Of a DNA stretch of 64,000 bases, positions 1 to 64,000 are shown in pieces. The notes below the pieces were generated by a model. That model saw only the letters and a list, made by a program, of their open reading frames with translations. It did not search any database and was not told the DNA's origin. This stretch comes from an uncultured bacterium (GTDB lineage Bacteria > UBP14 > UBA6098 > B30-G16), in NCBI GenBank assembly GCA_964443405.1, contig CAYUDB010000001.1, positions 2,752 to 66,751 of the forward strand. Reading direction: 5' to 3'. The stretch's first letter is position 1, and each line of letters begins with the position of its first letter. Position numbers and translations under genes: made by a program.

Positions 1-3000
1 CGCCAATGAGTGTAAGCTCGGGCGATGCGATTGTGTAAATGCGACCTTCGACAATAAGCATAATCGAAGCGGGATCAACACCGAGGTTGTCGCCAAGCAA
101 AATCTGTATGGGCTGTGTGGCACAAGCTGTGACGGTAGCATCCTGAGGACCAAGTGCGGTAGCTGTAGGAGCTGCATTGTCCACGTGGAAAGACCAGCAA
201 GCAGGTGTGTCTTCTGCGCGGTTGGGATATCTGTCGCAATAATAATCGACACCATCGTAAACATCGTCGAGACATGCGGTGATAAGTGTGCCATCGGCAA
301 AACGAACACCGGCTTCAGCGAAGTTCATGGTGAAGCGTTCGCCATCCCATGTGCAGAAAGGTGTGGTCACTGTGCTGTAAATAACACCGTTAACAGAAAG
401 TGTAACATGCGCTGCGTCGATTTCGTGTGTAATGGAATCGACAATGGCAATCGAGACAACAAGATCGCTGCCAGATGCGAAGGTGCCGGGCGCAGGTTGA
501 GGATCGAAGAAGATAGGCGGTGTTCTATCGACGGTGAATGTCCAAGCATAATCGCCAACATACCAAAGTGGATCGCCACCAATGTCTTCTGCGTTGAGGA
601 TCATGCAGTTGATTTGACGACCATCGTAATATGTGCCCAAAGGTGCGCGGAATTCGAAGTATCCGCCGCCAAGGTGCACGAGAGGTGAATAGATGGTTGT
701 GTCGCAATCGAGAAGACTGTCGGTAGGACCAAAATGCATCCATGTGCAAACAATATCACTGTCGATATCGGCAATGGTGTAAATTCTGTCTTCGAAAAGG
801 AACTGCACGCTACCGGGGTTGATGCCATCTTCATCGAAAATGGTGAAGCTGACAACTTGTTCTTCACACGACGTAACTGTGAGGTTCGCAGGTTGAACAT
901 TCTGGACGAAAGGTCCGTTGAGGATGAAGAATGTCCAAGCCACAAGCGGATATTCGTGTGCGTAGTGGTTGGGCTCGCAGATTTCGATGGAATCGGTAAC
1001 GTCGTAGAAGATGACACTGACTGTATCGCCTTCTGCCCACATGACACCATCGCGCTCGGGGAAGTAAGTGAATGTGCCGGTTACGGCATTCCACTCAAAC
1101 TGGGGTGCGAAAGGCGATGCGGGGTTGTCGATATTGATGACGCCACCAGAATATTCGATGCGGATGCGCATTGTGGTGGGGTCGATAGCGCCAAATCTGT
1201 CGGCAAGTGTAACAGAAATAGGCATGTAGTTGTCGGCGGTAATGGTGTTGTGTGCTGGGGTGTAACCGACAAGGTAAGGTGCTGTTCTGTCGGCAGTTAT
1301 GTTCCAATTTACATTGTTGGGCAAAACTGCATTGCCATAAACATCGTCGCAGGTGAGAAGACGCACGTTGAGATCTTCGCCCTGATAGATCGGGGGATTG
1401 GGCGTGATGGTAACACGTGTGCCAACCTGTGCGAGGTCGGTGGTGGTGGTGAGAATTGGGTGAAGCACAGAAGGCTCTTCCCAAGGCCAGCGGAATGTGC
1501 CGTCGTAATAGCCCCAGCCGAAGCGGCAATAAATGCTCTTCGCAACAGGTGCTATTCTGTCGTATGTGGTAACGACAGTATCGTAGATGTAATGGACATT
1601 GGGATCGAGATAGCTGATGAACATCACTTCGAGTTCATCGCCAGCCATCTCGTCATCACCAAAAGCGCAGCCTAAAGTATCGTAAGGCATGTAAGCGTAG
1701 GATTCGGTTCCGAGCACGTTGAAAACTGCGTCGAAATCGAGACCGATAGTGTTGTCCCAAACAAGCGCAAGGCGTTTTTTGGGGAACGAACGATAGGCGG
1801 ACATGGCATAGAGATCTTCGGAAGCTTCGAGCGACGCAGTGCGAGTGTTAGCTCTACCCGATGCGATCATCGAGTGATACCAGCTCCAGCTTGCGACATT
1901 GGAAGTGGGTGTCACGAAGAAAAGTGTGTCGTAGATGGTTGTGCCATCGATAACAAGTGTATCGACAACGAAGTTGCGAATAATACACGCAGAACGCCAA
2001 TAAAAACCAGAGCGGGGCCAGACAACTTCAAAGAAGGTGTCGGGCACGCAGATGTGCCAATATGTGGCTGCATAATCCCAAATCGGCTCAAGCTCCACAA
2101 GCGGAGATGTGAAATCGTGAGTGGCGCCGCGGAATTCGAAAGTGAGCGTTGTGGGATCAATGCCGTTTTCGTCGTAAACGTCGAAAACGAAGCGCTGATC
2201 GGTGCACGATGTGCGAATGAGATCGGTGCCTGTGCGCAAAGGCTCAACAGCACGCGCTTCGGGACCAAGATAGTCGAGGAAGAAAGATATTGCATTAAGC
2301 TCTGCATAGGCAAGCGCGCTTGCGGTGCCATAATCGGGAGCATCGGCAAATGTGAGTATCTCGGCAAAAATTGTGTCCATTGCATGCCAATCGAAAAGAT
2401 GGAAAGCAACATAATCGGCATACTGTGGAACGAAAGTTGTGTCGGTGTCAACTACGATTGTATCGACGGAAAGGACGATGCCGTCGTTTATCCATTCGAG
2501 TTCGGGGCAAGGATAGGTGTAAACTACACCTTCAACCTCTACCGAAAGCGTGATGGGATCGAGATCGGAATATTCGTCCATAACATACCATTCGATGACA
2601 ATTTCATCGGACGGTTCGGCAAATGTGTTCGGACCCAAGATGACAGGGAAAGTGTCGGATTCGACACCAGCAATGCCACGATGCACAACAACAGGACCGC
2701 TCTGGTCAACTGTAAAATGTGTGACGAAAGGCATACCGGGTATCATTTCGCCCGACCAATCGCGTGCCACAGCAAGCGAACATGTAACTTCGCCAGCAAG
2801 TGGTGTCGTTGGGTTGAAATACAGGTTGGCAGGTATCCAACGCACTTCTGGCGAGGCTGTGGTATAAAGCACGCCTTCGACCCAAAGTTCGATGGTGGCG
2901 GGATTCACCGCGCTCGAGCTGCTGAAAGTAAGCACAATTCCTTGCATGTTATTCGAGGTTGTGCTCCCGTCAGTCGGCAGTGTGGCGGAAATACCCTGTG

Positions 3001-3062
3001 CGAATGCAGCCGCCGCAAAACACAGCACGGCTGTGAGCACCGCAAAAACCTTCCTACTCATC
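1..3062 (-). CDS. Large secreted repeat protein, 5'-partial in the window (N-terminus at 3062; C-terminus lies beyond the window start). Contains repeated Ig-like (Big/SbsA-type) modules.
   Basis: ATG at 3060-3062 with upstream GGAGGAG RBS. The N-terminus MSRKVFAVLTAVLCFAAAAFAQG is a signal peptide. The minus-strand frame stays open for >3 kb to the window edge. Recurring ~90-aa modules (e.g. PPIFFDPQPAPGTF..., APTATALGPQDATVTAC...) resemble the Ig-like repeats in the 10080-12560 protein. The overlapping plus-strand ORFs are Cys-rich low-complexity artefacts. Confidence 0.7.
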
Positions 3063-3272
3063 ACTCCTCCTTAGATTTGATTTGTTAATACTCTTTGTTT
3101 TTTCGCTTATTCTCTCAAACAGTGTGAAAGCACGCCGAATTAAATATATTTCTTAAAATTAAGACCACCCTCGATGTTGTCAAGGGAAATTTGCCTTAAA
3201 CAATCTTTGCGCACGCGCAGTTTTCCAACACGCTCAAACAACTGCGCGGGAAAACGTTCCACTGTTTCCAAA

Positions 3273-3297
3273 ACACGTGCGCATTGCGCGCACGTGT
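3273..3297 (-). terminator. GC-rich perfect 10-bp inverted repeat (ACACGTGCGC-attgc-GCGCACGTGT) followed by TTTTGG on the minus strand. Candidate terminator of the 3315-3944 lipoprotein gene.
   Basis: Perfect 10-bp stem seen directly; it lies 18-42 nt downstream of the stop of the minus-strand gene. The T-run is only 4 nt. Confidence 0.35.
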
Positions 3298-3314
3298 CTG
3301 ATATGTCTTTACAC

Positions 3315-3944
3315 TCAATGAATAGTGTAGCTTTTGAGCTTCATGTCTTTAACATCGGTAGAATCGGCGTTGAACGACGCGAGAATACGCACAGGACCGA
3401 TTTCCGGAGCAAGCCAATTGTAGATTTTCATACTGCCGAGCATGCCTAATGAGACACTCACTTTTTCTTTGTAGCACTCGAAGCTGCCAGCACCGACTGT
3501 TATCGTCTCTTTTGCCAAAACTTCACCGTTTATTGTTGCCAAACCCGAAGTCTGAGACCAAGTTTGTCCGACAGATGGCGCAAGCGGCGAAACAGGGAAC
3601 CGAAGTAACATGGATCCGTTGTAAACTATGGCTTGTAAGTAGTTGGAATCCTTGCGGTAATAGGTGGAATCATCTGTGTCATCGCCGGGTTCCACTTCGA
3701 GCAGAACATACCATTCGAAACTATCTTTGGTTGCCATGTGAATGAGTGTTTGAGTTGCCTCATATGTGAACTGCCCTGTGCTATCGGGGCTAATTGCCGT
3801 AACGTCGTACACCCACTGGTTTTCGACAGTAAGCGGGAAATAATCTCCAGGGGTATTGTTATCGTCATCGTCATCGCCACAACCCACAAAAAGCAGAGCG
3901 AACGCCGCAAAAATCAGTGTTGCCAAAAGTGTAGCTCTTTTCAT
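3315..3944 (-). CDS. Lipoprotein of unknown function
   Basis: ATG at 3944 preceded by AAGGAGGAG. N-terminus MKRATLLATLIFAAFALLFVGCGDDDDD carries a lipobox (VGC) followed by an acidic stretch. No recognisable catalytic motifs. Confidence 0.6.
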   Translation of the reverse strand: MKRATLLATLIFAAFALLFVGCGDDDDDNNTPGDYFPLTVENQWVYDVTAISPDSTGQFTYEATQTLIHMATKDSFEWYVLLEVEPGDDTDDSTYYRKDSNYLQAIVYNGSMLLRFPVSPLAPSVGQTWSQTSGLATINGEVLAKETITVGAGSFECYKEKVSVSLGMLGSMKIYNWLAPEIGPVRILASFNADSTDVKDMKLKSYTIH

Positions 3945-4396
3945 TACTCCTCCTTGTTTTAGGCAAAATAGAGAGTTTTGCATAAAAGTCAAATTAAAAG
4001 CGCAGTTTACGCAAATTTTTGCGCGCAAATTTTTCTGTGTAAAAAGTTGAGCGCAGAAAATAGTGAGTTATGATTAATTGCGCAACATTTTTTTGCAAAG
4101 CTTGTTTGAACCATTGATTTTAGATACATCTCAATATTTTGCTACAACTCTTTTCAAATTAATAAGTTCAACATCTTACATAATAATTACAGCACACAAA
4201 GCAGCTAATCAATCGAGAAAATTGTTCATTGAATGTGCTTTCTTAATAACGTAAAAATCGTTACTTAAAAACTAGAGTTTCAAAATCAAACGCGCCAAAT
4301 GCATTGAAATTATGCACAAATAGCAACTAAACCTCACAAAGTGCTAGTAGGTTTCGCGTGTTATGCAAATATTGCACTTCAGCAACAACCGTGATT

Positions 4397-6256
4397 TCAG
4401 AAACTCCATTTGCACCCACGTACAGAAAAAATGCTATCTACAACAAAAATAACAGTATCTCCGTTCATAGGTTCATGTGATGAAAACAGTTCGAACCATG
4501 AGCGCGTATGCGAAAAACTCAAAATGCGCACGCCCAAACTGTGAGATACTCGTATGAATTCGCTTACCCCAGTAGAGTGCCGCAGCTCGATTGTGCCGAA
4601 AATGCGCATGGTATCGAGTCTATCGCGTGCATCGAAGTTTGCCTCAAAAATTGCGCGCGGCGTGGTGCACGAGAAAAGTTCGAAAGCGCTCGATGGGCAA
4701 ATATGCTCTGCCGAAATAGGCAAACATTCAGGACAAGTATTTTTCACTCGCAAATCTGTGCCAATGCAAACTAATGTGTCGCAAAGTGTTTCTCCAATTT
4801 GCGCCGCCACTACAACCACTTCAGCAAAACAATCACCATCGATATCGGCAATGGCGGGCGAAGTTACTACAGAATATCCTATGCGAATAGAATCGCGCAC
4901 CACGCCAAAACCATCAAGCTCATAAACATACCCACCGAGCGTGCCAATATAAATGCGCACACCACCCGAAAGTTCTACAAAACCAGTTTTAGCTGCATTT
5001 GCGCGAAATTGCCCCCATGCAATTTGCGAAGTTGTATCGGCAAGCGACGGCGACGAGATAATTAGAGTATCAGAAATCTTTGTTTGCCAAACAGTTACAA
5101 CGCTATCACCAGCAGGAAAGTAGCGAATGCAATTAACAAAACCGTGCCCATCGCCAAAGACTATTTCCACATTACCATCGCCATCGATATCACCGGCAGC
5201 AGCTGAAGAGTAAATGGGCGCTCCAAAAGAAGTTCCAGCCATCTCCCAATATGATATGTGACGATCGCCATTTTCATCGCCGTCGATGCAATAAAACCAG
5301 CCGTCGGAGGCACCAATGAATACTTCTGAATCAACATCGCCATCAACATCGGCAACAGCAGGAGAAGCAGGCACGTGTGGATAAGCACCAGCTGTGGAAA
5401 TTGCCCACAAAAGCGCACCTGTTTTGTCGAAACAGACAATTGAGCCGCCAACACCATCTCGAGCACCGCATTCCCACATTCGACGCCAACCTGTGCCCAA
5501 AACGATCTCGTTTTCGCCATCGTCATTGAGGTCTGCCACTGCTGGCGTTGAAATCGTTGGACCGTCAAGCGGCGCAAACCATAACACATCGAAATTGCCC
5601 ACAGCACCGTCTGTGCCGATACTGCTAGGTACCCAACAAGCATGTTCTGCACCAGAATAACCTATGTAACCATCGTCGATGCCTGCGGAAATATCTGCCT
5701 GCAAACAAAATAGCGCCGGACACAACGCATTCGAACAACCGATAACAACCTCACTGCCAACAAAAGCCGTGTCAATGTCGGCAATGGCTGGCGATGAATG
5801 CCACATGTAAGTTCCCGTTCCCGTAATCAAGCCAAAGCGCCACAAAAATGCACCGCGACTGTCAAAAGCTTCCACCGACCAACCAGAAGTGGTGCCACCC
5901 ACAACTTCGGGCACGGCATCGCCTGCAAAATTGCTCACAGCAGGCGAACTTCGCGATTCATCTGTGCGCGTACAAAGATGCCACTCGAGGTTACCATATG
6001 CATCGATTAGGCGCCATGCACCATAAAGTGGATAATAAGGCGCCCGAATTTCATCCGATCCAACCACAATTTCCAAAAACGAATCGGGTTCTCCACCCAA
6101 AGCATTATATTCGAAATTCGCCACAGCAGGTGAGCTGCCATATATCATCCAGTCATTATAGTCGCCCGAAAAAGCAAATTTCCACTTTACAAACATGTGC
6201 CCATGAGCAATTGACACTATGCAGAGCAAAAGCAGCAAAATTCTTATTTTCTTCAT
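4397..6256 (-). CDS. Secreted FG-GAP/VCBS-repeat (integrin-alpha-like beta-propeller) protein
   Basis: Signal peptide MKKIRILLLLLCIVSIAHG after the internal ATG at 6256. Multiple repeats of the form AVADVDGDVDSEVFIGASDG, IADIDGDGNVEIVFGDGHG and IADIDGDCFAEVVV are typical of FG-GAP/VCBS calcium-binding propeller blades. Confidence 0.7.
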   Translation of the reverse strand: MKKIRILLLLLCIVSIAHGHMFVKWKFAFSGDYNDWMIYGSSPAVANFEYNALGGEPDSFLEIVVGSDEIRAPYYPLYGAWRLIDAYGNLEWHLCTRTDESRSSPAVSNFAGDAVPEVVGGTTSGWSVEAFDSRGAFLWRFGLITGTGTYMWHSSPAIADIDTAFVGSEVVIGCSNALCPALFCLQADISAGIDDGYIGYSGAEHACWVPSSIGTDGAVGNFDVLWFAPLDGPTISTPAVADLNDDGENEIVLGTGWRRMWECGARDGVGGSIVCFDKTGALLWAISTAGAYPHVPASPAVADVDGDVDSEVFIGASDGWFYCIDGDENGDRHISYWEMAGTSFGAPIYSSAAAGDIDGDGNVEIVFGDGHGFVNCIRYFPAGDSVVTVWQTKISDTLIISSPSLADTTSQIAWGQFRANAAKTGFVELSGGVRIYIGTLGGYVYELDGFGVVRDSIRIGYSVVTSPAIADIDGDCFAEVVVVAAQIGETLCDTLVCIGTDLRVKNTCPECLPISAEHICPSSAFELFSCTTPRAIFEANFDARDRLDTMRIFGTIELRHSTGVSEFIRVSHSLGVRILSFSHTRSWFELFSSHEPMNGDTVIFVVDSIFSVRGCKWSF

Positions 6257-6485
6257 AACAGGAATATACTCTATCCCCATGAACCTACAAATTTTTTGTA
6301 TGTCTATGCCCACTTTGTCTTTTGGAACAAAACAGCTTTTCGCCAAAAATTAAGCTTTCTAGAATTAGCAAATTTCATTTTGTCTAAACGGTTTTGTAAC
6401 GCACAAACCGCGCAGATATAATGCCAAGTAACGTTGACAACGAGAACAGAATGAGTAGATTTGTAAAAAAATATGCGCAAGGATA

Positions 6486-8291
6486 ATGATGATCCGCAAA
6501 TTACCCGAACTACTTGCAAACCGCATTGCCGCTGGTGAAGTTGTGGAACGCCCTGCTTCAGTAGTGAAAGAGTGCGTAGAAAACTCCATCGACGCCGGCG
6601 CAACATATATCGAAATCATCATTCGCGATGGTGGAAAAACGCTAATGCAAATTGTCGATGATGGAAGCGGCATAGCGCCAGACGATTTGCCGCTCGCCCT
6701 CGAACGCCACGCCACAAGCAAAATTTCCACATTCGATGACCTCGATGCCATAACCACACTCGGTTTTCGAGGTGAAGCACTCGCGTCGATAGCATCAGTT
6801 GCCGAAGTCGAAATTGTCTCACGCCTTCGCGGAGAAAAAACAGCTCATGCCATACGCTGCGATTTCGGAAAAATCACAGATTTCGGACCTACCGCTGCGC
6901 AACAAGGAACTACTGTTACAATAAAAAACCTTTTCGCACTTGTACCCGCACGCAAAAAATTCCTCAAAACCGACAAAGTCGAAACGAACCGCATTATTGC
7001 TCAAGTGCAAAAACTAGCCCTCGCAAAACCCGAAATTTCCTTTCGCCTCGAATGCGACACACGCGAAATAATATATTCACCTGCCACAGGAACTTACATC
7101 GAGCGCATCGAGCAGCTTTTTGGAGCGGAAATAAGCGAAAAACTCATGCCCGCCCACGGTTCAAACGAGCTTTACGCAGTGGAAGCCTATGTTTCACCGC
7201 GAGATTTCTGCACATCATCGTCTTCGGAAGTGTATATGTTTTTGAACTCGCGCCCGATAGCGAGTGCACTTTTGCTGGGTGCCATAAGGCGAGTCTATGC
7301 GCAAATTCTGCCACACGGACGTTACCCGTATGTTTTTATGTTTCTCGAAGCTTCGCCCGATTCCGTTGATGTGAATGTTCATCCTGCAAAAACCGAAGTT
7401 CGTTTTAAGCGTGAGGAAACAGTATTTGGCATTGTTTACAAAGCACTTGCAGCACAACTAGAAACCGATTTTGCACCTGCAGCACAGGTTTTGCCGTCGC
7501 AGCCCATTGTAACCCCAGCTCAGAGCGAAACCCCAGCCAAAATTTCGCGCTCAAACGCCCTCTTCGATGACGTGCCACGCCCATATGCGGGCAAAAAAAT
7601 GAAGGGCTTACCCGAAAAACCTATTGGCACTTTCGACGATGCTTTCTCGCTGACCAAAACCGAGCTTGCCATGCGCGATGCAGCAAACACTATCGAACGT
7701 GAAAGCCTTTTTGCCGAAGGTATGCAGTTTTTGCAGATTCTAGACAGTTATATAATCATCCGTTCGCCGCGCGGTGCAATGATAATAGACCAACATGCCG
7801 CACACGAACGCGTGCTTTTCGAACGCGTTTATGCAGCCATCGACCACGAACCAGCTGTAGTTCAACGGTTGCTTTTCGGCATAGAGCTTTCGCTCTCCCC
7901 ACGGCAACTCGATGCAACATCAGTGCTTAGTGAACACTTTTTGCACACAGGTTTCGAGGTATCACTTTCGGAAAAATCGCGCGGAAAAATCGAAATAACC
8001 GGTGCTCCATCTTTTGTAAAAACATCCGAAATCGAAAGCATAGTGCGCAAAATACTCGACGATTTTTGCAATACCGAGGTGCGCACATCCGATATCCCAC
8101 GCGAATTTGCCGCATCGGTGGCATGCCATTCTGCAATTCGCGCTGGGCAACGCCTGTCCGACGACGACATGCGTTCACTTTTCGAAAGCCTTTTCGCCTG
8201 CGACAATCCCACCACATGCCCACACGGGCGCCCAACTATCGTTGAGTTTTCTGCAATTGATTTCGAAAAAATGTTCGCTCGCCGCCAATAA
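6486..8291 (+). CDS. mutL: DNA mismatch repair protein MutL
   Basis: The N-terminal GHKL ATPase motifs (LANRIAAGEVVERPASVVKECVENSIDAGAT...DDGSGI) are diagnostic of the MutL family. Length 601 aa. Confidence 0.93.
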   Translation: MMIRKLPELLANRIAAGEVVERPASVVKECVENSIDAGATYIEIIIRDGGKTLMQIVDDGSGIAPDDLPLALERHATSKISTFDDLDAITTLGFRGEALASIASVAEVEIVSRLRGEKTAHAIRCDFGKITDFGPTAAQQGTTVTIKNLFALVPARKKFLKTDKVETNRIIAQVQKLALAKPEISFRLECDTREIIYSPATGTYIERIEQLFGAEISEKLMPAHGSNELYAVEAYVSPRDFCTSSSSEVYMFLNSRPIASALLLGAIRRVYAQILPHGRYPYVFMFLEASPDSVDVNVHPAKTEVRFKREETVFGIVYKALAAQLETDFAPAAQVLPSQPIVTPAQSETPAKISRSNALFDDVPRPYAGKKMKGLPEKPIGTFDDAFSLTKTELAMRDAANTIERESLFAEGMQFLQILDSYIIIRSPRGAMIIDQHAAHERVLFERVYAAIDHEPAVVQRLLFGIELSLSPRQLDATSVLSEHFLHTGFEVSLSEKSRGKIEITGAPSFVKTSEIESIVRKILDDFCNTEVRTSDIPREFAASVACHSAIRAGQRLSDDDMRSLFESLFACDNPTTCPHGRPTIVEFSAIDFEKMFARRQ

Positions 8292-8563
8292 ACGCAAAAC
8301 AAGTGCACCGTTACTATCCATTGATACGCTGCTAGGCTCAATCTTTCTGTTTAATCGGTTTTACAATCATTCCCAAGCACAAAATCGCAAATGGGCAAAT
8401 ACTTTTTCTACATAGGCAGCAAGCACCGAATATGTGGGCAGTATTGGCACAGTGCTGGTTGCAAAAATGCGAAGCACCACATGAGAAAAAAGTTGCAAAG
8501 TCGAGTTAAAGTGTTATTATTATTGCCTTTTTTCAATGGATAAAGAACCCAAAAGGAGGAGAT

Positions 8564-9766
8564 ATGGCTTACCCAAAAGCATTGCGCGATTTCCTTACCA
8601 CCGAGCTTGCCGGCATAAAAGAAGCTGGTCTGTGGAAAGATGAGCGCATCATCGTATCGCAACAAGGTGTAGAAATTGAAGTTGCGGGCGGGAAAAAAGT
8701 GCTGAATTTCTGCGCGAACAACTATCTGGGGCTTTCGTCGCATCCCGAAGTCATAAAGGCAGCGCACGCGGGTCTCGATTTTCGCGGATATGGGCTTTCT
8801 TCGGTACGTTTCATCTGCGGCACACAAGACATTCACAAAAAGCTCGAAGCTAAAATCTCCGAGTTTTTGGGCACCGACGACACCATCCTCTATTCGTCTT
8901 GTTTCGATGCCAATGGTGGTCTTTTCGAAACTCTGCTCAAAGAAGAGGACGCCATCATCACCGAAGAGCTTAACCATGCATCCATCATCGACGGCGTACG
9001 CCTTTCGAAGGCAAAACGTTATCGCTTTAAGCATTCGAGCATGGAAGACCTTGAAGAGCAGTGCAAAGTCGCTCGCGCCGAAGGTGCCCGTTTTATGATA
9101 ATCGCCACCGATGGCGTGTTCTCCATGGACGGCGACATTGCCAATTTGCCCGGCATAGTAGAAATCGCCGAACGTTACGATGCGCTTGTTATGGTTGACG
9201 ATAGCCATGCCACAGGTTTCATGGGCAAGCACGGTCGCGGCACGCATGAACACCACAATCTCATCGGCAAAATCGACCTCATCACCACGACACTTGGCAA
9301 AGCTTTGGGCGGAGCTTCTGGTGGCTGCATTTCGGGTCACAAAGAAATCATCGATTTGTTCCGTCAGCGTAGCCGCCCTTATCTTTTCAGCAACACGATA
9401 CCGCCTGTTGTTGCGGCAGCAGCGCTTCGCGTACTCGAAATTCTTTCCACCACCACCGAAAGACGCGATAAGCTCGAATGGAACACCACATATTTCCGCG
9501 AAGGCATGAGCAAAATCGGTCTCGCCATTCGCCCCGGTGTGCATCCGATTGTGCCCATTATGCTTTATGAAGGCAAACTCGCCCAAGACTATGCACGTGA
9601 GCTTCTCAACGAGGGCATTTACGTTATTGGTTTCTACTATCCCGTTGTCGCGAAAGGACAAGCGCGCATACGCGTGCAGATTTCTGCAGCACACGAAAAA
9701 GAACACCTCGACAAAGCCATCGCCGCTTTCGAGAAAGTGGGCAAGAAACTCGGCTGCATCAAATAA
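8564..9766 (+). CDS. kbl: 2-amino-3-ketobutyrate CoA ligase (glycine C-acetyltransferase), PLP-dependent
   Basis: Strong RBS AAAAGGAGGAG. The sequence ([14 protein letters not shown]...[15 protein letters not shown]...[16 protein letters not shown]...[24 protein letters not shown]...[12 protein letters not shown]...[22 protein letters not shown]) matches Kbl rather than BioF nearly motif for motif. Confidence 0.9.
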
Positions 9767-9824
9767 ACACAGCAGCTTCACAACTACACCGCTGTGTCGA
9801 TAACTTACCAGCGGCACATACACA

Positions 9825-9858
9825 AAACCACCAAACTTTCGTTTGGTGGTTTTTTTGG
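9825..9858 (+). terminator. Rho-independent terminator downstream of kbl (stem ACCACCAAAC/GTTTGGTGGT, loop tttcg, then T7)
   Basis: Hairpin followed by a TTTTTTT run seen directly, about 60 nt after the kbl stop. Confidence 0.75.
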
Positions 9859-10079
9859 TGGGTAAAATTTTGCTGGTGCGGTGCTGATACTCTGGAAAAA
9901 CCGTTTGGTTAATGCATACGCCAAAAAACATTATGCACAGAAATGCCGCAATTGCTGCCAGTGTTTCACATCGGGAAAAAACTTATTTTTGCTAACATTA
10001 TGCACACAAGTGCGTTAGAAATACAGGCACAGTTAGTTTTTGTAAAATCACACCGCGTGCAAAATTATTATAGCTGGCA

Positions 10080-12560
10080 TTACTTTATGAATGTAATGTC
10101 TCGCGCAAAGGTAGAACTGCCATGCCAAATAATTGTATATGTGCCCGATGGCAAGTTTTCTGGTTGCCACAAATACGTGCCACCCTTCGATATGCCTGCA
10201 AAAAGAAGCTCCACTTGTTTGCCCATTCTGTCGAAAACCGCAAGTTGCCCATATTCTGGCGTGGCAAGCGATAATGTGATGGCACTTTGGGCATTAAATG
10301 GGTTCGGATAGGCAAAAAGCGCCGATGCACGCGGCAAAGAAGATGCGTCGGCAATGCCTGTGGTGTCGGCAAAGAAAGTGTAACAGAAATCAGGTGTCAG
10401 CACGTTCGCACCGCAGTATTCCGCCTTGTCCTGTAAGTTGCGCACGCACAAGGTGTGATTCGAATGCGAAATCTCATCGGGTGAATAAATACCTATTACT
10501 CCGCCAGTTGTAGGCATAAAGTCGAGCGCATCGAAAGGTATTTCCACACCATCGAAAAGAAATGCGGCGTGCGCATAGCTTAGTGCCGTAAACTCATCCA
10601 CAAGCTCAAATGATATTTCGGGATGTCGCGTGTGTGTTGTGCCACCCGAAACTGGCGAAATCGGTATAACTTGTGGCGGTGTATAATCGACGAGAAAATA
10701 AAAATCGAACGGTGCCGCAGTGTTGCCACGAGTGTCCTTGAGGTTTTCAACAGTTACGTTCACACGTCCTTGCATCCATTCTATCATGGGCGTAAAAATT
10801 ACCGTGTCGCCGTGGATAACAAGCGTTGAACCTGTGTGCACATAATCGTTTATGATCACACGAAGCGAATCCCACATTACGCCATCGGCATCGACGCAGA
10901 CAATCTTTATGCTCTGCCCAATACACGATGACGAACTGCCCATAGCTGGTTCTACGTAATCGATAATTGGTGCACCCACTCCGGGCACATAGTTAAACGA
11001 CCAACATTCCGATGGCATACAGTTTGGAGCGCACATTGTGGCGAGGTCGCAGATGTTTTGAACGCACACAACATGCACACCCGGTGAAAGCGCCGAAACA
11101 GACGAAAAAATCGTGTAACCTCCAGCTATCGCCGATGACGAAAAAGTGCGCGAAGCTCCATCTAGTGTCATTTGAACGCCTGTTAAGTTTATACCTGCAC
11201 CGGCATTGGTTATGTTCGCACGGATTTCAGTTATAGCAGTAGTGAGTGTTTCGCCTTCGCTGGGCGAGACTATGGTCATTGTTGGCGCCTGCAAATCCAC
11301 ACGGAAATTCGACGTGAAGGGTGTTGGCAAAATGTTGCCGGCAATGTCGCTAACTCTAAGCGATAGGTTTACATTTGCACCATTTGCCCAAGTGAACGAC
11401 GGTGTAAAAATTAATGTGTCGCCCGAATGCGAAATCTCCGGCGATGATGATGTGTATGTTCCCGAACCATAAGGAATTGTAAGCGTCGTCGAAGTCCAAT
11501 CAACACCAGAGCCGTCGGTGATGCGCAATTTTATGCGGGCATTGTTGCAGCTAACAAACGATGAGGGTGTTGGTGAAACCAATGACACAACAGGCGGATC
11601 AATATCGAAACCCGAACCGGTAGTGTCGGCAAGTGAGCTGCTCGAAAGTATCAGAAATTGATTCATGGTAACCGCAAAAATATACGGATATTGCACGCTA
11701 CAATCTGCAGTCATGGAGGTTGTGCGATATTCATCCACAGGCGCAGGCGTTGCAGTAGTTGTCCAGTCGAGAAGCTGGAAGCCATAGTTGCCGTTTGCAA
11801 CGATGTATTGTGTTCCGTTCGAGCAACCGTGCCGACAATTGCCATCAGTTGATGAAAAACGACCGGCTATTGTCGAAAAACTGTCGAAGCTCACAGCGAG
11901 AACATTGCCCGTGCCAACACCAAGTTCTGCACCATCGGCAACGTAAACCCTTCGTGAATCGACAGATACATCAACACTATACCCGGGAGTGGCTGTGCCG
12001 CCCACAATAAGCGGCAAAGATGGATCTGATATATCGTAGATAAAAATGCCACCTGTAAGACCAATAGCACATATATTACCTTGCACAGCAACGGTTTGTG
12101 CAGCATAAGGTGACGAATACACTTCTGTTAGCGTAGAAGGTGGCGTGAAGCGCAGAATTTTAAAAAAGTTCGTGACGGCAGCATAAACATACCCATCGTC
12201 ATAGGCAATGCCTCGCACCAAATCGGATGTCCCAAAATTGTAAAGAGCGGTGGAAAACAAATGACGCGGGTTCGACATGTCGGCAACAACAATTTGACTT
12301 GTTGCGGTAATAAACGCATAACCATCGCCGATAGCCATGTGCATCACATAACCCGAACACACAAGCGAATCGATTTTTTCGGGCGCTGCAGGGTTGGAAA
12401 CATCTACAATAAACACTGTGCTTCTGTCGAGCACATACACCAAATCCTCATACGGCAGGCAAAACTGCGCGTTCGTAAAACCGCCAAGCGAACCAGTGAG
12501 TGTCATGGCATTAGCCATGCTGAAACACAAAATAAGCACAAGTAGCAAAATTTTTTTCAT
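10080..12560 (-). CDS. T9SS C-terminal-domain (Por_Secre_tail) cargo protein with N-terminal LVIVD-repeat beta-propeller and several Ig-like domains
   Basis: ATG at 12560 with AAGGAGA RBS and signal peptide MKKILLLVLILCFSMANA. LVIVD-type repeats (LVYVLDRSTVFIVDVSNPAAP..., IVVADMSNPRHL). Ig-like modules (PPVVSLVSPTPSSFVSC..., APTMTIVSPSEGETL...). The C-terminus (YPNPFNAQSAITLSL...GTYLWQPENLPSGTYTIIWHGSS...ITFIK) matches the T9SS type-A CTD signature. Confidence 0.8.
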   Translation of the reverse strand: MKKILLLVLILCFSMANAMTLTGSLGGFTNAQFCLPYEDLVYVLDRSTVFIVDVSNPAAPEKIDSLVCSGYVMHMAIGDGYAFITATSQIVVADMSNPRHLFSTALYNFGTSDLVRGIAYDDGYVYAAVTNFFKILRFTPPSTLTEVYSSPYAAQTVAVQGNICAIGLTGGIFIYDISDPSLPLIVGGTATPGYSVDVSVDSRRVYVADGAELGVGTGNVLAVSFDSFSTIAGRFSSTDGNCRHGCSNGTQYIVANGNYGFQLLDWTTTATPAPVDEYRTTSMTADCSVQYPYIFAVTMNQFLILSSSSLADTTGSGFDIDPPVVSLVSPTPSSFVSCNNARIKLRITDGSGVDWTSTTLTIPYGSGTYTSSSPEISHSGDTLIFTPSFTWANGANVNLSLRVSDIAGNILPTPFTSNFRVDLQAPTMTIVSPSEGETLTTAITEIRANITNAGAGINLTGVQMTLDGASRTFSSSAIAGGYTIFSSVSALSPGVHVVCVQNICDLATMCAPNCMPSECWSFNYVPGVGAPIIDYVEPAMGSSSSCIGQSIKIVCVDADGVMWDSLRVIINDYVHTGSTLVIHGDTVIFTPMIEWMQGRVNVTVENLKDTRGNTAAPFDFYFLVDYTPPQVIPISPVSGGTTHTRHPEISFELVDEFTALSYAHAAFLFDGVEIPFDALDFMPTTGGVIGIYSPDEISHSNHTLCVRNLQDKAEYCGANVLTPDFCYTFFADTTGIADASSLPRASALFAYPNPFNAQSAITLSLATPEYGQLAVFDRMGKQVELLFAGISKGGTYLWQPENLPSGTYTIIWHGSSTFARDITFIK

Positions 12561-12889
12561 TGAATCTCCTTTTTTGCATATCAGAATTTACCTATATCAA
12601 ACCATCTGTCAAGCCTCATGCGGCGCGCGGGAGCGTGCGTTTCAGAGACTGCACCACCTTAGTCTTCAACAATTGGCGAAAAATCACAAACCAGAGCTTA
12701 CCGGATCTCTATTTCATCGCTAATCTCGCCAAGAGCAGGAGGCGTAGCCACTTCTAGAGGTGACCACTTGGCACACACCTTTTTGGCACTTCGTGCCGTT
12801 TCTGTCGTTGGAAGAAAATAAAAACCGGCTACGAGTTGAATTTTTGCAAGAGGCGTAGCCTCTGACAAAAGTGCCCACTGTCACCGGCA

Positions 12890-13312
12890 CTAGACATTCC
12901 AGAGGAAGAGGTGCGTATCGTCATCGAAGGTGCGGGAAATTGTGTCCCAGTGCCAAGGGATGACGGTTATTTCGCCTGTGATGGAGATTTCACCCGAGAA
13001 AAGATGCCCACCAAACGTCTCAAAACTGCTACTACCCAAAATCGCATGCGCATGAACTACAAAAGTGCCATCCTTAGCGGTAATGTTGCCAGAAAGCGAA
13101 AGAATTTCGAAATCGCCCTCGAAGGATTTGCGCATATACTTTTTTGTGCTCAGTTCAAAACACCCAAGCTCAGCTTTTCCCATAGCACCGATGCCCGAAA
13201 TCGAGCCGCCGATGTGCTCTTTTTCGGCAAAATCGGTGAGACTCGCAATTAGATCTTCACCTTTGTAAAGGCGAACAACATAAATGCCGGTGTCGGTTTT
13301 TTTGAATTTCAT
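12890..13312 (-). CDS. PPC (DUF296, plants-and-prokaryotes-conserved) domain protein
   Basis: 140 aa. RBS AGGGAGGGAAC before the ATG at 13312. The overall sequence (MKFKKTDTGIYVVRLYKGEDLIASLTDFAEKEHIGGSISGIGAMG...VVHAHAILG) is typical of the PCC/DUF296 fold. Confidence 0.6.
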   Translation of the reverse strand: MKFKKTDTGIYVVRLYKGEDLIASLTDFAEKEHIGGSISGIGAMGKAELGCFELSTKKYMRKSFEGDFEILSLSGNITAKDGTFVVHAHAILGSSSFETFGGHLFSGEISITGEITVIPWHWDTISRTFDDDTHLFLWNV

Positions 13313-13374
13313 GTTCCCTCCCTAGTTAAAAAAAAGGGGACGCCTATTGCGCCCCCAATAACGTTTACATGCGT

Positions 13375-15117
13375 TTAACGTGCTGCAGTTTCAGTAGAAT
13401 CCTCTTCGCCCATTGTGGGTGAAAAACTAGAGCACAAAAACTCGAATGTTTTGCGCAATGCCGTAGTAACGCGTCCGTTAGAATTGTCCATGTAATAGAG
13501 TGGGAAGGCGAAAATTGCGCCACGAGTGTCGGGTTTGGCAAAACGTATGTGAACTTGGCGACCGGTAATGTCGGAAGTGTCGGATTCGCCGATGCCACCG
13601 TAAAGCGACATAGCATATGGCACTCCCATAAAGTGACCGTATGTGCCCAAACCTTTGATGCCCGGCAAAAGTCCGTCGGTGAGTTTGGTGGCATCAACTG
13701 TAATGTCGCTCATGCCAAAACGCGAGGCATCGGCAATTTTTGCGCCGCGGATACGTTGTTGGTCGCTCGATTGCCACGTTACACCAAACATGTCAAATGG
13801 AATCTGTCCAACAGGATTGGTGGTGGATGAATCGACAAAGCCTGGTATGTTCTCAAAAAAGCCGCGACCGTCGAAAATCACGCGACCGCCAGCAATGACG
13901 TAGTCACGTAACATGTCGAGTGCTTTTTGACTGAGAGCATTACGCGGCAAAACCGGCGATGTGGGGCACAAAAACACATACACAATGCTGTAATTGCGCA
14001 AATCTATTGGTGTTACGTTTAAATCGACACCGGTGAACGAAGCACGATACGAAGTATCGACATCGTAAGATGAGAACAAGCCACTACCACCGCGCAATTG
14101 GTCGAAAATGCCGTTGTAGAACGTTTTCATTGCGGGGTTCCAAGCACTGGGACCGGGAGCCAAATAAAACGCCTTCATGCGATGGTTGAAAGTGCCCGCC
14201 AGCATAGCGCTTTTGTTGGCATCGATGCTTGGGTCGAAGTAGGGCTGCACCGCATAGAAAGTTACGGTATCCTGCACACCTTCGTAACGGGCATCGTCGC
14301 GCACCTTCACTATGAAGCGACAAAGTCCTGTGGGTATGTCGCCACGAATGGTCGTCGAATTGTTGCGAATCCAACCGTCATCGGGAAACTCGCCTTGGTA
14401 CGCGAAAAATACCGAGTCGTCCGCACGCGAATCGCGAACAACTCTGCCCGAATCGACATTTTCTATCCACCAATAATACTCAAGGATAATGGATTTGTCG
14501 GGGTCGTGCGCATCCCAAGTTTTGCGGTAACCGTACCAATCCCAAGTTGTGTTTTCGAGAACCCAAAGTGTATCGACATAAGCCTCGAGTTCGGCTGTGG
14601 AATCTTCTTTGTCGGCACGGATGATAAGGGAATCTGGAGGACGGTTTGTGCGATAAATTATGCGGCATTTCGCATCGGATACGAGTGAATCGTTATCGAA
14701 AGCGCGCACACAGAACAAGTGCTTCGTAACGCTGTCGCCCGCTTCGAGTGAAAGGTAGATGGTATCGGCGCTGCTGGTTGTGTTTTTCCATTTGAAAACA
14801 CGTTTCGCAACACCTGTGCCAAAGATTATGGAATCGGGAATTTCGAGTGTGCCTACATAAAAACTATCGAAGCGTGCAGCAGCAACAAAATTGGCTGGCA
14901 CATCGATGTATTGGTATTTGCCGATGATGCCGTCTTTATCGGAAGCCCACCAGTAAATGACCGGTGCATTGCTCAATGTGTCGCCATCAGCGGGATTATC
15001 GTAAACATTCACGTGAGGGGGCGTGTTTTCGATGTAGTCGCCCTTGATATCGCCGCAGCCTGTGAACATTTGCGCTGCAACGAAAATCAGTGTGAGTATC
15101 GTAAGTTTTAATTTCAT
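13375..15117 (-). CDS. Lipoprotein of unknown function (580 aa)
   Basis: Internal ATG at 15117 preceded by AGGAGTGCGAAG. N-terminus MKLKLTILTLIFVAAQMFTGCGD carries a lipobox. It is the fourth gene of the five-gene minus-strand operon with the T9SS components. No recognisable catalytic motif. Confidence 0.6.
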   Translation of the reverse strand: MKLKLTILTLIFVAAQMFTGCGDIKGDYIENTPPHVNVYDNPADGDTLSNAPVIYWWASDKDGIIGKYQYIDVPANFVAAARFDSFYVGTLEIPDSIIFGTGVAKRVFKWKNTTSSADTIYLSLEAGDSVTKHLFCVRAFDNDSLVSDAKCRIIYRTNRPPDSLIIRADKEDSTAELEAYVDTLWVLENTTWDWYGYRKTWDAHDPDKSIILEYYWWIENVDSGRVVRDSRADDSVFFAYQGEFPDDGWIRNNSTTIRGDIPTGLCRFIVKVRDDARYEGVQDTVTFYAVQPYFDPSIDANKSAMLAGTFNHRMKAFYLAPGPSAWNPAMKTFYNGIFDQLRGGSGLFSSYDVDTSYRASFTGVDLNVTPIDLRNYSIVYVFLCPTSPVLPRNALSQKALDMLRDYVIAGGRVIFDGRGFFENIPGFVDSSTTNPVGQIPFDMFGVTWQSSDQQRIRGAKIADASRFGMSDITVDATKLTDGLLPGIKGLGTYGHFMGVPYAMSLYGGIGESDTSDITGRQVHIRFAKPDTRGAIFAFPLYYMDNSNGRVTTALRKTFEFLCSSFSPTMGEEDSTETAAR

Positions 15118-15142
15118 CTTCGCACTCCTAATTGGGTTGCAG

Positions 15143-16054
15143 TTAAAATTGTGCCCCAAGCGTAAAGCGATGAACATGCTCGAGTTTTTCCATATATGTA
15201 AACGAATAATCGGCACGAACAAACATTCCCGCAACGGGATATTTTACGCCCGCACCAAGCGTGAATTTTTCGGCATCGTAGTTGAGTTTTATGCCGCCAC
15301 GCACGAAAGCCATTTCTTTGAAAGCGTATTCGGTGCCGAACTGAAACTTCTCGAGGTTATCGCTCGGGTGAGAACCTTCAGCATCGAGTGTGAGCCTGTG
15401 TGTTGAGTTTTTGATAAGCTCGCCTGCAGCGCCAAAATGAAATGCCATAGGCAACGGTGCCGATTCTTGAATAAATTCGATGTCGGGACCAAAATTTGAG
15501 AGCTTCATGCCGAGACGCACATCTTTGAAAGCGGTTTTATACATTGTGCCAATGTCCATAGCCCAACCGTGCGCGTGAATGTCGGCGAGATATTCGCCGA
15601 GGTATTTTGCATTTATACCCACAGCAAAACGGTCGGTGAGACGAGTGGAATAGGAAAGACCAATGGACAAATCGCCAGCTGTGAAAGTTCTGCCTGTGCC
15701 TTCGGGATACAGCGGCGTAGTTTCATCCATTTCGCCCGCGTTTAACCCTACGAAGAAAACACCCATAACTCCACCAGCCATAGGCATCGAAACTGCGCCA
15801 AATTCATGGCTCATATCGGCATACAAAACCGAATGCGTAAAGCATGCCTGACGAGAAAGTTGCCATGCCATGCCCGCAGGGTTGTAAATTATCGCCGAAA
15901 TATCGTCGGAAACACTGATAAACGATCCACTCATGCCTTCGGCGCGTGCGCTTACCGGCATTTCGAGAAATTGCGCCACGCTTTGCCCTACTTTTGCCTG
16001 TGCCAAAAGTAAAGCCGGAAGCGCTAGTGCGAGTATAGTCAATATTCTTTTCAT
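15143..16054 (-). CDS. PorV/PorQ-family T9SS-associated outer-membrane beta-barrel protein
   Basis: RBS AAGGAG; signal peptide MKRILTILALALPALLLAQA. The N-terminal motif GQSVAQFLEMPVSARAEGMSGSFISVSDDISAIIYNPAGMA matches the PorV/PorQ (UPF0164-like) signature G-sAaeFL-I-vsARA-gMGGAf-DDa-A-ywNPAGL. The C-terminal aromatic residue (…TLGAQF) is typical of OMP barrels. At 303 aa it is PorQ-sized. Confidence 0.6.
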   Translation of the reverse strand: MKRILTILALALPALLLAQAKVGQSVAQFLEMPVSARAEGMSGSFISVSDDISAIIYNPAGMAWQLSRQACFTHSVLYADMSHEFGAVSMPMAGGVMGVFFVGLNAGEMDETTPLYPEGTGRTFTAGDLSIGLSYSTRLTDRFAVGINAKYLGEYLADIHAHGWAMDIGTMYKTAFKDVRLGMKLSNFGPDIEFIQESAPLPMAFHFGAAGELIKNSTHRLTLDAEGSHPSDNLEKFQFGTEYAFKEMAFVRGGIKLNYDAEKFTLGAGVKYPVAGMFVRADYSFTYMEKLEHVHRFTLGAQF

Positions 16055-16072
16055 CTATTTCTCCTTTGCGCC

Positions 16073-18352
16073 TTATTTGATTATGACGAACTTGCCGGTT
16101 TGAATTTCGCCGTCTGCATCTTCCACGCTCAAAACATATATGCCCGAAGTTACAGCCTGATCGTTGCGTGTGATGAGGTTCCAGTCTTCGGCGCCGACCA
16201 TTTCGCTGCCAGCAGATGCAGATGCGGTTTCATCGTGATCTAGCGTCTGCACCAAGTCGCCATCGAGGGTGTAGATGCGAATCTTGCATTTGGTGGGTAT
16301 GTTGTAGAAACGCAATTTGCGTGAATACTCGCTCCATTCGCCGGTATAGGATTTTTCCCAATGCTCGGAATAATCGTGGTCAACGCGGTAAGGGTTTGGC
16401 ACAACACGAACGATATTGTCCTTCGACGACTTGCCCGCAGGCACAACCCATTTTGCAAAGTTCACTTTGTTCGATTCGATTGGGTCGAGCATTTTGGAAG
16501 GTTGACCATAATCGAAAGATGTGATGACTATGAATTTGTCGTCGCCGGGCAAGAGATTTTCGATTTCGTAGTAGTAGTAGGTTTCGCCTGCGATGGTTGT
16601 TTCGGGTGGCATGCCGTTGTTTGACGAGATGCGCGTTGGGCGACGCTGCACCCAATCGACTGTATCCACACCATCCACAACAGGAACACGATAAAGCGAA
16701 TCGGAATAGACTACTGTGTCGGATGGCATATCGGCATAGGTGTGCATGCCCAAAGTGTCGGTAGTGCGGCGCACATAGTCGATTGTGTAGTAATCGACTT
16801 TGTCGAACTGAGCAATAGGCACAAAGTAGTTTTCGATTTTAGCTTCGGAGACATAAATACGATATCCCTCAAAATCGTAAAGACCCGTTATGTTGTCGAA
16901 AAAGTTTTCGACTAAGGTATCGGGTTTCCAGAGAATAGTAACTTTGTTCTCGCCGGTTACAATTGAAAAATTGGGTGTAGGTGGCGGCTGTGGACCTTTG
17001 TAATCGTTATCGTAGATTTGTTTAACCCAATATGCAGCGTAAGTTAGCTCGGTGAAGTTGAACTCGGAAGCACTCCATGCGGGGTTTGTGTTTGGGTTTG
17101 CATTGCGCGGGTTGACGTGAAAATTATTGCCCACAATGAAGCCAATTGTGAATTCGACCGAATCGTGCGGGGCTATGTTCATAGGACCAAACGATAACAA
17201 ATAACGAGTATCGTAACCGTTGGCGATGTCTTTCATTGTAGCATTGTCGGTGAGCGGTGCACCTTGCCAGTTTGCGGAGGTGGCGGAGTCGGTGGTGGCT
17301 GTTTGGTCGAAGTCGAATTCGCCATTTGAGAGCACTTTGTATTTGTTGATGTCGCCCGAAGGTGTGCCATCGAAACCGGGGTTGGACCCAGTGCGTGCAG
17401 GACCCCAGTCGTAAGATTCGGTGCTGTTGGAGATCCACCAGTTGTAAGAATAGCGATCGACGTCTTCTGGCACTTGCAAAACACGTGCTGCCATTGCGCC
17501 AACAGGGCTTTGTGCTGTGTAAACCTGATCGGTAGGATCGCCATCATTATCTGCAATCCATGCGAGGTTCACTTCGACTGTTTCACCTGTGGCGGAGTTG
17601 AAGTATTTTTGAATAAAGCCCGTTATATCGTCTTGGGCATAGTCACTAACATCAACATGACCTACGTCACCGTCGATGTATAGACCAATATACATGTCGC
17701 TGATGGTTCTATCGTCGTCGCGGATATTTTTGAACTTGTAGTTGATGAAGACGAAGTTGGCGGAATAATTGTAGCTCCAAGCATAGCTCTTTTGCTCCAC
17801 TTGCACGCCAATTGGTTTGTGGTCGGGTGGCGAAAAACCCGAAACAGTGATGTCGCTAAATTTGCCCAGATAATCCTCTTCGGAAATGGCAGTAGAATCG
17901 CCATTGAGGATTGAACGGTAAACCAACGTATCATCTGCGGCGTCTGTTGGGAAAAGTTCGTTTGCGTCGCGTTCCCAACCATCTTCGCCTACCGAAACCA
18001 AAGTATCACCGTTGATGACCGCGCCAATCCAGAGTGCGCCCATAAATAGGTATTCCAAACCAGAGCACCCCGGATATTCACCCGAAGGCGCACATACACC
18101 CGAATTTCCGCACACTTCCTGTGCGTCGAGAATGCAGTCGGGATCGCTGTTACCACGTTGCGAGCCAAAGAAACCGTAGTTTGAAACGGTCATGTAGAGG
18201 TCGCCGGCATGGTGTGTTTTCTCATCGGTAGAAGGACCAAGCGAAACATTGGTTCTCAAAAAACGATGCTGAGAATTGCCGCTGTTGGTCTTATCGGTTG
18301 CCCATGCGCACACGAGCAAAACCGTCAGTAGTGATATGATTATCTTTTTCAT
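16073..18352 (-). CDS. Secreted T9SS cargo-type protein (759 aa) with a variant C-terminal sorting domain
   Basis: Signal peptide MKKIIISLLTVLLVCAWA. The C-terminal ~80 aa (VVPNPYRVDHDY...CKIRIYTLDGDLVQTL...SGIYVLSVEDADGEIQTGKFVIIK) has the T9SS CTD pattern. The middle has fibronectin-III-like segments. It sits immediately upstream of the PorV-like gene. Confidence 0.6.
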   Translation of the reverse strand: MKKIIISLLTVLLVCAWATDKTNSGNSQHRFLRTNVSLGPSTDEKTHHAGDLYMTVSNYGFFGSQRGNSDPDCILDAQEVCGNSGVCAPSGEYPGCSGLEYLFMGALWIGAVINGDTLVSVGEDGWERDANELFPTDAADDTLVYRSILNGDSTAISEEDYLGKFSDITVSGFSPPDHKPIGVQVEQKSYAWSYNYSANFVFINYKFKNIRDDDRTISDMYIGLYIDGDVGHVDVSDYAQDDITGFIQKYFNSATGETVEVNLAWIADNDGDPTDQVYTAQSPVGAMAARVLQVPEDVDRYSYNWWISNSTESYDWGPARTGSNPGFDGTPSGDINKYKVLSNGEFDFDQTATTDSATSANWQGAPLTDNATMKDIANGYDTRYLLSFGPMNIAPHDSVEFTIGFIVGNNFHVNPRNANPNTNPAWSASEFNFTELTYAAYWVKQIYDNDYKGPQPPPTPNFSIVTGENKVTILWKPDTLVENFFDNITGLYDFEGYRIYVSEAKIENYFVPIAQFDKVDYYTIDYVRRTTDTLGMHTYADMPSDTVVYSDSLYRVPVVDGVDTVDWVQRRPTRISSNNGMPPETTIAGETYYYYEIENLLPGDDKFIVITSFDYGQPSKMLDPIESNKVNFAKWVVPAGKSSKDNIVRVVPNPYRVDHDYSEHWEKSYTGEWSEYSRKLRFYNIPTKCKIRIYTLDGDLVQTLDHDETASASAGSEMVGAEDWNLITRNDQAVTSGIYVLSVEDADGEIQTGKFVIIK

Positions 18353-18377
18353 CTATTCCATCCTTTGGGATATGAAT

Positions 18378-21300
18378 TTACCATGCCATCTCTATGCCAA
18401 GACGAATGTCGGTAGGTGTGCTCCAGTTCGCCGGATTTTTATCGTAATCGGTGCCGATGAGAGTATAGGTGCCGTCGGCATTGTAAACAATCCAGCTTTT
18501 ATCGGGTTCGCCTGTGTCGGAAGAAACTGCCAACACACTGCGCGAGTTTGTTACGTTGCCCACGAGTAAGTAGGCGCTGTAGTTGAATTTGCCAATGCGA
18601 AAATCTTTGTTCAGCTTCACATCGAGGTTGAACTGCGAGGGCATGCGAAGGATATTTGTTCTTTCCCATGCTTTTTCGCCAGGGCGAATTTCGTAATGTG
18701 GATTGTACTTTGAAGGTGTGTACGGATAACCACTACCCCAACTAAGCACACCGTTTATACCCCATCTGTCGGGCATTTTCAAACCGAACACTTCGGGATG
18801 CTCATCTTTTGAGGCACGCAAATCTACAACCAAGTTCACAAGATGGCGCTGATCCCAGTTGAGCGGCAAGTCGCGCAGAGGAATTGCAGATTGATCGAAG
18901 AGTGCATCGTAGCCGCTGCGTTCGGAAGAGCTTTTGCCATTGGCGAAAGCGAAGGTGTAGTTGAAGTTTACAGACCAATAATGCGAAAGTGCTTTGTCGA
19001 TGTTGAACTCCACACCGCGAGTGCGCGCATAATCGGAGTTTACATATACGGATTGTTCGAGAGGACCAATTCTCTGTTGAGATGTATTGAGCAAATCGTA
19101 GATGTCTTTGTAGTAGCCCGAAAACTGAACCGACCAGTTATCGGCAAAAGCATATGCAACACCAAGTTCGTATGCAACTGTCTTCTCAAACGAAAGGTTC
19201 GGGTTGCCCATAAGACGCCCTGCGCTTGAGCCTTGAGTAGGTGTTTGGTAGAAGTTGTCGAAACCCGGCAGCTGATAGAAGTGACCATAGCTGAAGAAAA
19301 GCTTAGATTTGTCGGTAATTGGATAGCTCATGCCCAAACGTGGCGAAACTTTTACTTTGGTGCGCGAAACTTTGTCGGTTTCCCACCAAGGCTCAAGGAA
19401 GACCGCGAGATCTTCTTGAATGGAATCGTTCATGACCTCATTTGCCTGAATAAGCGCGTCGAGACGCAAACCTATATTGGCAATAAGCCCGCCGTATTCC
19501 ATTTTGTCTTGAACATATGCCGCAAAAGTCATAGGTGTGCGCGTGTAGAAACTGCGGAAAATACCGTTGTCGGAATATGGCATGCCATCGTAAATGCCGT
19601 TGTATTTGGCTTCGGGATATTGAATTTCGTTCATGTTCATGCGAATCCATTGATACTCGATACCAGTTTTGACCAAATTGTTTTTGTCGAGCTGGTTGGA
19701 ATAATCGCCCTTCACCAAAATCATATCGACTGTTCTTTCATGCCACACAGCGTATCTGTCGTAACCGCGATACTGGAAACCCGAGTATTCGTCGTAGTTG
19801 GTGTTGCCGTTACGGTCGATGTATGGTTCCCAATCGTCGCGCAAATAGTTGGGACCATCATATTTGCCATTGCCATTGAGGTCTAAGAACGGCTCGCCAT
19901 ATTCGCTTACATCGTATCTGCCGTTGCCGTTTTCATCGTAATAGTTGCAATAGCCATCACGTGGGGTGTATTGACCATCGCCGTTGAGATCTTCGTATTC
20001 GCCCCAGTCAGCTGTGCCGTTATCGTTGGCGTCGTACCATGTGTATTCTTCGACAATGTTATTGCCGGGTGTATCGTAGTAGCTACCATAAACGTATTCG
20101 CCAACATCCTTTCTTCCATCCTCGTTGATATCAACCCATAAGGTTTCCATCACAAAAGGATATGGACCGGTGCCGTTTATGAGAGCCTGATAGCTCATTC
20201 CATAAGGATAACCGTCAAGGAACGGTTCACCATCCATAAACATTTCGCCAATATTGAAGCCGAAGAAACTGGAATATGGCGAGTTGAAATTTGTCGTGCG
20301 AGGCTCAAATATACCGTTGGCGTTCCAGTCGAACCAAGGTTCTTCGCCAATCTGCGGGCGTAATGTGTCGCTGAAAAGTGTGTCGGTGCGAATGATTGAG
20401 TCGCGCAATGCAGGGTTATTCCAAATTGTGTCCACACGCGAGATGTTCGGTTCCCAATATTCGCCGAAATCCCACATGCCATTGCCGTTTATGTCTATCC
20501 ATTGGACACGCACATTGGCAATACCATCGTTGTTCACGTCCACCCAATCGTCGAGTGTGCGCCAAGCGGAACTGTCGGTGGCGAAATCGCCAGGGGTAAG
20601 CCCACCTGGGCTATACGTTCTATCGTTGCGGAAATATCCGAAGCGAAGCTCGTAGAACGATTTTTGCGTAACATTGTGCGTAATGTTCAACGCTGCCTGA
20701 TATGAACTTTGCGTGCTCAAATACGCAAACTCTGGGCAGTAGTAATAGTACCAGTTGAAAGTGCGCCAACGCGACCAGTTGCCGTTGAACGACAACACAT
20801 AACGGAAGGAAGGCGTGATGTATTGCTTGAGTTTTATGGTAGCTTGGTATTGGTTCACTCGTTTTTCGGGGAAGAAACCGTACCAATCGTAGTCGATGTT
20901 GTAGGGTGAAACGAGATCGTCGGTTGTGGCTATAGGTGCGCCACCGTTCTCGTAATCGAGATCGAAGACTTTATTGTAAGGCGTTGTGCCATCAGAATTT
21001 TCGCCGGTGATTGAGAAGAAATATGAGATTCTTTTGTCGCGTGGCATTTTGAAGCCGAACACAGGCAAAAGATATGTGGACACAGGTTCGGGACCTGAAA
21101 GTGAGAATTCGAGTTTGTCGGCATTTGTGGTAAACTTGTTCAAAGCATCGATGCGGAAATTTGTGGTGCTGTAACCCAAAGAGCCAGAAACTTTATTCGG
21201 GTCGCCTTCTTTTGTGATGATCGAGACGATAGCTGAAAGTGCACCGCCATATTCAGCATTGAAGGTACCGGTTTGCACCTGAACTTCTTGCACAGAGCTT

Positions 21301-21911
21301 TTCGACACATCCATTGCCTGACCACCATAAGTGGGGTCGTTAACTGTCATGCCGTCAACGCTATATTGGACTTCTGAGCCTCTGCCACCACGGAAGTGGA
21401 GTTCACTACCCTGACGCTTGACACCAGATTTTGTGGCAATGACTTCTGAGACCGAGTTGAAAGCACCTTTTTGGATGTCTTCGGCAGAAGTTGTTGAACT
21501 TGAGCCGGTTACATCGCGCTTGACGAGGTCGGTTTTCTGAGCGCTCACAACCATTTCCTCGCCTTTCATAGCTTCCGACTTCAATTTGACGTTTGCAGTA
21601 GAAGTTCTGTCGGCGCTTACGGAAATACGTTGAACCGTCATTGTGGCATAGCCCACCGAAGAGACGATTATATCGTAGAAGCCGGGACGAACATCAAGAA
21701 ACAGATAGTTACCATCGAGGTCGGTGGTGGAATAGTTGATGGTATCTTTGGTGCCCGGATTGATGAGCATAACATCGGCAGCAGCAACTGCATCTCCATC
21801 GTCGTCAATAACTTCGCCGACGATTTTTCCGGTTGTTCCTGCGAATAGAGCACCTAAGAACGACATTATGGCAAGCATGAAAGCTGCCAAAAACATGCCA
21901 GTCCTTCGCAT
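18378..21911 (-). CDS. Giant TonB-dependent-receptor-like outer-membrane protein (1177 aa): N-terminal carboxypeptidase-regulatory-like domain, plug, beta-barrel, and inserted Asp/Asn-rich calcium-binding (thrombospondin-type-3/EF-hand-like) repeats
   Basis: N-terminus after the signal peptide, TGKIVGEVIDDDGDAVAAADVMLINPGT...DLDGNYLF...GFYDIIVSSVGYAT, is a CarbopepD_reg-like fold. The plug-like segment is VVSAQK...RQGSELHFRGGRGSEVQYSVDGMTVND. The terminal aromatic (…RLGIEMAW) fits an OMP barrel. The middle region carries DANDNGTADWGEYEDLNGDGQYT, DENGNGRYDVSEYGEPFLDLNGNGKYDG and YIDRNGNTNYDEY. Confidence 0.65.
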   Translation of the reverse strand: MRRTGMFLAAFMLAIMSFLGALFAGTTGKIVGEVIDDDGDAVAAADVMLINPGTKDTINYSTTDLDGNYLFLDVRPGFYDIIVSSVGYATMTVQRISVSADRTSTANVKLKSEAMKGEEMVVSAQKTDLVKRDVTGSSSTTSAEDIQKGAFNSVSEVIATKSGVKRQGSELHFRGGRGSEVQYSVDGMTVNDPTYGGQAMDVSKSSVQEVQVQTGTFNAEYGGALSAIVSIITKEGDPNKVSGSLGYSTTNFRIDALNKFTTNADKLEFSLSGPEPVSTYLLPVFGFKMPRDKRISYFFSITGENSDGTTPYNKVFDLDYENGGAPIATTDDLVSPYNIDYDWYGFFPEKRVNQYQATIKLKQYITPSFRYVLSFNGNWSRWRTFNWYYYYCPEFAYLSTQSSYQAALNITHNVTQKSFYELRFGYFRNDRTYSPGGLTPGDFATDSSAWRTLDDWVDVNNDGIANVRVQWIDINGNGMWDFGEYWEPNISRVDTIWNNPALRDSIIRTDTLFSDTLRPQIGEEPWFDWNANGIFEPRTTNFNSPYSSFFGFNIGEMFMDGEPFLDGYPYGMSYQALINGTGPYPFVMETLWVDINEDGRKDVGEYVYGSYYDTPGNNIVEEYTWYDANDNGTADWGEYEDLNGDGQYTPRDGYCNYYDENGNGRYDVSEYGEPFLDLNGNGKYDGPNYLRDDWEPYIDRNGNTNYDEYSGFQYRGYDRYAVWHERTVDMILVKGDYSNQLDKNNLVKTGIEYQWIRMNMNEIQYPEAKYNGIYDGMPYSDNGIFRSFYTRTPMTFAAYVQDKMEYGGLIANIGLRLDALIQANEVMNDSIQEDLAVFLEPWWETDKVSRTKVKVSPRLGMSYPITDKSKLFFSYGHFYQLPGFDNFYQTPTQGSSAGRLMGNPNLSFEKTVAYELGVAYAFADNWSVQFSGYYKDIYDLLNTSQQRIGPLEQSVYVNSDYARTRGVEFNIDKALSHYWSVNFNYTFAFANGKSSSERSGYDALFDQSAIPLRDLPLNWDQRHLVNLVVDLRASKDEHPEVFGLKMPDRWGINGVLSWGSGYPYTPSKYNPHYEIRPGEKAWERTNILRMPSQFNLDVKLNKDFRIGKFNYSAYLLVGNVTNSRSVLAVSSDTGEPDKSWIVYNADGTYTLIGTDYDKNPANWSTPTDIRLGIEMAW

Positions 21912-22506
21912 TGTAATACCCCCCTACGCATTTGTTAATCAATATGTAATTACGAAATCAAGCCCCTTATGTCAACGCTATTTGACAATTATTTAATTTC
22001 CAGCAAACAAGCTCTAAAAAATATTTTATCAAAAAAAAATTTCAATACCTTTTTCGCACCTGTCGATTTTTTATTCTGAAAATTGTGAGCTGCCCAAATT
22101 TCTATTCCAACACGATGATAGCATCGCGACTTTCATTGCAGCTGTGCCAAAACCAGCCATTACCACGGCGCAAAACAGTAAAACATTCTATTTTTCAATA
22201 ACTTAGTTTTGCAGCATTTTGATCTTCACTTCAACGGAGCGTCCGGTGACAAAAACCTGCCGCCCTTTTTTTGCTCTTCGTGCCGTTTCTCCCCCGTGTG
22301 AAGAAAATGAAACTGATTACGATGGGCTTATGCAGCGGCATACGAAGCGTGCGTTTCAGTAATTTGCCATCTTATCATTCGAAACTTTCCACAAATCTCA
22401 ATAAGAGCAGACAGCGTAAAGGTGCCAGTTGGCACTGGTGGAGACAAAAACTTTGATTTTTGGGAAAAATGCTGTAATTTATTTTATGATCTTTGCAAGG
22501 TGGAAA

Positions 22507-23607
22507 ATGGCTTTTTACGACGAAAATGTTTATGCAGCAATGGGTTTATGCTTGGTACGCGGAATTGGCGCAAATATGTTTGCGCAATTGTGCAAGACCT
22601 TTGGCAGCGCAAAGGATGTGATAAATGCCGATTTTGAAACATTAGCTCAGTCTTTGGGCAATGATATGGCACAAAAGATTGCGAATTGCCGACAAAACGA
22701 TGCCATCGACAAAAAACTAGAGAGCTGCGAAAAATTGGGCATTGATGTTTTGGTTTATGGCACACGCGAATATCCCGCACGTTTGCTCGATATTTATTCG
22801 CCACCACCGCTTCTGTTCATGCGCGGCACAATCGAAACACAAGATGACCGTGCTGTTGCAATTGTAGGCACAAGACGACCAACTCATTACGGCATACGTG
22901 CTTGCGAAAGCATTTGCGCCGAACTCGCTGCCTCAGGGGTAACTATAGTTTCGGGGCTTGCTTCGGGCATAGATGGTGAAGCACACAGAACAGCACTTTC
23001 GGCAGGTGGCAGAACCATTGCTATTTTAGGCTCCGCTATCGACAACATTTACCCAGCCGACCACAAAACATTAGCCGCACAAATTATCGAACACGGCGCT
23101 CTTATTTCAGAATATCCACCTGGTACAGCGACACATCCATCAAATTTTCCGCATAGGAACAGAATAATAAGCGCGCTCTCACTGGGAGTACTTGTTGTGG
23201 AAGCAGGGTTAAAAAGCGGCGCACTCATTACCACGCAGCACGCAGCCGAACAAGGACGTGAGGTTTTCGCAGTGCCGGGCACACTTTTTGCCGAAAGCAG
23301 CGCCGGCACAAACAAACTCATCAAAGATGGCGCCAAATGCGTTACCACAGCGCAGGACATACTCGATGCACTTTCAATGCCAACGCTCACTATCCCGCAG
23401 GTGAACGAAGCCGCCACAAAAGTGAAAACCCTCACCGGTGTTGCCAAAACTCTTTTCGATACGCTCACTAACGAACCCATGCACATCGATGCACTGGTCC
23501 GCGAGGCGCACGTAGATTTGCCCGCAGCACTCACTGCGCTTCTTGTGCTCGAATTCGAAGGCATAGTGCGCCAACTCCCAGGTAAGCTTTTCGTGCGAAA
23601 TATCTAA
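22507..23607 (+). CDS. dprA: DNA-processing protein DprA (Smf)
   Basis: ATG at 22507 with AAGGTGGAAA RBS. The Rossmann-like DprA core (VAIVGTRRPTHYGIRACESICAELAASGVTIVSGLASGIDGEAHRTALSAGGRTIAILGSAID...FPHRNRIISALSLGVLVVEAGLKSGALITTQHAAEQGREVFAVPG) is diagnostic of the family. Confidence 0.9.
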   Translation: MAFYDENVYAAMGLCLVRGIGANMFAQLCKTFGSAKDVINADFETLAQSLGNDMAQKIANCRQNDAIDKKLESCEKLGIDVLVYGTREYPARLLDIYSPPPLLFMRGTIETQDDRAVAIVGTRRPTHYGIRACESICAELAASGVTIVSGLASGIDGEAHRTALSAGGRTIAILGSAIDNIYPADHKTLAAQIIEHGALISEYPPGTATHPSNFPHRNRIISALSLGVLVVEAGLKSGALITTQHAAEQGREVFAVPGTLFAESSAGTNKLIKDGAKCVTTAQDILDALSMPTLTIPQVNEAATKVKTLTGVAKTLFDTLTNEPMHIDALVREAHVDLPAALTALLVLEFEGIVRQLPGKLFVRNI

Positions 23608-23910
23608 AACACAGTGATTTTTCCATCGCACAGTCGCTACAATTTTTCACATTGGCGATATTTGAAAATGTGCGTGAGTGAAATTTTGTGATTGTGGAAT
23701 CTTTTGGGCATGTTGTGAATGGTGAAATTACGATAATTTGATTTTTAGGATTAATCTACACTCTCATTTTTTGCTCAAAAAGTAGCAAATAGCGGCTTTT
23801 TTATGCGTTATTTTTGGTACGAGCCCTTCGAACGTGACGTGATGCTCGACAAAAAACTTGATTTGTGAAGGAAAAATGTTTGCTTTAATAAATATTTTCG
23901 TGGAGTTGAA

Positions 23911-26253
23911 ATGAGAAAATTTAGCGTTGTCATCGCCGCAATTGCAACGTTTTGCGCAGTTTGCGCAGCCCAAAGCCTCGTAAAAATCCCGTATTCTGCC
24001 AAAGATAAACTCGATTTCACAACACTCGATATAGCATTCACGCGTGCGGGCGCGTATTTTTTGGCTGTGGCGGATGACGCAACGGTTACTAGATTTGCAC
24101 AACAGCATATTCCATATGAAGTTATTCACGAAAACCTACCAGAATTCTATGTTTCACGTTTTGCTCCAGTTGACTATGGTGGTTATCACACATATGCACA
24201 GATAATCGCTGCAATCGATTCTATGCAAATGCTCTATCCAGAAATTATTTCTCAAAAATTTTCGATTGGTACAACAACACAGGGACGCGATATCTGGGCT
24301 ATAAAAATCTCCGATAATCCCACTTACGATGAAGATGAGCCAGAAGTTTTGTTCGATTTCAACATTCACGCGCGCGAGGTAATTGGTTTTGAGCTATCAC
24401 TTTACTTCTTGAGCTGGCTTTGCGACAACTACGGCACAGATCCGCTTGCGCGATTTATCGTTGATGAACGTGAGGTATTTATGGTTCCGGTGCTCAACCC
24501 CGACGGCGTTTTGATAAATGAAGCACTCTACCCTTCTGGCGGGGGCACATGGAGAAAAAACACACGTGATAACAACGCTTCCGGTGCTTTCGAAATCGCT
24601 TCGGATGGCGTTGATCTCAACAGGAATTTTGGTTACATGTGGGGTGTCGGCGGCTCATCAAGCACACCTAGCGACGACACCTACATGGGTCCCTCAGATT
24701 TTTCCGAGCCGGAGACACGCGCTATACGCGATTTTTGTGCGGCACATGAAATTCGATTTTACATGAACGTGCACAGCTTTTCCAACTACTATCTTTTCCC
24801 ATGGGGTTACACAGCCGACCACTGCGCCGATTATGATTATTTCATGCTGATAACCGATTGGATGGCAAGCAGAAATGGCTATGTACACGGCGATGCTTTC
24901 ACAACCATCTACATGGTTTCGGGTGGCAGTTTCGACTGGAGTTATGGCGAAGAAAGCATTTATGGTCTTTCACCCGAAATAGGTGGCGAAGAAGACGGTT
25001 TTTGGCCCTCAACCGATCGCATTATTCCACTATGTGAAGAAAACCTGCTCGCTTGCATAGTGCATTGTCTGGTGGCAGGTTATGCGCCACGCGCAATGAG
25101 CGCCACCGTAAGCGAGATTAGCGGTGATGGCGACGGTTGTTGCGACGTGGGCGAAAGCGCAAACATCGACGTATCGCTCATAAACTTAGGTTTGGATGCG
25201 GCAAGTGGGGTTACAGTGCTCGCACGTGCTATAACTCCCGGCATAATTTTCATTGAGAGCCTAAAAACTGTGTCCGCGCCAATTGCGCCAAAGGGCGGTG
25301 TCGCAACAGTTTCGAATTTTATCTGTCGTCTGGCACCACCGCTTTTACCGGGCAGCACAGCCAGAGTCGAATTCACCGTTCGCACAGCTGAGGGTTATTC
25401 CATGCCCGACACACTGTCATTTTTGGTAGGCACTCCCCTAACTGTAACTAGCGTTACTTACGACGCAGGTTCGGCAGGATGGACACTTTCGGGCGACTGG
25501 CAAATAGGCGCATCCGAACGACCACTGCCGCACAGCGCACCTGCAATTTTAGCCACGCGCCTCAACGAAACCTATTCGAATAACCGCCTTTCCGAGGCGA
25601 TAAGCCCTATTTTTTACATTCCTACCGAAGGTTTTGCGCCCGAACTGACTTTTTGGCAGCTACTCGCAATCGAAGGCAGTGCGGCTCTTGTTTACGACGG
25701 CGGAAACGTAAAAATACGCCGACGTGGCGAAACTTCTTGGCGCATTATTTTTCCTGATGGTGGATATACAGGCACTTGTTATACATCAAACCCACATATT
25801 GGCGGCGAGCCGGCTTTTTCAGGAAACACGTACGAATGGGTGTTTACACGCTTTCCGCTTGATGATTTTGTTGGCGACAGTGTGCAGTTCAAATTCGTTT
25901 TCGGCACCGATCTTTACGTAGGCTATGAAGGTTGGCACATCGACGACTTATCCATTCGTGCCTATGAACCAGAGACAACGGCAAACATCGACGAAATTGT
26001 AGCGCGCCCAACATCTTTGAATATTCACATATCGCCAAACCCATTCAACTCCATATGCCACATATCATTTGCACCAATTGCGCGCGCAAGAAAGCTGCAA
26101 ATATTCGACATTCACGGGAAAATTGTTGCAACACAAACAGTTCCATCGAATTCAACCCACATTGCCTTCGATGGCGCGAATATAAACTCGGGGCTCTATC
26201 TCGTCACTTTTGAGGGCGAAACTAACTGCACAAAATTGATTTTACTCGAATAA
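23911..26253 (+). CDS. Zinc carboxypeptidase (peptidase M14) with T9SS C-terminal sorting domain
   Basis: Signal peptide MRKFSVVIAAIATFCAVCAA. M14 motifs (NIHAREVIG, DLNRNFGYMW, NVHSFSNYYLFPWGY). The C-terminus (ISPNPFNSICHISF...LQIFDIHGKIVATQ...NSGLYLVTFEGET...LILLE) is a T9SS CTD. Confidence 0.85.
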   Translation: MRKFSVVIAAIATFCAVCAAQSLVKIPYSAKDKLDFTTLDIAFTRAGAYFLAVADDATVTRFAQQHIPYEVIHENLPEFYVSRFAPVDYGGYHTYAQIIAAIDSMQMLYPEIISQKFSIGTTTQGRDIWAIKISDNPTYDEDEPEVLFDFNIHAREVIGFELSLYFLSWLCDNYGTDPLARFIVDEREVFMVPVLNPDGVLINEALYPSGGGTWRKNTRDNNASGAFEIASDGVDLNRNFGYMWGVGGSSSTPSDDTYMGPSDFSEPETRAIRDFCAAHEIRFYMNVHSFSNYYLFPWGYTADHCADYDYFMLITDWMASRNGYVHGDAFTTIYMVSGGSFDWSYGEESIYGLSPEIGGEEDGFWPSTDRIIPLCEENLLACIVHCLVAGYAPRAMSATVSEISGDGDGCCDVGESANIDVSLINLGLDAASGVTVLARAITPGIIFIESLKTVSAPIAPKGGVATVSNFICRLAPPLLPGSTARVEFTVRTAEGYSMPDTLSFLVGTPLTVTSVTYDAGSAGWTLSGDWQIGASERPLPHSAPAILATRLNETYSNNRLSEAISPIFYIPTEGFAPELTFWQLLAIEGSAALVYDGGNVKIRRRGETSWRIIFPDGGYTGTCYTSNPHIGGEPAFSGNTYEWVFTRFPLDDFVGDSVQFKFVFGTDLYVGYEGWHIDDLSIRAYEPETTANIDEIVARPTSLNIHISPNPFNSICHISFAPIARARKLQIFDIHGKIVATQTVPSNSTHIAFDGANINSGLYLVTFEGETNCTKLILLE

Positions 26254-26302
26254 GGCATCGCAAAATTTTTGATTACACTGCCAATAAAAAAGTAGTTTTA
26301 AT

Positions 26303-27541
26303 ATGAAAAGCATGTTTGAAGGCAAAAAAATCTTGTTGGGTGTATGTGGTTCTGTTGCTGCGTACAAGGCAATTGTGCTTGGGCGTGCACTGGAGAAATC
26401 TGGTGCAACAGTTCGTGTTGCGCTCACTGCCAACGCTGCAAAATTCGTAACTCCATTGCAATTTCGATCAGCACTACGTTGTGAAGTAACTGTAGATGAG
26501 TTTTCACAGCCAAACGAATGGAGCCTCGAGCACATATCATGGGCACGCTGGGCAGACACTTATCTCATCGCACCTGCAACTGCAAATGTGATAGGCAAAT
26601 GCGCCAACGGCATCGCCGACGACTTTGTCACAACCACGGCACTTGCTGCCACCTGCCCTGTTATTTTTGTGCCGGCGATGAACACCGTCATGTTCACACA
26701 CGCGACTGTGCAGCGTAACATCTTACAGCTCAAAAAATTCGGCTATCACGTGATGGAAACTGCCACAGGCGAGCTAGCTTGTGGCGAATTTGGTGCCGGG
26801 CGTTTTCCCGATATTCCTCACATTATCGATTACGTATTGCCGTTTTTTCATGTTTCCGACGCGTTTCGCAATGCACATGTGCTTATAACCGCTGGTCCAA
26901 CACACGAATACATCGATGACGTGCGTTTTTTGTCAAATGCTTCTACAGGGAAAATGGGCTTAGCCTTAGCACGCGCTTTTCTGACTTTCGGCGCTAAGGT
27001 TACTCTCGTAACCGGTCCCATCACCGAAACCATCCCGTTCGGAGCACGCGAAATTCGTGTTGTCTCTGCTGCAGAAATGTTCGAAGCCACCATACAAGAA
27101 TTTGCCAACTGCAACTTAGCTATTATGGCTGCTGCTGTCGCTGATTATACTCCTAAATTGAGAACGCAGGGAAAAATTAAGAAAAACTCCGACACATTAA
27201 CCCTCGAGTTTGCAAGAACTCGCGACATACTCGCCGAGCTTGGCAAAATCAAGGGCAAACAGCTACTAATTGGTTTTGCGCTCGAAAGCTCGAACGTGGA
27301 ACTCTATGCCCGTGAAAAACTTGCATCCAAAAACCTCGACGCTATCGTGGCAAACTCGCCATCGCCATGCACCGGTTTTGGCGCCGCCACAAATGCCGGC
27401 ACACTCTTTTTTCGTGATGGCACGCAAGTCAATTTGCCGCTCGAGAGTAAGCAGGAAATGGCTTTTCGCATTGCCAGCCTTTTAGCAGCGATTGCGCCAC
27501 CTGCTCAAAATGATTCTGAAGCAGCTTCGCCTACAAGATAA
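26303..27541 (+). CDS. coaBC: Bifunctional phosphopantothenoylcysteine decarboxylase / phosphopantothenate-cysteine ligase
   Basis: N-terminal flavoprotein half (KKILLGVCGSVAAYKAIVLGRALEKSGATVRVALTANAAKFVTPLQF) and CoaB ligase half (HVLITAGPTHEYIDDVRFLSNASTGKMGLALA...IMAAAVADY), 412 aa in total. Confidence 0.9.
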   Translation: MKSMFEGKKILLGVCGSVAAYKAIVLGRALEKSGATVRVALTANAAKFVTPLQFRSALRCEVTVDEFSQPNEWSLEHISWARWADTYLIAPATANVIGKCANGIADDFVTTTALAATCPVIFVPAMNTVMFTHATVQRNILQLKKFGYHVMETATGELACGEFGAGRFPDIPHIIDYVLPFFHVSDAFRNAHVLITAGPTHEYIDDVRFLSNASTGKMGLALARAFLTFGAKVTLVTGPITETIPFGAREIRVVSAAEMFEATIQEFANCNLAIMAAAVADYTPKLRTQGKIKKNSDTLTLEFARTRDILAELGKIKGKQLLIGFALESSNVELYAREKLASKNLDAIVANSPSPCTGFGAATNAGTLFFRDGTQVNLPLESKQEMAFRIASLLAAIAPPAQNDSEAASPTR

Positions 27542-27747
27542 TTATTTCAACACCAATAACTAATATTACGCAGTAGCAGTTTTAAAAATCGCTATCATGT
27601 GTGTTATTTTTGAATTTCTGAAAATATGTACTAATCACCAAATTCAACAGTTACGTCAAAGTGCGTACCCTTTTGTAAAGCACGCTAATACAAGAAATTT
27701 TGTCATGTAGCATTCCATTTTCAACGATGCTGCATGCCAAGCAAAAC

Positions 27748-27786
27748 CTTCCACAACAAAAACCACCAAACTCTCGCTTGGTGGTT
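27748..27786 (-). terminator. Rho-independent terminator for the SPFH gene (stem AACCACCAAGCG/…GTTTGGTGGTT followed by TTTTTGTTG on the minus strand). It also lies downstream of the convergent coaBC gene.
   Basis: Hairpin and T-run seen directly in the convergent intergenic region 27542-27831. Confidence 0.6.
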
Positions 27787-27831
27787 CTTCGTAAAATTTT
27801 GGCAGACGACAAACATCGCCGCAAATGCTTG

Positions 27832-28752
27832 CTAATCAACCTTTTTGATGACATTAGTGAGCGCTGCGATGGTGCCGGCAATGTCCGATAGGTTTGACGG
27901 TATAATCATGGTATTGTTGGACTTGGCAAGGTGTCCGAATTGCATGATCCACTGCTCGGCAATGCGCAAGTTGACAGCCTCTTTGCCGTTAGTAGAGCCG
28001 ATAGCGTTTGCAATTTCGCGAATACCAGCGGCGGTGGCAACTGCAACAAGCTCAATCTCTTTCGAGCGACCAGTTGCCTCGTTGATACGTTTTTGCATTT
28101 CGCCTTCCGAAACAAGTGTCATTTCTTGGCGATCGCCTTCGGCGCGGTTAATTTTGGACTGACGTTCCCCTTCGGATAACGCTATTTGCGCGCGCTTTTC
28201 GCGTTCGGCACGCATTTGCTTTTCCATAGCTTCTTGCACAGAAGTGGGCGGCGTGATGTTGCGGATTTCGTAACGGGTTACCTTGATGCCCCATGGATCT
28301 GAAGCCTTATCCACAGCATCTACGACATTGCCGTTGATGGATTCGCGCTCGACGAAGGTTTTGTCCAAATCGAGCTTACCGATTTCGGAACGCATGGTGG
28401 TCATTGCAATTTGCGTTACGGCAAAAACGTAATTGCTTATGCCATAAACCGCTTTTACAGGATCCATCACGCGCATGTACAAAATGCCGTCCACCTCGAC
28501 CGAAACATTGTCTTTGGTGATGCAGATTTGCGGCGGCACGTCTATAGCCATTTCCTTTAGGCTCACTTTGTAGGCAACTTTGTCGATGAACGGGATGAGA
28601 ATGTGAAAACCCGCATCGAGTGTTTTTGAATATTTGCCCAAAGTTTCGACAATGTAAGCACTTTTCTGTGGAACAATACGTGCAGTTTTAAATAACGTTA
28701 TCAGCACAAAAAAAATGCCGATAATAATGATCCAAACAATCGCAGCTTCCAT
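27832..28752 (-). CDS. SPFH/band-7 (stomatin/prohibitin-like) membrane protein
   Basis: RBS GGGGAGGA. N-terminal TM helix followed by the band-7 core (IVPQKSAYIVETLGKY...GFHILIPFIDKVAYKVSLKE...ITKDNVSVEVDGILYMRV) and a coiled-coil tail. Confidence 0.88.
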   Translation of the reverse strand: MEAAIVWIIIIGIFFVLITLFKTARIVPQKSAYIVETLGKYSKTLDAGFHILIPFIDKVAYKVSLKEMAIDVPPQICITKDNVSVEVDGILYMRVMDPVKAVYGISNYVFAVTQIAMTTMRSEIGKLDLDKTFVERESINGNVVDAVDKASDPWGIKVTRYEIRNITPPTSVQEAMEKQMRAEREKRAQIALSEGERQSKINRAEGDRQEMTLVSEGEMQKRINEATGRSKEIELVAVATAAGIREIANAIGSTNGKEAVNLRIAEQWIMQFGHLAKSNNTMIIPSNLSDIAGTIAALTNVIKKVD

Positions 28753-28834
28753 GATCCTCCCCTTGGAATTTGTTGATAACTAAGTTTTTTTAAATTTAAC
28801 GGTCACGTTTTGGAACGTACTTTTTGATGGACAA

Positions 28835-29299
28835 TTAATTGCCATTATTTTTGTCAATTGGCTTTACAAAAAACGTGATGTTCTTTTTGCCTACAATCTC
28901 GACAATTTCGCCACGCTCGATTTCGACATCGGCAATGGCTTTCCAATCGGTGCCGTCAAATTCGATTTTACCTTCGTCGCTTTGAGGCACGATTTTCTTT
29001 GAAACTTTCACGCGTTTGCCCAAAAATTCAGCCGAATCGCCCACTTTTTCTTCGCTGTCGAGCTTTCCTTTGAGGTATTTCGAAAAAACTCTGCGCAGCG
29101 AAAACAGCAATATCAAAGAGCCTACTGCAAAAAATAACAGCTGCACTTCTATTGATGGTAGCACGCCAATCCAAGTGAGCAGCGCCGTTATAACCGCTCC
29201 CATGCCGAAAAAGATTAGAATTATGCCGGGCACCACAAATTCCAGAAACATGAGCACTAATCCCGCCACCAGCCACGCGAGTTCAGGGCTAAGGCACAT
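28835..29299 (-). CDS. NfeD-family membrane protein (short form, C-terminal OB-fold), partner of the SPFH protein
   Basis: Internal ATG at 29299 with GGAGG RBS. Two TM helices followed by an OB-fold-like tail (GKRVKVSKKIVPQSDEGKIEFDGTDWKAIADVEIERGEIVEIVGKKNITFFVKP). The NfeD-SPFH gene pairing is classic. Confidence 0.75.
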   Translation of the reverse strand: MCLSPELAWLVAGLVLMFLEFVVPGIILIFFGMGAVITALLTWIGVLPSIEVQLLFFAVGSLILLFSLRRVFSKYLKGKLDSEEKVGDSAEFLGKRVKVSKKIVPQSDEGKIEFDGTDWKAIADVEIERGEIVEIVGKKNITFFVKPIDKNNGN

Positions 29300-29516
29300 C
29301 GCAAAACCTCCGAGTTTGTTCTTCACAAAATATACACTTATTCGCATAAAAAATTCATTTTTTTTTGTTTCCAGCCAAATGCTAAACACCTAGAGTGGTT
29401 TTCAAAATTGCCTGCCTGTGCCGATAAAAATCCCCGCCTTGCAGCACTTCTTCTTAGGCAAGAAAGAAGCACAATGCAAGACGGGGAACATTTGTCAGCG
29501 GTCAGTTAGCTGATTT

Positions 29517-30152
29517 TTAGTTGAACATCTGCATGCCAAAGGCGTCTTTGAGCAAGAAAATTATGCGACCGATGAAAAGCGACAGTCGCGCCATAACTGT
29601 ATAGCCAAACGTTGCGCCAAAACCTATCATCAAAAACCAAATGCCAACGCTCGCCACACCACCAAACCAACCTTTGTGTTCCTTTGAAAAGAAGAAATAC
29701 ACCAAGCCCGAAAGCACTCCCACAACAATAATTAGATTGTAGAAAATGCCTTCGACTGTGAAGGAAACAGGCAACATTGTGGCATAAAGCTGCTGCATTA
29801 TTCCAGTTTGGATAACACGAGGCAGCGCATAACCCGAAGATGCACCAATGAGCAAGGCAAGGCTGTATCGCGAAAGCCATGCGTATTTTGGCACAATACG
29901 GGTTATCATAAGCAATCCCATAAGGGCTGGTATCACAAGATGCAAAGTGGACGGGAAATTCGCGACAAACGGCTCCCAAAATTTTCCCACAACAGTGAGC
30001 GTCCACCAGAGAACAATGCCGTAACCCATGCCGATGCCAACGGTAACCGATTCGGCAAATTTATAGAAAATGTTGTCCTTCCACAGAAACGAAAAGACCG
30101 AGAGGGTGAAGAAAACTGCCACCCAAACCCAAGGGTCGGTACTCGGATGCAT
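29517..30152 (-). CDS. Polytopic membrane protein of unknown function (211 aa, ~6 TM)
   Basis: RBS CACGGAGG. The protein is entirely hydrophobic helices (WVWVAVFFTLSVFSFLW..., IVLWWTLTVVGKFW..., IIVVGVLSGLVYFFF...). No recognisable motif. Confidence 0.55.
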   Translation of the reverse strand: MHPSTDPWVWVAVFFTLSVFSFLWKDNIFYKFAESVTVGIGMGYGIVLWWTLTVVGKFWEPFVANFPSTLHLVIPALMGLLMITRIVPKYAWLSRYSLALLIGASSGYALPRVIQTGIMQQLYATMLPVSFTVEGIFYNLIIVVGVLSGLVYFFFSKEHKGWFGGVASVGIWFLMIGFGATFGYTVMARLSLFIGRIIFLLKDAFGMQMFN

Positions 30153-30175
30153 ATTTTAACCTCCGTGCTTGCGGT

Positions 30176-30994
30176 TTACTTTTTCTTGGACATGAAATAG
30201 CCCAAGTTACCCAAAACAATAAATAGTATTATAGCAATGTGCGCCCATGACTGCGCTTCCATGCCTGCCATGCCTACAGCCGGTCTGTTGACGAGCTGCT
30301 CGTATTCGGCAGCGCCACGCAAACCACCAAGTATGCCAATAAGCTGACCCGCTTGCATATTCGGGTAAGCATCGGCAGCCATGACAGCTGTAATGCCCGC
30401 AGCAATTTTAACTTTGTACTGCGCATAGGCAAACACAATCCACGAAGCATATGCACTGCTGCCCGTAAGACAAACTATCAGGTCGATGTCGTCGTAGTTT
30501 TTGAGCTCGCGGGTGAGCGGTAAATCGCGAAGCTTGGTTTGGTAAAAATCGGATTGCCAAGCGCCTATGAAGTTTTTGCCCATCTGCATGACGAGCAAGC
30601 TCGCGCCGTATTTCCAGCCAAGGAAAACATAATCGACGCCATAGACTTTTTGATACTCGTCGGCAATGCGCTTTAGACGGGGTTCTACCAAACCTGTGCC
30701 CTGCAAGTTGAAAACATTTGCCACCACGACTTTCACGTTTTTTTGAAAGCAATGATGCAAAATTGCCTCATACATGGGCGAAAGTTCGGCGTCCACCTGT
30801 GGGTCGTAATCGCCGGAGATGAAAACAATGTCGGTCGGTTTGAGTTTATCGATATAGTTGTATATTGCGCTAACTTCGGGCGAAGGCTTGATCGGTAGCC
30901 CGAGCCTGAAGAAGAACGGTAACACCACCGCAATTGTGATGATGGCGTAAATTATACGCCTGTCGAGTTTTTCTAGTTTTTGCCAAAAATTCAT
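30176..30994 (-). CDS. Bitopic membrane-anchored protein of unknown function (272 aa; N- and C-terminal TM helices flank a ~220-aa soluble domain)
   Basis: RBS AAGGAG. TM helices near both termini (IIYAIITIAVVLPFFF; HIAIILFIVLGNLGYF). No recognisable motif. Confidence 0.55.
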   Translation of the reverse strand: MNFWQKLEKLDRRIIYAIITIAVVLPFFFRLGLPIKPSPEVSAIYNYIDKLKPTDIVFISGDYDPQVDAELSPMYEAILHHCFQKNVKVVVANVFNLQGTGLVEPRLKRIADEYQKVYGVDYVFLGWKYGASLLVMQMGKNFIGAWQSDFYQTKLRDLPLTRELKNYDDIDLIVCLTGSSAYASWIVFAYAQYKVKIAAGITAVMAADAYPNMQAGQLIGILGGLRGAAEYEQLVNRPAVGMAGMEAQSWAHIAIILFIVLGNLGYFMSKKK

Positions 30995-31018
30995 GGTTTG
31001 CTCCTTGGTAAGTTAGGC

Positions 31019-31669
31019 TCAGTCGCCACCGAGATAAGACCTTTCGATACCCAAAATGATCTTCAAGCTCACCAAAAGCGAGCCTAAACCCACGCCCAAA
31101 GCGATGGCGCGTTTTGCCGCCATGTTTGGAACGTTTAAAATCCATTGCGACACATCGTAGAACGTGATGTTGATGCCAAAATGTGTCCAAAAGCTAAGTG
31201 GCTCGCCAATGGGCACGCGCCCTAACATAACGATGATGGCGGCAATGAGCAATGCCACAGCTTGCATAGAGCGCGCGCGGAAAGCTCTGTATGCTGCCGA
31301 CGAAATGTAGAACGCGAGTAACGCAAAAACGGTGGCGTTCACCGCAACAGATACGTAAGTGAACAAATTCATGAACATACCAGCACTTGTGCCGTCGAAA
31401 ATTGCCGAAACTATCATAGCGAGAAGTGCAAGTAAGTTGATAGCCGAAAAATACCAGTCGTGCGAACGCTTGATGACTTTGTAGATGTGCACGCGCAAAA
31501 AGCTAAAATAGCCAAGCACGGCACCAAAGATTCCTATAGTTATAACCCAGTTGATATAGAAATCGTTCAGGAATATGTCGGAAGCCCTATGGGGTGCAAA
31601 ATATTGGAACCCCAAAAGGATACCCATCACGAGAACTATAAGCAAAGGTAGTGTTTTTTTCCAAAACAT
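31019..31669 (-). CDS. Polytopic membrane protein of unknown function (217 aa)
   Basis: Internal ATG at 31669 (MFWKKTLPLLIVLVMGILLGF) with AAGGGGG RBS, 12 nt after the stop of the upstream gene. About 6 predicted TM helices. Confidence 0.55.
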   Translation of the reverse strand: MFWKKTLPLLIVLVMGILLGFQYFAPHRASDIFLNDFYINWVITIGIFGAVLGYFSFLRVHIYKVIKRSHDWYFSAINLLALLAMIVSAIFDGTSAGMFMNLFTYVSVAVNATVFALLAFYISSAAYRAFRARSMQAVALLIAAIIVMLGRVPIGEPLSFWTHFGINITFYDVSQWILNVPNMAAKRAIALGVGLGSLLVSLKIILGIERSYLGGD

Positions 31670-31680
31670 CGGTGCCCCCT

Positions 31681-34455
31681 TTATTCGCCAAGAGATTGGA
31701 AGATGTTCACGAGCCACCATGCACCAGCCGAAGCCGCAGCTGTGCCAATTACGATGATGACCATTTCGATAGCTTTGAGCACATCCTGCGATTTGAGTGA
31801 GCCACGCTGCATTGGGTCATTGGACATGTATGCGGAAGCTGCGTAAAGCTCTTCGCCTATGAGCGTGTAATCGCAAGCGGTGATGAAAAATGGCAGTTGA
31901 GTCATGTCGTCTGTGCCCGCAACCTGAATGGCTCCGGTAGATGCACCTGTTTCTGCCAAGATTAGTGATTCGGCATAGAACTTACCTACGAAGAAGTTGG
32001 CGGCGGTTTTCTCGCGAATCATCAAACCAGCCACTGCTGCTGCATAGGCAAATTGTTGTGCTGCAAAGTAATAGATATCGTCTTCGCGATAAAGATCGGG
32101 TCTGCCCGCATCGGTGTATGCGTTGCGAACAGTTTCTTGTGCCACAATCATGATGATAGGATCGTAGCAAGGCACCAAAAGCCTGTTTTGATATTGTGCC
32201 GATTTTTTCGCTACACGTCCCAAAATAGTGAGCGATGCGAGAGTAGCTATCTCTTCGATGTAGCCCAAGCCAGTAACGTAAACAATGGGACGACCCATTT
32301 CGGTAGCTCTGCCCAATGCCTCGTCGATGTGCACAATACCCGCAATTGGGCGAATGAAAAACTGCGAGCCTTTTCTCGCCAAAAGTATGAAAAACAAAGC
32401 CACCGCAACAAATATAAAAGTGGCAATAAGCAAGTTTACTTTGTGCGTGTTGAACCAGTTGCTCTGAGGCACCACGGGACCAAGTGGTTCGGTTTGTGCC
32501 ACAGCACCATCGGGACCGACAACCTGCACAATGTAATAGTAGTCTTTTTTGTGCGGTGGATTGCGGAAAATGCGGAGCAAGCTTTTATCTGTTGTGTCGG
32601 GTTCAAACTGGTCGATTATTTGGCGGTTGTCGAAACTGCCATCGGCAAAAAGCTCAAATGTCGAAAGATCGTTTTTGTCGGTGCCACGATAGAATAAATA
32701 GGTGTATTCAGAAGATGGTGCATCGACTATGTGGATTTTTGTGGCATCGATTTCCATGTCGATTACAGCTTCGGGATTGTTGAAGCTTCCGCCGTTTGAG
32801 CGGATAATTTTGCCCGTGAGCCTGTATTTGCCTTCGGGCACATCGTCAAATTTGAAAGAAAAAGTGTTGTCTTTGTCGAGAATTTCTGCGGGCTCGGGCA
32901 AACCAAGTGTGAAATCACCGTAAAGTGCGTCGTCTTCGCTGTTTGTGAGCATGTTGTATTCGATTTTGAGCGTCCTTTTATCGCCAACGGTGGTGTAGGC
33001 ATAGGTGGAGATCTTTTGTGCGCCCTCGGGTTTTGCTGCGCCCGGTTCGAGTTTTATAATCTGTTCACTCGTATCAGTTTTAACATAATAAAGGTTTTGC
33101 GCGCTCACGTCTTCGATTTTGGGTGTAGGCGCCGCATCTTCGACAGAATAGGCAACTGTGAGTGCTGGCGGTCCCCATCTGAGGAGAAGTTTTGTGCCAT
33201 CGTCGTTGGGAAAATCTTCGGCAACGATGTCGGCAATGGGAACAACACCAAGTGGTGCGGGCACAGATTGCAAAAGTGTGGTTTTTGTAGATTGCCCTGC
33301 TTTATCGACATTTTCGATGTAAAATCTGTCGGCACCTTTTACATCTTTTATCGCGAAAAACATCCAAGACGCATTGATTTCGCCTACTGGTGTGCCTTCT
33401 TTGCATGATGTGTCTTTGGCTGTGGTTTTGAAAATGCGATATTTGGCATTGTCGAAAAACTGTGCATATCTTTGCGCTGCAGGGTCGAAATTGAAATGAA
33501 TGGCAGCGGTGTTTGATGTCGTGTCGAAAAGCACCATCGATGCAACCGGTGCAAAAGGCGGTTCATCTTTTGTGATTATTTCGACAGGAGCAGATTCGTC
33601 AAAGATTTTTGCCGTAGTGAAAAGGTTTTGTGCTGCGGGCTTGTTTTTTTGGTAAAGGCGAATTGTGTAGGTATATTTTTTCCCTGGTGCTGCACTGCGG
33701 TCAACAAACGAAAAATCGCTGGCTTGCATAGTGTAACGTGCTTTAGTGGTGACCACTGATGCTATTTTTTTGCCATATTTTGCCAAAAATGCGCTCTCTA
33801 CACCGTCTGCGGTGGAGATGAAGCTACCCTTTTTTACAAATTCAAATTCAGCATCTTTCGCCGAAACTTCAAGACCAATTTTGCCGTTTTGTGGCACTGT
33901 GAAGCCACATTTTGCAAAGAGCTCGGGCATAACATTGACTGGTTGAAGTTTTTCGGCTATGCGCATGTCGGGGACAACTTGATAATAAAGTCCATCGACA
34001 AAAACATTAGGAAGCGCATTGACGCTCTCTTGTGGTGGAATTTGGAACTCGATGCGCACGAGTTGTTCGGCACCGTGCGACATGAGCGATTCGGCATTTT
34101 CCACAGTAGGCTTTGTGACAATAAGCTTGGGCAAGCCGGCACACGACGAATCGATAGAGACAAGATAGCCCAAATTTTTTACGTCGTTGTCGGTGGTGTT
34201 TTCCCAAACCGTGTTCACCTTTTTCATCTGCAGAGGAGTTATGAGAACTGGCGCACCACCTTCCTCGGTGCGGTAGATCTCATATAAAATCCCGGGCACG
34301 GTTTCAAAGTGTTTCCACTTTATGACGACATTTGTGCCATCATCGCCCGGGATGTCTGTAAGTTGTGGGTTTTGCGGTTTAGGAGCTGCAATTGCCGCCA
34401 TGGCGCACGACAAAAGCAACGACAGAACGGCAAAGGATACGTACGTTCGCCTCAT
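31681..34455 (-). CDS. Large membrane protein of unknown function (924 aa): signal peptide, ~660-aa extracytoplasmic domain, TM helix, ~210-aa domain, C-terminal TM helix
   Basis: RBS ATAGGAGGAC. N-terminus MRRTYVSFAVLSLLLSCAMAAIAAP. TM helix at about aa 690 (VNLLIATFIFVAVALFFILLARK) and a terminal hydrophobic segment (VIIVIGTAAASAGAWWLVNIF). No recognisable catalytic motif. It is the first gene of a tightly packed cluster, 34455 down to 27832, containing only membrane proteins. Confidence 0.6.
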   Translation of the reverse strand: MRRTYVSFAVLSLLLSCAMAAIAAPKPQNPQLTDIPGDDGTNVVIKWKHFETVPGILYEIYRTEEGGAPVLITPLQMKKVNTVWENTTDNDVKNLGYLVSIDSSCAGLPKLIVTKPTVENAESLMSHGAEQLVRIEFQIPPQESVNALPNVFVDGLYYQVVPDMRIAEKLQPVNVMPELFAKCGFTVPQNGKIGLEVSAKDAEFEFVKKGSFISTADGVESAFLAKYGKKIASVVTTKARYTMQASDFSFVDRSAAPGKKYTYTIRLYQKNKPAAQNLFTTAKIFDESAPVEIITKDEPPFAPVASMVLFDTTSNTAAIHFNFDPAAQRYAQFFDNAKYRIFKTTAKDTSCKEGTPVGEINASWMFFAIKDVKGADRFYIENVDKAGQSTKTTLLQSVPAPLGVVPIADIVAEDFPNDDGTKLLLRWGPPALTVAYSVEDAAPTPKIEDVSAQNLYYVKTDTSEQIIKLEPGAAKPEGAQKISTYAYTTVGDKRTLKIEYNMLTNSEDDALYGDFTLGLPEPAEILDKDNTFSFKFDDVPEGKYRLTGKIIRSNGGSFNNPEAVIDMEIDATKIHIVDAPSSEYTYLFYRGTDKNDLSTFELFADGSFDNRQIIDQFEPDTTDKSLLRIFRNPPHKKDYYYIVQVVGPDGAVAQTEPLGPVVPQSNWFNTHKVNLLIATFIFVAVALFFILLARKGSQFFIRPIAGIVHIDEALGRATEMGRPIVYVTGLGYIEEIATLASLTILGRVAKKSAQYQNRLLVPCYDPIIMIVAQETVRNAYTDAGRPDLYREDDIYYFAAQQFAYAAAVAGLMIREKTAANFFVGKFYAESLILAETGASTGAIQVAGTDDMTQLPFFITACDYTLIGEELYAASAYMSNDPMQRGSLKSQDVLKAIEMVIIVIGTAAASAGAWWLVNIFQSLGE

Positions 34456-34506
34456 CAGTCCTCCTATTTTTTTAAATTGTTATACTGAATGCAATCATTT
34501 TTGCAT

Positions 34507-34553
34507 CAAAAAAAGCACCGCCAAAACCATTTCTTTAGGCTGTGTGGCGGTGC
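34507..34553 (-). terminator. Rho-independent terminator of the 34566-35684 gene (stem GCACCGCCA…TGGCGGTGC followed by T8 on the minus strand)
   Basis: 9-bp stem with a T-run seen directly. It separates the upstream gene from the membrane-protein operon promoter. Confidence 0.6.
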
Positions 34554-34565
34554 ATTTTTACAAAA

Positions 34566-35684
34566 TCATTCTTCGATCATTTCGAGGTTGGCGCGTGGCA
34601 CCATAACCTTTTCGCCATCGAGAAATTCTATTTCGCAAACGCGAGCATGTGTTTCCGATTCGAGTGCGCGCAGTTCGGGCGGTAAACCTGCGATTTTGCC
34701 AATTTTGCCAAAATATGGCACGCGAATAACACGAACGAGCGATCCTATTTCGATGCCCTTAAGCTCGCTTTTTGTAACATTTTCGGCTTCGATGTTCTGT
34801 TGGATTATGACTTCGGGACGGATGACACCAGCACGTATTTGGGTGGCACCATTTATCGAGGCTTCGCAGTCATTGTATTTTTTGAGCATTTCGAAGGTTT
34901 TTTTTGCCATAGGGATATTGCCAAATCCCTCGGTAACCAAAACAGTGAGCGGTATATCCTCAGAACCGGTAATGGCAACACCGATGTCGTAACCGAGATA
35001 TTCGGCAACATCTTGTGCATCGATGCCACCTGCAACTATGCCGCGCACGTTGAGTTGCTGGGCTTTGCGAATTGCAGCAGCGGTGATTCTTCCGCCACCT
35101 ATGATGATTTTATCGTGGCAACTGTCGTCAATTTGGGCTGCATCTAAAATTTCGTCACACGAACGCGAGACGATGTGAATTTTGCCCGTGCGTTCGCCGC
35201 CAATGCCGAAAATTCCCTGCACAAATGTGGCGACTGTCTCGACAACCACGCCCTCTTTTTCGATTATTTCTACAACTTTGCCGGGAATATAAGCCTTAAC
35301 TTCGATGGGTATTGGCTCGGCATTGAGAACAGCTTGTCCTGTAACGCGCGATACTTCTTTCAGGGTACCTGAGAAAGGTGCTTTAATTTGGGTTTTGAAA
35401 AGCCCAAAGAAACCTTTGTTCTCTGCTAAAATTTGTCCTACGTCGAAATGTTCACCCTGTTTGACCTTAAGAAACATTTCTGCATCAGCAGCATCGATGC
35501 CAAGCAAACCGGCTATGTTCAAAAGCTCCACCGAGCCAGGCAAAAACGCGCGCGCAACAGTGTCATTGGGTTTCACTGCATCACCTTTTTTGACAACCAC
35601 TTCACCCTTGAGAGGCAATATACGCCTTTTCGAGACAAGTTCGCGTTCGGTTACTTTAAGCCCGGGTATATATACGTGCCCCAT
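34566..35684 (-). CDS. Hypothetical soluble protein, possibly of the GGGtGRT family
   Basis: ATG at 35684 with strong AAGGAGAGAAGC RBS; the ORF-track start at 35714 is a TTG. Contains GIFGIGGERTGKIHIV, reminiscent of the GGGtGRT-family name motif. Otherwise unrecognised. Confidence 0.4.
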   Translation of the reverse strand: MGHVYIPGLKVTERELVSKRRILPLKGEVVVKKGDAVKPNDTVARAFLPGSVELLNIAGLLGIDAADAEMFLKVKQGEHFDVGQILAENKGFFGLFKTQIKAPFSGTLKEVSRVTGQAVLNAEPIPIEVKAYIPGKVVEIIEKEGVVVETVATFVQGIFGIGGERTGKIHIVSRSCDEILDAAQIDDSCHDKIIIGGGRITAAAIRKAQQLNVRGIVAGGIDAQDVAEYLGYDIGVAITGSEDIPLTVLVTEGFGNIPMAKKTFEMLKKYNDCEASINGATQIRAGVIRPEVIIQQNIEAENVTKSELKGIEIGSLVRVIRVPYFGKIGKIAGLPPELRALESETHARVCEIEFLDGEKVMVPRANLEMIEE

Positions 35685-35842
35685 GCTTCTCTCCTTGTGA
35701 ATATTGTATTTCAATAAAGCAAGTTTTGCTCATAGCACAAGCATTTTGTTAGTGGCGTCGGCACAAGTGGGTGCCTTTCTAAGCTGCTACGCCACGCAAC
35801 TTGAGTAGAAATCTGTTTTATTAGCAGATGCTACCTCTCAAT

Positions 35843-35871
35843 AAAAAAACCACCAAACTTTTGTTTGGTGG
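35843..35871 (-). terminator. Rho-independent terminator of pmbA/tldE (stem CCACCAAAC/GTTTGGTGG, T7 on the minus strand)
   Basis: Hairpin and A7 on the plus strand (T7 on the minus strand), about 90 nt downstream of the 35959 stop. Confidence 0.65.
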
Positions 35872-35958
35872 CATCAGTGAATATTTTTGCAAACGGCTTA
35901 GTCGTCCACTTTGAACAAAAACTTTTTGTAAACCAGTGGGTGCCGTCTCTGAAATAAA

Positions 35959-37269
35959 TCATTCGGAAATGACGGAGATGTTGTCGAAGCGCATATATGG
36001 GAAACAGTAAACGCCATAAAGCCATTCGCGATCGGAGCTTATTGCCGAAATATCGCGCAGACAATCGTAAACATTGCCAGAAATAGCAACATTTTTCACT
36101 CTACCGACAATTTTCCCGCCTTCGATTTTGTAAGCGCTCCCCACAGGGTTTGAGAAGGCGCCCGAAAGGACATTGCCTTGTCCCATGCCGAGCACCGATT
36201 CAATCAAAATGCCCTCGTCGATGCTCGCGATTATGTCTTGGGAAGGTTGTGTGCCCGGCTCTATAAGCACATTGCTCGAAGATGGGGAGACCGGTCCGAA
36301 AAGCGAGCGCGTGCCACAACCATTGCTGGTATAACCGCTTTTTTTGGCAGTAGTCAAGTCGAAATAGAAGGCAGACAAGACGCCATTTTCTATCATGGTT
36401 TGGCGACGTTTGAGTGTGCCTTCTGCGTCGAAAGGTGCGCTGCCTGCACGAAATGCAAGTGTTGGATCGTCGATAAGCGAGAATTTTTCGTCGAAGAGAG
36501 TTTGCCCAAGTTTGTCGAATATGGGGCTAGATTTTGTGTATATGCTCGACCCGTTCAAGCCGATGGAAAGTGGGTAGAGTATCACAGGTACAGCGCGAGG
36601 AGTAAAAATAATCGGGCAATTTCCAGTGGGTGGTGCGACGATGCGGTCGGCAAATGACATGGCGTTTTTGATGCGCGCTTCAATAGGTGCGACAAAAGCA
36701 TCAACGCTTGTGGGTGACGCTGTTGCTGTGTTGTAATCCCATGTCATGTAAATGTCGCCCTCGCGAACTCGCGTTACACTCCCCGAAAGCGATATAGATG
36801 ATTTCGAAAATTCCGCATCAAAGCCTTCGGTGTTCGTTATGCGAAAATGTGCCGCCGAACTTCCACAGCCAAATTCGCCGTCGCAATCGGTTTTGAATTC
36901 TAAAAGCGAATTTTTTGCTTTTTCGGCAATAGCCGCAAGGTCGGGTATGGTAACCGATTCAAGTTGAGCATCAAAGATTTGAGGCATGCGCATGTCGGCT
37001 GGCTTTGAAGGAAAGGTCAAATCGAGTTTTTCGCCGAGTTTTGCCGCAGAAATAGCATTTTCGACCATGTCGTCGAGTCTGTCGGCATCAGATGTGGCAC
37101 AGAAGCCGAGTTTGCCGTCGATGATGACGCGCAAAGCCCAACCGCGCTCGTTTGTGCTCTCAGTGCCGCGTATTTTCCAGCCTTTAAACTCCACCGAACG
37201 CGACGAACTTTCGGTAAAAAACAGTTCGGCGCTGTCCACACGACCTTTCACTTTGGCAAGTATATCCAT
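35959..37269 (-). CDS. pmbA: PmbA/TldE metalloprotease-family protein (the TldD partner, which lacks the HExxxH motif)
   Basis: ATG at 37269 with AAGGAGGATTCG RBS. TldD/PmbA family fold. It lies immediately downstream of tldD. Confidence 0.8.
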   Translation of the reverse strand: MDILAKVKGRVDSAELFFTESSSRSVEFKGWKIRGTESTNERGWALRVIIDGKLGFCATSDADRLDDMVENAISAAKLGEKLDLTFPSKPADMRMPQIFDAQLESVTIPDLAAIAEKAKNSLLEFKTDCDGEFGCGSSAAHFRITNTEGFDAEFSKSSISLSGSVTRVREGDIYMTWDYNTATASPTSVDAFVAPIEARIKNAMSFADRIVAPPTGNCPIIFTPRAVPVILYPLSIGLNGSSIYTKSSPIFDKLGQTLFDEKFSLIDDPTLAFRAGSAPFDAEGTLKRRQTMIENGVLSAFYFDLTTAKKSGYTSNGCGTRSLFGPVSPSSSNVLIEPGTQPSQDIIASIDEGILIESVLGMGQGNVLSGAFSNPVGSAYKIEGGKIVGRVKNVAISGNVYDCLRDISAISSDREWLYGVYCFPYMRFDNISVISE

Positions 37270-37312
37270 CGAATCCTCCTTATTTTGCGAAAACATTGTT
37301 GTGAAAAGGCAA

Positions 37313-38695
37313 TTATTCCTTGCCGCCTACTTTTACGTTGTGGATGCGAATGTGAGGTGCGCCAACGTCAACTGGTGCTGCCTGACCGCCTTTGCCACAG
37401 TTGCCGCCCCATTTTGCCCAAGAGAAGTCGGTGCCCACTGCGTCGATGTTTTCGAGCGTTTGGAACAAATTGCCCTGAAGCACGACATCACGCACAAGTT
37501 CGCCGGGTTTGCCATCTTCGATAATGTAAGCCGCGCCAGCCGAAAAAGAGAAGTTTTCAAGCTGCGTTTGACCACCGTAAGCATCGGTGCAATAGAGACC
37601 ATTTTTCACTTCGGCAAACATTTTTTTCACATCGTGCGGTCCTGCCTCGATGGCAGTGTTGGTCATGCGCACAATGGGTTCGTTGCGATAGCTTTGGGCA
37701 CGCGCATTACCTGTGGGTTGTTCGCCGAGCTTGGCTGCTGTCTCGCGATTGTGCAGACGACCTGCGAGCACGCCTTCGCGAATGAGATATGTTTTGTGCG
37801 CAACAATGCCTTCGTCATCGTAATGGATGGTGCCGTGAAGGTCGGGTTGTATTGTGCCATCATCGATGACATTGAGAAAATCTTTGCCGAAAACGCGACC
37901 CAAATTCATCATTTGCTGTGCTTGCGGGTTCTCGAGGATGAAATCGGATTCGGAGAGATGTCCAAAGGCTTCGTGGATGAAAACACCTGCAAGCTTTGGA
38001 TCGAGGACAACGGTGTATGTGCCACCTGTAACACTTTTTGCTGAAAGTAGGCGAAGCGCCATTTCGGCAGTTTCGCGTGCCTGAGCTTGTCTTTGTGCAA
38101 AATCAGAAAATCTGTGCTTGGTGCTCCAACCTTGCGTCCAAGCTTGTGTGTCCGAGCCTCTGCGTGCACGTGCAGCACAATAGAGAACACCATCGCGCAC
38201 AACATGTTCGATGCGTCCGCCGAAAGTGTTTGCAAAAAATTTCTCATTGCACCAATCGGCGTAATTGTTGATGGCAAGTATGATCTCTTCGCCGGTAGAT
38301 TTCATGATTTCATTGTATTCGCGGCAGAGAGCGATTTTAGTTTCGGCAGAATGGCTGTCGAAGGGGTCGATCATTTTTGTCTCGACATGCGTTTCGATTG
38401 GGTCTGACTCGGCAATGCGAATCGGCTCATCGGGTATGATTATCCGTGAGCTGTCGCAGGCATCGGCGAAAGCTTTTGGCAACGATGCGTAATCGTTGAA
38501 AGTGGCTATGCCCCAACCGTGGTTGTGCAGGAGCACACGAACAAAACCGCCTGCATCGTTTTTGCGCGAAAAGTTTTCGACTATGCCGTTTTTCACCACG
38601 AAAGATAGAGCGCTAGCCCTTTCGAGGCGAATTTCCGCGTAGCCTCCAACATTTTTCAGCAGGCTTTCGATTGTGTCGCGGTAGTTTTCGAACAT
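37313..38695 (-). CDS. tldD: TldD metalloprotease
   Basis: RBS CAGGGAGGCAAA. HEAFGH zinc-binding motif and the C-terminal glycine-rich tail typical of TldD. Confidence 0.88.
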   Translation of the reverse strand: MFENYRDTIESLLKNVGGYAEIRLERASALSFVVKNGIVENFSRKNDAGGFVRVLLHNHGWGIATFNDYASLPKAFADACDSSRIIIPDEPIRIAESDPIETHVETKMIDPFDSHSAETKIALCREYNEIMKSTGEEIILAINNYADWCNEKFFANTFGGRIEHVVRDGVLYCAARARRGSDTQAWTQGWSTKHRFSDFAQRQAQARETAEMALRLLSAKSVTGGTYTVVLDPKLAGVFIHEAFGHLSESDFILENPQAQQMMNLGRVFGKDFLNVIDDGTIQPDLHGTIHYDDEGIVAHKTYLIREGVLAGRLHNRETAAKLGEQPTGNARAQSYRNEPIVRMTNTAIEAGPHDVKKMFAEVKNGLYCTDAYGGQTQLENFSFSAGAAYIIEDGKPGELVRDVVLQGNLFQTLENIDAVGTDFSWAKWGGNCGKGGQAAPVDVGAPHIRIHNVKVGGKE

Positions 38696-38987
38696 TTTGC
38701 CTCCCTGTGTAGTTTTTTGTGCAATTTACCCCTTCATGACCAAATGCGCAATCAATAAAACGGTGTTCTCGCGTTATTAAAGTTTTACGCAAAAATTTGA
38801 ATGCCGTTTTAACATTTACCACAAGCTATAATGCACAAATTTCAAAAAATGTCAATGCAAATTTTCACTTTTTCAAATTTTTTACTAAAAAATGAAAAAT
38901 GAAGGAATATTTTGCTCAATTTGCGAAACCCATTGTGCGGTGCTTTTTCTTTGTGAAATTGCTGTTTTCTGTTGCTATTCCATAAAA

Positions 38988-40091
38988 ATGCGTCAAATTA
39001 TTCGCATGGACGACAAACTAAAGCTAATACTTGAGGCTTCGGCAAAGCTCGCGGAAGTACGCGACTTGCACACGATACTCATAACCGTAACCGACCTAAC
39101 CAAAAAGCTTTTGGCTGCGGATAGATGCGCGCTTTTTTTGCACGATAAAAAACGCTCCGAATTGTGGACTATTGTGGCACATGGAGTTTCCGAAATTCGC
39201 GTGCCCGATAATGCAGGTGCAGTAGGCGCTGCTTTTCACACGCGGCAAATCATCAATATCCCCGATGCGTACGCCGACAGCCGTTTCAATCCCGAAGTCG
39301 ATAAGCGCACGGGATATCGCACCCGCAATATACTTGCTATGCCCATGTTAAATTTGCAGGATGAAATCATTGGTGTATTTCAGGTTATAAACAAGCTCAC
39401 TTCCGATATTTTTTCGCCCGAAGACATAGACCTGGCACGTTATCTCACTGCATTTGCCGCATCAAATGTAGAAAACGCTTATCTTTACGAGCGGTTGAGG
39501 CTTGCACAACAAGATGTCGTTCATCGACTTTCGCACGCCACGAGTTACAAAGACCCCGAAACCGAAAATCACATTGTCCGTGTTGGGCTATATTGCGAGC
39601 TGATGGCACAAATAATGGGTTTTTCGCCCGAACGCGCGGAACTTGTGAAATTGGCAGCACCAATGCACGATATTGGTAAAGTGGGCATACCCGATCGCAT
39701 TTTGCTCAAGCCCGGCAAACTCGATGCCGATGAATGGGCATTTATGCAAAAGCATGCGCAATTTGGCTTTGAGATTTTGCGCGAAGCCGAAAGTGAGCTT
39801 TTGCAGGTGGCGGCATTAATTGCGCTCGATCATCACGAAAAATGGTCGGGTGGCGGTTACCCAAACGGCAAAATTGGCGCTGATATAACAGTTTACGGGC
39901 GTATGGTGGCTTTGGCGGATGTTTACGATGCGCTCACTTCGAAACGCCCCTACAAAGATGCTTGGTCGCATGAACAGGCTTTTGAGCTTATTGCCACCGA
40001 ATCGGGCAAGCATTTCGACCCAAAACTTGCGGCGATTTTCATCGAAAATGCCGACCGCATAGTTGAGCTTAAGCGCATCTACAAAGACTAA
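38988..40091 (+). CDS. GAF-domain-containing HD-GYP phosphodiesterase (c-di-GMP signalling)
   Basis: GAF N-terminus (CALFLHDKKRSELWTIVAHG...GAVGAAFHTRQIINIPDAY). HD-GYP domain with HD (MHDIGKVGIPD) and GYP (HHEKWSGGGYPNG) motifs. The start is placed at the in-frame ATG at 38988 because the upstream 32 codons are Cys-rich and non-protein-like. Confidence 0.8.
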   Translation: MRQIIRMDDKLKLILEASAKLAEVRDLHTILITVTDLTKKLLAADRCALFLHDKKRSELWTIVAHGVSEIRVPDNAGAVGAAFHTRQIINIPDAYADSRFNPEVDKRTGYRTRNILAMPMLNLQDEIIGVFQVINKLTSDIFSPEDIDLARYLTAFAASNVENAYLYERLRLAQQDVVHRLSHATSYKDPETENHIVRVGLYCELMAQIMGFSPERAELVKLAAPMHDIGKVGIPDRILLKPGKLDADEWAFMQKHAQFGFEILREAESELLQVAALIALDHHEKWSGGGYPNGKIGADITVYGRMVALADVYDALTSKRPYKDAWSHEQAFELIATESGKHFDPKLAAIFIENADRIVELKRIYKD

Positions 40092-40135
40092 TTTCCTCTC
40101 CAGTTGTAAATTTCGACTCAAAGCTTGTGGCAAAG

Positions 40136-40246
40136 CCATTTCAGGGTGCAAAGCGGTGCTCGGAGCCACTTTTAAGGCACCGAAACACTTTCAAAGCGCC
40201 ACTGGTGCAAGATGCACTTTGAATGGTGCAAAGCGGTGCTCGAAGT
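40136..40246. repeat. Four direct copies of a ~14-nt core (CAYTTYNAANGNGC), two of them extended to a 22-nt near-identical repeat GGTGCAAAGCGGTGCTCG(G/A)AG. They lie immediately upstream of a TATAAT box at 40249 and the 40376 gene.
   Basis: Seen directly. 40145-40166 and 40225-40246 are 21/22 identical; intervening copies are at 40166 and 40186. Confidence 0.6.
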
Positions 40247-40375
40247 CATATAATATATGCCATTGTTACAAATGGAAACCGCCATAAAAACACTATGCCG
40301 CGAGTTTTGAGATAATAAAACCATACAACGCTCGATCGAGAGCTTCAAAAACGCAACTGGCGCAAGGAGAAGGAG

Positions 40376-43276
40376 ATGAAATACTATGTAGCAGTTTTGC
40401 TGGCATTTATGGTGACGATGGCATTTGCTTTTGTGGCGGGGAATAATTGTGGCAATGTGAATTTGAGCACACCGAAACTCAAGCGCATGGAAACACAGGA
40501 TTTTCACATGCTCTACGATGATGGTCGTGCCTGCGCACGTTGGGCTTTTCCCAAGCGACGCATGAACTTTTCGGGCGATGACGAAACCATAAAGCAACGT
40601 ATTAGAGCTTTTTGCGCGGCAAACGAACGTTATTTTGGAAATTCGACAACTTTAGGCGAAATATCGGTTTTACGCCGTGCAAATAAAACTTTCGTTAACG
40701 TATCGCAAGAGTTTTGCGGCAGGCAAGTTCTCGACGGTGGAATGTATTTTCGTGTAGCATCGAACGGTTACTTGTGGGCTTGCGGCAGCAAATTTTTCGC
40801 GAATTTCGAAAACGCCACATCGTTCGATGCGAGAGAATACGATGCTGCAATTTTTGCAGCTCAACTTTTTTTACGCGAAGAACTTGGCGTAAGTTCACCT
40901 GTTTTTTTGGGAAATGTGCGCGAGTTATTTTTTCCCGATGGCGACACTGCACGCGCAGCATATGAAATTCAAATGAGCGGAAATTATCCCGACCGCTACA
41001 ATTTATGGTTGAGTTCCAAAGACTTACGCATTTTGGGTTGGGAAAACGAAATTCGATATTACGATGTGAATGGTGATGTGGGAATTTTTCATCAGCCTGC
41101 GTTTTTCGACGATGAACAGGATTCGGCTGCATTTGCGCATGGGCGAATTAGTTTTAGCCAAGTGCAAGATACGCTTACAGATGCACATGGACACTATTAT
41201 TACAATGTGCTTTCGGACGGTGGTTTTCAGCCGTTTAAGAGCTGGCTTTGCGGGTTATATTGCCAGGTGTGGCGCATGGACGGACCTTCGGCATATTTGT
41301 GGGCATATTTTTCGGTTCCATCGGATTGGAGTTTTTGTTGGCGCGATGGCAACTCAATAGTCGATGAACGCAATTTATATTATCACACAACATATTACCA
41401 CGATTACATGAAGTCGCTCGACACAGATTTCGATGTCATGGATTATGCGGTTCCATCACGATGTCGTGTGCCCGACCAGCCCGAAAACGCGTATTGGGAC
41501 GGTTATGGCGCGAACTTTGGCGGCGGCGGCGAACGTTTACGCAACCTCGCTCAATTTAGTAATGTAATATATCACGAATACACACACGGCATAAGCGACA
41601 AAATGTATCGCGACGTTTTTTTTCCATACTCTGCTGAGAGTGGTGCACTTAATGAGGCTTTCAGTGATTTTTTTGCCTGCAGTCGAAATAATACACGTTA
41701 CGCAGGCGAGCGCCTGATGACCGACGATAGTTTTTTGCGCGACCTCATAAACACAAAAACGATGCCGCGTGATTGGGTGAACGAGCCGCATGGCGACGGT
41801 GAAATTGTCGCCGCCGCGTTTTGGAATATTCGTTCGCTTGTTGCACCAACATATGCGACAGCCGAGAGTATTGTGCATTTTGCGCGTTACAGCGGGGCTA
41901 ACACGTTCTACGACTTTGCAATAGAGTGTTTTTTCGTTGCCGATGACGACGACAGTATCGAAAACGGTTGCCGTCTGCTTTCGCCGATAGCGAACAGTTT
42001 TGCAGCACATGGCATTGGTCCTGGACGGTTTCCAACTTTGCTGGGAAATTTCGCCGCAGTTGCTGATGCCGATGGTGATGGATTTATTTCGGCGGGCGAG
42101 GACTTTGTTATTGAGACTAACGTTAAATATATCAACGAGTTTCCATATCCGCGCGCGGAAGGGCTTTTGGCTTATGTTGAGCTTGTGGACGAGCTGGGCA
42201 TATTAGCTTGCGATACGGTTGTTGTGGGCACGCTCGCGCGTAACGACTCGCTTGGTTTAACTTTTTCGCTTACTTTGCCTTACGAGCTTTTGCCGCACTA
42301 TGCGCACGCAGTTTTCTACTGTGGCACTGCGGGCGATTTTGCCGCTATCGACACTATAGAAATACCTGTTGGATATCCTCAGTTGCTCTTGGCAATGGAG
42401 CACGGTAATGACCATATTTTGCGCTTTTTCGCAAATGCACTTCGGGCACATAATGTGGTTTACGATATCGACACTGTGGATGGATCGTTTTCAAACGTCG
42501 ATAACTTATCGAATTATGATGTGGTGCTGCATTTTTCGGGCGATAGCATGAGTTCGCTGAATTCTTTTGCGCAGGAAAGAATATTATCATATTTTAATGC
42601 TGGCGGCAATGTTTTATTCACAGGTCAAGATGTGGCTGACAACACAAGTGCCGCGCTGTTCCTCGACGAATTGTTTGGTGCACAAGTGGCTTCTCTTTCT
42701 ACTGGTGCGCGCATGGTTTCGGGGGTTGATGGCACGGAACTTGGTGATGATGCAAGCTTTACGCTAATTGGTGCACCAGGTGCCGCAAATCAGCGCACGC
42801 CATCGGTGCTTACTCCTAGTGCTGGCGAGGGTTTTGCATTCTATGCGGGCACTGCCGAGGCTTTTGCAGGCGTATCGAAACGTGCCGCCGGCAGAGCAGT
42901 GCTTTTCTCGTGCGGCATTGAAGCCATAGGCAGTGGCACCGGCGGTCGAAAAACGCTTGTTCAGCTGATGCGCAGTTTGCTTGATTATTTCGCTGTGGAA
43001 ACTTACTCGGCTATAGATGCACAAACTATTGTGCCACAAAAATTTATAGTGCGAGCTTACCCAAACCCGTTCAATGCGGCTGTTACAATAGAAACCGCGG
43101 ACACCGGCGATAAACATCTGATTATCTATGATTTACGCGGACAAATCGTCGATGAAAATCGTTTTTCATCCCGTTCTTTCACATGGAACGCGCAAAACAT
43201 ACCATCTGGCGTGTATTTTTATCGTCTCAAGACACCCAAAAGCTCAACTTGCGGCAAACTTCTCCTCACCCGTTAA
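40376..43276 (+). CDS. Secreted M4/M36-like (thermolysin-type) zinc metalloprotease with T9SS C-terminal sorting domain (966 aa)
   Basis: RBS AGGAGAAGGAG. Signal peptide MKYYVAVLLAFMVTMAFAFVAG. Zincin motif HEYTHGISD plus the third zinc ligand ESGALNEAFSDFFA. C-terminal CTD (YPNPFNAAVTIET...LIIYDLRGQIVDE...PSGVYFYRLKTP...LLLTR). Confidence 0.75.
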   Translation: MKYYVAVLLAFMVTMAFAFVAGNNCGNVNLSTPKLKRMETQDFHMLYDDGRACARWAFPKRRMNFSGDDETIKQRIRAFCAANERYFGNSTTLGEISVLRRANKTFVNVSQEFCGRQVLDGGMYFRVASNGYLWACGSKFFANFENATSFDAREYDAAIFAAQLFLREELGVSSPVFLGNVRELFFPDGDTARAAYEIQMSGNYPDRYNLWLSSKDLRILGWENEIRYYDVNGDVGIFHQPAFFDDEQDSAAFAHGRISFSQVQDTLTDAHGHYYYNVLSDGGFQPFKSWLCGLYCQVWRMDGPSAYLWAYFSVPSDWSFCWRDGNSIVDERNLYYHTTYYHDYMKSLDTDFDVMDYAVPSRCRVPDQPENAYWDGYGANFGGGGERLRNLAQFSNVIYHEYTHGISDKMYRDVFFPYSAESGALNEAFSDFFACSRNNTRYAGERLMTDDSFLRDLINTKTMPRDWVNEPHGDGEIVAAAFWNIRSLVAPTYATAESIVHFARYSGANTFYDFAIECFFVADDDDSIENGCRLLSPIANSFAAHGIGPGRFPTLLGNFAAVADADGDGFISAGEDFVIETNVKYINEFPYPRAEGLLAYVELVDELGILACDTVVVGTLARNDSLGLTFSLTLPYELLPHYAHAVFYCGTAGDFAAIDTIEIPVGYPQLLLAMEHGNDHILRFFANALRAHNVVYDIDTVDGSFSNVDNLSNYDVVLHFSGDSMSSLNSFAQERILSYFNAGGNVLFTGQDVADNTSAALFLDELFGAQVASLSTGARMVSGVDGTELGDDASFTLIGAPGAANQRTPSVLTPSAGEGFAFYAGTAEAFAGVSKRAAGRAVLFSCGIEAIGSGTGGRKTLVQLMRSLLDYFAVETYSAIDAQTIVPQKFIVRAYPNPFNAAVTIETADTGDKHLIIYDLRGQIVDENRFSSRSFTWNAQNIPSGVYFYRLKTPKSSTCGKLLLTR

Positions 43277-43329
43277 TTTTGTTTAGTGTAGGCGCATAGA
43301 CGTTACAAAACACTGGCGAAAGCACTAAC

Positions 43330-43360
43330 AAAAAAGCCCTCGGGGAGGTGAGGGCTTTAT
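43330..43360. terminator. Bidirectional terminator hairpin (AGCCCTC-ggggaggt-GAGGGCT) between convergent genes, flanked by A5 and TTAT. It is stronger for the minus-strand kinase gene.
   Basis: 7-bp GC-rich stem seen directly between the stops at 43276 (+) and 43404 (-). Confidence 0.55.
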
Positions 43361-43403
43361 CGTATTGGGATAACTTCGACCTGAGCCGAAGACGGGAGTT
43401 TCG

Positions 43404-44888
43404 TTATTTGCGTTCGGCTGGGAGCCAGACGATGAACTTGGTACCCATGCCAACCTCCGATTCGATATCGATGCGCCCACGGTGCATTTTGACCACGCGT
43501 TGAGCGATAGCCAAGCCCAAACCTGTGCCCTGAATTTTTTTTGTGGCATCAGATTTGACGCGGAAAAATGGGTCAAAAATCGTGGCGACTGCCGATTTTG
43601 GTATGCCTATGCCTGTGTCGGCAACGGTGAGTTCTACGCCATCGCCAGCAATATGCGCGCAAACCGTTACTGTGCCTTCATCTTTGTTGTATTTGATGGC
43701 ATTTGAGACCAAATTTGTGATAAGCTGCATCATAGCGGTTTCATCGGCAGCAATGGGCGGAATTTCGCCAAGTTCAAGCACCACAGTAAGTTTCTTCTCA
43801 AGTGCCGACGATTCGAGCGATGACACAACCTCTTTTACGAGCGCGCCAAAATCGAGTGGCGAGAAATTGCCCTTAAGCTCGGCGGCTTCGGCACGTGTAA
43901 TCGAAAGCAAATCCTTAACCATATCGATTAGCCCTTCGAGCCGGCGTTTCGAGCGCATAAGGTATTCGGTTTTCTTTTCTTCTTCGGTAACGTATCCTTG
44001 TAAAATCATGTCGGTGAAACCGATAACTGCCGCTACGGGTGCTTTAATCTCGTGGCTTACTATGCGCACAAAATTCGATTTGGCGCGATCTAGTTCTGCC
44101 TGATGCGTAACATCTTGCAATATTATTGTTCTGCCGGCTTCCGAACCGTCTTTCGATGGCACGGGAGTTGCGTAAACCGAAAACATTTGTCCTTCGGCAA
44201 GTCCTTCCACTTCAAAAAGTTTTTCATTTTCTTCATTTTCGGGCAATTGGAGCAGTTCGAGCACTGCATCTTTGAGTTTTGATTCGGGCAGTTGCGGTGC
44301 AAGTTGCGATCCTACATCGAGTTTTGAAAGCTGAAGCATCGTTAGCGCTATGCCATTGTAGAGAACGATCTCGCCACGTGTGTTGACTACGAGAACGCCT
44401 TCGCGCAGTGTTGAGAGTATGGATTTTGTGCGTGTGCGTTCTGTGGCAAGTTCCATAAGCCGCTCTTCGCGTTCTTTTCGCAAACGTTCTGCCTCGAGCA
44501 AAAGTCGTCGTCGCTCGGCAACCCTATTTACAACTTGCCGAAGCTGTTGCGGTGTAAACGGTTTTGCCACAAAATCAAATGCACCCTTGCGTGTTGCTTC
44601 CACTGCCGCGTCGAGTGTGGCATAGGCGGTTACTATGAGGAAAACAGAATTTGGGCTTTGGGTGTGGAATTCATCCAAAAGTGTTATGCCATCTACGTCG
44701 GGGAGTTTCAAGTCGAGCAAGTAGATGTCATGGATTTTTTGTGCGGCAATGGCACGTGCGGTCGCACCACTTTCGGCTATGTCCACGTCGAAGCCTTCTG
44801 CCAAAAGTATTCTTTTGCTGCCTTCGCGCATGCCCCATTCGTCATCGACGATGAGCACTCGCATTTTATTTTCGGTTTCGGGTGTCAT
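43404..44888 (-). CDS. Hybrid sensor histidine kinase: N-terminal receiver (REC), PAS-like, HisKA and HATPase_c domains
   Basis: Start placed at ATG 44888 (MTPETENKMRVLIVDDE). REC motifs (LIVDDE...DLKLPDVDG...KPF). HisKA (SHEIKAPVAAVIGF). HATPase (NLVSNAIKY...DTGIGIP...GTGLGLAI). Confidence 0.8.
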   Translation of the reverse strand: MTPETENKMRVLIVDDEWGMREGSKRILLAEGFDVDIAESGATARAIAAQKIHDIYLLDLKLPDVDGITLLDEFHTQSPNSVFLIVTAYATLDAAVEATRKGAFDFVAKPFTPQQLRQVVNRVAERRRLLLEAERLRKEREERLMELATERTRTKSILSTLREGVLVVNTRGEIVLYNGIALTMLQLSKLDVGSQLAPQLPESKLKDAVLELLQLPENEENEKLFEVEGLAEGQMFSVYATPVPSKDGSEAGRTIILQDVTHQAELDRAKSNFVRIVSHEIKAPVAAVIGFTDMILQGYVTEEEKKTEYLMRSKRRLEGLIDMVKDLLSITRAEAAELKGNFSPLDFGALVKEVVSSLESSALEKKLTVVLELGEIPPIAADETAMMQLITNLVSNAIKYNKDEGTVTVCAHIAGDGVELTVADTGIGIPKSAVATIFDPFFRVKSDATKKIQGTGLGLAIAQRVVKMHRGRIDIESEVGMGTKFIVWLPAERK

Positions 44889-44922
44889 GTTATTATGAAT
44901 CTCAGCCAATTGTTTTCGTTGC

Positions 44923-44950
44923 GCGCACTTGCGCAAATTAGCAAGTGCGC
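44923..44950. promoter_or_regulatory. Perfect 10-bp inverted repeat GCGCACTTGC-gcaaatta-GCAAGTGCGC in the 5' leader of the hybrid kinase gene, flanked by an A/T-rich -10-like element. Candidate operator.
   Basis: Seen directly, 35-62 nt upstream of the 44888 start codon on the minus strand. Confidence 0.45.
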
Positions 44951-45073
44951 ATATAAAAATCACTTCGCGCATTCAATTTTGGCTTTTGCCAAACTGCCAA
45001 ATTCTTAAACACTGCGCCAATGGCTTCGCATTTGCTCTGTCGCAAGTGAAGGCAGTTTTGCTTTGGCACAAAA

Positions 45074-45463
45074 CTATTTTTCGAGCAGCTTGCGCAGGCG
45101 TGCCAAAAGGTCGATGGGCGAAATTGGTTTATCGACAAAGTCATCTGCCTTTATCCATTCGCGTTCACCAGCAGAGTCGAGACCAAACGAAAAACCAGTA
45201 ATCGACGCCACTGCAGTGAGCATGAGCAAAGGCATATTCGCAGTGATGGCATTGGCTTTTAGCTTGTGGCACAATACAAAACCTGCGTCGTCGGTTTCCA
45301 TCATGAGGTCCACTATCGCAGCATCTGGGCGCTCGCGAAGCGCAACTTCATATCCGGTGGCACCCGAATTTGCGGTTATAGTCTCGTAACCCGCCGAATT
45401 CAAAACTGCCGACATCTGTTCGCGCAAATCTGGGTCATCGTCCACAATGAGGATTTTCGTCAT
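45074..45463 (-). CDS. Single-domain response regulator (CheY-like REC)
   Basis: ATG at 45463 with AGGAGG RBS. MTKILIVDDDPDLRE...AAIVDLMME...KPI receiver motifs. No output domain. Confidence 0.8.
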   Translation of the reverse strand: MTKILIVDDDPDLREQMSAVLNSAGYETITANSGATGYEVALRERPDAAIVDLMMETDDAGFVLCHKLKANAITANMPLLMLTAVASITGFSFGLDSAGEREWIKADDFVDKPISPIDLLARLRKLLEK

Positions 45464-45531
45464 TTTATTGCCTCCTGTTTTCGTGTAATCGTTTTTTTTC
45501 GCGCTACTGCGCATTTTAAATAGCACGTGTT

Positions 45532-47556
45532 TTATTGAGAATGCATTTCACCAATTAGATTTGTGTCGCCCAAGCCAAAAGGTATTTCAACAGTGATGAC
45601 AGCACCTTTTTCGGGCGCAAGTTTTGATGTGGCACGGATATTGCCTCGGTGCAATTTCACTATGCCATAGGCTATGGCAAGCCCCAAGCCAGTGCCTTTG
45701 CCGATGGGTTTGGTGGTGAAAAACGGTGTGAAAATTCTCGGCAGCACATCATCGGCAATGCCGGCGCCGCTGTCGGAAATTTCGATAATAGCACGAGCGC
45801 CATCTGGTGATTTTCGACAGCTGATTTTGAGTGCGCCGAAACCGCCCATAGCCTCGATGGCGTTTTGAATTATGTTTATGATTACCTGCCGCATTTGGTC
45901 AGAATCGATGTTGATATGTGGCATCTCGGCAAAATCGAACTCAACTTTGACCCCTGCGTTTTTGGAATCGCGTATAAAAGGTTCGACAACTTCGCGCAAA
46001 AAAGCCTGCAAATCGACTTCTGAAAGCACCAGCTTGTTCTGGCGAGCAAAGTTGAGCAAATCGGCAACTATGCGTCGGCAGCGATCGGTTTCGCGCACTA
46101 TAACTTCGATATCCTCACGGCGCGGATCGGTGTTTTCGAAGCTTTCGAGCATAAGGTTCGAATAGAGCAGCACCGTGCCAAGTGGATTATTTACTTCATG
46201 CGCAACACCTGCGGCGAGTTGCCCCATTGCCGCCATTTTTTCGGATTGTATGAGCTGTTTTTGCGCTTCTTTGAGTTGTTTGTGGCTTTCTTCGAGGTCA
46301 CGCACAGCCTTTTCGTGAGCCTCGACTGTGTAGGGTAAGCACATTTCCGATTCGGCAAGCCCTTGTAAAACAGCTATGGCATGTTCGCGACATGTTTTGT
46401 AACCGCATGCACCGCAATCGAGTTCATCGGCACGCACAGTTTTGCCCATGCGCTGAAGCTGAAATTGTATTTGACTTTCGGTAGGTGTGGGCAAAGTGCG
46501 CAAATCGTCACTAAAATTCCGCGACAGGTCGATGTCGGAAACTAAATCCATGTTCGCGCGCCAACGCACCTCGTCAAATTCTTCGGTGCGCTCGCGATAG
46601 TATCGAAGCACATTGTCGCGATGGGCAAAAAGCTTTTCGCGATCTTTAGCTAAAGGTCCGTTAACGCAGCCTTCGCAGAAAAGTAGATCTAAAAAGCGAG
46701 GCTCCATTTCGCCTGCGGCAAAACTGTGCAAAAGTGAGACGATTCGATCTTTGCCTTCGGCGATAAGCAGATCGTTTTTGCTTATGTCGTATTCGATGCC
46801 CGCACTTCGCAGAAGCCCACCCGAAACAGGGAAAAGCGTGCCACGTGAAGGTTGAGGTCCATCGAAAGGCAGCGGCATAGCTTTTGATGTATCGATGCCA
46901 GCTTTTCGGAACATTTCTTTTATCTCGTTGAAAGTGAGCACGATATCGACATCGCCAGCTACTTGTGGCTCGGCGGCTTCAACTTTTTTTGCCACACAAG
47001 GACCCAGAAAAACCACTTTCGATTTTGGGGCAAAAATCTCTTTTACCGCGCGCGCCATGGCTATCATAGGGCTTATAACCGGTGCCAGATTTGGAATGAT
47101 TTCGGGCAAGTATTTTATAACGTAAAACGATATTGCCGGGCAGGGAGTGGCGATTATTGGACTTTTGAGTTTATCGTAAAGACGTTTGTACTCGCGAGCA
47201 ACCATGTCGGCGCCAAAAGCTACTTCCATTACATGCTCAAAACCGAGCACTTTGAGCGCACCTACAAGGCGTTCGGGCGGCTCACAATTTGGAAAAAACG
47301 CCGGAAAGGATGGCGCTACAATGGCGGTTAGCTCATGTGAATTATCCTTGAGCATTTCCCAAACGCGATCGGTGTAGTTTTCGAAGACTTTCGCCTTTTG
47401 ACTGCACACGCGCACGCAGTTACCACAGGAGATGCATCTATCTTCCACTATGAGCGCCTGCCCGCCCACGATTTGGATAGCGTGGGCTGGGCATTCGCGA
47501 ACACAAGTGTAGCATTTACGACATTTTTCGGGTATGGTGTGGACTACTCCACGCAT
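45532..47556 (-). CDS. Sensor histidine kinase with an N-terminal [FeFe]-hydrogenase-like (HydS-like) sensory domain: 2x[4Fe-4S] ferredoxin motifs, an H-cluster-type domain, a Cys-rich linker, HisKA and HATPase_c
   Basis: RBS GGAGGA. CxxCxxCxxxCP twice at the N-terminus. Hydrogenase large-subunit-like region with L1-like ATPCPA, L2-like [10 protein letters not shown] and L3-like [11 protein letters not shown]. Then CGACGYKTC, a coiled coil, an H-box (AHEVNNPLG) and a G-box (DSGAGIA...[10 protein letters not shown]). Confidence 0.75.
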
Positions 47557-47570
47557 TTAATTTTCCTCCA

Positions 47571-49283
47571 TCAAATGCCGAACTCGCCGCGCGGCACATA
47601 ATGTGTGTGCAAAAGATGATGGCTTGTTTCGGAAAGTGGTTTGCCCAAACATTCGCGATAAAGTGCTATGATCTCGGGATTTTCGTGGCTTTTGCGCATG
47701 GGCATGGCACGATCGACCATGTTGAGAGCTTCGATGCGAAGCTTCACCGCTTGCGCATCGGCATAAGGTTGACCGCCACCGTTAATGCAACCGCCCGGGC
47801 ACGCCATTATCTCGATGAAATGAAATTGCTCTCCCGAAACAACGCGCTCCATAAGTGCTTTTGCGGCACCCAAACCCGAAGCTGTGGCAACTTTGAGAAC
47901 CAGCCCGCCCACGGGTATTTCGGCTTCGCGCAAGCCTTCGCCACCAATTTGGCGAAACTCTACTTTTGCAAGTTCTTCATCGGTAATGAGTTTATAAGCC
48001 GTGCGAAGTGCCGCTTCCATAACTCCACCGCTGCGACCAAAAATAACCGCAGCACCTGTCGATGAGCCTAGTGGATGATCGAAATCTTCGTCTGCCATTT
48101 TAGTCAAGTTCACGCCAAATTGCTTCAAAAGCCTTGCTGCTTCGCGAGTTGTGAGGACTGCATCCACATCTTGAATTGAGTCGCTCGAAAGCTCTGGGCG
48201 CTGTGATTCGAATTTTTTGGCAGTGCAGGGCATTATGCTAACTACAAAAACCTTTTTGGGGTCGATGCCAGCTTTTGGTGCCCAACAATGTTTTACAACT
48301 GCACCGAGCATCTCATGCGGCGATTTTGCCGAAGAGACGTTGGGCAAAAGATTTGGAAAATTATGCTCGACAAATTTCACCCAACCGGGGCTGCACGAAG
48401 TGAGCAAAGGAAGTGCGCCACCCTCTTTGATGCGGTGCACAAGCTCGGAACCTTCTTCCATGATAGTGAGGTCGGCGGCGAAATCTGTGTCGAGAACTTT
48501 ATCGAAACCCACGCGGCGAAGCGATGCGGCAAGTTTGCCGGTTACGATGGAACCGGGTGCCATGCCAAACTCTTCGCCAATGGATACGCGAATGGCAGGC
48601 GCCACCTGCACCACCGTTGTGATGTCGGGGTCGGCGAGAGCACGCAAAACTTTATCGAGATGGCTCTTTTCGTGCAATGCGCCTGTGGGACAAACCTTTA
48701 TACATTGACCGCAAAATGTGCACTGTGTAGCGCCCATACTTTGATGAAAAGCAGGCGAAACTGTGCTCTGTGCTCCACGATGAGAGAAATCTATGGCGCC
48801 AACGTGTTGAATTTCGTTGCATACGCGCACGCATTTGCCGCAGAGTATGCACTTTTCGGGTTCGCGCACAAGCGATGGGTTGGCGATATCGGGAAAACGA
48901 CGCTCGTAACCGCGTGGCAATTGCACACGTTCTATATTGTATTGACGCGCAAGTTCTGCAAGCTCGCACATATCCGATTTGAAGCAAGTGGTGCATTCGT
49001 TGGGGTGCGCTGCCAAAAGCATTTCCAAAATCGTGCGACGAGCAAAAAGCACTTTCGGCGAACGAGTTTTAACGTCCATGCCCTCCGAAACCGGAGTGGC
49101 GCAAGATGGCAACAGTCTGCCGCCAACTTCCACAATGCAAATTCTGCATGCGCCCGCAGGGTCCAAGCCTTCGAGATAGCAGAGTGTAGGAATATCGATG
49201 CCGATTTTTTTTGCGGCTTGAAGTATGGTTTCGCCGGCTTCGGCAGTGGTTTTAATACCGTCTATTGTGATGTTCAATGGCAT
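47571..49283 (-). CDS. hydA: [FeFe]-hydrogenase catalytic subunit HydA (N-terminal 2Fe-2S and 4Fe-4S domains plus the H-cluster domain)
   Basis: RBS AAGGAGGTAAAA. H-cluster motifs LTSCSPGWVKF (L1), MPCTAKKFE (L2) and EIMACPGGCINGGGQP (L3). N-terminal ferredoxin-like cysteine clusters. Confidence 0.9.
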   Translation of the reverse strand: MPLNITIDGIKTTAEAGETILQAAKKIGIDIPTLCYLEGLDPAGACRICIVEVGGRLLPSCATPVSEGMDVKTRSPKVLFARRTILEMLLAAHPNECTTCFKSDMCELAELARQYNIERVQLPRGYERRFPDIANPSLVREPEKCILCGKCVRVCNEIQHVGAIDFSHRGAQSTVSPAFHQSMGATQCTFCGQCIKVCPTGALHEKSHLDKVLRALADPDITTVVQVAPAIRVSIGEEFGMAPGSIVTGKLAASLRRVGFDKVLDTDFAADLTIMEEGSELVHRIKEGGALPLLTSCSPGWVKFVEHNFPNLLPNVSSAKSPHEMLGAVVKHCWAPKAGIDPKKVFVVSIMPCTAKKFESQRPELSSDSIQDVDAVLTTREAARLLKQFGVNLTKMADEDFDHPLGSSTGAAVIFGRSGGVMEAALRTAYKLITDEELAKVEFRQIGGEGLREAEIPVGGLVLKVATASGLGAAKALMERVVSGEQFHFIEIMACPGGCINGGGQPYADAQAVKLRIEALNMVDRAMPMRKSHENPEIIALYRECLGKPLSETSHHLLHTHYVPRGEFGI

Positions 49284-49293
49284 TTTTACCTCC

Positions 49294-51246
49294 TTATATT
49301 ACCAAAACCGCACCGAACTTACACACTTCGGCACAAGTTCCGCAGCCTATACATTTTTCTTGCACTATGTGATGCGGATGCTTGGTGGCGCCCAAAATAC
49401 AGCCTACAGGACAATTTTTGGCGCACAAAGTGCATCCCACGCATTTATCGGGGTTTATGGTATATGTTTTGAGAGCAGTGCAACTACCGGCAGGGCATTT
49501 GCGGTCGAAAAGATGTGCTTCGTATTCTTCGCGGTAGTATTTGAGCGTGGAAAGAACGGGGTTTGGTGCTGTTTGACCCAAACCACAGAGCGCTGTTTCG
49601 CGAACTGTTTTTGCCAATTCTTCGAGCTGTGCCAAGCCTTTGAAGCGAGCAAGTATGCCGCCTTCTTCGGGCATGCCCTGACGTGTGGTAAGATTTTCGA
49701 GTATGTGCTTCATGCGACGGGTGCCTTCGCGACATGGCACGCATTTGCCGCATGATTCGTTTGTAGTGAACTCTAAGAAATAACGCGCGATATCGACCAT
49801 GCATGTGCCTTCATCCATGATGACCAGACCGCCGGAACCCATCATGGCGCCGATTTCTTTAAGCGACTCATATTCCACAGGCGTGTTCCATAGTCTCACC
49901 GGAACACAAGCGCCCGAAGGTCCACCTATCTGAACAGCTTTGCAAGGCTTACCTGTAGAGCTTCCGCCACCGATACCATCGACAATCTCGCCAACCGATA
50001 TACCCATAGGTACTTCGACCAAACCTGTGTTGGCTACTTTGCCCGAAAGTGCAAATACTTTGGTACCTGCAGATTTCGACGTGCCAACAGAGTTGAAAGC
50101 CGAAGCACCGTTGGCAATAATCCAACCGACATTGGCGTAAGTTTCAACGTTATTGATGATTGTGGGTTTGCCCCAAAGCCCCGACACTGCCGGATACGGC
50201 GGACGAGGACGAGGTGTGCCACGTTTTCCTTCTATCGATGCGAGTAATGCCGTCTCTTCGCCGCAAACAAAAGCGCCAGCACCCATTTTTATGCGAATTT
50301 CGAAAGAGAAATTTGTGCCGAGTATGTTTTTGCCCAATATGCCTGTCGCATGAGCATCGGCAATTGCTTCGGTAAGTCGTTTTATGGCAAGTGGATATTC
50401 TGCACGACAATAGATGTAACCAACAGATGCACCAATGGCATAACCTGCAATGATGATGCCTTCCAAAGCTTCATGCGGGTCACCTTCCAAAACTGAACGA
50501 TCCATAAAAGCACCAGGGTCGCCTTCGTCGGCGTTCATAACAGCATATTTGACATCGTTTTTTTCTTGAGCAGCCAAACGCCATTTTCTACCGGTAGGAA
50601 AACCGCCGCCGCCTCTACCGCGCAAGCCCGATTTCTCAACTTCGGTGAGAACTTGTTCGGGAGAATACTCAAGTAGCGCTTTTGCCAAACCGCGATATCC
50701 ACCCCAAGCTATGGCTTCGGAGAGATTTGACGGGTCGAAACGACCAATTTTGCCGAGCACTATGCGTCTCTGTTTGGCAAAAAATGGGTGCTCCGGAAAA
50801 GTGGGAATGCCATCTATTGGCTTTTCGCCATCCTCGACTATTTGAACTATTGCCGATTCGGTATCGTGTTCGCCTGTGGCAAGAACACGGTGCACTAAAT
50901 ATTGAACATCGGTGGCACGAAGGTTGCCGTATAATACAGCTGGTTGCCCGGGCAATTTGATTTCGGCAAGAGGTTCCATTTGGCAGAAACCTATACAGCC
51001 TACTTCTTTGAGTTCGGCGCGAACATTGGCACGTTTGAGTTCGGTTTTGAAGGCATCGATAATATCGGCGGCGCCGGTGGCAAGACCGCAGGTGCTTGTG
51101 CCGATAAGTATGGATGTTGTGTTGCCTGCGGTGCGTCTGCGCAAACGCAGCGATTCGGTTTGTGCTTCGGCGCTGGAAATTGCCCAGAGCAAAAACGGTT
51201 GTGTGCTACCCGAAGCGGTATATTTTTCGAAAAGTGTGCCTTTCAT
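49294..51246 (-). CDS. hydB: NuoF-like flavoprotein subunit HydB of the trimeric (bifurcating-type) hydrogenase (FMN/NAD(H) site, 4Fe-4S; N-terminal thioredoxin-like and C-terminal 2x[4Fe-4S] domains)
   Basis: RBS AGGGAGG. GGGGFPTGRKW FMN motif, a NuoF-type 4Fe-4S cysteine cluster (ESCGKCVPCREG), and C-terminal CxxCxxCxxxCP pairs. Overlaps hydC by 4 nt (ATGA). Confidence 0.88.
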   Translation of the reverse strand: MKGTLFEKYTASGSTQPFLLWAISSAEAQTESLRLRRRTAGNTTSILIGTSTCGLATGAADIIDAFKTELKRANVRAELKEVGCIGFCQMEPLAEIKLPGQPAVLYGNLRATDVQYLVHRVLATGEHDTESAIVQIVEDGEKPIDGIPTFPEHPFFAKQRRIVLGKIGRFDPSNLSEAIAWGGYRGLAKALLEYSPEQVLTEVEKSGLRGRGGGGFPTGRKWRLAAQEKNDVKYAVMNADEGDPGAFMDRSVLEGDPHEALEGIIIAGYAIGASVGYIYCRAEYPLAIKRLTEAIADAHATGILGKNILGTNFSFEIRIKMGAGAFVCGEETALLASIEGKRGTPRPRPPYPAVSGLWGKPTIINNVETYANVGWIIANGASAFNSVGTSKSAGTKVFALSGKVANTGLVEVPMGISVGEIVDGIGGGSSTGKPCKAVQIGGPSGACVPVRLWNTPVEYESLKEIGAMMGSGGLVIMDEGTCMVDIARYFLEFTTNESCGKCVPCREGTRRMKHILENLTTRQGMPEEGGILARFKGLAQLEELAKTVRETALCGLGQTAPNPVLSTLKYYREEYEAHLFDRKCPAGSCTALKTYTINPDKCVGCTLCAKNCPVGCILGATKHPHHIVQEKCIGCGTCAEVCKFGAVLVI

Positions 51247-51713
51247 TTTTTCGCACCTCCCTTAAGCGCGTCCACGAGCTGCAAAATGCCATTGGGTGTC
51301 ATGTGCCCGTAAAATTTGTCGTCGATCATTATTGCCGGCGCAATGGAGCACGAACCCAAACACGCCACCTCTTCGATAGTGAAAAACCCATCTTTGGTCG
51401 TCTCGCCCGATTTCACGCCGAGGTGTTTGCACAAGAGATCTAATATTTTTGCGCTGCCCTTAACATGACAGGCTGTGCCGCGACAAACACGAATTATGTG
51501 CTTGCCCGGGGCGTTGAGCTTGAACTGGTTGTAAAACGTTACCACGCCAAAAATGCGGGCGGGCGTCGTTTCGAGTTTGCGCGCAACCTCGAACACCGCC
51601 TCTTGCGGAATGTAACCGGCTATTTCCTGCACCTTTTGCAGAACAGGAATTATCGAATCCTGCTTGCCGGCTTCGAGGTCGTCTATTATCATTTTGATGC
51701 GGTCATCGAGCAT
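51243..51713 (-). CDS. hydC: NuoE-like thioredoxin-fold 2Fe-2S subunit HydC
   Basis: RBS AGGGAGG. 2Fe-2S ligands in a CRGTAC...CLGSC arrangement. 156 aa. Confidence 0.85.
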   Translation of the reverse strand: MLDDRIKMIIDDLEAGKQDSIIPVLQKVQEIAGYIPQEAVFEVARKLETTPARIFGVVTFYNQFKLNAPGKHIIRVCRGTACHVKGSAKILDLLCKHLGVKSGETTKDGFFTIEEVACLGSCSIAPAIMIDDKFYGHMTPNGILQLVDALKGGAKK

Positions 51714-51767
51714 CTATTCCTCCCTAAATTCGATGCGACTAACTTCGTTCCGAATTTCACAATGTCT

Positions 51768-51785
51768 AAGCAGCTTTTGTGCCAT
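51768..51785 (-). promoter_or_regulatory. Candidate sigma-54 (-24/-12) promoter of the hydCBA-kinase operon: minus-strand TGGCAC-aaaag-CTGCT, ~55 nt upstream of the hydC ATG
   Basis: Reverse complement of 51770-51784 reads aTGGCACaaaagCTGCt, with the canonical GG-N10-GC spacing. A sigma-54 activator gene is encoded divergently 280 bp away. Confidence 0.5.
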
Positions 51786-51993
51786 TTTTCACAATTTTCC
51801 CAAGCTGCCGATTGAAATTTCATATAACCTTGCACAATAATCTTTTACCCAGATTCCAACAAATCTGAGTTTTGCAATTTTTTTTGCATTTAGTTGTTTT
51901 AGTGTCACAAAAAAGATGAGACCACATAATTTTTTTTGCTGTGGCAGCTTCGAGAAAAAGTTATATATTTAAAAATCATAAGCTTAAAAAGAT

Positions 51994-53349
51994 ATGGATC
52001 AAAAAGAAATTCACATAGCGGTTGTAGATGACAACACACAGATGCGCGGCGTTTTGTCGCATGCGCTAGCTGTGGATGGTTATAGCGTGGAGAGTTTTCC
52101 CGACGGCAGAAGCTTTTTGGAAAGCTTTTCGCCAAACAAGTATCACCTTGTGTTGCTTGATCTTATGATGCCAGACATAACAGGAATCGAGGTAGTGCAT
52201 TTGGCGCGGCAAATCGACCCATTTGCTGTGATTGTCATTGTAACCGGTTATAGCAGCAACGAGAATATAGTTGAAGCCATTCGCGCGGGTGCCTTTGATG
52301 TGCTTTCAAAACCATTCAACCTCGATGAACTTAGATTGATGTTGCACAAAGCGTTACGTCAATCCAAGATCAACATTGAGCTTGCCGCCGCACGCGTGGA
52401 AAATTTTGAAGATAGCTTTCACGGGCTTCTGGGGCGATCGTCTGAGATGCGCCGCATTTTCCAAAAAGTGCGGCAAATTGCCGCGCGCGACGTAACTGTT
52501 TTAATTCAGGGTGCATCCGGCACGGGAAAGGAGCTTTTGGCGCGCGCAATACATAAAATATCGCACAGAGCGCTAAAACCTTTTGTAGCAGTCAATTGCG
52601 GCGCCATACCCGAAACGCTCATCGACGCTGAACTTTTTGGTTTCAAGAAAGGTGCTTTCACCGGCGCTGTTGCAAACCGTGATGGACTAATACGTTCGGC
52701 TGCAGGCGGCACACTGTTTTTGGATGAAATTGGCGATTTGCCACAGCCAACGCAACTGCGCCTGCTGCGTTTTTTGCAGGAAAAAGAGGTGAGACCAGTA
52801 GGTTCGGACGAGACTTTTACTGTGGACGTGCGTGTTATTTCTGCCACAAACCGCGATCTTGCCGACCTTGTGGAGAAAAACGTCTTCCGCGACGACCTTT
52901 ATTACCGCCTGAGCGTTGTGCCGATAACTTTGCCAACTTTAGTCGCGCGGCGCGAGGACATACCACTTTTGACTGCACATTTCATTGAGAAAGTTTCGCG
53001 ACGGCATAGCATACAGCCACCGCGCATCGAACCCGATGCAATGGAATCACTTGTGAGATATCATTGGCCTGGCAATGTGCGACAGCTCGAAAACGTAGTT
53101 GAGCGGCTTGCTGTTTTCGCAACAGATTGCAGCATAAGGCTTTCCGACTTGCCGGAAGAAATTCGCGAGTATGGTAAAACACTTGCCACAATGGAAGTGC
53201 CATTGGGTTTAACTCTCGACGAACTGGAACGCTGGTACATTTCGCGTATCTTGTTGCGTGTCAATGGAAATCGCACACAAGCGGCAGAACTTTTAGGCAT
53301 CGATAGGCGCACATTACAACGCAAGCTCGCCGAATGGGGCAAACCGTGA
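51994..53349 (+). CDS. Sigma-54-dependent transcriptional regulator (NtrC family: REC, AAA+ sigma-54 activation domain, Fis-type HTH)
   Basis: REC (IAVVDDN...DLMMPD...KPF). AAA+ with GAFTGA (FKKGAFTGA) and Walker A (GASGTGKE). C-terminal HTH (QAAELLGIDRRTLQRKL). Confidence 0.9.
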   Translation: MDQKEIHIAVVDDNTQMRGVLSHALAVDGYSVESFPDGRSFLESFSPNKYHLVLLDLMMPDITGIEVVHLARQIDPFAVIVIVTGYSSNENIVEAIRAGAFDVLSKPFNLDELRLMLHKALRQSKINIELAAARVENFEDSFHGLLGRSSEMRRIFQKVRQIAARDVTVLIQGASGTGKELLARAIHKISHRALKPFVAVNCGAIPETLIDAELFGFKKGAFTGAVANRDGLIRSAAGGTLFLDEIGDLPQPTQLRLLRFLQEKEVRPVGSDETFTVDVRVISATNRDLADLVEKNVFRDDLYYRLSVVPITLPTLVARREDIPLLTAHFIEKVSRRHSIQPPRIEPDAMESLVRYHWPGNVRQLENVVERLAVFATDCSIRLSDLPEEIREYGKTLATMEVPLGLTLDELERWYISRILLRVNGNRTQAAELLGIDRRTLQRKLAEWGKP

Positions 53350-53507
53350 TTTGCATATAACATTTTACATTTCAATGCATTGCATTATTGCAAGGTTGCT
53401 TGCAAATAGTTCCACAGCTGTGCGTGGGTTGTTTTGGCAGTGTGGAGTGCGTGAGAAGCGAGAGATTCGACCAGATGCTTACTGCGGCAAAATGCCTCAT
53501 TAAGCCG

Positions 53508-53536
53508 AAAGCAAAGGCGGACATTTCTGTCCGCCG
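53508..53536 (-). terminator. Rho-independent terminator downstream of serS (stem GGCGGACA/TGTCCGCC, loop tttc, T-rich tail on the minus strand)
   Basis: 8-bp GC stem seen directly, about 65 nt after the serS stop. Confidence 0.5.
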
Positions 53537-53601
53537 TAAAACGTTTGCGCTAAATACGTTCAAGCTTTCACAAACTTATGCCGTTGCGGCAAAATGCCAC
53601 A

Positions 53602-54879
53602 CTACGCTGGCAGTATTTTTTCGGCGCCAAAATATGGCACGAGCGCTTGTGGAACGGTTATGCTACCATCTGCATTTTGGTAGTTCTCGAGAATGGCGAT
53701 AAGGAGACGCGGCATTGCCACGCCCGAACCGTTGAGTGTGTGCACAAAATGCAGTTTGCCATCCTTTGATGAGCGAAAACGCGTGTTCATGCGTCGAGCC
53801 TGAAAAGATGTGAGATTCGAACATGATGACACTTCTAGCCATTTTTGCGCGCCAGGTGCCCAAAGTTCAATGTCGTAAGTTTTTGCAGAACCGAAAGTTA
53901 AATCGCCAGTGCACAGAACGATAACTCTATAGGGCAGTTCGAGCGCACGTAAGATCGCTTCGGCGTCGGCAGTGAGATCTTCGAGTTCGTCGAAGGAGTT
54001 GTCGGGATGTGCTATTTTCACAAGCTCCACTTTATCGAACTGGTGCAAACGCATAAGTCCGCGCGTGTCTTTGCCATACGAGCCTGCCTCGCGACGGAAA
54101 CATCCCGAATAACATGTGTAGCGAATTGGCAAATCAGCTTCCTGAAGCACCTCGCCCGAGTGCAAATTCGTGACGGGCACCTCGCCCGTGGGGATGAGGA
54201 AAAGGTCGTCGAGGTCGCAGTGGTACATGTCATTTTCGAGTTTTGGGAGTTGACCGGTGCCAGTCATCGCCGCACGATTGACCAAAAACGGTGGAAATAC
54301 TTCTTTGTACTTGCCGCTTTTGGTGTGGAAATCAAGCATGAAGGCAATGATTGAACGCACAAGACGCGCACCTTGTCCCATGTAAATGGGGAAAGATGCA
54401 CCGCTGATTTTTGCGCCACGATCGAAATCGAAGATTTTTAGCGACTCGTTTAATGAAATGTGATCGCGGATTTTGTCAAATTCAAACTCGCGCATGCAAC
54501 CCCAACTGCGGATTACAGGATTGTCCTCGGCGGTATTGCCAACGGGCACGCTGTCGTGGGGAATGTTCGGGACGGTTAATAACAATGCCGCGAGCTCTTC
54601 CTCAACTTGCCGGAGACGTTCTTCAAGTTGCGACACGGTGTCGGAGATTTTACGCGCGCGTTCTTTAAGTTCACTTACATCGCCGCCCGATCGCGCGTGC
54701 TTCGCTATCTCCCCCGACACGCTGTTGAGCTCTGCACGGTTGGCGTCGCGTTGCATCACGACGGTTTTGCGAAGTTCATTGGCGCGCAAAATGTCATCCA
54801 CGCGATTTTTTTCCTTTTTCAAATCGCACGCGCGACGCACCAAGTCGGCGTTGTCAACGATAAACTTGAGTTCTAACAT
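53602..54879 (-). CDS. serS: Seryl-tRNA synthetase
   Basis: RBS GAGGTGAGAGA. N-terminal coiled-coil arm and class-II core motifs (FRRE...GLMRLHQFDKVE..., GSGVAMPRLLIAILENYQ). Confidence 0.92.
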   Translation of the reverse strand: MLELKFIVDNADLVRRACDLKKEKNRVDDILRANELRKTVVMQRDANRAELNSVSGEIAKHARSGGDVSELKERARKISDTVSQLEERLRQVEEELAALLLTVPNIPHDSVPVGNTAEDNPVIRSWGCMREFEFDKIRDHISLNESLKIFDFDRGAKISGASFPIYMGQGARLVRSIIAFMLDFHTKSGKYKEVFPPFLVNRAAMTGTGQLPKLENDMYHCDLDDLFLIPTGEVPVTNLHSGEVLQEADLPIRYTCYSGCFRREAGSYGKDTRGLMRLHQFDKVELVKIAHPDNSFDELEDLTADAEAILRALELPYRVIVLCTGDLTFGSAKTYDIELWAPGAQKWLEVSSCSNLTSFQARRMNTRFRSSKDGKLHFVHTLNGSGVAMPRLLIAILENYQNADGSITVPQALVPYFGAEKILPA

Positions 54880-54888
54880 TCTCTCACC

Positions 54889-55734
54889 TCATTTGTTCTT
54901 GGCACCGTTGCCGCGGATGAGCGACTCGGGAGCCGATATTCTTATCAACGCGGTGTTGGAACCCCGCGAGACGATTTTTATATAGTGCAAGCCCTTGCCT
55001 ATCTTTAACTTCACGCTGCTGCCAGATGACGGACGAAGTTCCGGAGAGTTCGGGAAACTCGAAACTTTCGACGGGGTGGTCTCGAATTCATACAACACGG
55101 GCGCGCCGTCGTCCATGCTGAGTTCTATCGAATAATGTTGAGTTCCAAACTTTTCCTTTGTGTAAATCATGCGTGTATAGAGAGTTATGTCGCCTTCACC
55201 GTAGATTGAAAACTTTACCGGGTCGGTTTCGGTGGAAATATAGTAGCCCATGTCATTTCCCGCGTTGCGCAAAACCATTCCCCCGGCATGTTCGCTTGGC
55301 ACAATGGCATACGCGGCAAACTTACGGCGATGTTCTGATTTAATATACACGGTTTTGCTCGATTGCAACTCGATTTTGTGCTCTCCTGCGCCGAGTTCGC
55401 GAGAAAACTTCTGAGCCCGCGTAACTTCCTTGCCGTTTGAGAGTTGCGACTTGTGAGACGCGCGCTGTGCCAAGTGGAATGAGTCAATCGCCGTGCCGTT
55501 TACGAGAAATCGCACTTTGGCTGTGTCGTTCGGCGCGCTGCGCATGTAAAATGTAACGACGCATGGTCCTTTTACATTGAAGCTCGCGCTTTTCGACATC
55601 TCATAATATAATGTTTTCACGCCGCCCGTTTCGAGTTGCAAGCTGGGCATTTTGTTTTGCGGCACAAGCGCTTGCGATGCCGACACGCATTTTAACAAAA
55701 GCAAGCCGCATGTGAACAAAAGTAGCCTATTCAT
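54889..55734 (-). CDS. Secreted hypothetical protein (281 aa)
   Basis: RBS GGAGGG. Signal peptide MNRLLLFTCGLLLLKCVSAS. No recognisable motifs. Confidence 0.5.
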   Translation of the reverse strand: MNRLLLFTCGLLLLKCVSASQALVPQNKMPSLQLETGGVKTLYYEMSKSASFNVKGPCVVTFYMRSAPNDTAKVRFLVNGTAIDSFHLAQRASHKSQLSNGKEVTRAQKFSRELGAGEHKIELQSSKTVYIKSEHRRKFAAYAIVPSEHAGGMVLRNAGNDMGYYISTETDPVKFSIYGEGDITLYTRMIYTKEKFGTQHYSIELSMDDGAPVLYEFETTPSKVSSFPNSPELRPSSGSSVKLKIGKGLHYIKIVSRGSNTALIRISAPESLIRGNGAKNK

Positions 55735-55749
55735 AACAATCCCTCCGTG

Positions 55750-56295
55750 TCATTTTTTCTCTACCGCGCCATTAAAAAACCATTCATTGCCATACATGAT
55801 CGACTGCAAGCCGTCTATGAGCTGTTTATGGCTGTTTGGAACGTGTATCCCGTAGATTTTGCTACGTTTAAACACGTCTTTGCGAGCCGCCGACACGTAT
55901 ATGGTAGGCAAATCGGTGATTTTTTCAATGTAATCGTCGAGTTCGAAGAATCCCGACTCGTCAAAAAGCTGTTCCAAGCCGTGCCAGCGCTTTTTCGACA
56001 CGCTTGCCACAAACCGCAAGCCGCTTCTGCTCGAAAGCAGGCTGTCTGGAATATCTTTACACAGACGTGCGAAAAACGTATCGTTGCGTGCGACAATCTC
56101 GCGTTTGAATGGATAAAGAATTAATTCCGCCGTAAAATCTTTGCGATAAACAATTTCATAAGATGCACACGCTCCAAAACAAGGTGTAGCCTCAAGTGAA
56201 AACATTTCATACGCCGGCAATTTTTTCGCCTTCGCGCCTGCAAAAACGCAACTCACAAGCGCCAAAATCACCACGACTTTTGACAAACATTTCAT
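55750..56295 (-). CDS. Secreted hypothetical protein (181 aa)
   Basis: Signal peptide MKCLSKVVVILALVSCVFAGA. No recognisable motifs. It lies 15 nt upstream of the next gene. Confidence 0.5.
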   Translation of the reverse strand: MKCLSKVVVILALVSCVFAGAKAKKLPAYEMFSLEATPCFGACASYEIVYRKDFTAELILYPFKREIVARNDTFFARLCKDIPDSLLSSRSGLRFVASVSKKRWHGLEQLFDESGFFELDDYIEKITDLPTIYVSAARKDVFKRSKIYGIHVPNSHKQLIDGLQSIMYGNEWFFNGAVEKK

Positions 56296-56404
56296 CGCTC
56301 ACCTACTTTTTACCGTCGAAATTTTTGTTATGCATGCCGCATCAAAACAGTTTTTTGCCAAATGAAACGTAGTTTTGGTTGAGTTTTTAGAGAAACATGC
56401 CGTC

Positions 56405-57082
56405 TCAGAAAGGTTGAAACACGGATAAATGACCGTGCATGATGAATTGCAAAAAAATCCCGACGGCTATGGGAACTGAAAAGTTGTCGTCGATGAAAAA
56501 CGACACGAGTTCGACAAGTGTCGCGACGGCTGCGCCTAAAAACGTGTCGAGCAGGGAAATGCCCGGGACGCATAAACCGGTTATCAAGGCGCCCACAAAA
56601 AACGCCGAGGAGCCTTCCCAAGTTTTCTTGCGGATTGTGCAATCGCTATTGCGGTGCGAGTAAATCACATGGCGACCGTAAATTTTTCCCACGAAGGCTG
56701 CGAAAATGTCCCCGACGATTATGAAGCCTGTCGAGACGGCTGCGATGTTCGGCTCAAAGAGATATAAGGATAGCGCGCCGCCCGTGAGCAAATACGTGGA
56801 GCCTGTCATACGTCGCAACTCCCATCTGCGATACATCTTGCCCCACAAGCGATAAATGAACTTGCGAAATGGTTTGTGATGGACGCGCAAAAAATCGTGC
56901 AAGGCGGAACCGAGCGCCACACAGACGATTATGCACAACGCCACGCCGCGTGGAATGAAAAGAAAGCCGAGCGGAATAGACAGCGCGACGATGTGTGTGC
57001 CTTTACGCATGATTTCGCCCTGATACTTTTCGTCTAAAATGGGGCTATTTTCGATGTTGAGATCTATATCTTTGATTTTCAT
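56405..57082 (-). CDS. CTP-dependent polyprenol/phytol/dolichol-kinase-like (CdsA/DolK/VTE5 superfamily) integral membrane protein
   Basis: Polytopic protein with RKxxH (MRKGTHIV) and GDxxAxxxG (GDIFAAFVGKIYG) signatures of the CTP-transferase-1 / dolichol kinase family. No SD sequence; start taken from the ORF track. Confidence 0.5.
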   Translation of the reverse strand: MKIKDIDLNIENSPILDEKYQGEIMRKGTHIVALSIPLGFLFIPRGVALCIIVCVALGSALHDFLRVHHKPFRKFIYRLWGKMYRRWELRRMTGSTYLLTGGALSLYLFEPNIAAVSTGFIIVGDIFAAFVGKIYGRHVIYSHRNSDCTIRKKTWEGSSAFFVGALITGLCVPGISLLDTFLGAAVATLVELVSFFIDDNFSVPIAVGIFLQFIMHGHLSVFQPF

Positions 57083-57096
57083 TTGTTTACCGTCGC

Positions 57097-57560
57097 GTTT
57101 GCACGATTACAAGTGGCTTTTGTAGAGTTACATGTTGGTTTTGTAAAGTTTTTAGTCGCTTTTGAAAAGTTTACAGTGACTTTTGCGGAGTTTCTGGTTA
57201 AGTTTGCAGAGTTTCAAATTGGTTTTAAGCAAAAACAAGTTGGTTACGAAAAAAATCGGGTTGATTTTGCAATGTTGCGCATGACGTCTGCACGACCGCC
57301 GATGGCTTCTGTAAAATTACGAGTGACACTTGAAAAATCGCGCGTTGCCTTTGTAAAATTGCTGACCATCTAAAATGAACTACGAGTGGAGCTTGCAAAA
57401 GTGCGAGTCGCTTCAGAAGAAATTACGGTTAGGTACGACGACTTGCGGAAAAGGTTTGCAGTGTTGCGGATGACATTAATTTTTCTGTGAACGGTATATA
57501 ATTTTTTGCGCGTAACACGCTATTTTTTGCGACAGCTGTTTGCAGAGATTTTTGTGCATC
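57097..57560. repeat. Array of ~20 tandem, degenerate 21-bp repeats (consensus roughly TTTTGYARAGTTTnnnGTKGRC) in a 1 kb non-coding region
   Basis: Strict 21-nt phasing seen directly. Examples: ttttgtagagttacatgttgg, ttttgtaaagtttttagtcgc, ttttgaaaagtttacagtgac, ttttgcggagtttctggttaa, gtttgcagagtttcaaattgg, ttttgcaatgttgcgcatgac. Confidence 0.7.
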
Positions 57561-57685
57561 TGGAAAAGTTTCGTATAAAAATAGTTATTTTTTGAATTGC
57601 AGTTGTTGTATTTTTCATTTAGTATAGCGTGACGCGAATGCAGTGGCGATTTGTGTTTTGCCTGTGAAAATTATTGCGTGCGGAG

Positions 57686-57961
57686 TTTGCAATTTCGCGC
57701 ACGACAGTGACTTGACAGACCATAAACTTTTACAAAGAGCGCATTACGTTTGAAAAACTGCGCATGAGATTTGTAACTTCGCGCAACGTTTTTGCAATAT
57801 CGCGAGTTGAATTTGTAATAACGCAACTCGTGCAAACCGTGTCGCGCATGAAATTTTTACACGTGCATGTCGCAATTGCAAAGCCTCGCGCGGTATTTGC
57901 AACTTCGCGCACGACAACTGCTTAACAAACTGTTAACTTTTACAAAGAGCGCGTAAAGTTT
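57686..57961. repeat. Second repeat family: two ~66-nt direct repeats (57686-57752 and 57895-57961, ~85% identical) flanking six or more 20-21-nt units of consensus TTTGCAAnnTCGCGCAnnnnn. Inverted partial copies occur at 58011-58040.
   Basis: Seen directly: tttgcaatttcgcgcacgacag..., tttgtaacttcgcgcaacgtt, tttgcaatatcgcgagttgaa, tttgcaacttcgcgcacgacaa... The shared block ends in acttttacaaagagcgc. Confidence 0.65.
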
Positions 57962-58090
57962 TTCAAAAAAAAAGTCGGGAAAAAAATTCTTCCCGCCATC
58001 GTGAAATTTTCGCGAACTGTGCGAAATTTTTTGCGAGCAATGAACTTAAAACTACGTTTGAGTTCGCATGCACCACGCGCGACGTTTAAA

Positions 58091-59461
58091 CTATTCCGCA
58101 TCGATTCCGTAATCTTTCAGTTTGTTGCGCAACGTGTTACGATGAACTCCCAAAATTCGCGCGGCTTCGGTTTGGTTGCGCGCGCAATGTTCGAGAACAG
58201 AAAGTATGTGTGTGCGTTCCATTTCCTCGAGCGTGCAAAATGTTTTGTCGTGTTCGCAAGGTTGCGCGCTGGGATTTTCTTGTGTCGCATCGGGTTGCAG
58301 AAAAAGCTCGGCGGGCAAAAGCTCGTTACGGGCGAGAATTACCGCTCGCTCGACGGCATTTTTAAGTTCCCGCACGTTTCCTGCCCACTGACGGCGAAGT
58401 ATGACGTCGCGCGCGTCGGGCGAAAAACCTTTCACGTCCTTGCCGTATTTTTGCGCGCAATTTTCGAGAAACATATCGGCGAGCGCAAGCAAATCCGCGC
58501 TGCGTTCGCGAAGTGGCGGAATGTGTATGCGTATGAGATTCAAGCGGTAAAACAAATCCTCGCGAAACGCGCCGCTTTTCACCATGCTCTCGATGTTGCG
58601 ATTGGTGGCGGATATAATACGCACGTCAGGTTGCACGTGTTCCGAGCCGCCGAGGCGATAAAACTTGCCGTCCTCGAGAAAACGCAACAGCTTTGCCTGC
58701 AAAATCGGGGGAAAATCGCCAATTTCATCGAGGAAAACGCTGCCGCCCGCGCCGAGTTCGAGCTTGCCCGCGGTGCGTTTTTTCGCGCCCGTGAAAGCCC
58801 CGCTCTCGTAACCGAAAAGCTCCGACTCGAGCAGGGTCTCGGGGATAGCTGCACAGTTGATAGCCATAAACGTGCGGTCGCGCCGCAAACTGCCCGCGTG
58901 AATCGCGCGCGCAATCACTTCCTTGCCGGTGCCGCTCTCGCCGGTTATCATGACGGGCGCGTCGGTTTCGGCAACTCGCGCCACAACGTTGAGAATTTCC
59001 TTCATGTGTGCCGATTCGGCAACTACGTTCAAAAATTGTTGCGCGTCGGTTAAAACATGTTGCAACTCACGGTTTTCCGTCATTTTCTGGCGTTTCTCAC
59101 ACAGCTGTTCGACAATGCGTTCAAGTTGTGCGATGTCAACGGGTTTCTCGAAAAAATCTGCGGCGCCCGCGCGCATGCCCTGCGCCGTTTTGCCGACTGT
59201 GGCATAAGCCGTGAGGATTATTGCGCCCAACTCGGGGTCTTTGGCACGCAACATGGCGAGCAAATCGACGCCCTCGCCGTCAGGCAAACGCAAATCGAGT
59301 ATCGCCACGTCGAAACCGTTGTGTTCGAAGAGCTTCATGGCGCTTGCGATGCTATCGGCAGTGCGCACAACATAGCCACGCTTAGCAAAAAAGCCTGCCA
59401 AAAGCTCACGTTGCGACGACTCATCATCCACTATAAGTAATTTGTAGTTCTTGCGTTCCAT
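58091..59461 (-). CDS. Second sigma-54-dependent transcriptional regulator (NtrC family)
   Basis: REC (LLIVDDE...DLRLPDGEG). AAA+ (GESGTGKE, ESGAFTGA, ISATNR). C-terminal HTH (QTEAARILGVHRNTLRNKL). Confidence 0.9.
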   Translation of the reverse strand: MERKNYKLLIVDDESSQRELLAGFFAKRGYVVRTADSIASAMKLFEHNGFDVAILDLRLPDGEGVDLLAMLRAKDPELGAIILTAYATVGKTAQGMRAGAADFFEKPVDIAQLERIVEQLCEKRQKMTENRELQHVLTDAQQFLNVVAESAHMKEILNVVARVAETDAPVMITGESGTGKEVIARAIHAGSLRRDRTFMAINCAAIPETLLESELFGYESGAFTGAKKRTAGKLELGAGGSVFLDEIGDFPPILQAKLLRFLEDGKFYRLGGSEHVQPDVRIISATNRNIESMVKSGAFREDLFYRLNLIRIHIPPLRERSADLLALADMFLENCAQKYGKDVKGFSPDARDVILRRQWAGNVRELKNAVERAVILARNELLPAELFLQPDATQENPSAQPCEHDKTFCTLEEMERTHILSVLEHCARNQTEAARILGVHRNTLRNKLKDYGIDAE

Positions 59462-59818
59462 GTTTTTCGCGGCAACTTTGTCGCATCGTCGTTAATAATT
59501 AAACCACAACTATTTTAAGGTATCAAGTTTTTACCGAAAATTTCCATACATTTTTGGGAGCGTAAGTTCTAATTCCCCATATCTAAAAGTGCTATCGAAA
59601 CTTAGAGCGTTGCGCAAAGAAAAGAGTCCGGTTTTGGTGCCGAGCAATGGTCGTATTGGTAACGCTTCCTATTCCATACTTTGCTACTTGAGGTGCCACG
59701 TGCATGCTAGCACAAGCCTTCAGCCGTTTCACCAGTTGCGCCAATCTCAAAACACTCGCCCCCTACTTTACAGCGCACGACGGCATTATCGGCAGAGTCG
59801 CGGGTTTGTGAGCACAGC

Positions 59819-60684
59819 TCAATACACGCGTTCTATGAAGAAATCGGCAAGCGAAACAAAACATTCGTTGCTGTGCCCGGGCAAAAGTGCCAGCTTTGCA
59901 TCGACAATGAGTTTTTGGGCAAGTGTTTGAGATTTCGCAATGCCGATCACTTTTGGATAAGTTGCCTTGTCTTGTTGAAGATCGGAGCCAATATCCTTGC
60001 CGAGTTTGGTCTGTTCGCCTTTGATATCGAGTATGTCGTCGATAATTTGGAATGCAAGCCCCAGATTTTGTGCATAGCGTGTGATCGATGCAAGTTCATT
60101 GGGGTGTGCGCCCGCCAAAATTGCACCGAGTCGCACAGATGTGACGAATAAGGCGGTGGTTTTGTGATTGTGAATGTACTCCACAGTGGGTAAATCTACG
60201 TCCTTACCAGCCATCTCGATGTCCACAACTTGCCCGCCCACAAGACCTTGCGTGCCAATAGCTGCCGCCACTTCGGCAATCACGCGCATGTTTTTGGTTT
60301 TTGCCAAAAGCTCAAAAGCCAAAGCATGAAGTGCATCGCCTGCCAAAATCGCCATGCCCTCACCGAAAACTTTGTGGCACGTGGGTTTGCCTCGTCGAAA
60401 ATTATCGTTGTCCATAGCGGGCAAATCGTCGTGGATGAGCGAATAAGTGTGAATTAGTTCGAGCGCACAGGCTGGCGGAAAAATTTTCTGCCCAGTGCCA
60501 CCTGCCCAACGAAAAGCCTCAATTGCCATAAATGGACGCAAGCGTTTGCCACCTGCAAAAACCGAATACCTCATCGCTTTGTAGATAGTTTGCGGTGGGG
60601 TATCTTCGCTGGGTATGAGCTTATCGAGCCAAGTGTTTATGATTGGCGTGTACATCAGCAATTTTTTTCTCGCACAGTTTTTCA
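59819..60684 (-). CDS. Polyprenyl diphosphate synthase (FPP/GGPP synthase, IspA-like)
   Basis: First and second aspartate-rich motifs (LIHDDLPAMDNDNFRRG; FQIIDDILD). The start is uncertain between 60684 and 60654; the ORF-track N-terminal extension is Arg-rich and non-protein-like. Confidence 0.75.
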
Positions 60685-60732
60685 TAAGCTTTGTGCCCGC
60701 AACGCATTTACGCTGCGGGCAAGTTTGTCGTT

Positions 60733-62739
60733 TTATGGGATGAGACGCATGATGACGCCTGCGTCGCCGCAAGTCCAGACATGAGTGGCATCGAGTGAGA
60801 AAACCGTGAGCAAATGTCTTTGGGTTATACCAGACATTTGCCTATACCATGTTTCGCCACCGTCAATAGTGTGCAAGATGTAACCGTAGTTTCCTACAAT
60901 CCACCCAGAGTTTTCGTTGATGAAAACGATGTCGTTGAACACACCCGAAAGATTGTTGACTATTTGTGAGGTTGTCCAAGTGGTGCCGCCATCTGTGGTG
61001 CGCATTATGAGATTGTCGCCACAAGCCCAGCCCTTGGTAGCGTTGAGGAAATAGATGCTGTAAACGCCGCTATTGGTTGGTGTGCTTTGAGGTGTCCATG
61101 TGGCGCCGCCGTCGGTGGTGCGCATAATTGTGCCAACTGCACCGCATACAAAGCCTTCGGTTGCGCTGATGAAATGCAGGTCCATGAGATCGGCGTGCAT
61201 TGCCAAATCGGTTACATTCCAACTGGCACCGCCGTCAGTTGTTTTGACGACAATGGCATTATCTTCGCGGTTGCGCCCAATAGCATAAGCAATGTTTTCA
61301 TCTATCATCTGCACGCGAGTGAAAAGTGCGATGGCAACAGTTGTATTTATCGCAGATGATGGCAAAACTCCCCAATGTTCGCCATTATCGGACGAGACGA
61401 TGATATTGCCCTGAGAACCCACAGCTATTGCTTTGCTGCCCTTCCATGCAACGTCGGCAATGGTAACATTGCGTGCATTGCCAAAAACTCTTTGCAAAAT
61501 CGTGTTTCCGCCGTCGTAAGATTTGTAAATTGCGCTCTCATTGCTCACAAAAATGCCTTCGTTGGCAGTTTTGAAAACAACGGAGTTGAGCGGCAATTTC
61601 GTGCCAAAATTTACACCTGTCCACGATGAGGCGTTGGCGGTGGCAAGGCGAATAGCACCTTTACCACGATAAGTGTCGTTAGCGGTTACAGTTGCCGTCG
61701 ATCCGTCGGCAGAAAAGTTCACACTTGTAACATCACCATAGATGCTCGGAACCATAGTGCGTGTCCAGGTATTGCCGCCGTCGGTGGAAACTGTAACTTC
61801 GCCCGCAGTGCCGCCAGCAACACCCACATTGCCCGCAAAATCGATGGCAAAAAGATAGTAGGATGAGGCTATCGCAGAAGAAACTGTTGCCCAGCTGCCG
61901 GTTAGTGAGGTTTTTACAATGCGACCGGCTTCGCCGCAAATGAAAAATGTAGTTTCGTTTTGTGCTGCAACACAATAGTAGCTAAAAGTATCGAGGCGTG
62001 CAGAGGATGTTATGCGGCGATATGTCCAGCTTGTGCCGCCATCAGTGGTGGTGAAATATACGGGTCCGGATGTTATGAGCATAGCTGTGCTAGTGTTTGA
62101 AAAGTCGAAAGATACAAGAGCATAGCTTGTGGTATCGAGTTCGGTGAAGTTCTTGGTGGTCCAAGTTCTGCCATTGTCGTTGCTCTTTATGAACGATGTG
62201 GAAGTAATTGCACCATAAGCTGTTCCAGAAACGTGGCGAACAAGTTTTATACGCGAATCGAGTAAGAAGCTTCCAGGCACAAATGTCCAATTTGCGCCGC
62301 CATCGGCAGTGTAGAACAAGCTTCTGTCGCCACCAGCAACGCCGTTTTGCGCATCGGCAAAATCGAAGCTGCGAACTGCTGCACCACTATCGGGCATTGA
62401 AAAAATATCGGGTGCGGTTATGTCTTTGACAAGTATGGTGTTCCAAGTGAGACCGGCATCGGTGCTCTTGTAAAATTTCCCTTCATCGCCACAGGCAAAG
62501 ATGGTCTGCCCACCTGCCGCCACCTCGCCCCAATACACTTCGGGCATAAGGTCGGAGTCGGTGTTGATTAGTTCCCAAGATGTGGAATCTTTGGGTACTG
62601 ATTCGTCGTCATCACCAGAATCGCAGCCCGAAAAAAACGTCGATGTGGCAAAAAGTGCCACCAAACCAAACACACACAATGAGCGATTTAGCCAATTGCG
62701 GCGTTTTGCCCCCTGCAAAACGAATAAACCGGTGCGCAT
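60733..62739 (-). CDS. BNR/Asp-box repeat (Ycf48-like beta-propeller) lipoprotein
   Basis: RBS AGGGGGG. Lipobox (FFSGCDSGDDDE). Repeated S/T-x-D-G-G-x-T-W units (TADGGANWT, TTDGGTSWT, STDGGNTWT, TTDGGASWN, TTDGGATWT, TTDGGTTWT, TIDGGETWY). Confidence 0.75.
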   Translation of the reverse strand: MRTGLFVLQGAKRRNWLNRSLCVFGLVALFATSTFFSGCDSGDDDESVPKDSTSWELINTDSDLMPEVYWGEVAAGGQTIFACGDEGKFYKSTDAGLTWNTILVKDITAPDIFSMPDSGAAVRSFDFADAQNGVAGGDRSLFYTADGGANWTFVPGSFLLDSRIKLVRHVSGTAYGAITSTSFIKSNDNGRTWTTKNFTELDTTSYALVSFDFSNTSTAMLITSGPVYFTTTDGGTSWTYRRITSSARLDTFSYYCVAAQNETTFFICGEAGRIVKTSLTGSWATVSSAIASSYYLFAIDFAGNVGVAGGTAGEVTVSTDGGNTWTRTMVPSIYGDVTSVNFSADGSTATVTANDTYRGKGAIRLATANASSWTGVNFGTKLPLNSVVFKTANEGIFVSNESAIYKSYDGGNTILQRVFGNARNVTIADVAWKGSKAIAVGSQGNIIVSSDNGEHWGVLPSSAINTTVAIALFTRVQMIDENIAYAIGRNREDNAIVVKTTDGGASWNVTDLAMHADLMDLHFISATEGFVCGAVGTIMRTTDGGATWTPQSTPTNSGVYSIYFLNATKGWACGDNLIMRTTDGGTTWTTSQIVNNLSGVFNDIVFINENSGWIVGNYGYILHTIDGGETWYRQMSGITQRHLLTVFSLDATHVWTCGDAGVIMRLIP

Positions 62740-63009
62740 GAAGCCCCCCTTTTATTTGAATTCAAAATCTCTCTGCTATTGCGCATAATTCTTTTTAATA
62801 TCGTCTTAACATGCGCGTTGTGCAAGAAAATTTATGCGATCACAGAAATTTCGCAGGCAATATTTTGCCAATACTAGGGGCATCTGCTCTAGCAAGAGTG
62901 CGCTGAATTTGCACGTATTTTGTCATTTCCGCACTCTGGAGAAACAAGTTGCTTGCACAATAACTACAGTATAAAATGTTGCTATAACCTATGATACCAT
63001 CGAAAGCAA

Positions 63010-64000
63010 ATGTCAACTGTGCGCATAGCTTTTTTGTCGGACACACATTTGGGAAACAGTTTCTCACGCGATGAAATCCGCAACTCCTATTGCGGAGAAG
63101 ATTATTTCTTTCGAGCATATCGTATTGCGCTCGAAATTGCACGCGAACGACAAGCAGATTTCATAGTTCACGGCGGAGATGTTTTTTATCGCAGCAAAAT
63201 TCCACCATACCTTGTTGACCTTGCTTTGACTCCACTTGTGGAACTAGCAATCGCGGGAATACCGGTGCTTGTTGTACCCGGAAATCACGAGAGATCGCAG
63301 ATACCTCGTTCACTTTTCACCACTCACCAAAACTTGCATATTTTCAGCGAACCTCGTTCCATCGTTTTGGAGAAAAACGGGTTGCGCATGTGTTTTGCAG
63401 GTTTTCCATACACAGCAGCGGTGCGTGCAAATTTTACATCATTGCTACGTCAAACGAACGCACACAAAACCGATGCGCACGTAAAATTTCTTGTGTTGCA
63501 TCAGCTTTTCGAAGGTTCAACAGTGGGACCGAGCGATTTCATGTTTACCAATCAACCGGATGTCATCGCTGCACACAATATGCCGAAAGGATTTGCTGCA
63601 GTCCTGTGTGGTCATGTGCATCGGCATCAGGTTTTGCGTGAAGATCTTTGGGGACAAAAACTTGCTTGCGAAGTTCTTTTTGCGGGTTCAACCGAACGCA
63701 CATCTTTTGCCGAGCTGAACGAAACGAAAGGTATTATCATGCTTGAACTTGCATCTGATGGCAGCTTTGAATGGGAATTTTGTCCACTGCCCGCGCGTCC
63801 TATGCATTCTGTGGTTCTTGACTGCGCAAATATGGATATTTTTGAGGCAACACAAAATCTTATTTCGCTGTTAAACCATTTTGAAGAAAATGCTTGCATA
63901 CGAGTTTGTTGTGTTTCGGCATCGCAGCAAGTGGAAAATGCTTTGCGTGCTTCTTTACGATCAGGCTTGTCGTCAAGCATGCAATGGATTCTTCTAAAAC
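63010..64000 (+). CDS. Calcineurin-like metallophosphoesterase, SbcD/Mre11-type nuclease family (3'-partial; continues past the window end)
   Basis: ATG at 63010. Motifs DTHLG, GGDVF and GNHE. The open frame runs to position 64000 without a stop. Confidence 0.7.
   Translation, partial: MSTVRIAFLSDTHLGNSFSRDEIRNSYCGEDYFFRAYRIALEIARERQADFIVHGGDVFYRSKIPPYLVDLALTPLVELAIAGIPVLVVPGNHERSQIPRSLFTTHQNLHIFSEPRSIVLEKNGLRMCFAGFPYTAAVRANFTSLLRQTNAHKTDAHVKFLVLHQLFEGSTVGPSDFMFTNQPDVIAAHNMPKGFAAVLCGHVHRHQVLREDLWGQKLACEVLFAGSTERTSFAELNETKGIIMLELASDGSFEWEFCPLPARPMHSVVLDCANMDIFEATQNLISLLNHFEENACIRVCCVSASQQVENALRASLRSGLSSSMQWILLK

Follow-up and report, generated by a model that had tools for sequence, protein, structure and literature searches.

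Whether group C and D [FeFe]-hydrogenases truly sense H2, and by which route they would transfer the signal, is still debated, and a 2026 study of TamHydS ends by asking for their partners and mechanism (PMC13104023). The group C (M2f) HydS proteins of Ruminococcus albus 7 and Thermotoga maritima (TmHydS) consist of an N-terminal 2x[4Fe-4S] domain, an H-domain that has Gly at the M353 position and has lost the canonical proton pathway, and a C-terminal Cx2Cx4Cx16C segment followed by a PAS domain. They are genomically linked to a catalytic hydrogenase, have a SpoIIE/PP2C phosphatase as partner and carry CxxxC in signature motif L3, TmHydS being placed in this PAS-type (CxxxC) family by its reported domain architecture and not by its sequence. 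TamHydS of Thermoanaerobacter mathranii (group D, M2e) lacks a PAS domain, has the C-terminal Cx2Cx4Cx16C motif and Leu at the M497 position, and adjoins a trimeric bifurcating hydrogenase with a kinase-like ATPase gene nearby; it is a stand-alone protein, and group D has Ser or Thr at the M353 position (PMC8163306). A slow hydrogenase serves as H2 sensor for a hydrogenase-controlling kinase also in the regulatory [NiFe]-hydrogenase HoxBC with HoxJ (group 2b; PMC5037454), a likeness of function and not of ancestry: HoxBC has an unrelated metal site and fold, and HoxJ is a polypeptide of its own.

Direct fusions of an [FeFe]-hydrogenase-like module to a kinase have been classified before. HydDB defines a group C1, 'histidine kinase-linked (putative)' (PMC5037454), and PAS-less fusions to a histidine kinase beside a trimeric group A enzyme were noted in Elusimicrobia (bioRxiv 10.1101/765248) and Hydrogenedentota (PMC11406978). 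These proteins, including the 'BfuT' proteins of Hydrogenedentota, resemble the gene studied here in being monomeric group C hydrogenase-like proteins with a kinase or HATPase beside a trimeric group A3 enzyme (PMC5037454, PMC11406978, bioRxiv 10.1101/765248); the reports remain at annotation level and do not describe a CxxC signature, helix coupling or multi-output modularity. For the C1 proteins that bear a HATPase, the Hydrogenedentota authors were unable to identify motifs P1-P3 and questioned whether H2 is sensed (PMC11406978). The searchable literature holds no biochemical study of any member of the kinase-fused short-loop clade, and no relevant paper on the motif FCEGC / LFCEGC.

Here we analyse hydS-HK, found in a window of 64,000 nucleotides (the whole stretch of DNA that was analysed) from an uncultured bacterium. 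It most likely is a cytoplasmic sensor histidine kinase that receives its input through a putative sensory [FeFe]-hydrogenase module of group C type, and that reports H2 or redox state to control the hydrogenase operon of which it is part. With the HydS proteins of R. albus and T. maritima it shares the N-terminal clusters, an H-domain with Gly at M353 but no canonical proton pathway, a C-terminal cluster segment that is nearly identical and the linkage to a catalytic hydrogenase; over residues 11-409, C-terminal cluster motif included, it is 36% identical to R. albus HydS. It differs from them in having no PAS domain, a direct helix to HisKA/HATPase, CxxC in L3 and Pro at the C299 position, where they have Ala or Cys. 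It shares with TamHydS the lack of PAS, the C-terminal motif, the Leu and the genomic setting, but has Gly at M353 and its own transmitter, and thus neither of the group D (M2e) features. Since HydDB places a homologue with a His-kinase domain, WP_006928132.1, in C3 (PMC11406978), the subgroup label of hydS-HK (C1 or C3) is uncertain.

Domain layout and fold

The 674-aa product of hydS-HK (45532..47556, (-)) was delineated from the ORF list, Pfam and homologue architecture as a histidine kinase with an [FeFe]-hydrogenase-like sensor module. The first-pass annotation had described a kinase with two ferredoxin-type motifs and a region colinear with the H-domain, and searches with the Fer4, Fe_hyd_lg_C, HisKA and HATPase_c profiles all returned matches in agreement with it. 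The N-terminal 2x[4Fe-4S] ferredoxin-type domain (residues 4-55; 47392..47547, (-); Pfam Fer4 families) contains the 4-Cys motifs C12/15/18/22(P) and C41/44/47/51, all eight cysteines of which are invariant. Residues 76-301 (46654..47331, (-)) match Fe_hyd_lg_C with E = 1.4e-49 and 169 bits versus a cut-off of 22, a hydrogenase family, and their AF2 model has a pLDDT of 90.3 and a pTM of 0.88. When the model was compared with the PDB by Foldseek, the top 50 matches were all [FeFe]-hydrogenases (TMq 0.62-0.71, probability 1.0), with TMq 0.69-0.71 for DdH, CpI and HydABC. By profile, fold and four ligand cysteines, hydS-HK belongs to the [FeFe]-hydrogenase H-domain superfamily (PF02906).

At the other end, HisKA (residues 444-506, E = 2.8e-15) and HATPase_c (residues 551-660, E = 7.2e-23) make up an NtrB/AtoS/ZraS-like transmitter (45577..46227, (-); Pfam, NCBIfam), AtoS and ZraS being its best partial NCBIfam matches. 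The phospho-acceptor is His453 (codon 46198-46200), and the H, N, G1, F and G2 boxes (H453, N565, D595/G597/G599, F609/P611/F612 and G621/G623/G625) are invariant in 40 sequences. Judged by domain matches and conserved boxes, hydS-HK is a HisKA-type sensor histidine kinase. The M2f-type PAS domain behind the C-terminal cluster is missing, as had been claimed: Pfam detected no PAS domain at E <= 0.01.

What lies between H-domain and transmitter is short. Residues 379-408 match PF04060, 'putative Fe-S cluster', and contain a Cx2Cx4Cx16C motif (46339..46416, (-)) formed by C381, C384, C389 and C406, all invariant in the relatives and a predicted fourth [4Fe-4S] site. Such a motif has been described for groups C and D (PMC8163306, PMC13104023). 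The extra cluster motif that had been proposed for this junction as CGACGYKTC hence stands, its exact form being corrected by the fourth cysteine, C406. Only 46 residues separate C406 from His453, and the full-length AF2 model has them in a single helix that extends into the DHp (residues 407-472, DSSP H407-472; 46141..46338, (-)). This predicted continuity from C406 to His453 may be new, as it is unmentioned in the searchable literature.

Cluster ligands and the short L3 loop

Signature motifs were aligned residue by residue with T. kivui HydA (PDB 8a6t_A), and ligands were mapped by this alignment and by alignment to R. albus HydS. L1, 'iatpcpa', pairs with 'FTSCCPS'; in its variant ATPCPA (47134..47151, (-)) P138 occupies the position of proton-relay Cys299, the loss of which had been claimed, and C139 is a cluster ligand. 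L2, GPCVAKKVE (46978..47004, (-)), pairs with 'MPCIGKKFE' and has G185 at the M353 position, C187 as ligand, K190 as the equivalent of K358 and E193 as that of E361. L3, 'fce.gcvng', pairs with 'ACPgGCMSG'; a one-residue deletion results in CxxC (C294 and C297) in FCEGCVNGP (46654..46680, (-)), as had been read from the sequence, with L292 at the M497 position, and makes the loop one residue shorter than in group A and in PAS-type HydS. C139, C187, C294 and C297 occupy the positions of C300, C355, C499 and C503 of CpI, the last pair as CxxC and not CxxxC. Proton-pathway residues are replaced by P138 for C299, R125 for E282 and A158 for S319.

The catalytic group A signatures TSCCPxW, MPCxxKxxE and ExMxCxxxCxxGGGQP as well as proton-relay Cys299 are not preserved; as the protein lacks the proton pathway and carries a transmitter, a catalytic hydrogenase was rejected. 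The exact spacings of the two N-terminal 4-Cys motifs and of the C-terminal motif (PMC8163306), the replaced proton-relay Cys and the small residue at M353 are those of group C (HydS). In HydDB group C, Pro at the C299 position and Gly at the M353 position occur at frequencies of ~10% and ~51% (PMC10055695). TmHydS has Gly at M353 and TamHydS has Leu at M497, and each non-Cys substitution of hydS-HK, Pro138 excepted, is known from some HydS with a true H-cluster (PMC8163306, PMC10055695).

Conservation was determined in 120 relatives with 45-62% identity to hydS-HK. C139, C187, C294 and C297 are invariant, the C-x-G-C of L3 being found in 120/120, and P is found at position 138 in 107. K190 (119/120), P82, S83, P163 and E193, the latter four invariant or nearly so, correspond to CpI residues in contact with the ligands of the diiron site. 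The variant motifs (T/S)(T/S)PCPA, GPCxAKKxE and LLFCEGC(I/V)xGP are near-invariant and therefore under purifying selection. For this reason a pseudogenised or decaying hydrogenase was rejected, and the term 'degenerate' used in the first-pass annotation does not apply.

The kinase-fused architecture is common to all 120 best homologues and present in at least 73 species from many phyla, with Melioribacter roseus, Ignavibacterium album and Caldithrix abyssi as cultured carriers, such that hydS-HK is one ordinary member of a widespread, already classified family and the novelty implied earlier was overstated. In other proteins this sensor module is joined to a GGDEF, a sigma-54 activator or an MCP output; judged from sequence, such multiple output fusions are the signature of a portable input domain. 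L3 is CxxxC in all 46 PAS-type representatives with a detectable L3, and CxxC marks the non-PAS sensors. Both the separation of directly fused sensors from PAS-type HydS by CxxC and the occurrence of one module on four kinds of output may be new, neither being mentioned in the searchable literature. A neighbour-joining tree made without the L3 columns has all 80 short-loop sequences on one side of a split and 57 long-loop (CxxxC) sequences, in essence the PAS-type set, with P0253 on the other (63/100 bootstraps). As the outgroups from groups A and B fall with the short-loop sequences, the tree provides neither a root nor strict monophyly for these. Tentatively, the short-loop H-domain (CxxC, usually with Pro at the Cys299 position) might represent a distinct lineage of portable cytoplasmic sensors with a metal site unlike every studied H-cluster, joined directly, with no PAS domain between, to kinases, diguanylate cyclases, sigma-54 activators and chemoreceptors across many anaerobic phyla. 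Its metal site may then be a strained or re-geometried [4Fe-4S]-S-[2Fe] tuned for sensing, or cubane-only.

The operon and its catalytic hydrogenase

hydS-HK starts 14 nt downstream of hydA (47571..49283, (-)), which follows hydB (49294..51246, (-); NuoF-like flavoprotein subunit; Pfam Complex1_51K, NADH_4Fe-4S, Fer4) and hydC (51243..51713, (-); NuoE-like [2Fe-2S] subunit; Pfam 2Fe-2S_thioredx, E = 1.1e-50). Two receiver-containing genes come after it: a stand-alone receiver-domain response regulator (45074..45463, (-); Pfam Response_reg), the probable start of which is ATG 45463 and the listed ORF of which begins at 45526, and a hybrid REC-PAS-HisKA-HATPase kinase (43404..44972, (-); Pfam) as final gene. 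An intrinsic-terminator-like hairpin of 9 pairs with a T tract (43333..43358, (-)) lies after this sixth gene and closes the operon. In having a catalytic group A hydrogenase and signalling genes as neighbours, hydS-HK again agrees with group C. HydE, HydF and HydG genes were not found in the window by tblastn, which says little since maturase genes often lie elsewhere.

The order hydC-hydB-hydA-kinase-response regulator is found in 4/4 loci from four phyla, and the hybrid REC-PAS-kinase gene has the same order in loci L005 and L007. HydA lies directly upstream of the kinase in 41/57 related loci, HydCBA in 35/49, and a receiver gene downstream in 54/60.

HydA is the catalytic subunit of a trimeric NADH-dependent (bifurcating-type) [FeFe]-hydrogenase (NCBIfam NF040763, 826 bits versus a cut-off of 765; E = 2.6e-193 versus 8a6t_A). 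It had been regarded as canonical in all motifs, but its L1 is TSCSPGW, with Ser codon AGC at 48390-48392 at the position of the usual [4Fe-4S]H ligand Cys. A sequencing error was rejected, as TSCSPGW makes up 50 of the 66 L1 instances in related loci and A. woodii HydA1, which is active, has the same substitution (PMC10021017). By its sequence this HydA is a known serine-ligand variant and not fully canonical.

A sigma-54 -24/-12-like element, TGGCACAAAAGCTGCT (51769..51784, (-)), lies ~56 nt upstream of the hydC ATG, where ~0.002 chance matches are expected in the 281-nt intergenic region given the background rate. Divergently, an NtrC-type sigma-54 activator response regulator (REC-AAA+-HTH_8; 51994..53349, (+); Pfam, NCBIfam) is a candidate terminal output. 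The motif precedes hydC in only 2/39 related loci, a full NtrC-type regulator occurs within 8 kb in 5/73 and its divergent placement is not conserved; therefore sigma-54 control, as predicted from these sites, is treated as specific to this lineage and not as a family trait.

Proposed signalling route and alternatives

We propose, with a probability of about 0.6, that hydS-HK senses H2 by means of a modified H-cluster, signals to its kinase and controls its hydrogenase operon. What the analysis shows are the domains and their fold, the conserved residues, the synteny, the unbroken helix of the model and the sites that resemble a promoter and a terminator; the cofactor identity, H2 as ligand, the sign of regulation and the partner specificity are inferred. 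H2 from the co-transcribed HydABC would react slowly at a modified H-cluster that has neither proton-relay Cys nor canonical proton pathway, resulting in a redox or conformational change in the H-domain and the C-terminal cluster domain. Since C406, the last cluster ligand, caps a continuous predicted helix that runs on into the DHp with His453, the signal could pass mechanically to the kinase core without PAS. A redox relay through the C-terminal cluster is doubtful, because that of TamHydS is not reduced by H2 (PMC13104023). The phosphoryl acceptors would be the stand-alone receiver next to the kinase, the REC domain of the REC-PAS-kinase further downstream, or both. The probable end point of the signal in this organism is the divergent NtrC-type activator, which would act on the sigma-54 promoter before hydC in a feedback loop on hydCBA-hydS expression. 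The earlier suggestion of a sensory, non-catalytic input wired to HisKA/HATPase agrees with the HydS identity, the loss of the relay Cys and the HydABC synteny, its statements on degeneracy, HydA and novelty set aside.

The CxxC spacing counts against H2 sensing, as it alters the loop bearing the Cys that bridges [4Fe-4S]H to [2Fe]H. Combined with the replaced relay Cys and pathway residues (P138, A158 at S319, R125 at E282), this shorter bridging-Cys loop is what a pure redox sensor could be expected to show, with an H-domain that holds only a [4Fe-4S] as in Nar1/NARFL and a four-cubane chain reporting the reduction state of ferredoxin or HydABC to the kinase. Electrons could plausibly enter at the N-terminal ferredoxin domain, doubts about motifs P1-P3 have been voiced for C1 proteins with a HATPase (PMC11406978), and the CpI M497L variant, which mimics the Leu of hydS-HK, does not properly integrate [2Fe]H (cited in PMC10055695). 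TamHydS however forms an H-cluster despite Leu at that position (PMC8163306), and CxxC is normal for two ligands of one cubane and compatible with a bridging thiolate. Moreover K190 (= K358), E193, P82-S83 and P163 are kept about as strongly as in PAS-type HydS, with no obvious role at a bare cubane. We consider such a redox sensor rather unlikely, if worth serious attention.

That the protein is primarily a stoichiometric regulatory subunit of HydABC ('BfuT'), which docks, senses electron load or modulates activity with kinase signalling as a secondary matter, appears improbable. The gene does lie 14 nt behind hydA in one operon, in an order kept in most relatives, and the equivalent protein is labelled subunit T of the sub-type V BfuABC in Hydrogenedentota (PMC11406978). 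Yet HydA is absent within 8 kb in 9/57 loci and elsewhere in the locus in 7/57, the module is also part of GGDEF, sigma-54 and MCP proteins, for which a role as enzyme subunit is unlikely, and the literature consulted reports no co-purification. Least of all do we expect a sensor of O2, NO or CO that, by damage or ligand binding at the Fe-S or H-cluster, switches off an oxygen-sensitive hydrogenase operon: Fe-S clusters in general commonly sense O2 or NO (PMC13104023) and four are predicted here, but nothing specific points there, and H2 or redox agrees better with the strongly conserved diiron pocket and with the linkage to hydrogenase genes in strict anaerobes.

As the kinase-fused form includes an output, any dependence of its autophosphorylation and phosphotransfer on H2 could be measured directly in vitro, which TmHydS or TamHydS by itself does not allow. 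A two-component system that is genetically encoded and responds to H2 would moreover serve well as a biosensor part. If the short-loop module binds H2, it would be the most widespread H2-sensing input domain known, with the readout built in. Members of the family abound among fermenters, syntrophs, anammox bacteria and candidate phyla, and the family therefore probably governs H2 production in many anoxic ecosystems.

Architecture and affiliation of the kinase

The kinase ORF (45532-47556, (-) strand; 674 aa, ATG start) contains, according to Pfam, a ferredoxin-type dicluster domain (residues 4-55), Fe_hyd_lg_C (76-301, E = 1.4e-49), the small PF04060 'putative Fe-S cluster' domain (379-408), HisKA (444-506) and HATPase_c (551-660), while no PAS family was found in the whole protein at E <= 0.01. 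Its cysteine map shows C12-x2-C15-x2-C18-x3-C22-P and C41-x2-C44-x2-C47-x3-C51 in the ferredoxin-type part; C139 in ATPCPA (L1), C187 in L2 and C294/C297 in FCEGCVNGP (L3) of the H-domain; and a C-terminal motif C381-x2-C384-x4-C389-x16-C406. In a phmmer alignment to solved structures L1 ATPCPA pairs with TSCCPS, L2 GPCVAKKVE with MPCIGKKFE and L3 FCE-GC with ACPGGC, hence L3 of the kinase is shortened by one residue. Both the PAS-less domain order and the altered motifs, including the CxxC in L3, had been described in the first-pass annotation and are confirmed. Residues 1-420 were modelled by AlphaFold2 with high confidence (mean pLDDT 90.3, pTM 0.88) and the top 50 PDB matches of the model are [FeFe]-hydrogenases without exception (TMq 0.62-0.71, probability 1.0) which, together with the Fe_hyd_lg_C match, means that residues 60-330 do not fall in a non-hydrogenase family.

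A tblastn search of plasmids identified HydS from the Ruminococcus albus 7 megaplasmid, 36% identical over residues 11-409, in the gene order HydS, SpoIIE phosphatase, HydA2, which agrees with the published context. The two proteins have the N-terminal ferredoxin domain and the H-domain in common and their C-terminal cluster segments are strikingly similar, whereas downstream thereof R. albus-type proteins carry a PAS domain and the kinase and its relatives a helix and H-box. Given this common front part and different output, the kinase classifies by sequence as a group C-type putative sensor with a fused transmitter in place of the PAS-phosphatase output. The CGACGYKTC cluster at the junction, which had been considered extra, is indeed present but corresponds exactly to Cx2Cx4Cx16C, the C-terminal [4Fe-4S] site that has already been assigned to putative sensory hydrogenases of both group C (M2f) and group D (M2e) (PMC8163306, PMC13104023). 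Overall, the earlier reading was right as observation and correct in kind as interpretation.

The kinase belongs to a very common and already classified family, the kinase-fused members of which are putative sensors: an exhaustive HMMER search with the 420-aa sensor module yielded 980 clusters (50% identity) at E <= 1e-30. As a classification, the PAS-less kinase-fused type is largely known. Meheust et al. reported a trimeric group A enzyme adjoining a group C hydrogenase in groundwater Elusimicrobia, and a 2024 study on Hydrogenedentota described a 'T subunit' with a His-kinase domain encoded alongside A3 hydrogenases, as well as C1 proteins bearing HATPase in which the P1-P3 motifs were not recognisable (PMC11406978). 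Reviews and papers of 2024-2026 still define group C through its PAS domain (PMC11216029, PMC13104023), and the searchable literature yielded no biochemistry on any kinase-fused member.

Conservation of the H-site and the short L3 loop

All of the 120 best database relatives (45-62% identical) share the architecture of the kinase. Among them L1 reads (T/S/A)(T/S)PCPA (Pro 107/120, Cys 120/120), L2 GPC(I/V)AKKxE (C187 120/120, K190 119/120) and L3 LLFCEGC(I/V)xGP (C294, G296 and C297 each 120/120), and all four cysteines of the C-terminal motif are invariant. Motifs that are almost frozen across these relatives are divergent rather than 'degenerate', as they had been called. P82-S83, P163, K190 and E193 are likewise invariant or nearly so; based on an alignment to the window HydA and CpI numbering, they correspond to P231-S232, P324, K358 and E361, which in CpI contact the CO and CN ligands at the diiron site. 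Three replacements interrupt the canonical proton pathway (P138 for C299, A158 for S319 and R125 for E282). Of the group C sequences in HydDB, ~10% are reported to have Pro at the C299 position (PMC10055695). The kinase resembles TmHydS in having Gly at the M353 position and TamHydS in having Leu at the M497 position, and both of these enzymes assemble the H-cluster (PMC8163306, PMC10055695). Judged from sequence, the H-site bears the pattern expected of a cofactor pocket under purifying selection and this favours, short of proof, a genuine but slow H-cluster rather than a cubane alone.

Loop length was surveyed in the best 150 of the 980 cluster representatives. Every PAS-type protein in which L3 could be detected has CxxxC (46/46), and the kinase-fused proteins have the short loop, 32 of them as CxxC and two as CCxGC of equal loop length. 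In an NJ tree of the H-domain from which the L3 columns were left out, and which is unrooted as to this split, all 80 short-loop sequences of the alignment cluster on one side and 57 long-loop (CxxxC) sequences, essentially the PAS-type set, plus the homologue P0253 on the other (63/100 bootstraps).

The short-loop module is also fused to GGDEF (homologues P0122, P0126), GGDEF plus HD-GYP (P0187), sigma-54 AAA+ activators with or without PAS (P0140, P0144, P0148, P0161, P0172, P0248) and an MCP signalling domain (P0164). In these ten proteins it consists of 2xFer4, the short-loop CxxC H-domain and Cx2Cx4Cx16C. Fusion to many outputs is typical of a portable, self-contained input domain, as which the module appears to behave, and strengthens the sensor reading. 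In the full-length AlphaFold2 model (mean pLDDT 80, with lower values in the DHp, which was modelled as a monomer) helix 407-472 is unbroken, and C406, the last cluster ligand, is predicted to cap this helix, which carries the invariant phospho-acceptor His453. The CxxC loop split (motif string searched), the multi-output fusions and the C406-His453 helix were not found in the searchable literature, the coverage of which is incomplete.

The hydrogenase operon and related loci

In the window, hydC (51713-51243) and hydB overlap by 4 nt, hydB and hydA are separated by 10 nt and hydA and the kinase gene by 14 nt. The latter is followed by a receiver-only regulator (probable start 45463) and, as last gene, a REC-PAS-HisKA-HATPase hybrid (44972-43404). 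A strong terminator-like hairpin with T-tract (43358-43333, (-)) lies directly 3' thereof, and the six-gene unit from the sigma-54-like site to this hairpin spans ~8.4 kb. A GAF plus HD-GYP-type (HD_5) protein, likely a cyclic-di-GMP phosphodiesterase judging by its domains, is encoded ~3.3 kb past the terminator (38892-40091, (+)).

The sigma-54 -24/-12-like site, TGGCACAAAAGCTGCT (51784-51769, (-)), is located 5' of hydC, and its two elements are spaced as in sigma-54 promoters (GG-N10-GC); at the background rate in related loci ~0.002 such patterns are expected by chance in the 281-nt intergenic region. A REC-AAA+-HTH_8 NtrC-type activator (51994-53349, (+)) diverges from the same region, and the kinase transmitter is nearest to AtoS and ZraS, which pair with sigma-54 activators. 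Both motif (2/39 related loci) and NtrC-type gene (5/73 loci listed) are rare among relatives. For this organism, a terminal step from kinase to NtrC-type activator is plausible, as we infer it.

The neighbouring, paralogous HydA (47571-49283, (-)), considered canonical in the first-pass annotation, is a true trimeric-type catalytic subunit (NCBIfam NF040763, 826 bits with a cut-off of 765; E = 2.6e-193 with T. kivui HydA), but its L1 is TSCSPGW rather than TSCCPxW, with Ser (codon AGC, 48390-48392) at the position of the [4Fe-4S]H ligand Cys. The same exchange is present in A. woodii HydA1 (Ser301), without apparent effect on the H-cluster infrared signature (PMC10021017), and (T/S)SCSP occurs in 50 of the 66 L1 instances from HydA genes of related loci.

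Scanning one genome per species identified at least 73 loci in Ignavibacteria, Melioribacter, Bacteroidales, Planctomycetota (Kuenenia, Phycisphaerae), Hydrogenedentota, Myxococcota, Thermoleophilia, Acidobacteriota, Verrucomicrobiota, Spirochaetes, Smithella, Clostridia, Elusimicrobiota, KSB1, Marinimicrobia and others. Among the loci listed with enough flanking DNA, the kinase half is fused to the sensor in 65/66, group A HydA is the directly preceding gene in the same orientation in 41/57 (7 of the 57 have it at another place in the locus and 9 lack it), HydCBA is complete upstream of the kinase in 35/49 and a receiver-domain gene follows 3' in 54/60. The order hydC-hydB-hydA-HK-RR was found in all four loci compared (Zixibacteria, Calditrichia, Spirochaetota and a Brocadia-like MAG), often with a REC-(PAS)-kinase hybrid next, and HydG/E/F genes are near two of them. 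The window itself comes from an uncultivated bacterium whose SerRS reaches at most 66% identity to database sequences, with Zixibacteria and TA06 as its closest relatives that have names.

Seven Ignavibacteria/Melioribacter loci (L015, L017, L019, L031, L035, L075, L080) have two HydCBA sets flanking the kinase gene, with HydA identities to the window HydA of ~52% (upstream set) and ~43% (downstream set), and contain the canonical L1 TSCCPGW; two bifurcating hydrogenases may here be under one sensor. In the Brocadia-like MAG (L007:409-3190, GCA_035389845.1) hydCBA and the kinase-fused sensor are preceded by a stand-alone HATPase_c gene and by the gene for a 386-aa protein with Fer4, weak Fe_hyd_lg_C and FeS matches. 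These upstream genes recall the context of group D TamHydS, which suggests two different hydrogenase-like sensors in one locus.

Candidate signals

We consider it probable (roughly 0.6) that the kinase is an H2-responsive sensor that would exert feedback onto its hydrogenase operon, the signal leaving the metal-cluster module via the C406-His453 helix. Since H2 does not reduce the C-terminal cluster of TamHydS (PMC13104023), a conformational rather than electron-relay role can be argued for that cluster. The main rival, a ferredoxin or redox sensor with an H-site that holds a cubane only, is supported by the shortened loop around the bridging Cys and by the precedent of CpI M497L, in which [2Fe]H is not properly integrated (PMC10055695), but the conserved diiron-pocket residues speak against it and we regard it as rather unlikely. 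That the kinase acts as a docking subunit on HydABC seems improbable, and would be compatible with H2 sensing and redox sensing alike. Sensing of O2, NO or CO has no specific support and is the most doubtful of all. Kinase-fused short-loop sensors form the most tractable system for asking if 'sensory' [FeFe]-hydrogenases are H2 sensors in the first place.

Follow-up and report, generated by a model that had tools for sequence, protein, structure and literature searches.

What does a kilobase of repetitive DNA do when it lies between two chromosomal genes and holds no convincing gene of its own? The question is raised by a gap of 1008 nt (57083-58090) in the 64,000-nt stretch of DNA analysed here (the window). 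The two genes that flank this gap are as follows.

56405..57082, minus strand: membrane protein gene (225 aa, dolichol/phytol-kinase-like), intact in every allele
58091..59461, minus strand: regulator gene of the NtrC type, with Response_reg, Sigma54_activat (AAA+) and HTH_8 domains

The gap was the longest non-coding stretch in the window, the runner-up being ~520 nt in length (21912-22428). A first-pass annotation, made from the sequence alone, had described it as ten times longer than other intergenic regions, which holds for the typical gap and not for every gap. The same annotation had placed the gap between a sigma-54 activator gene and a membrane kinase-like gene. The domains of the 58091-59461 product agree with the former assignment, and the helix-turn-helix (HTH) of this regulator was nearly invariant across alleles. 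The latter assignment holds in that the product is a membrane protein whose homologues are assigned to PF01148 or annotated as 'dolichol kinase', and not in the sense of a sensor kinase. Gene content of the window was of a housekeeping, chromosomal type and included SerRS, MutL, DprA, CoaBC, TldD/PmbA and type IX secretion components. No tRNA or tmRNA was found in the array region.

Anatomy of the 21-nt repeat array

Most of the gap (57097-57957) was found to be a head-to-tail array of 21-nt units, 41 of which are in register when the sequence is written in rows of 21 from position 57097. The array and the elements that follow it are listed below.

57097..57474, no strand assigned: left sub-array of 18 in-register 21-nt units (rows of 21), the first unit lying 14 nt upstream of the membrane-protein gene ATG
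57475..57684, no strand assigned: central, weakly periodic stretch of 10 unit lengths with its register preserved, containing an island at 57476-57516 (TTAATTTTTCTGTGAACGGTATATAATTTTTTGCGCGTAAC)
57685..57957, no strand assigned: right sub-array of 13 units of the TTTGCAAnnTCGCGCA type, the part with strain-variable copy number
57958..57995, minus strand: intrinsic-terminator-like hairpin and T-run (CGGGAAGAATTTTTTTCCCG ACTTTTTTTT) that follow the sigma-54 activator gene, conserved between alleles
58008..58032, plus strand: hairpin (58008-58026) and T-run (TTTCGCGAACTGTGCGAAA TTTTTTG), doubtful as a terminator since it is not conserved in the L128 and L132 alleles

Units in strict 21-nt register from 57097 had been proposed in the first-pass annotation, together with a check of the period by tandem-repeat and autocorrelation analysis, and the period survived this treatment. 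Base identity at lags of 21, 42 and 63 nt was 0.45, 0.41 and 0.41, respectively, compared to ~0.26 in shuffled sequence (z = 13.2, 10.4 and 9.8), and no other region of the 64-kb window was periodic in this way. Cores of the form TTTG[ACT]A fell in one phase in 15 of 16 cases in the window allele, and the register persisted across the weakly repetitive middle of the array (57475-57684). The units themselves are very degenerate, with a mean pairwise identity of ~8.5/21 (~40%), and for this reason Tandem Repeats Finder reported just 3.8 copies (57107-57185). Conservation among the columns of the unit was uneven; the variance of matches per column was 33.3, compared to 9.2 +/- 2.9 when mismatches were permuted, a value reached in 0 of 5000 permutations. 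The overall unit consensus is GTTTGCAAAATTGCGAGTGGC; for the left sub-array, the window allele gives kTTTGyAAAGTTnnnrGTGrn and alleles of the L128 type give TTTTGCAAAGTTGCGAGTGAC.

Superimposed on the 21-nt period were longer repeats. Two segments of 75 nt (57677-57751 and 57887-57961) are 79% identical and spaced by 210 nt, or exactly 10 units, and a 34-nt pair lies 25 units (525 nt) apart, the central island resembling 58007-58040. Both the two sub-families of units and the long direct-repeat pair of the first-pass annotation are present, the pair in the extended form given here. Partial inverted copies that it had placed near 58011-58040 proved to be the hairpin at 58008-58026. The GC content of the array was 40%, compared to 47.6% in the surrounding DNA. 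The repeat array is real and odd.

Coding capacity and divergence among strains

A period of 21 nt is divisible by three and equals seven codons, and the array was examined as a possible coding sequence. A single ORF was present.

57083..57373, plus strand: spurious TTG-initiated ORF of 96 codons, the only one, which reads the repeat as heptads (FVKFLVA, FEKFTVT etc.)

Every frame on both strands was interrupted by 7 to 20 stops, with TAA, TAG and TGA all present, and stop positions in all six frames differed between the window allele (W) and the L007 and L132 alleles. Substitutions were evenly distributed over codon positions (40/39/41 for W-L007 and 53/42/46 for W-L128), such that no 3-nt periodicity was apparent. 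No protein homologous to the conceptual translation was detected among 5.8 billion proteins by word-indexed search, and no protein family matched the array. HMMER analysis of the 96-codon ORF against 1.84 billion cluster representatives returned 13 matches, of which the six retrieved and read were unrelated repetitive or low-complexity proteins, mostly heptad translations of other 21-nt repeats. The first-pass annotation had named, as a finding that would overturn its view, that relatives have the region as a conserved gene whose protein carries the corresponding peptide repeats. This was looked for and was not found, and the annotation's reading of the TTG ORF as an artefact of the repeat stands. 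The array is non-coding DNA.

It is very unlikely that the array is instead the decayed pseudogene of a heptad-repeat protein. Such an origin would fit the divisibility of the period and the long stretches that read F-x-x-h-R-V-x in a plus frame and x-T-R-N-F-x-K in a minus frame. By contrast, stops of all three kinds at allele-specific places, equal substitution across codon positions and the lack of any homologue other than unrelated satellite translations in the two protein searches speak against it. In addition, the conserved positions fit no frame (e.g., G.A is kept and its middle base is free), and decay predicts small indels and a neutral rate of change rather than the above-neutral rate described below. 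A living gene and a pseudogene are both rejected on the grounds of stops, absent 3-nt periodicity and absent homologues.

Alleles of the locus were recovered from ~10 independent metagenome assemblies, several of them from sewage, by exact-protein look-ups. All are short-read metagenome contigs. Assemblies of separate samples yielded the same alleles (L132 = L133 = L134 and L137 = L138), and the variation described here is therefore not assembly noise. The SerRS of the organism had no match above 66% identity except itself; the matches that followed, at ~55%, were in Zixibacteria, TA06 and Omnitrophota.

Every allele sampled had ~1 kb of non-coding DNA at this position, and the rate at which this DNA changes from strain to strain is several times that of silent sites in the genes on either side. 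Between W and L007, the array differed at 13.9% of positions (117/840), compared to 1.5% (3/200) at four-fold sites and 3/263 in other non-coding DNA (Fisher p of 1e-8 and 2e-11, respectively). Between W and the L128 type, divergence of the array was 42%, compared to 9-12% at four-fold sites of the two adjacent genes and 20% at those of five genes (p <= 1e-17), and within the L128 clade it was 1.3-4.8%, compared to 0-1.0% in genes. Overall, the array diverged at 3-10x the level of four-fold sites of the flanking genes. The central island (57476-57516) differed by ~11% between W and L128, an ordinary neutral rate, while the units differed by 42%.

Adenine mutagenesis of the kind carried out by diversity-generating retroelements (DGRs) was considered as a source of this divergence and rejected. 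The substitution spectrum was ordinary and strand-symmetric (A>G 26, G>A 20, T>C 20 and C>T 16; 82 transitions and 38 transversions), and no reverse transcriptase domain was found among the window proteins scanned.

Candidate RNA, replication, partition and enhancer functions

Function at the level of RNA would require that the array be transcribed, either as an extended leader on the minus-strand mRNA for the membrane protein or as an independent non-coding RNA, with motifs that bind an RNA-binding protein or load Rho. The array adjoins the start codon and no promoter is visible near the gene, so the gene may be read through the array from far upstream. Plus-strand base counts were G 97 / C 58 in the left part and G 48 / C 25 in the central part; minus-strand RNA of these parts would be C-rich, G-poor and unstructured (z = +0.54), like Rho-utilisation (rut) sites. 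A plus-strand TATAAT (57497-57502) in the central island was kept in all alleles. On the other side, Rfam gave no match at gathering score or at E <= 1, barring one meaningless miRNA match. Folding energies did not differ from those of shuffled sequence (z = +0.54, 0.01, -1.67 and -1.05 for two halves and two strands), and the covariation term of a consensus fold of 7 alleles was -0.01. A structured RNA is rejected on these three grounds. Moreover, an RNA sponge or rut site has no need of an exact 21-nt register, and the terminator hairpin at 57958..57995 stands between the array and the upstream gene. Taken together, we regard an RNA-level function as unlikely.

No complete promoter conserved among the alleles was found on either strand, and this includes a sigma-70 promoter for the downstream membrane-protein gene, which was rejected as a candidate. 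An array of Bacteroidetes-type TTTG promoters was also rejected, as the genes of the window use Shine-Dalgarno sites and TTGACA-type promoters.

A spacing of two helical turns between direct repeats is also seen in plasmid iterons and some partition sites, and from the helical phasing the first-pass annotation had suggested an iteron-type replication or segregation element or, given the DNA-binding activator encoded next door, iterated binding sites for that activator. The array does resemble an iteron region in that direct repeats of 17-22 bp occur at approximately two-turn spacing (21 nt, z = 13). Iterons, by contrast, are near-identical copies, and the units found here match at a mean of only 8.5/21 positions and are far more numerous than known iterons. 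A check of GC skew, also proposed in that annotation, did not favour an origin; cumulative GC skew was flat with no switch, all genes from 53.6 to 62.7 kb were on the minus strand with no change of orientation at the array, and no DnaA boxes were found in the array. Matches to parS were none above chance and none within the array, no rep or par genes (parA/parB, parM/parR or tubZ/tubR) were detected among the window proteins scanned with Pfam, and the gene content is chromosomal (e.g., MutL, DprA, CoaBC and SerRS). Plasmid and phage collections held no DNA similar to the array.

As for an enhancer that serves the neighbouring activator, no sigma-54 -24/-12 promoter (TGGCAC-N5-TTGC, with GG/GC elements) was matched in 57000-58100 on either strand, and the nearest good -24/-12 site was at 51769-51784 on the minus strand. 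A replication origin, a partition site and a sigma-54 enhancer were each rejected on these results, and we judge this whole group of explanations to be highly improbable. An RNA-level function, a decayed heptad-repeat gene and an origin, centromere or enhancer thus have little or no support.

Helical register and comparison with known systems

Lengths of the spacer across alleles were 986, 1008, ~1359 (L137, which has an N gap) and 1575 nt, of which two correspond to whole numbers of units (1008 = 48 x 21 and 1575 = 75 x 21). Seven alleles were aligned over 393 columns of the left half without one gap, at a divergence of up to ~35%; between the same alleles, an ordinary spacer of 109 nt on the downstream side of the membrane gene contained ~7 small indels. 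At an expected one indel per 10 substitutions, the Poisson probability of zero indels in the array is 2e-6. Whole arrays differed in length in multiples of 21 nt throughout, by -42 nt, by +21 nt and by blocks of 294 nt, alongside one compensated -1/+1 pair. Copies of the 14-unit (294-nt) block numbered 3 in L132, 2 in L137 and 1 in L128, counts that may be collapsed in short-read contigs and that in L137 coincide with the N gap. These blocks were near-identical in L132 only, and units were otherwise ~40% identical. Phase coherence of the cores was 22/22 in L132 and 15/15 in L137.

Units were positionally orthologous between alleles, with 11-18 of 21 positions identical on the diagonal compared to 8.3 off it. 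Between orthologous units, the slowest-changing positions were TTTG.A......C...T.G (0.24-0.34, compared to 0.5-0.66). Exchange between units was also detected. The 8-mer TGACCATC was gained by L007 at the exact phase where another unit has it, and 7-mers around variants recurred in phase in 36 of 232 cases, compared to 30 of 464 for control bases (2.4-fold). These traces and the higher-order blocks show that in-register recombination is at work. Conversion between units was rejected as the full cause of the fast divergence, since the enrichment is just 2.4-fold and ~85% of variants lack an in-phase donor; most of the excess divergence is therefore left unaccounted for by conversion within the arrays as they now stand.

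The distribution of the array appears to be confined to one species complex. At loci of relatives with SerRS of 63-65% identity, which keep part of the gene order, no array was found at the syntenic site, and homologues of the membrane protein (52-57% identity) lie in other contexts with no array beside them. Scans of genome, viral and metagenome collections with degenerate patterns returned mainly near-perfect 21-nt variable-number tandem repeats (VNTRs) among the matches listed. Units that look alike were present at six loci among the matches listed (L041, L039, L066, L265, L325 and L263), where the neighbouring genes differ. A wider family of arrays was considered and rejected, as identity at the 12 positions left free by the search pattern was that of chance (maximum 7/12) for 120 loci among the matches listed. 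A search for the consensus in related genomes, which the first-pass annotation had proposed, thus turned up no array at syntenic loci and no relatives among the matches listed, and a literature search returned nothing relevant to the array. With the array restricted to one species complex, a conserved function cannot be argued from phylogeny.

The main rival to a functional reading is a degenerate minisatellite that perpetuates itself without function. In this case a 21-nt unit would have been amplified by slippage, and in-register unequal recombination and conversion would maintain its length and form blocks anew time after time, the skeleton of conserved positions being an ancestral leftover. 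Copy number that varies between strains through higher-order blocks of 294 and 210 nt, the in-phase conversion traces and confinement to one lineage are all consistent with this explanation, as is the substitution rate above that of silent sites, which is expected of repeat-driven mutation rather than of constraint. Tandem arrays of 21 nt are also common in the intergenic DNA of many bacteria among the matches listed. Less readily accommodated are units only ~40% alike, which implies weak homogenisation and yet small indels are absent; a conservation that is strongly position-specific; and the ~85% of variants without an in-phase donor. Bacteria usually show a deletion bias, against which more than 1 kb of useless DNA would have been kept in every strain. 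We regard the minisatellite as a serious possibility, if a doubtful one.

Curvature was calculated with a dinucleotide wedge model (Bolshoy-Trifonov parameters), and all values given for it are indicative only. The region that stood out in the window allele was the following.

57051..57260, no strand assigned: most curved 210 bp of the window (predicted), with T-tracts every 21 bp and an indicative ratio of end-to-end distance to contour length of 0.524, compared to 0.915 +/- 0.06 window-wide

For the left half of six alleles, this ratio was 0.60-0.77, compared to 0.91-0.93 after shuffling within units, and the model thus predicts an intrinsic curvature of the gene-proximal half in each of these six alleles. 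Predicted curvature of the right half was not unusual.

Small indels that are absent in spite of weak homogenisation, position-specific conservation, a two-turn period and retained curvature together suggest selection on the helical register and on the T-tract/TTTGyAAA core. We therefore favour, with a probability of about 0.4, a DNA-level, helically phased element that is under selection for register and T-tract phasing, that lies upstream of the membrane-kinase-like gene and would serve as a platform for a putative nucleoid or other DNA-binding protein, and that is reshaped by in-register slippage and conversion. Of the interpretation first suggested for this locus, a DNA-level constraint tied to the two-turn register is favoured by the evidence (whole-unit indels, slowly changing cores and maintained predicted curvature); an iteron-type origin or segregation element and an enhancer for the neighbouring activator are not.

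The proposed element extends from the terminator of the sigma-54 activator gene to the start codon of the membrane-kinase-like gene and comprises 47-75 degenerate 21-bp units depending on the strain. As 21 bp corresponds to two turns of B-DNA, one T-tract/TTTGyAAA core per 21 bp would bring every core to the same side of the helix, and such phasing may give rise to the intrinsic curvature predicted for the gene-proximal part. We infer that the array may then bind protein and have a regulatory role, either as a phased landing platform for a putative DNA-binding or nucleoid-associated protein or as an architectural element, with the setting or insulation of downstream gene expression as its most plausible effect. 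What selection preserves would be the register and a few core positions (TTTG.A......C...T.G), and not the remaining sequence. The sequence itself changes rapidly, through slippage in register, duplication of blocks and partial conversion among units.

Several observations count against a DNA-level platform. No promoter was located for the downstream gene and none is conserved between alleles, functional sites usually change more slowly than silent sites whereas the array changes 3-10x faster, and unit length could be held by homogenisation alone. In addition, only the first ~200 bp of the window allele stand out as curved in the wedge model, itself indicative only, and the array is limited to one species complex, the syntenic site in relatives being without it. 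A bolder form of the platform, which we consider improbable, is that of a new kind of chromosomal cis-element. Here, 47-75 weak sites phase-locked on one face of the helix would nucleate the growth of a protein filament, or of a nucleoprotein structure that is curved or superhelical, with only the register and a few core bases preserved and the rest changing faster than silent sites, such that geometry and not sequence would be encoded.

If the register is under selection, the array would represent a bacterial case in which helical geometry, not base sequence, is conserved in a non-coding element of kilobase scale, and its natural allele series (47, 48 and 75 units) could be used for testing. 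If it is only a minisatellite, it would still be of use for telling apart the strains of an uncultured sewage lineage. In addition, the array is a clean case of a locus that changes several times faster than silent sites and is not a CRISPR array, DGR target or contingency microsatellite. It is also a warning to gene callers, as spurious ORFs of 86-116 aa are annotated in it.

Among known systems, the upstream activating sequences of sigma-54 promoters are brought to mind by the adjoining gene, which encodes an activator of the NtrC type that has an HTH_8 domain. The array differs from these in that it has no -24/-12 promoter, is built from direct repeats, dozens of them, where such sequences have a few dyad-symmetric sites, and sits downstream of the terminator of the activator gene.

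Plasmid iterons and partition sites, such as the 22-bp iterons of R6K and the 20-bp centromere repeats of pSK41, are similar in their ~20-22-bp direct repeats at two-turn spacing, an arrangement that puts the bound protein on one face of the DNA. The array differs in its chromosomal, housekeeping setting, with no rep or par gene, DnaA box, AT-rich unwinding element or skew switch, and in its units, which are 10x more numerous, poorly conserved and hypervariable between strains.

Curved A/T-tract DNA upstream of bacterial genes is a common target of H-NS-type nucleoid proteins, and the array shares with such DNA its helix-phased T-tracts, predicted curvature, location directly upstream of a gene and lower GC content. 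Known regions of this type are, however, ~100-200 bp in length with no strict tandem unit, whereas the array spans 1-1.5 kb with a period of 21 rather than ~10.5.

Bacterial intergenic minisatellites and VNTRs, such as the mycobacterial MIRU, are likewise head-to-tail repeats of tens of bases between co-oriented genes, with strain-variable copy number that changes by whole units and higher-order blocks. The array has these two properties of a minisatellite and lacks a third, high unit identity, its units being ~40% identical where those of VNTRs are near-perfect. By contrast to MIRU-type repeats, it is very long (47-75 units), has no small ORFs that bridge the flanking genes, and keeps its register without homogenisation while substitutions accumulate at a rate above that of silent sites.

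Possible origin of part of the array

The island, a slowly diverging stretch at the centre of the array of degenerate 21-nt units, was compared with the activator-side flank. Positions 57482-57515 of the island were found to be 71% alike to 58007-58040, a hairpin region that lies between the stop codon of the sigma-54 activator gene and the array, just 3' of this stop. The two segments are spaced by exactly 525 nt, or 25 units. This likeness and the exact 25-unit spacing suggest that part of the array arose by an in-register duplication of the activator-side flank. An ordinary spacer, the one separating the genes for the membrane protein and DUF6438 (56296-56404), served as the control for how often indels normally occur, and was compared to its counterpart in the strain allele L128 (2561-2711). 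The window copy measures 109 nt and that of L128-type alleles 151 nt; several small indels account for the difference.

Gene calls at the array locus and host lineage

Public gene calls place spurious proteins of 86-116 aa on the plus frame of the array in several strain alleles (L001 629-889, L132 2678-3028 and others), and in some alleles shorten the membrane-protein gene to 134 aa. By contrast, the 225-aa frame of this gene was unbroken in every allele, including those with the 134-aa call. One further frame overlaps the activator gene:

58001-59053, plus strand, 350-codon ORF antisense to the sigma-54 activator gene

This ORF is almost certainly a shadow ORF. Most array alleles were derived from sewage metagenomes. 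Besides itself, the SerRS of the host, an unclassified lineage, had no match above 66% identity; the next matches, at approximately 55%, were to Zixibacteria, TA06 and Omnitrophota. Genes in the window carry Shine-Dalgarno sites and TTGACA-type promoters, despite the presence of type IX secretion markers (PorV and Por_Secre_tail).

A sigma-54 promoter away from the array

51769-51784, minus strand, near-consensus sigma-54 promoter by sequence match, TGGCACAAAAGCTGCT
45532-47556, minus strand, sensor kinase with an Fe-hydrogenase-like domain

Downstream of this promoter is a minus-strand gene run (51713 to 45532) that includes the sensor kinase and a response regulator gene. Based on sequence, the promoter is a more plausible candidate target of a sigma-54 activator than is the repeat array.

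Other 21-nt periodicities

46251-46296, within the gene for the hydrogenase-like sensor kinase, a second, short tandem repeat of 21-nt period (2.2 copies, 80% matches)

This repeat shares the 21-nt period of the array, but the sequences are unrelated. Lag-21 identity was also slightly raised at 55400-55850 (0.13-0.16 over control lags), a signal much weaker than that of the array and located in coding regions 54889-55734 and 55750-56295. Among the matches listed from pattern scans of other genomes were two intergenic, near-perfect 21-nt arrays, one in a Sedimentisphaerales chromosome (OY759675.1; L066 1139-2800; TTTTGTAAATTTGAAAAATGG x14), where it is housed in a 1.6-kb spacer alongside other short repeats, and one in a Planctomycetaceae MAG (L041 5361-5717; GTTTGCAAGACCGCGCGACGC x17). 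Both arrays are young and lie in unrelated genomes.
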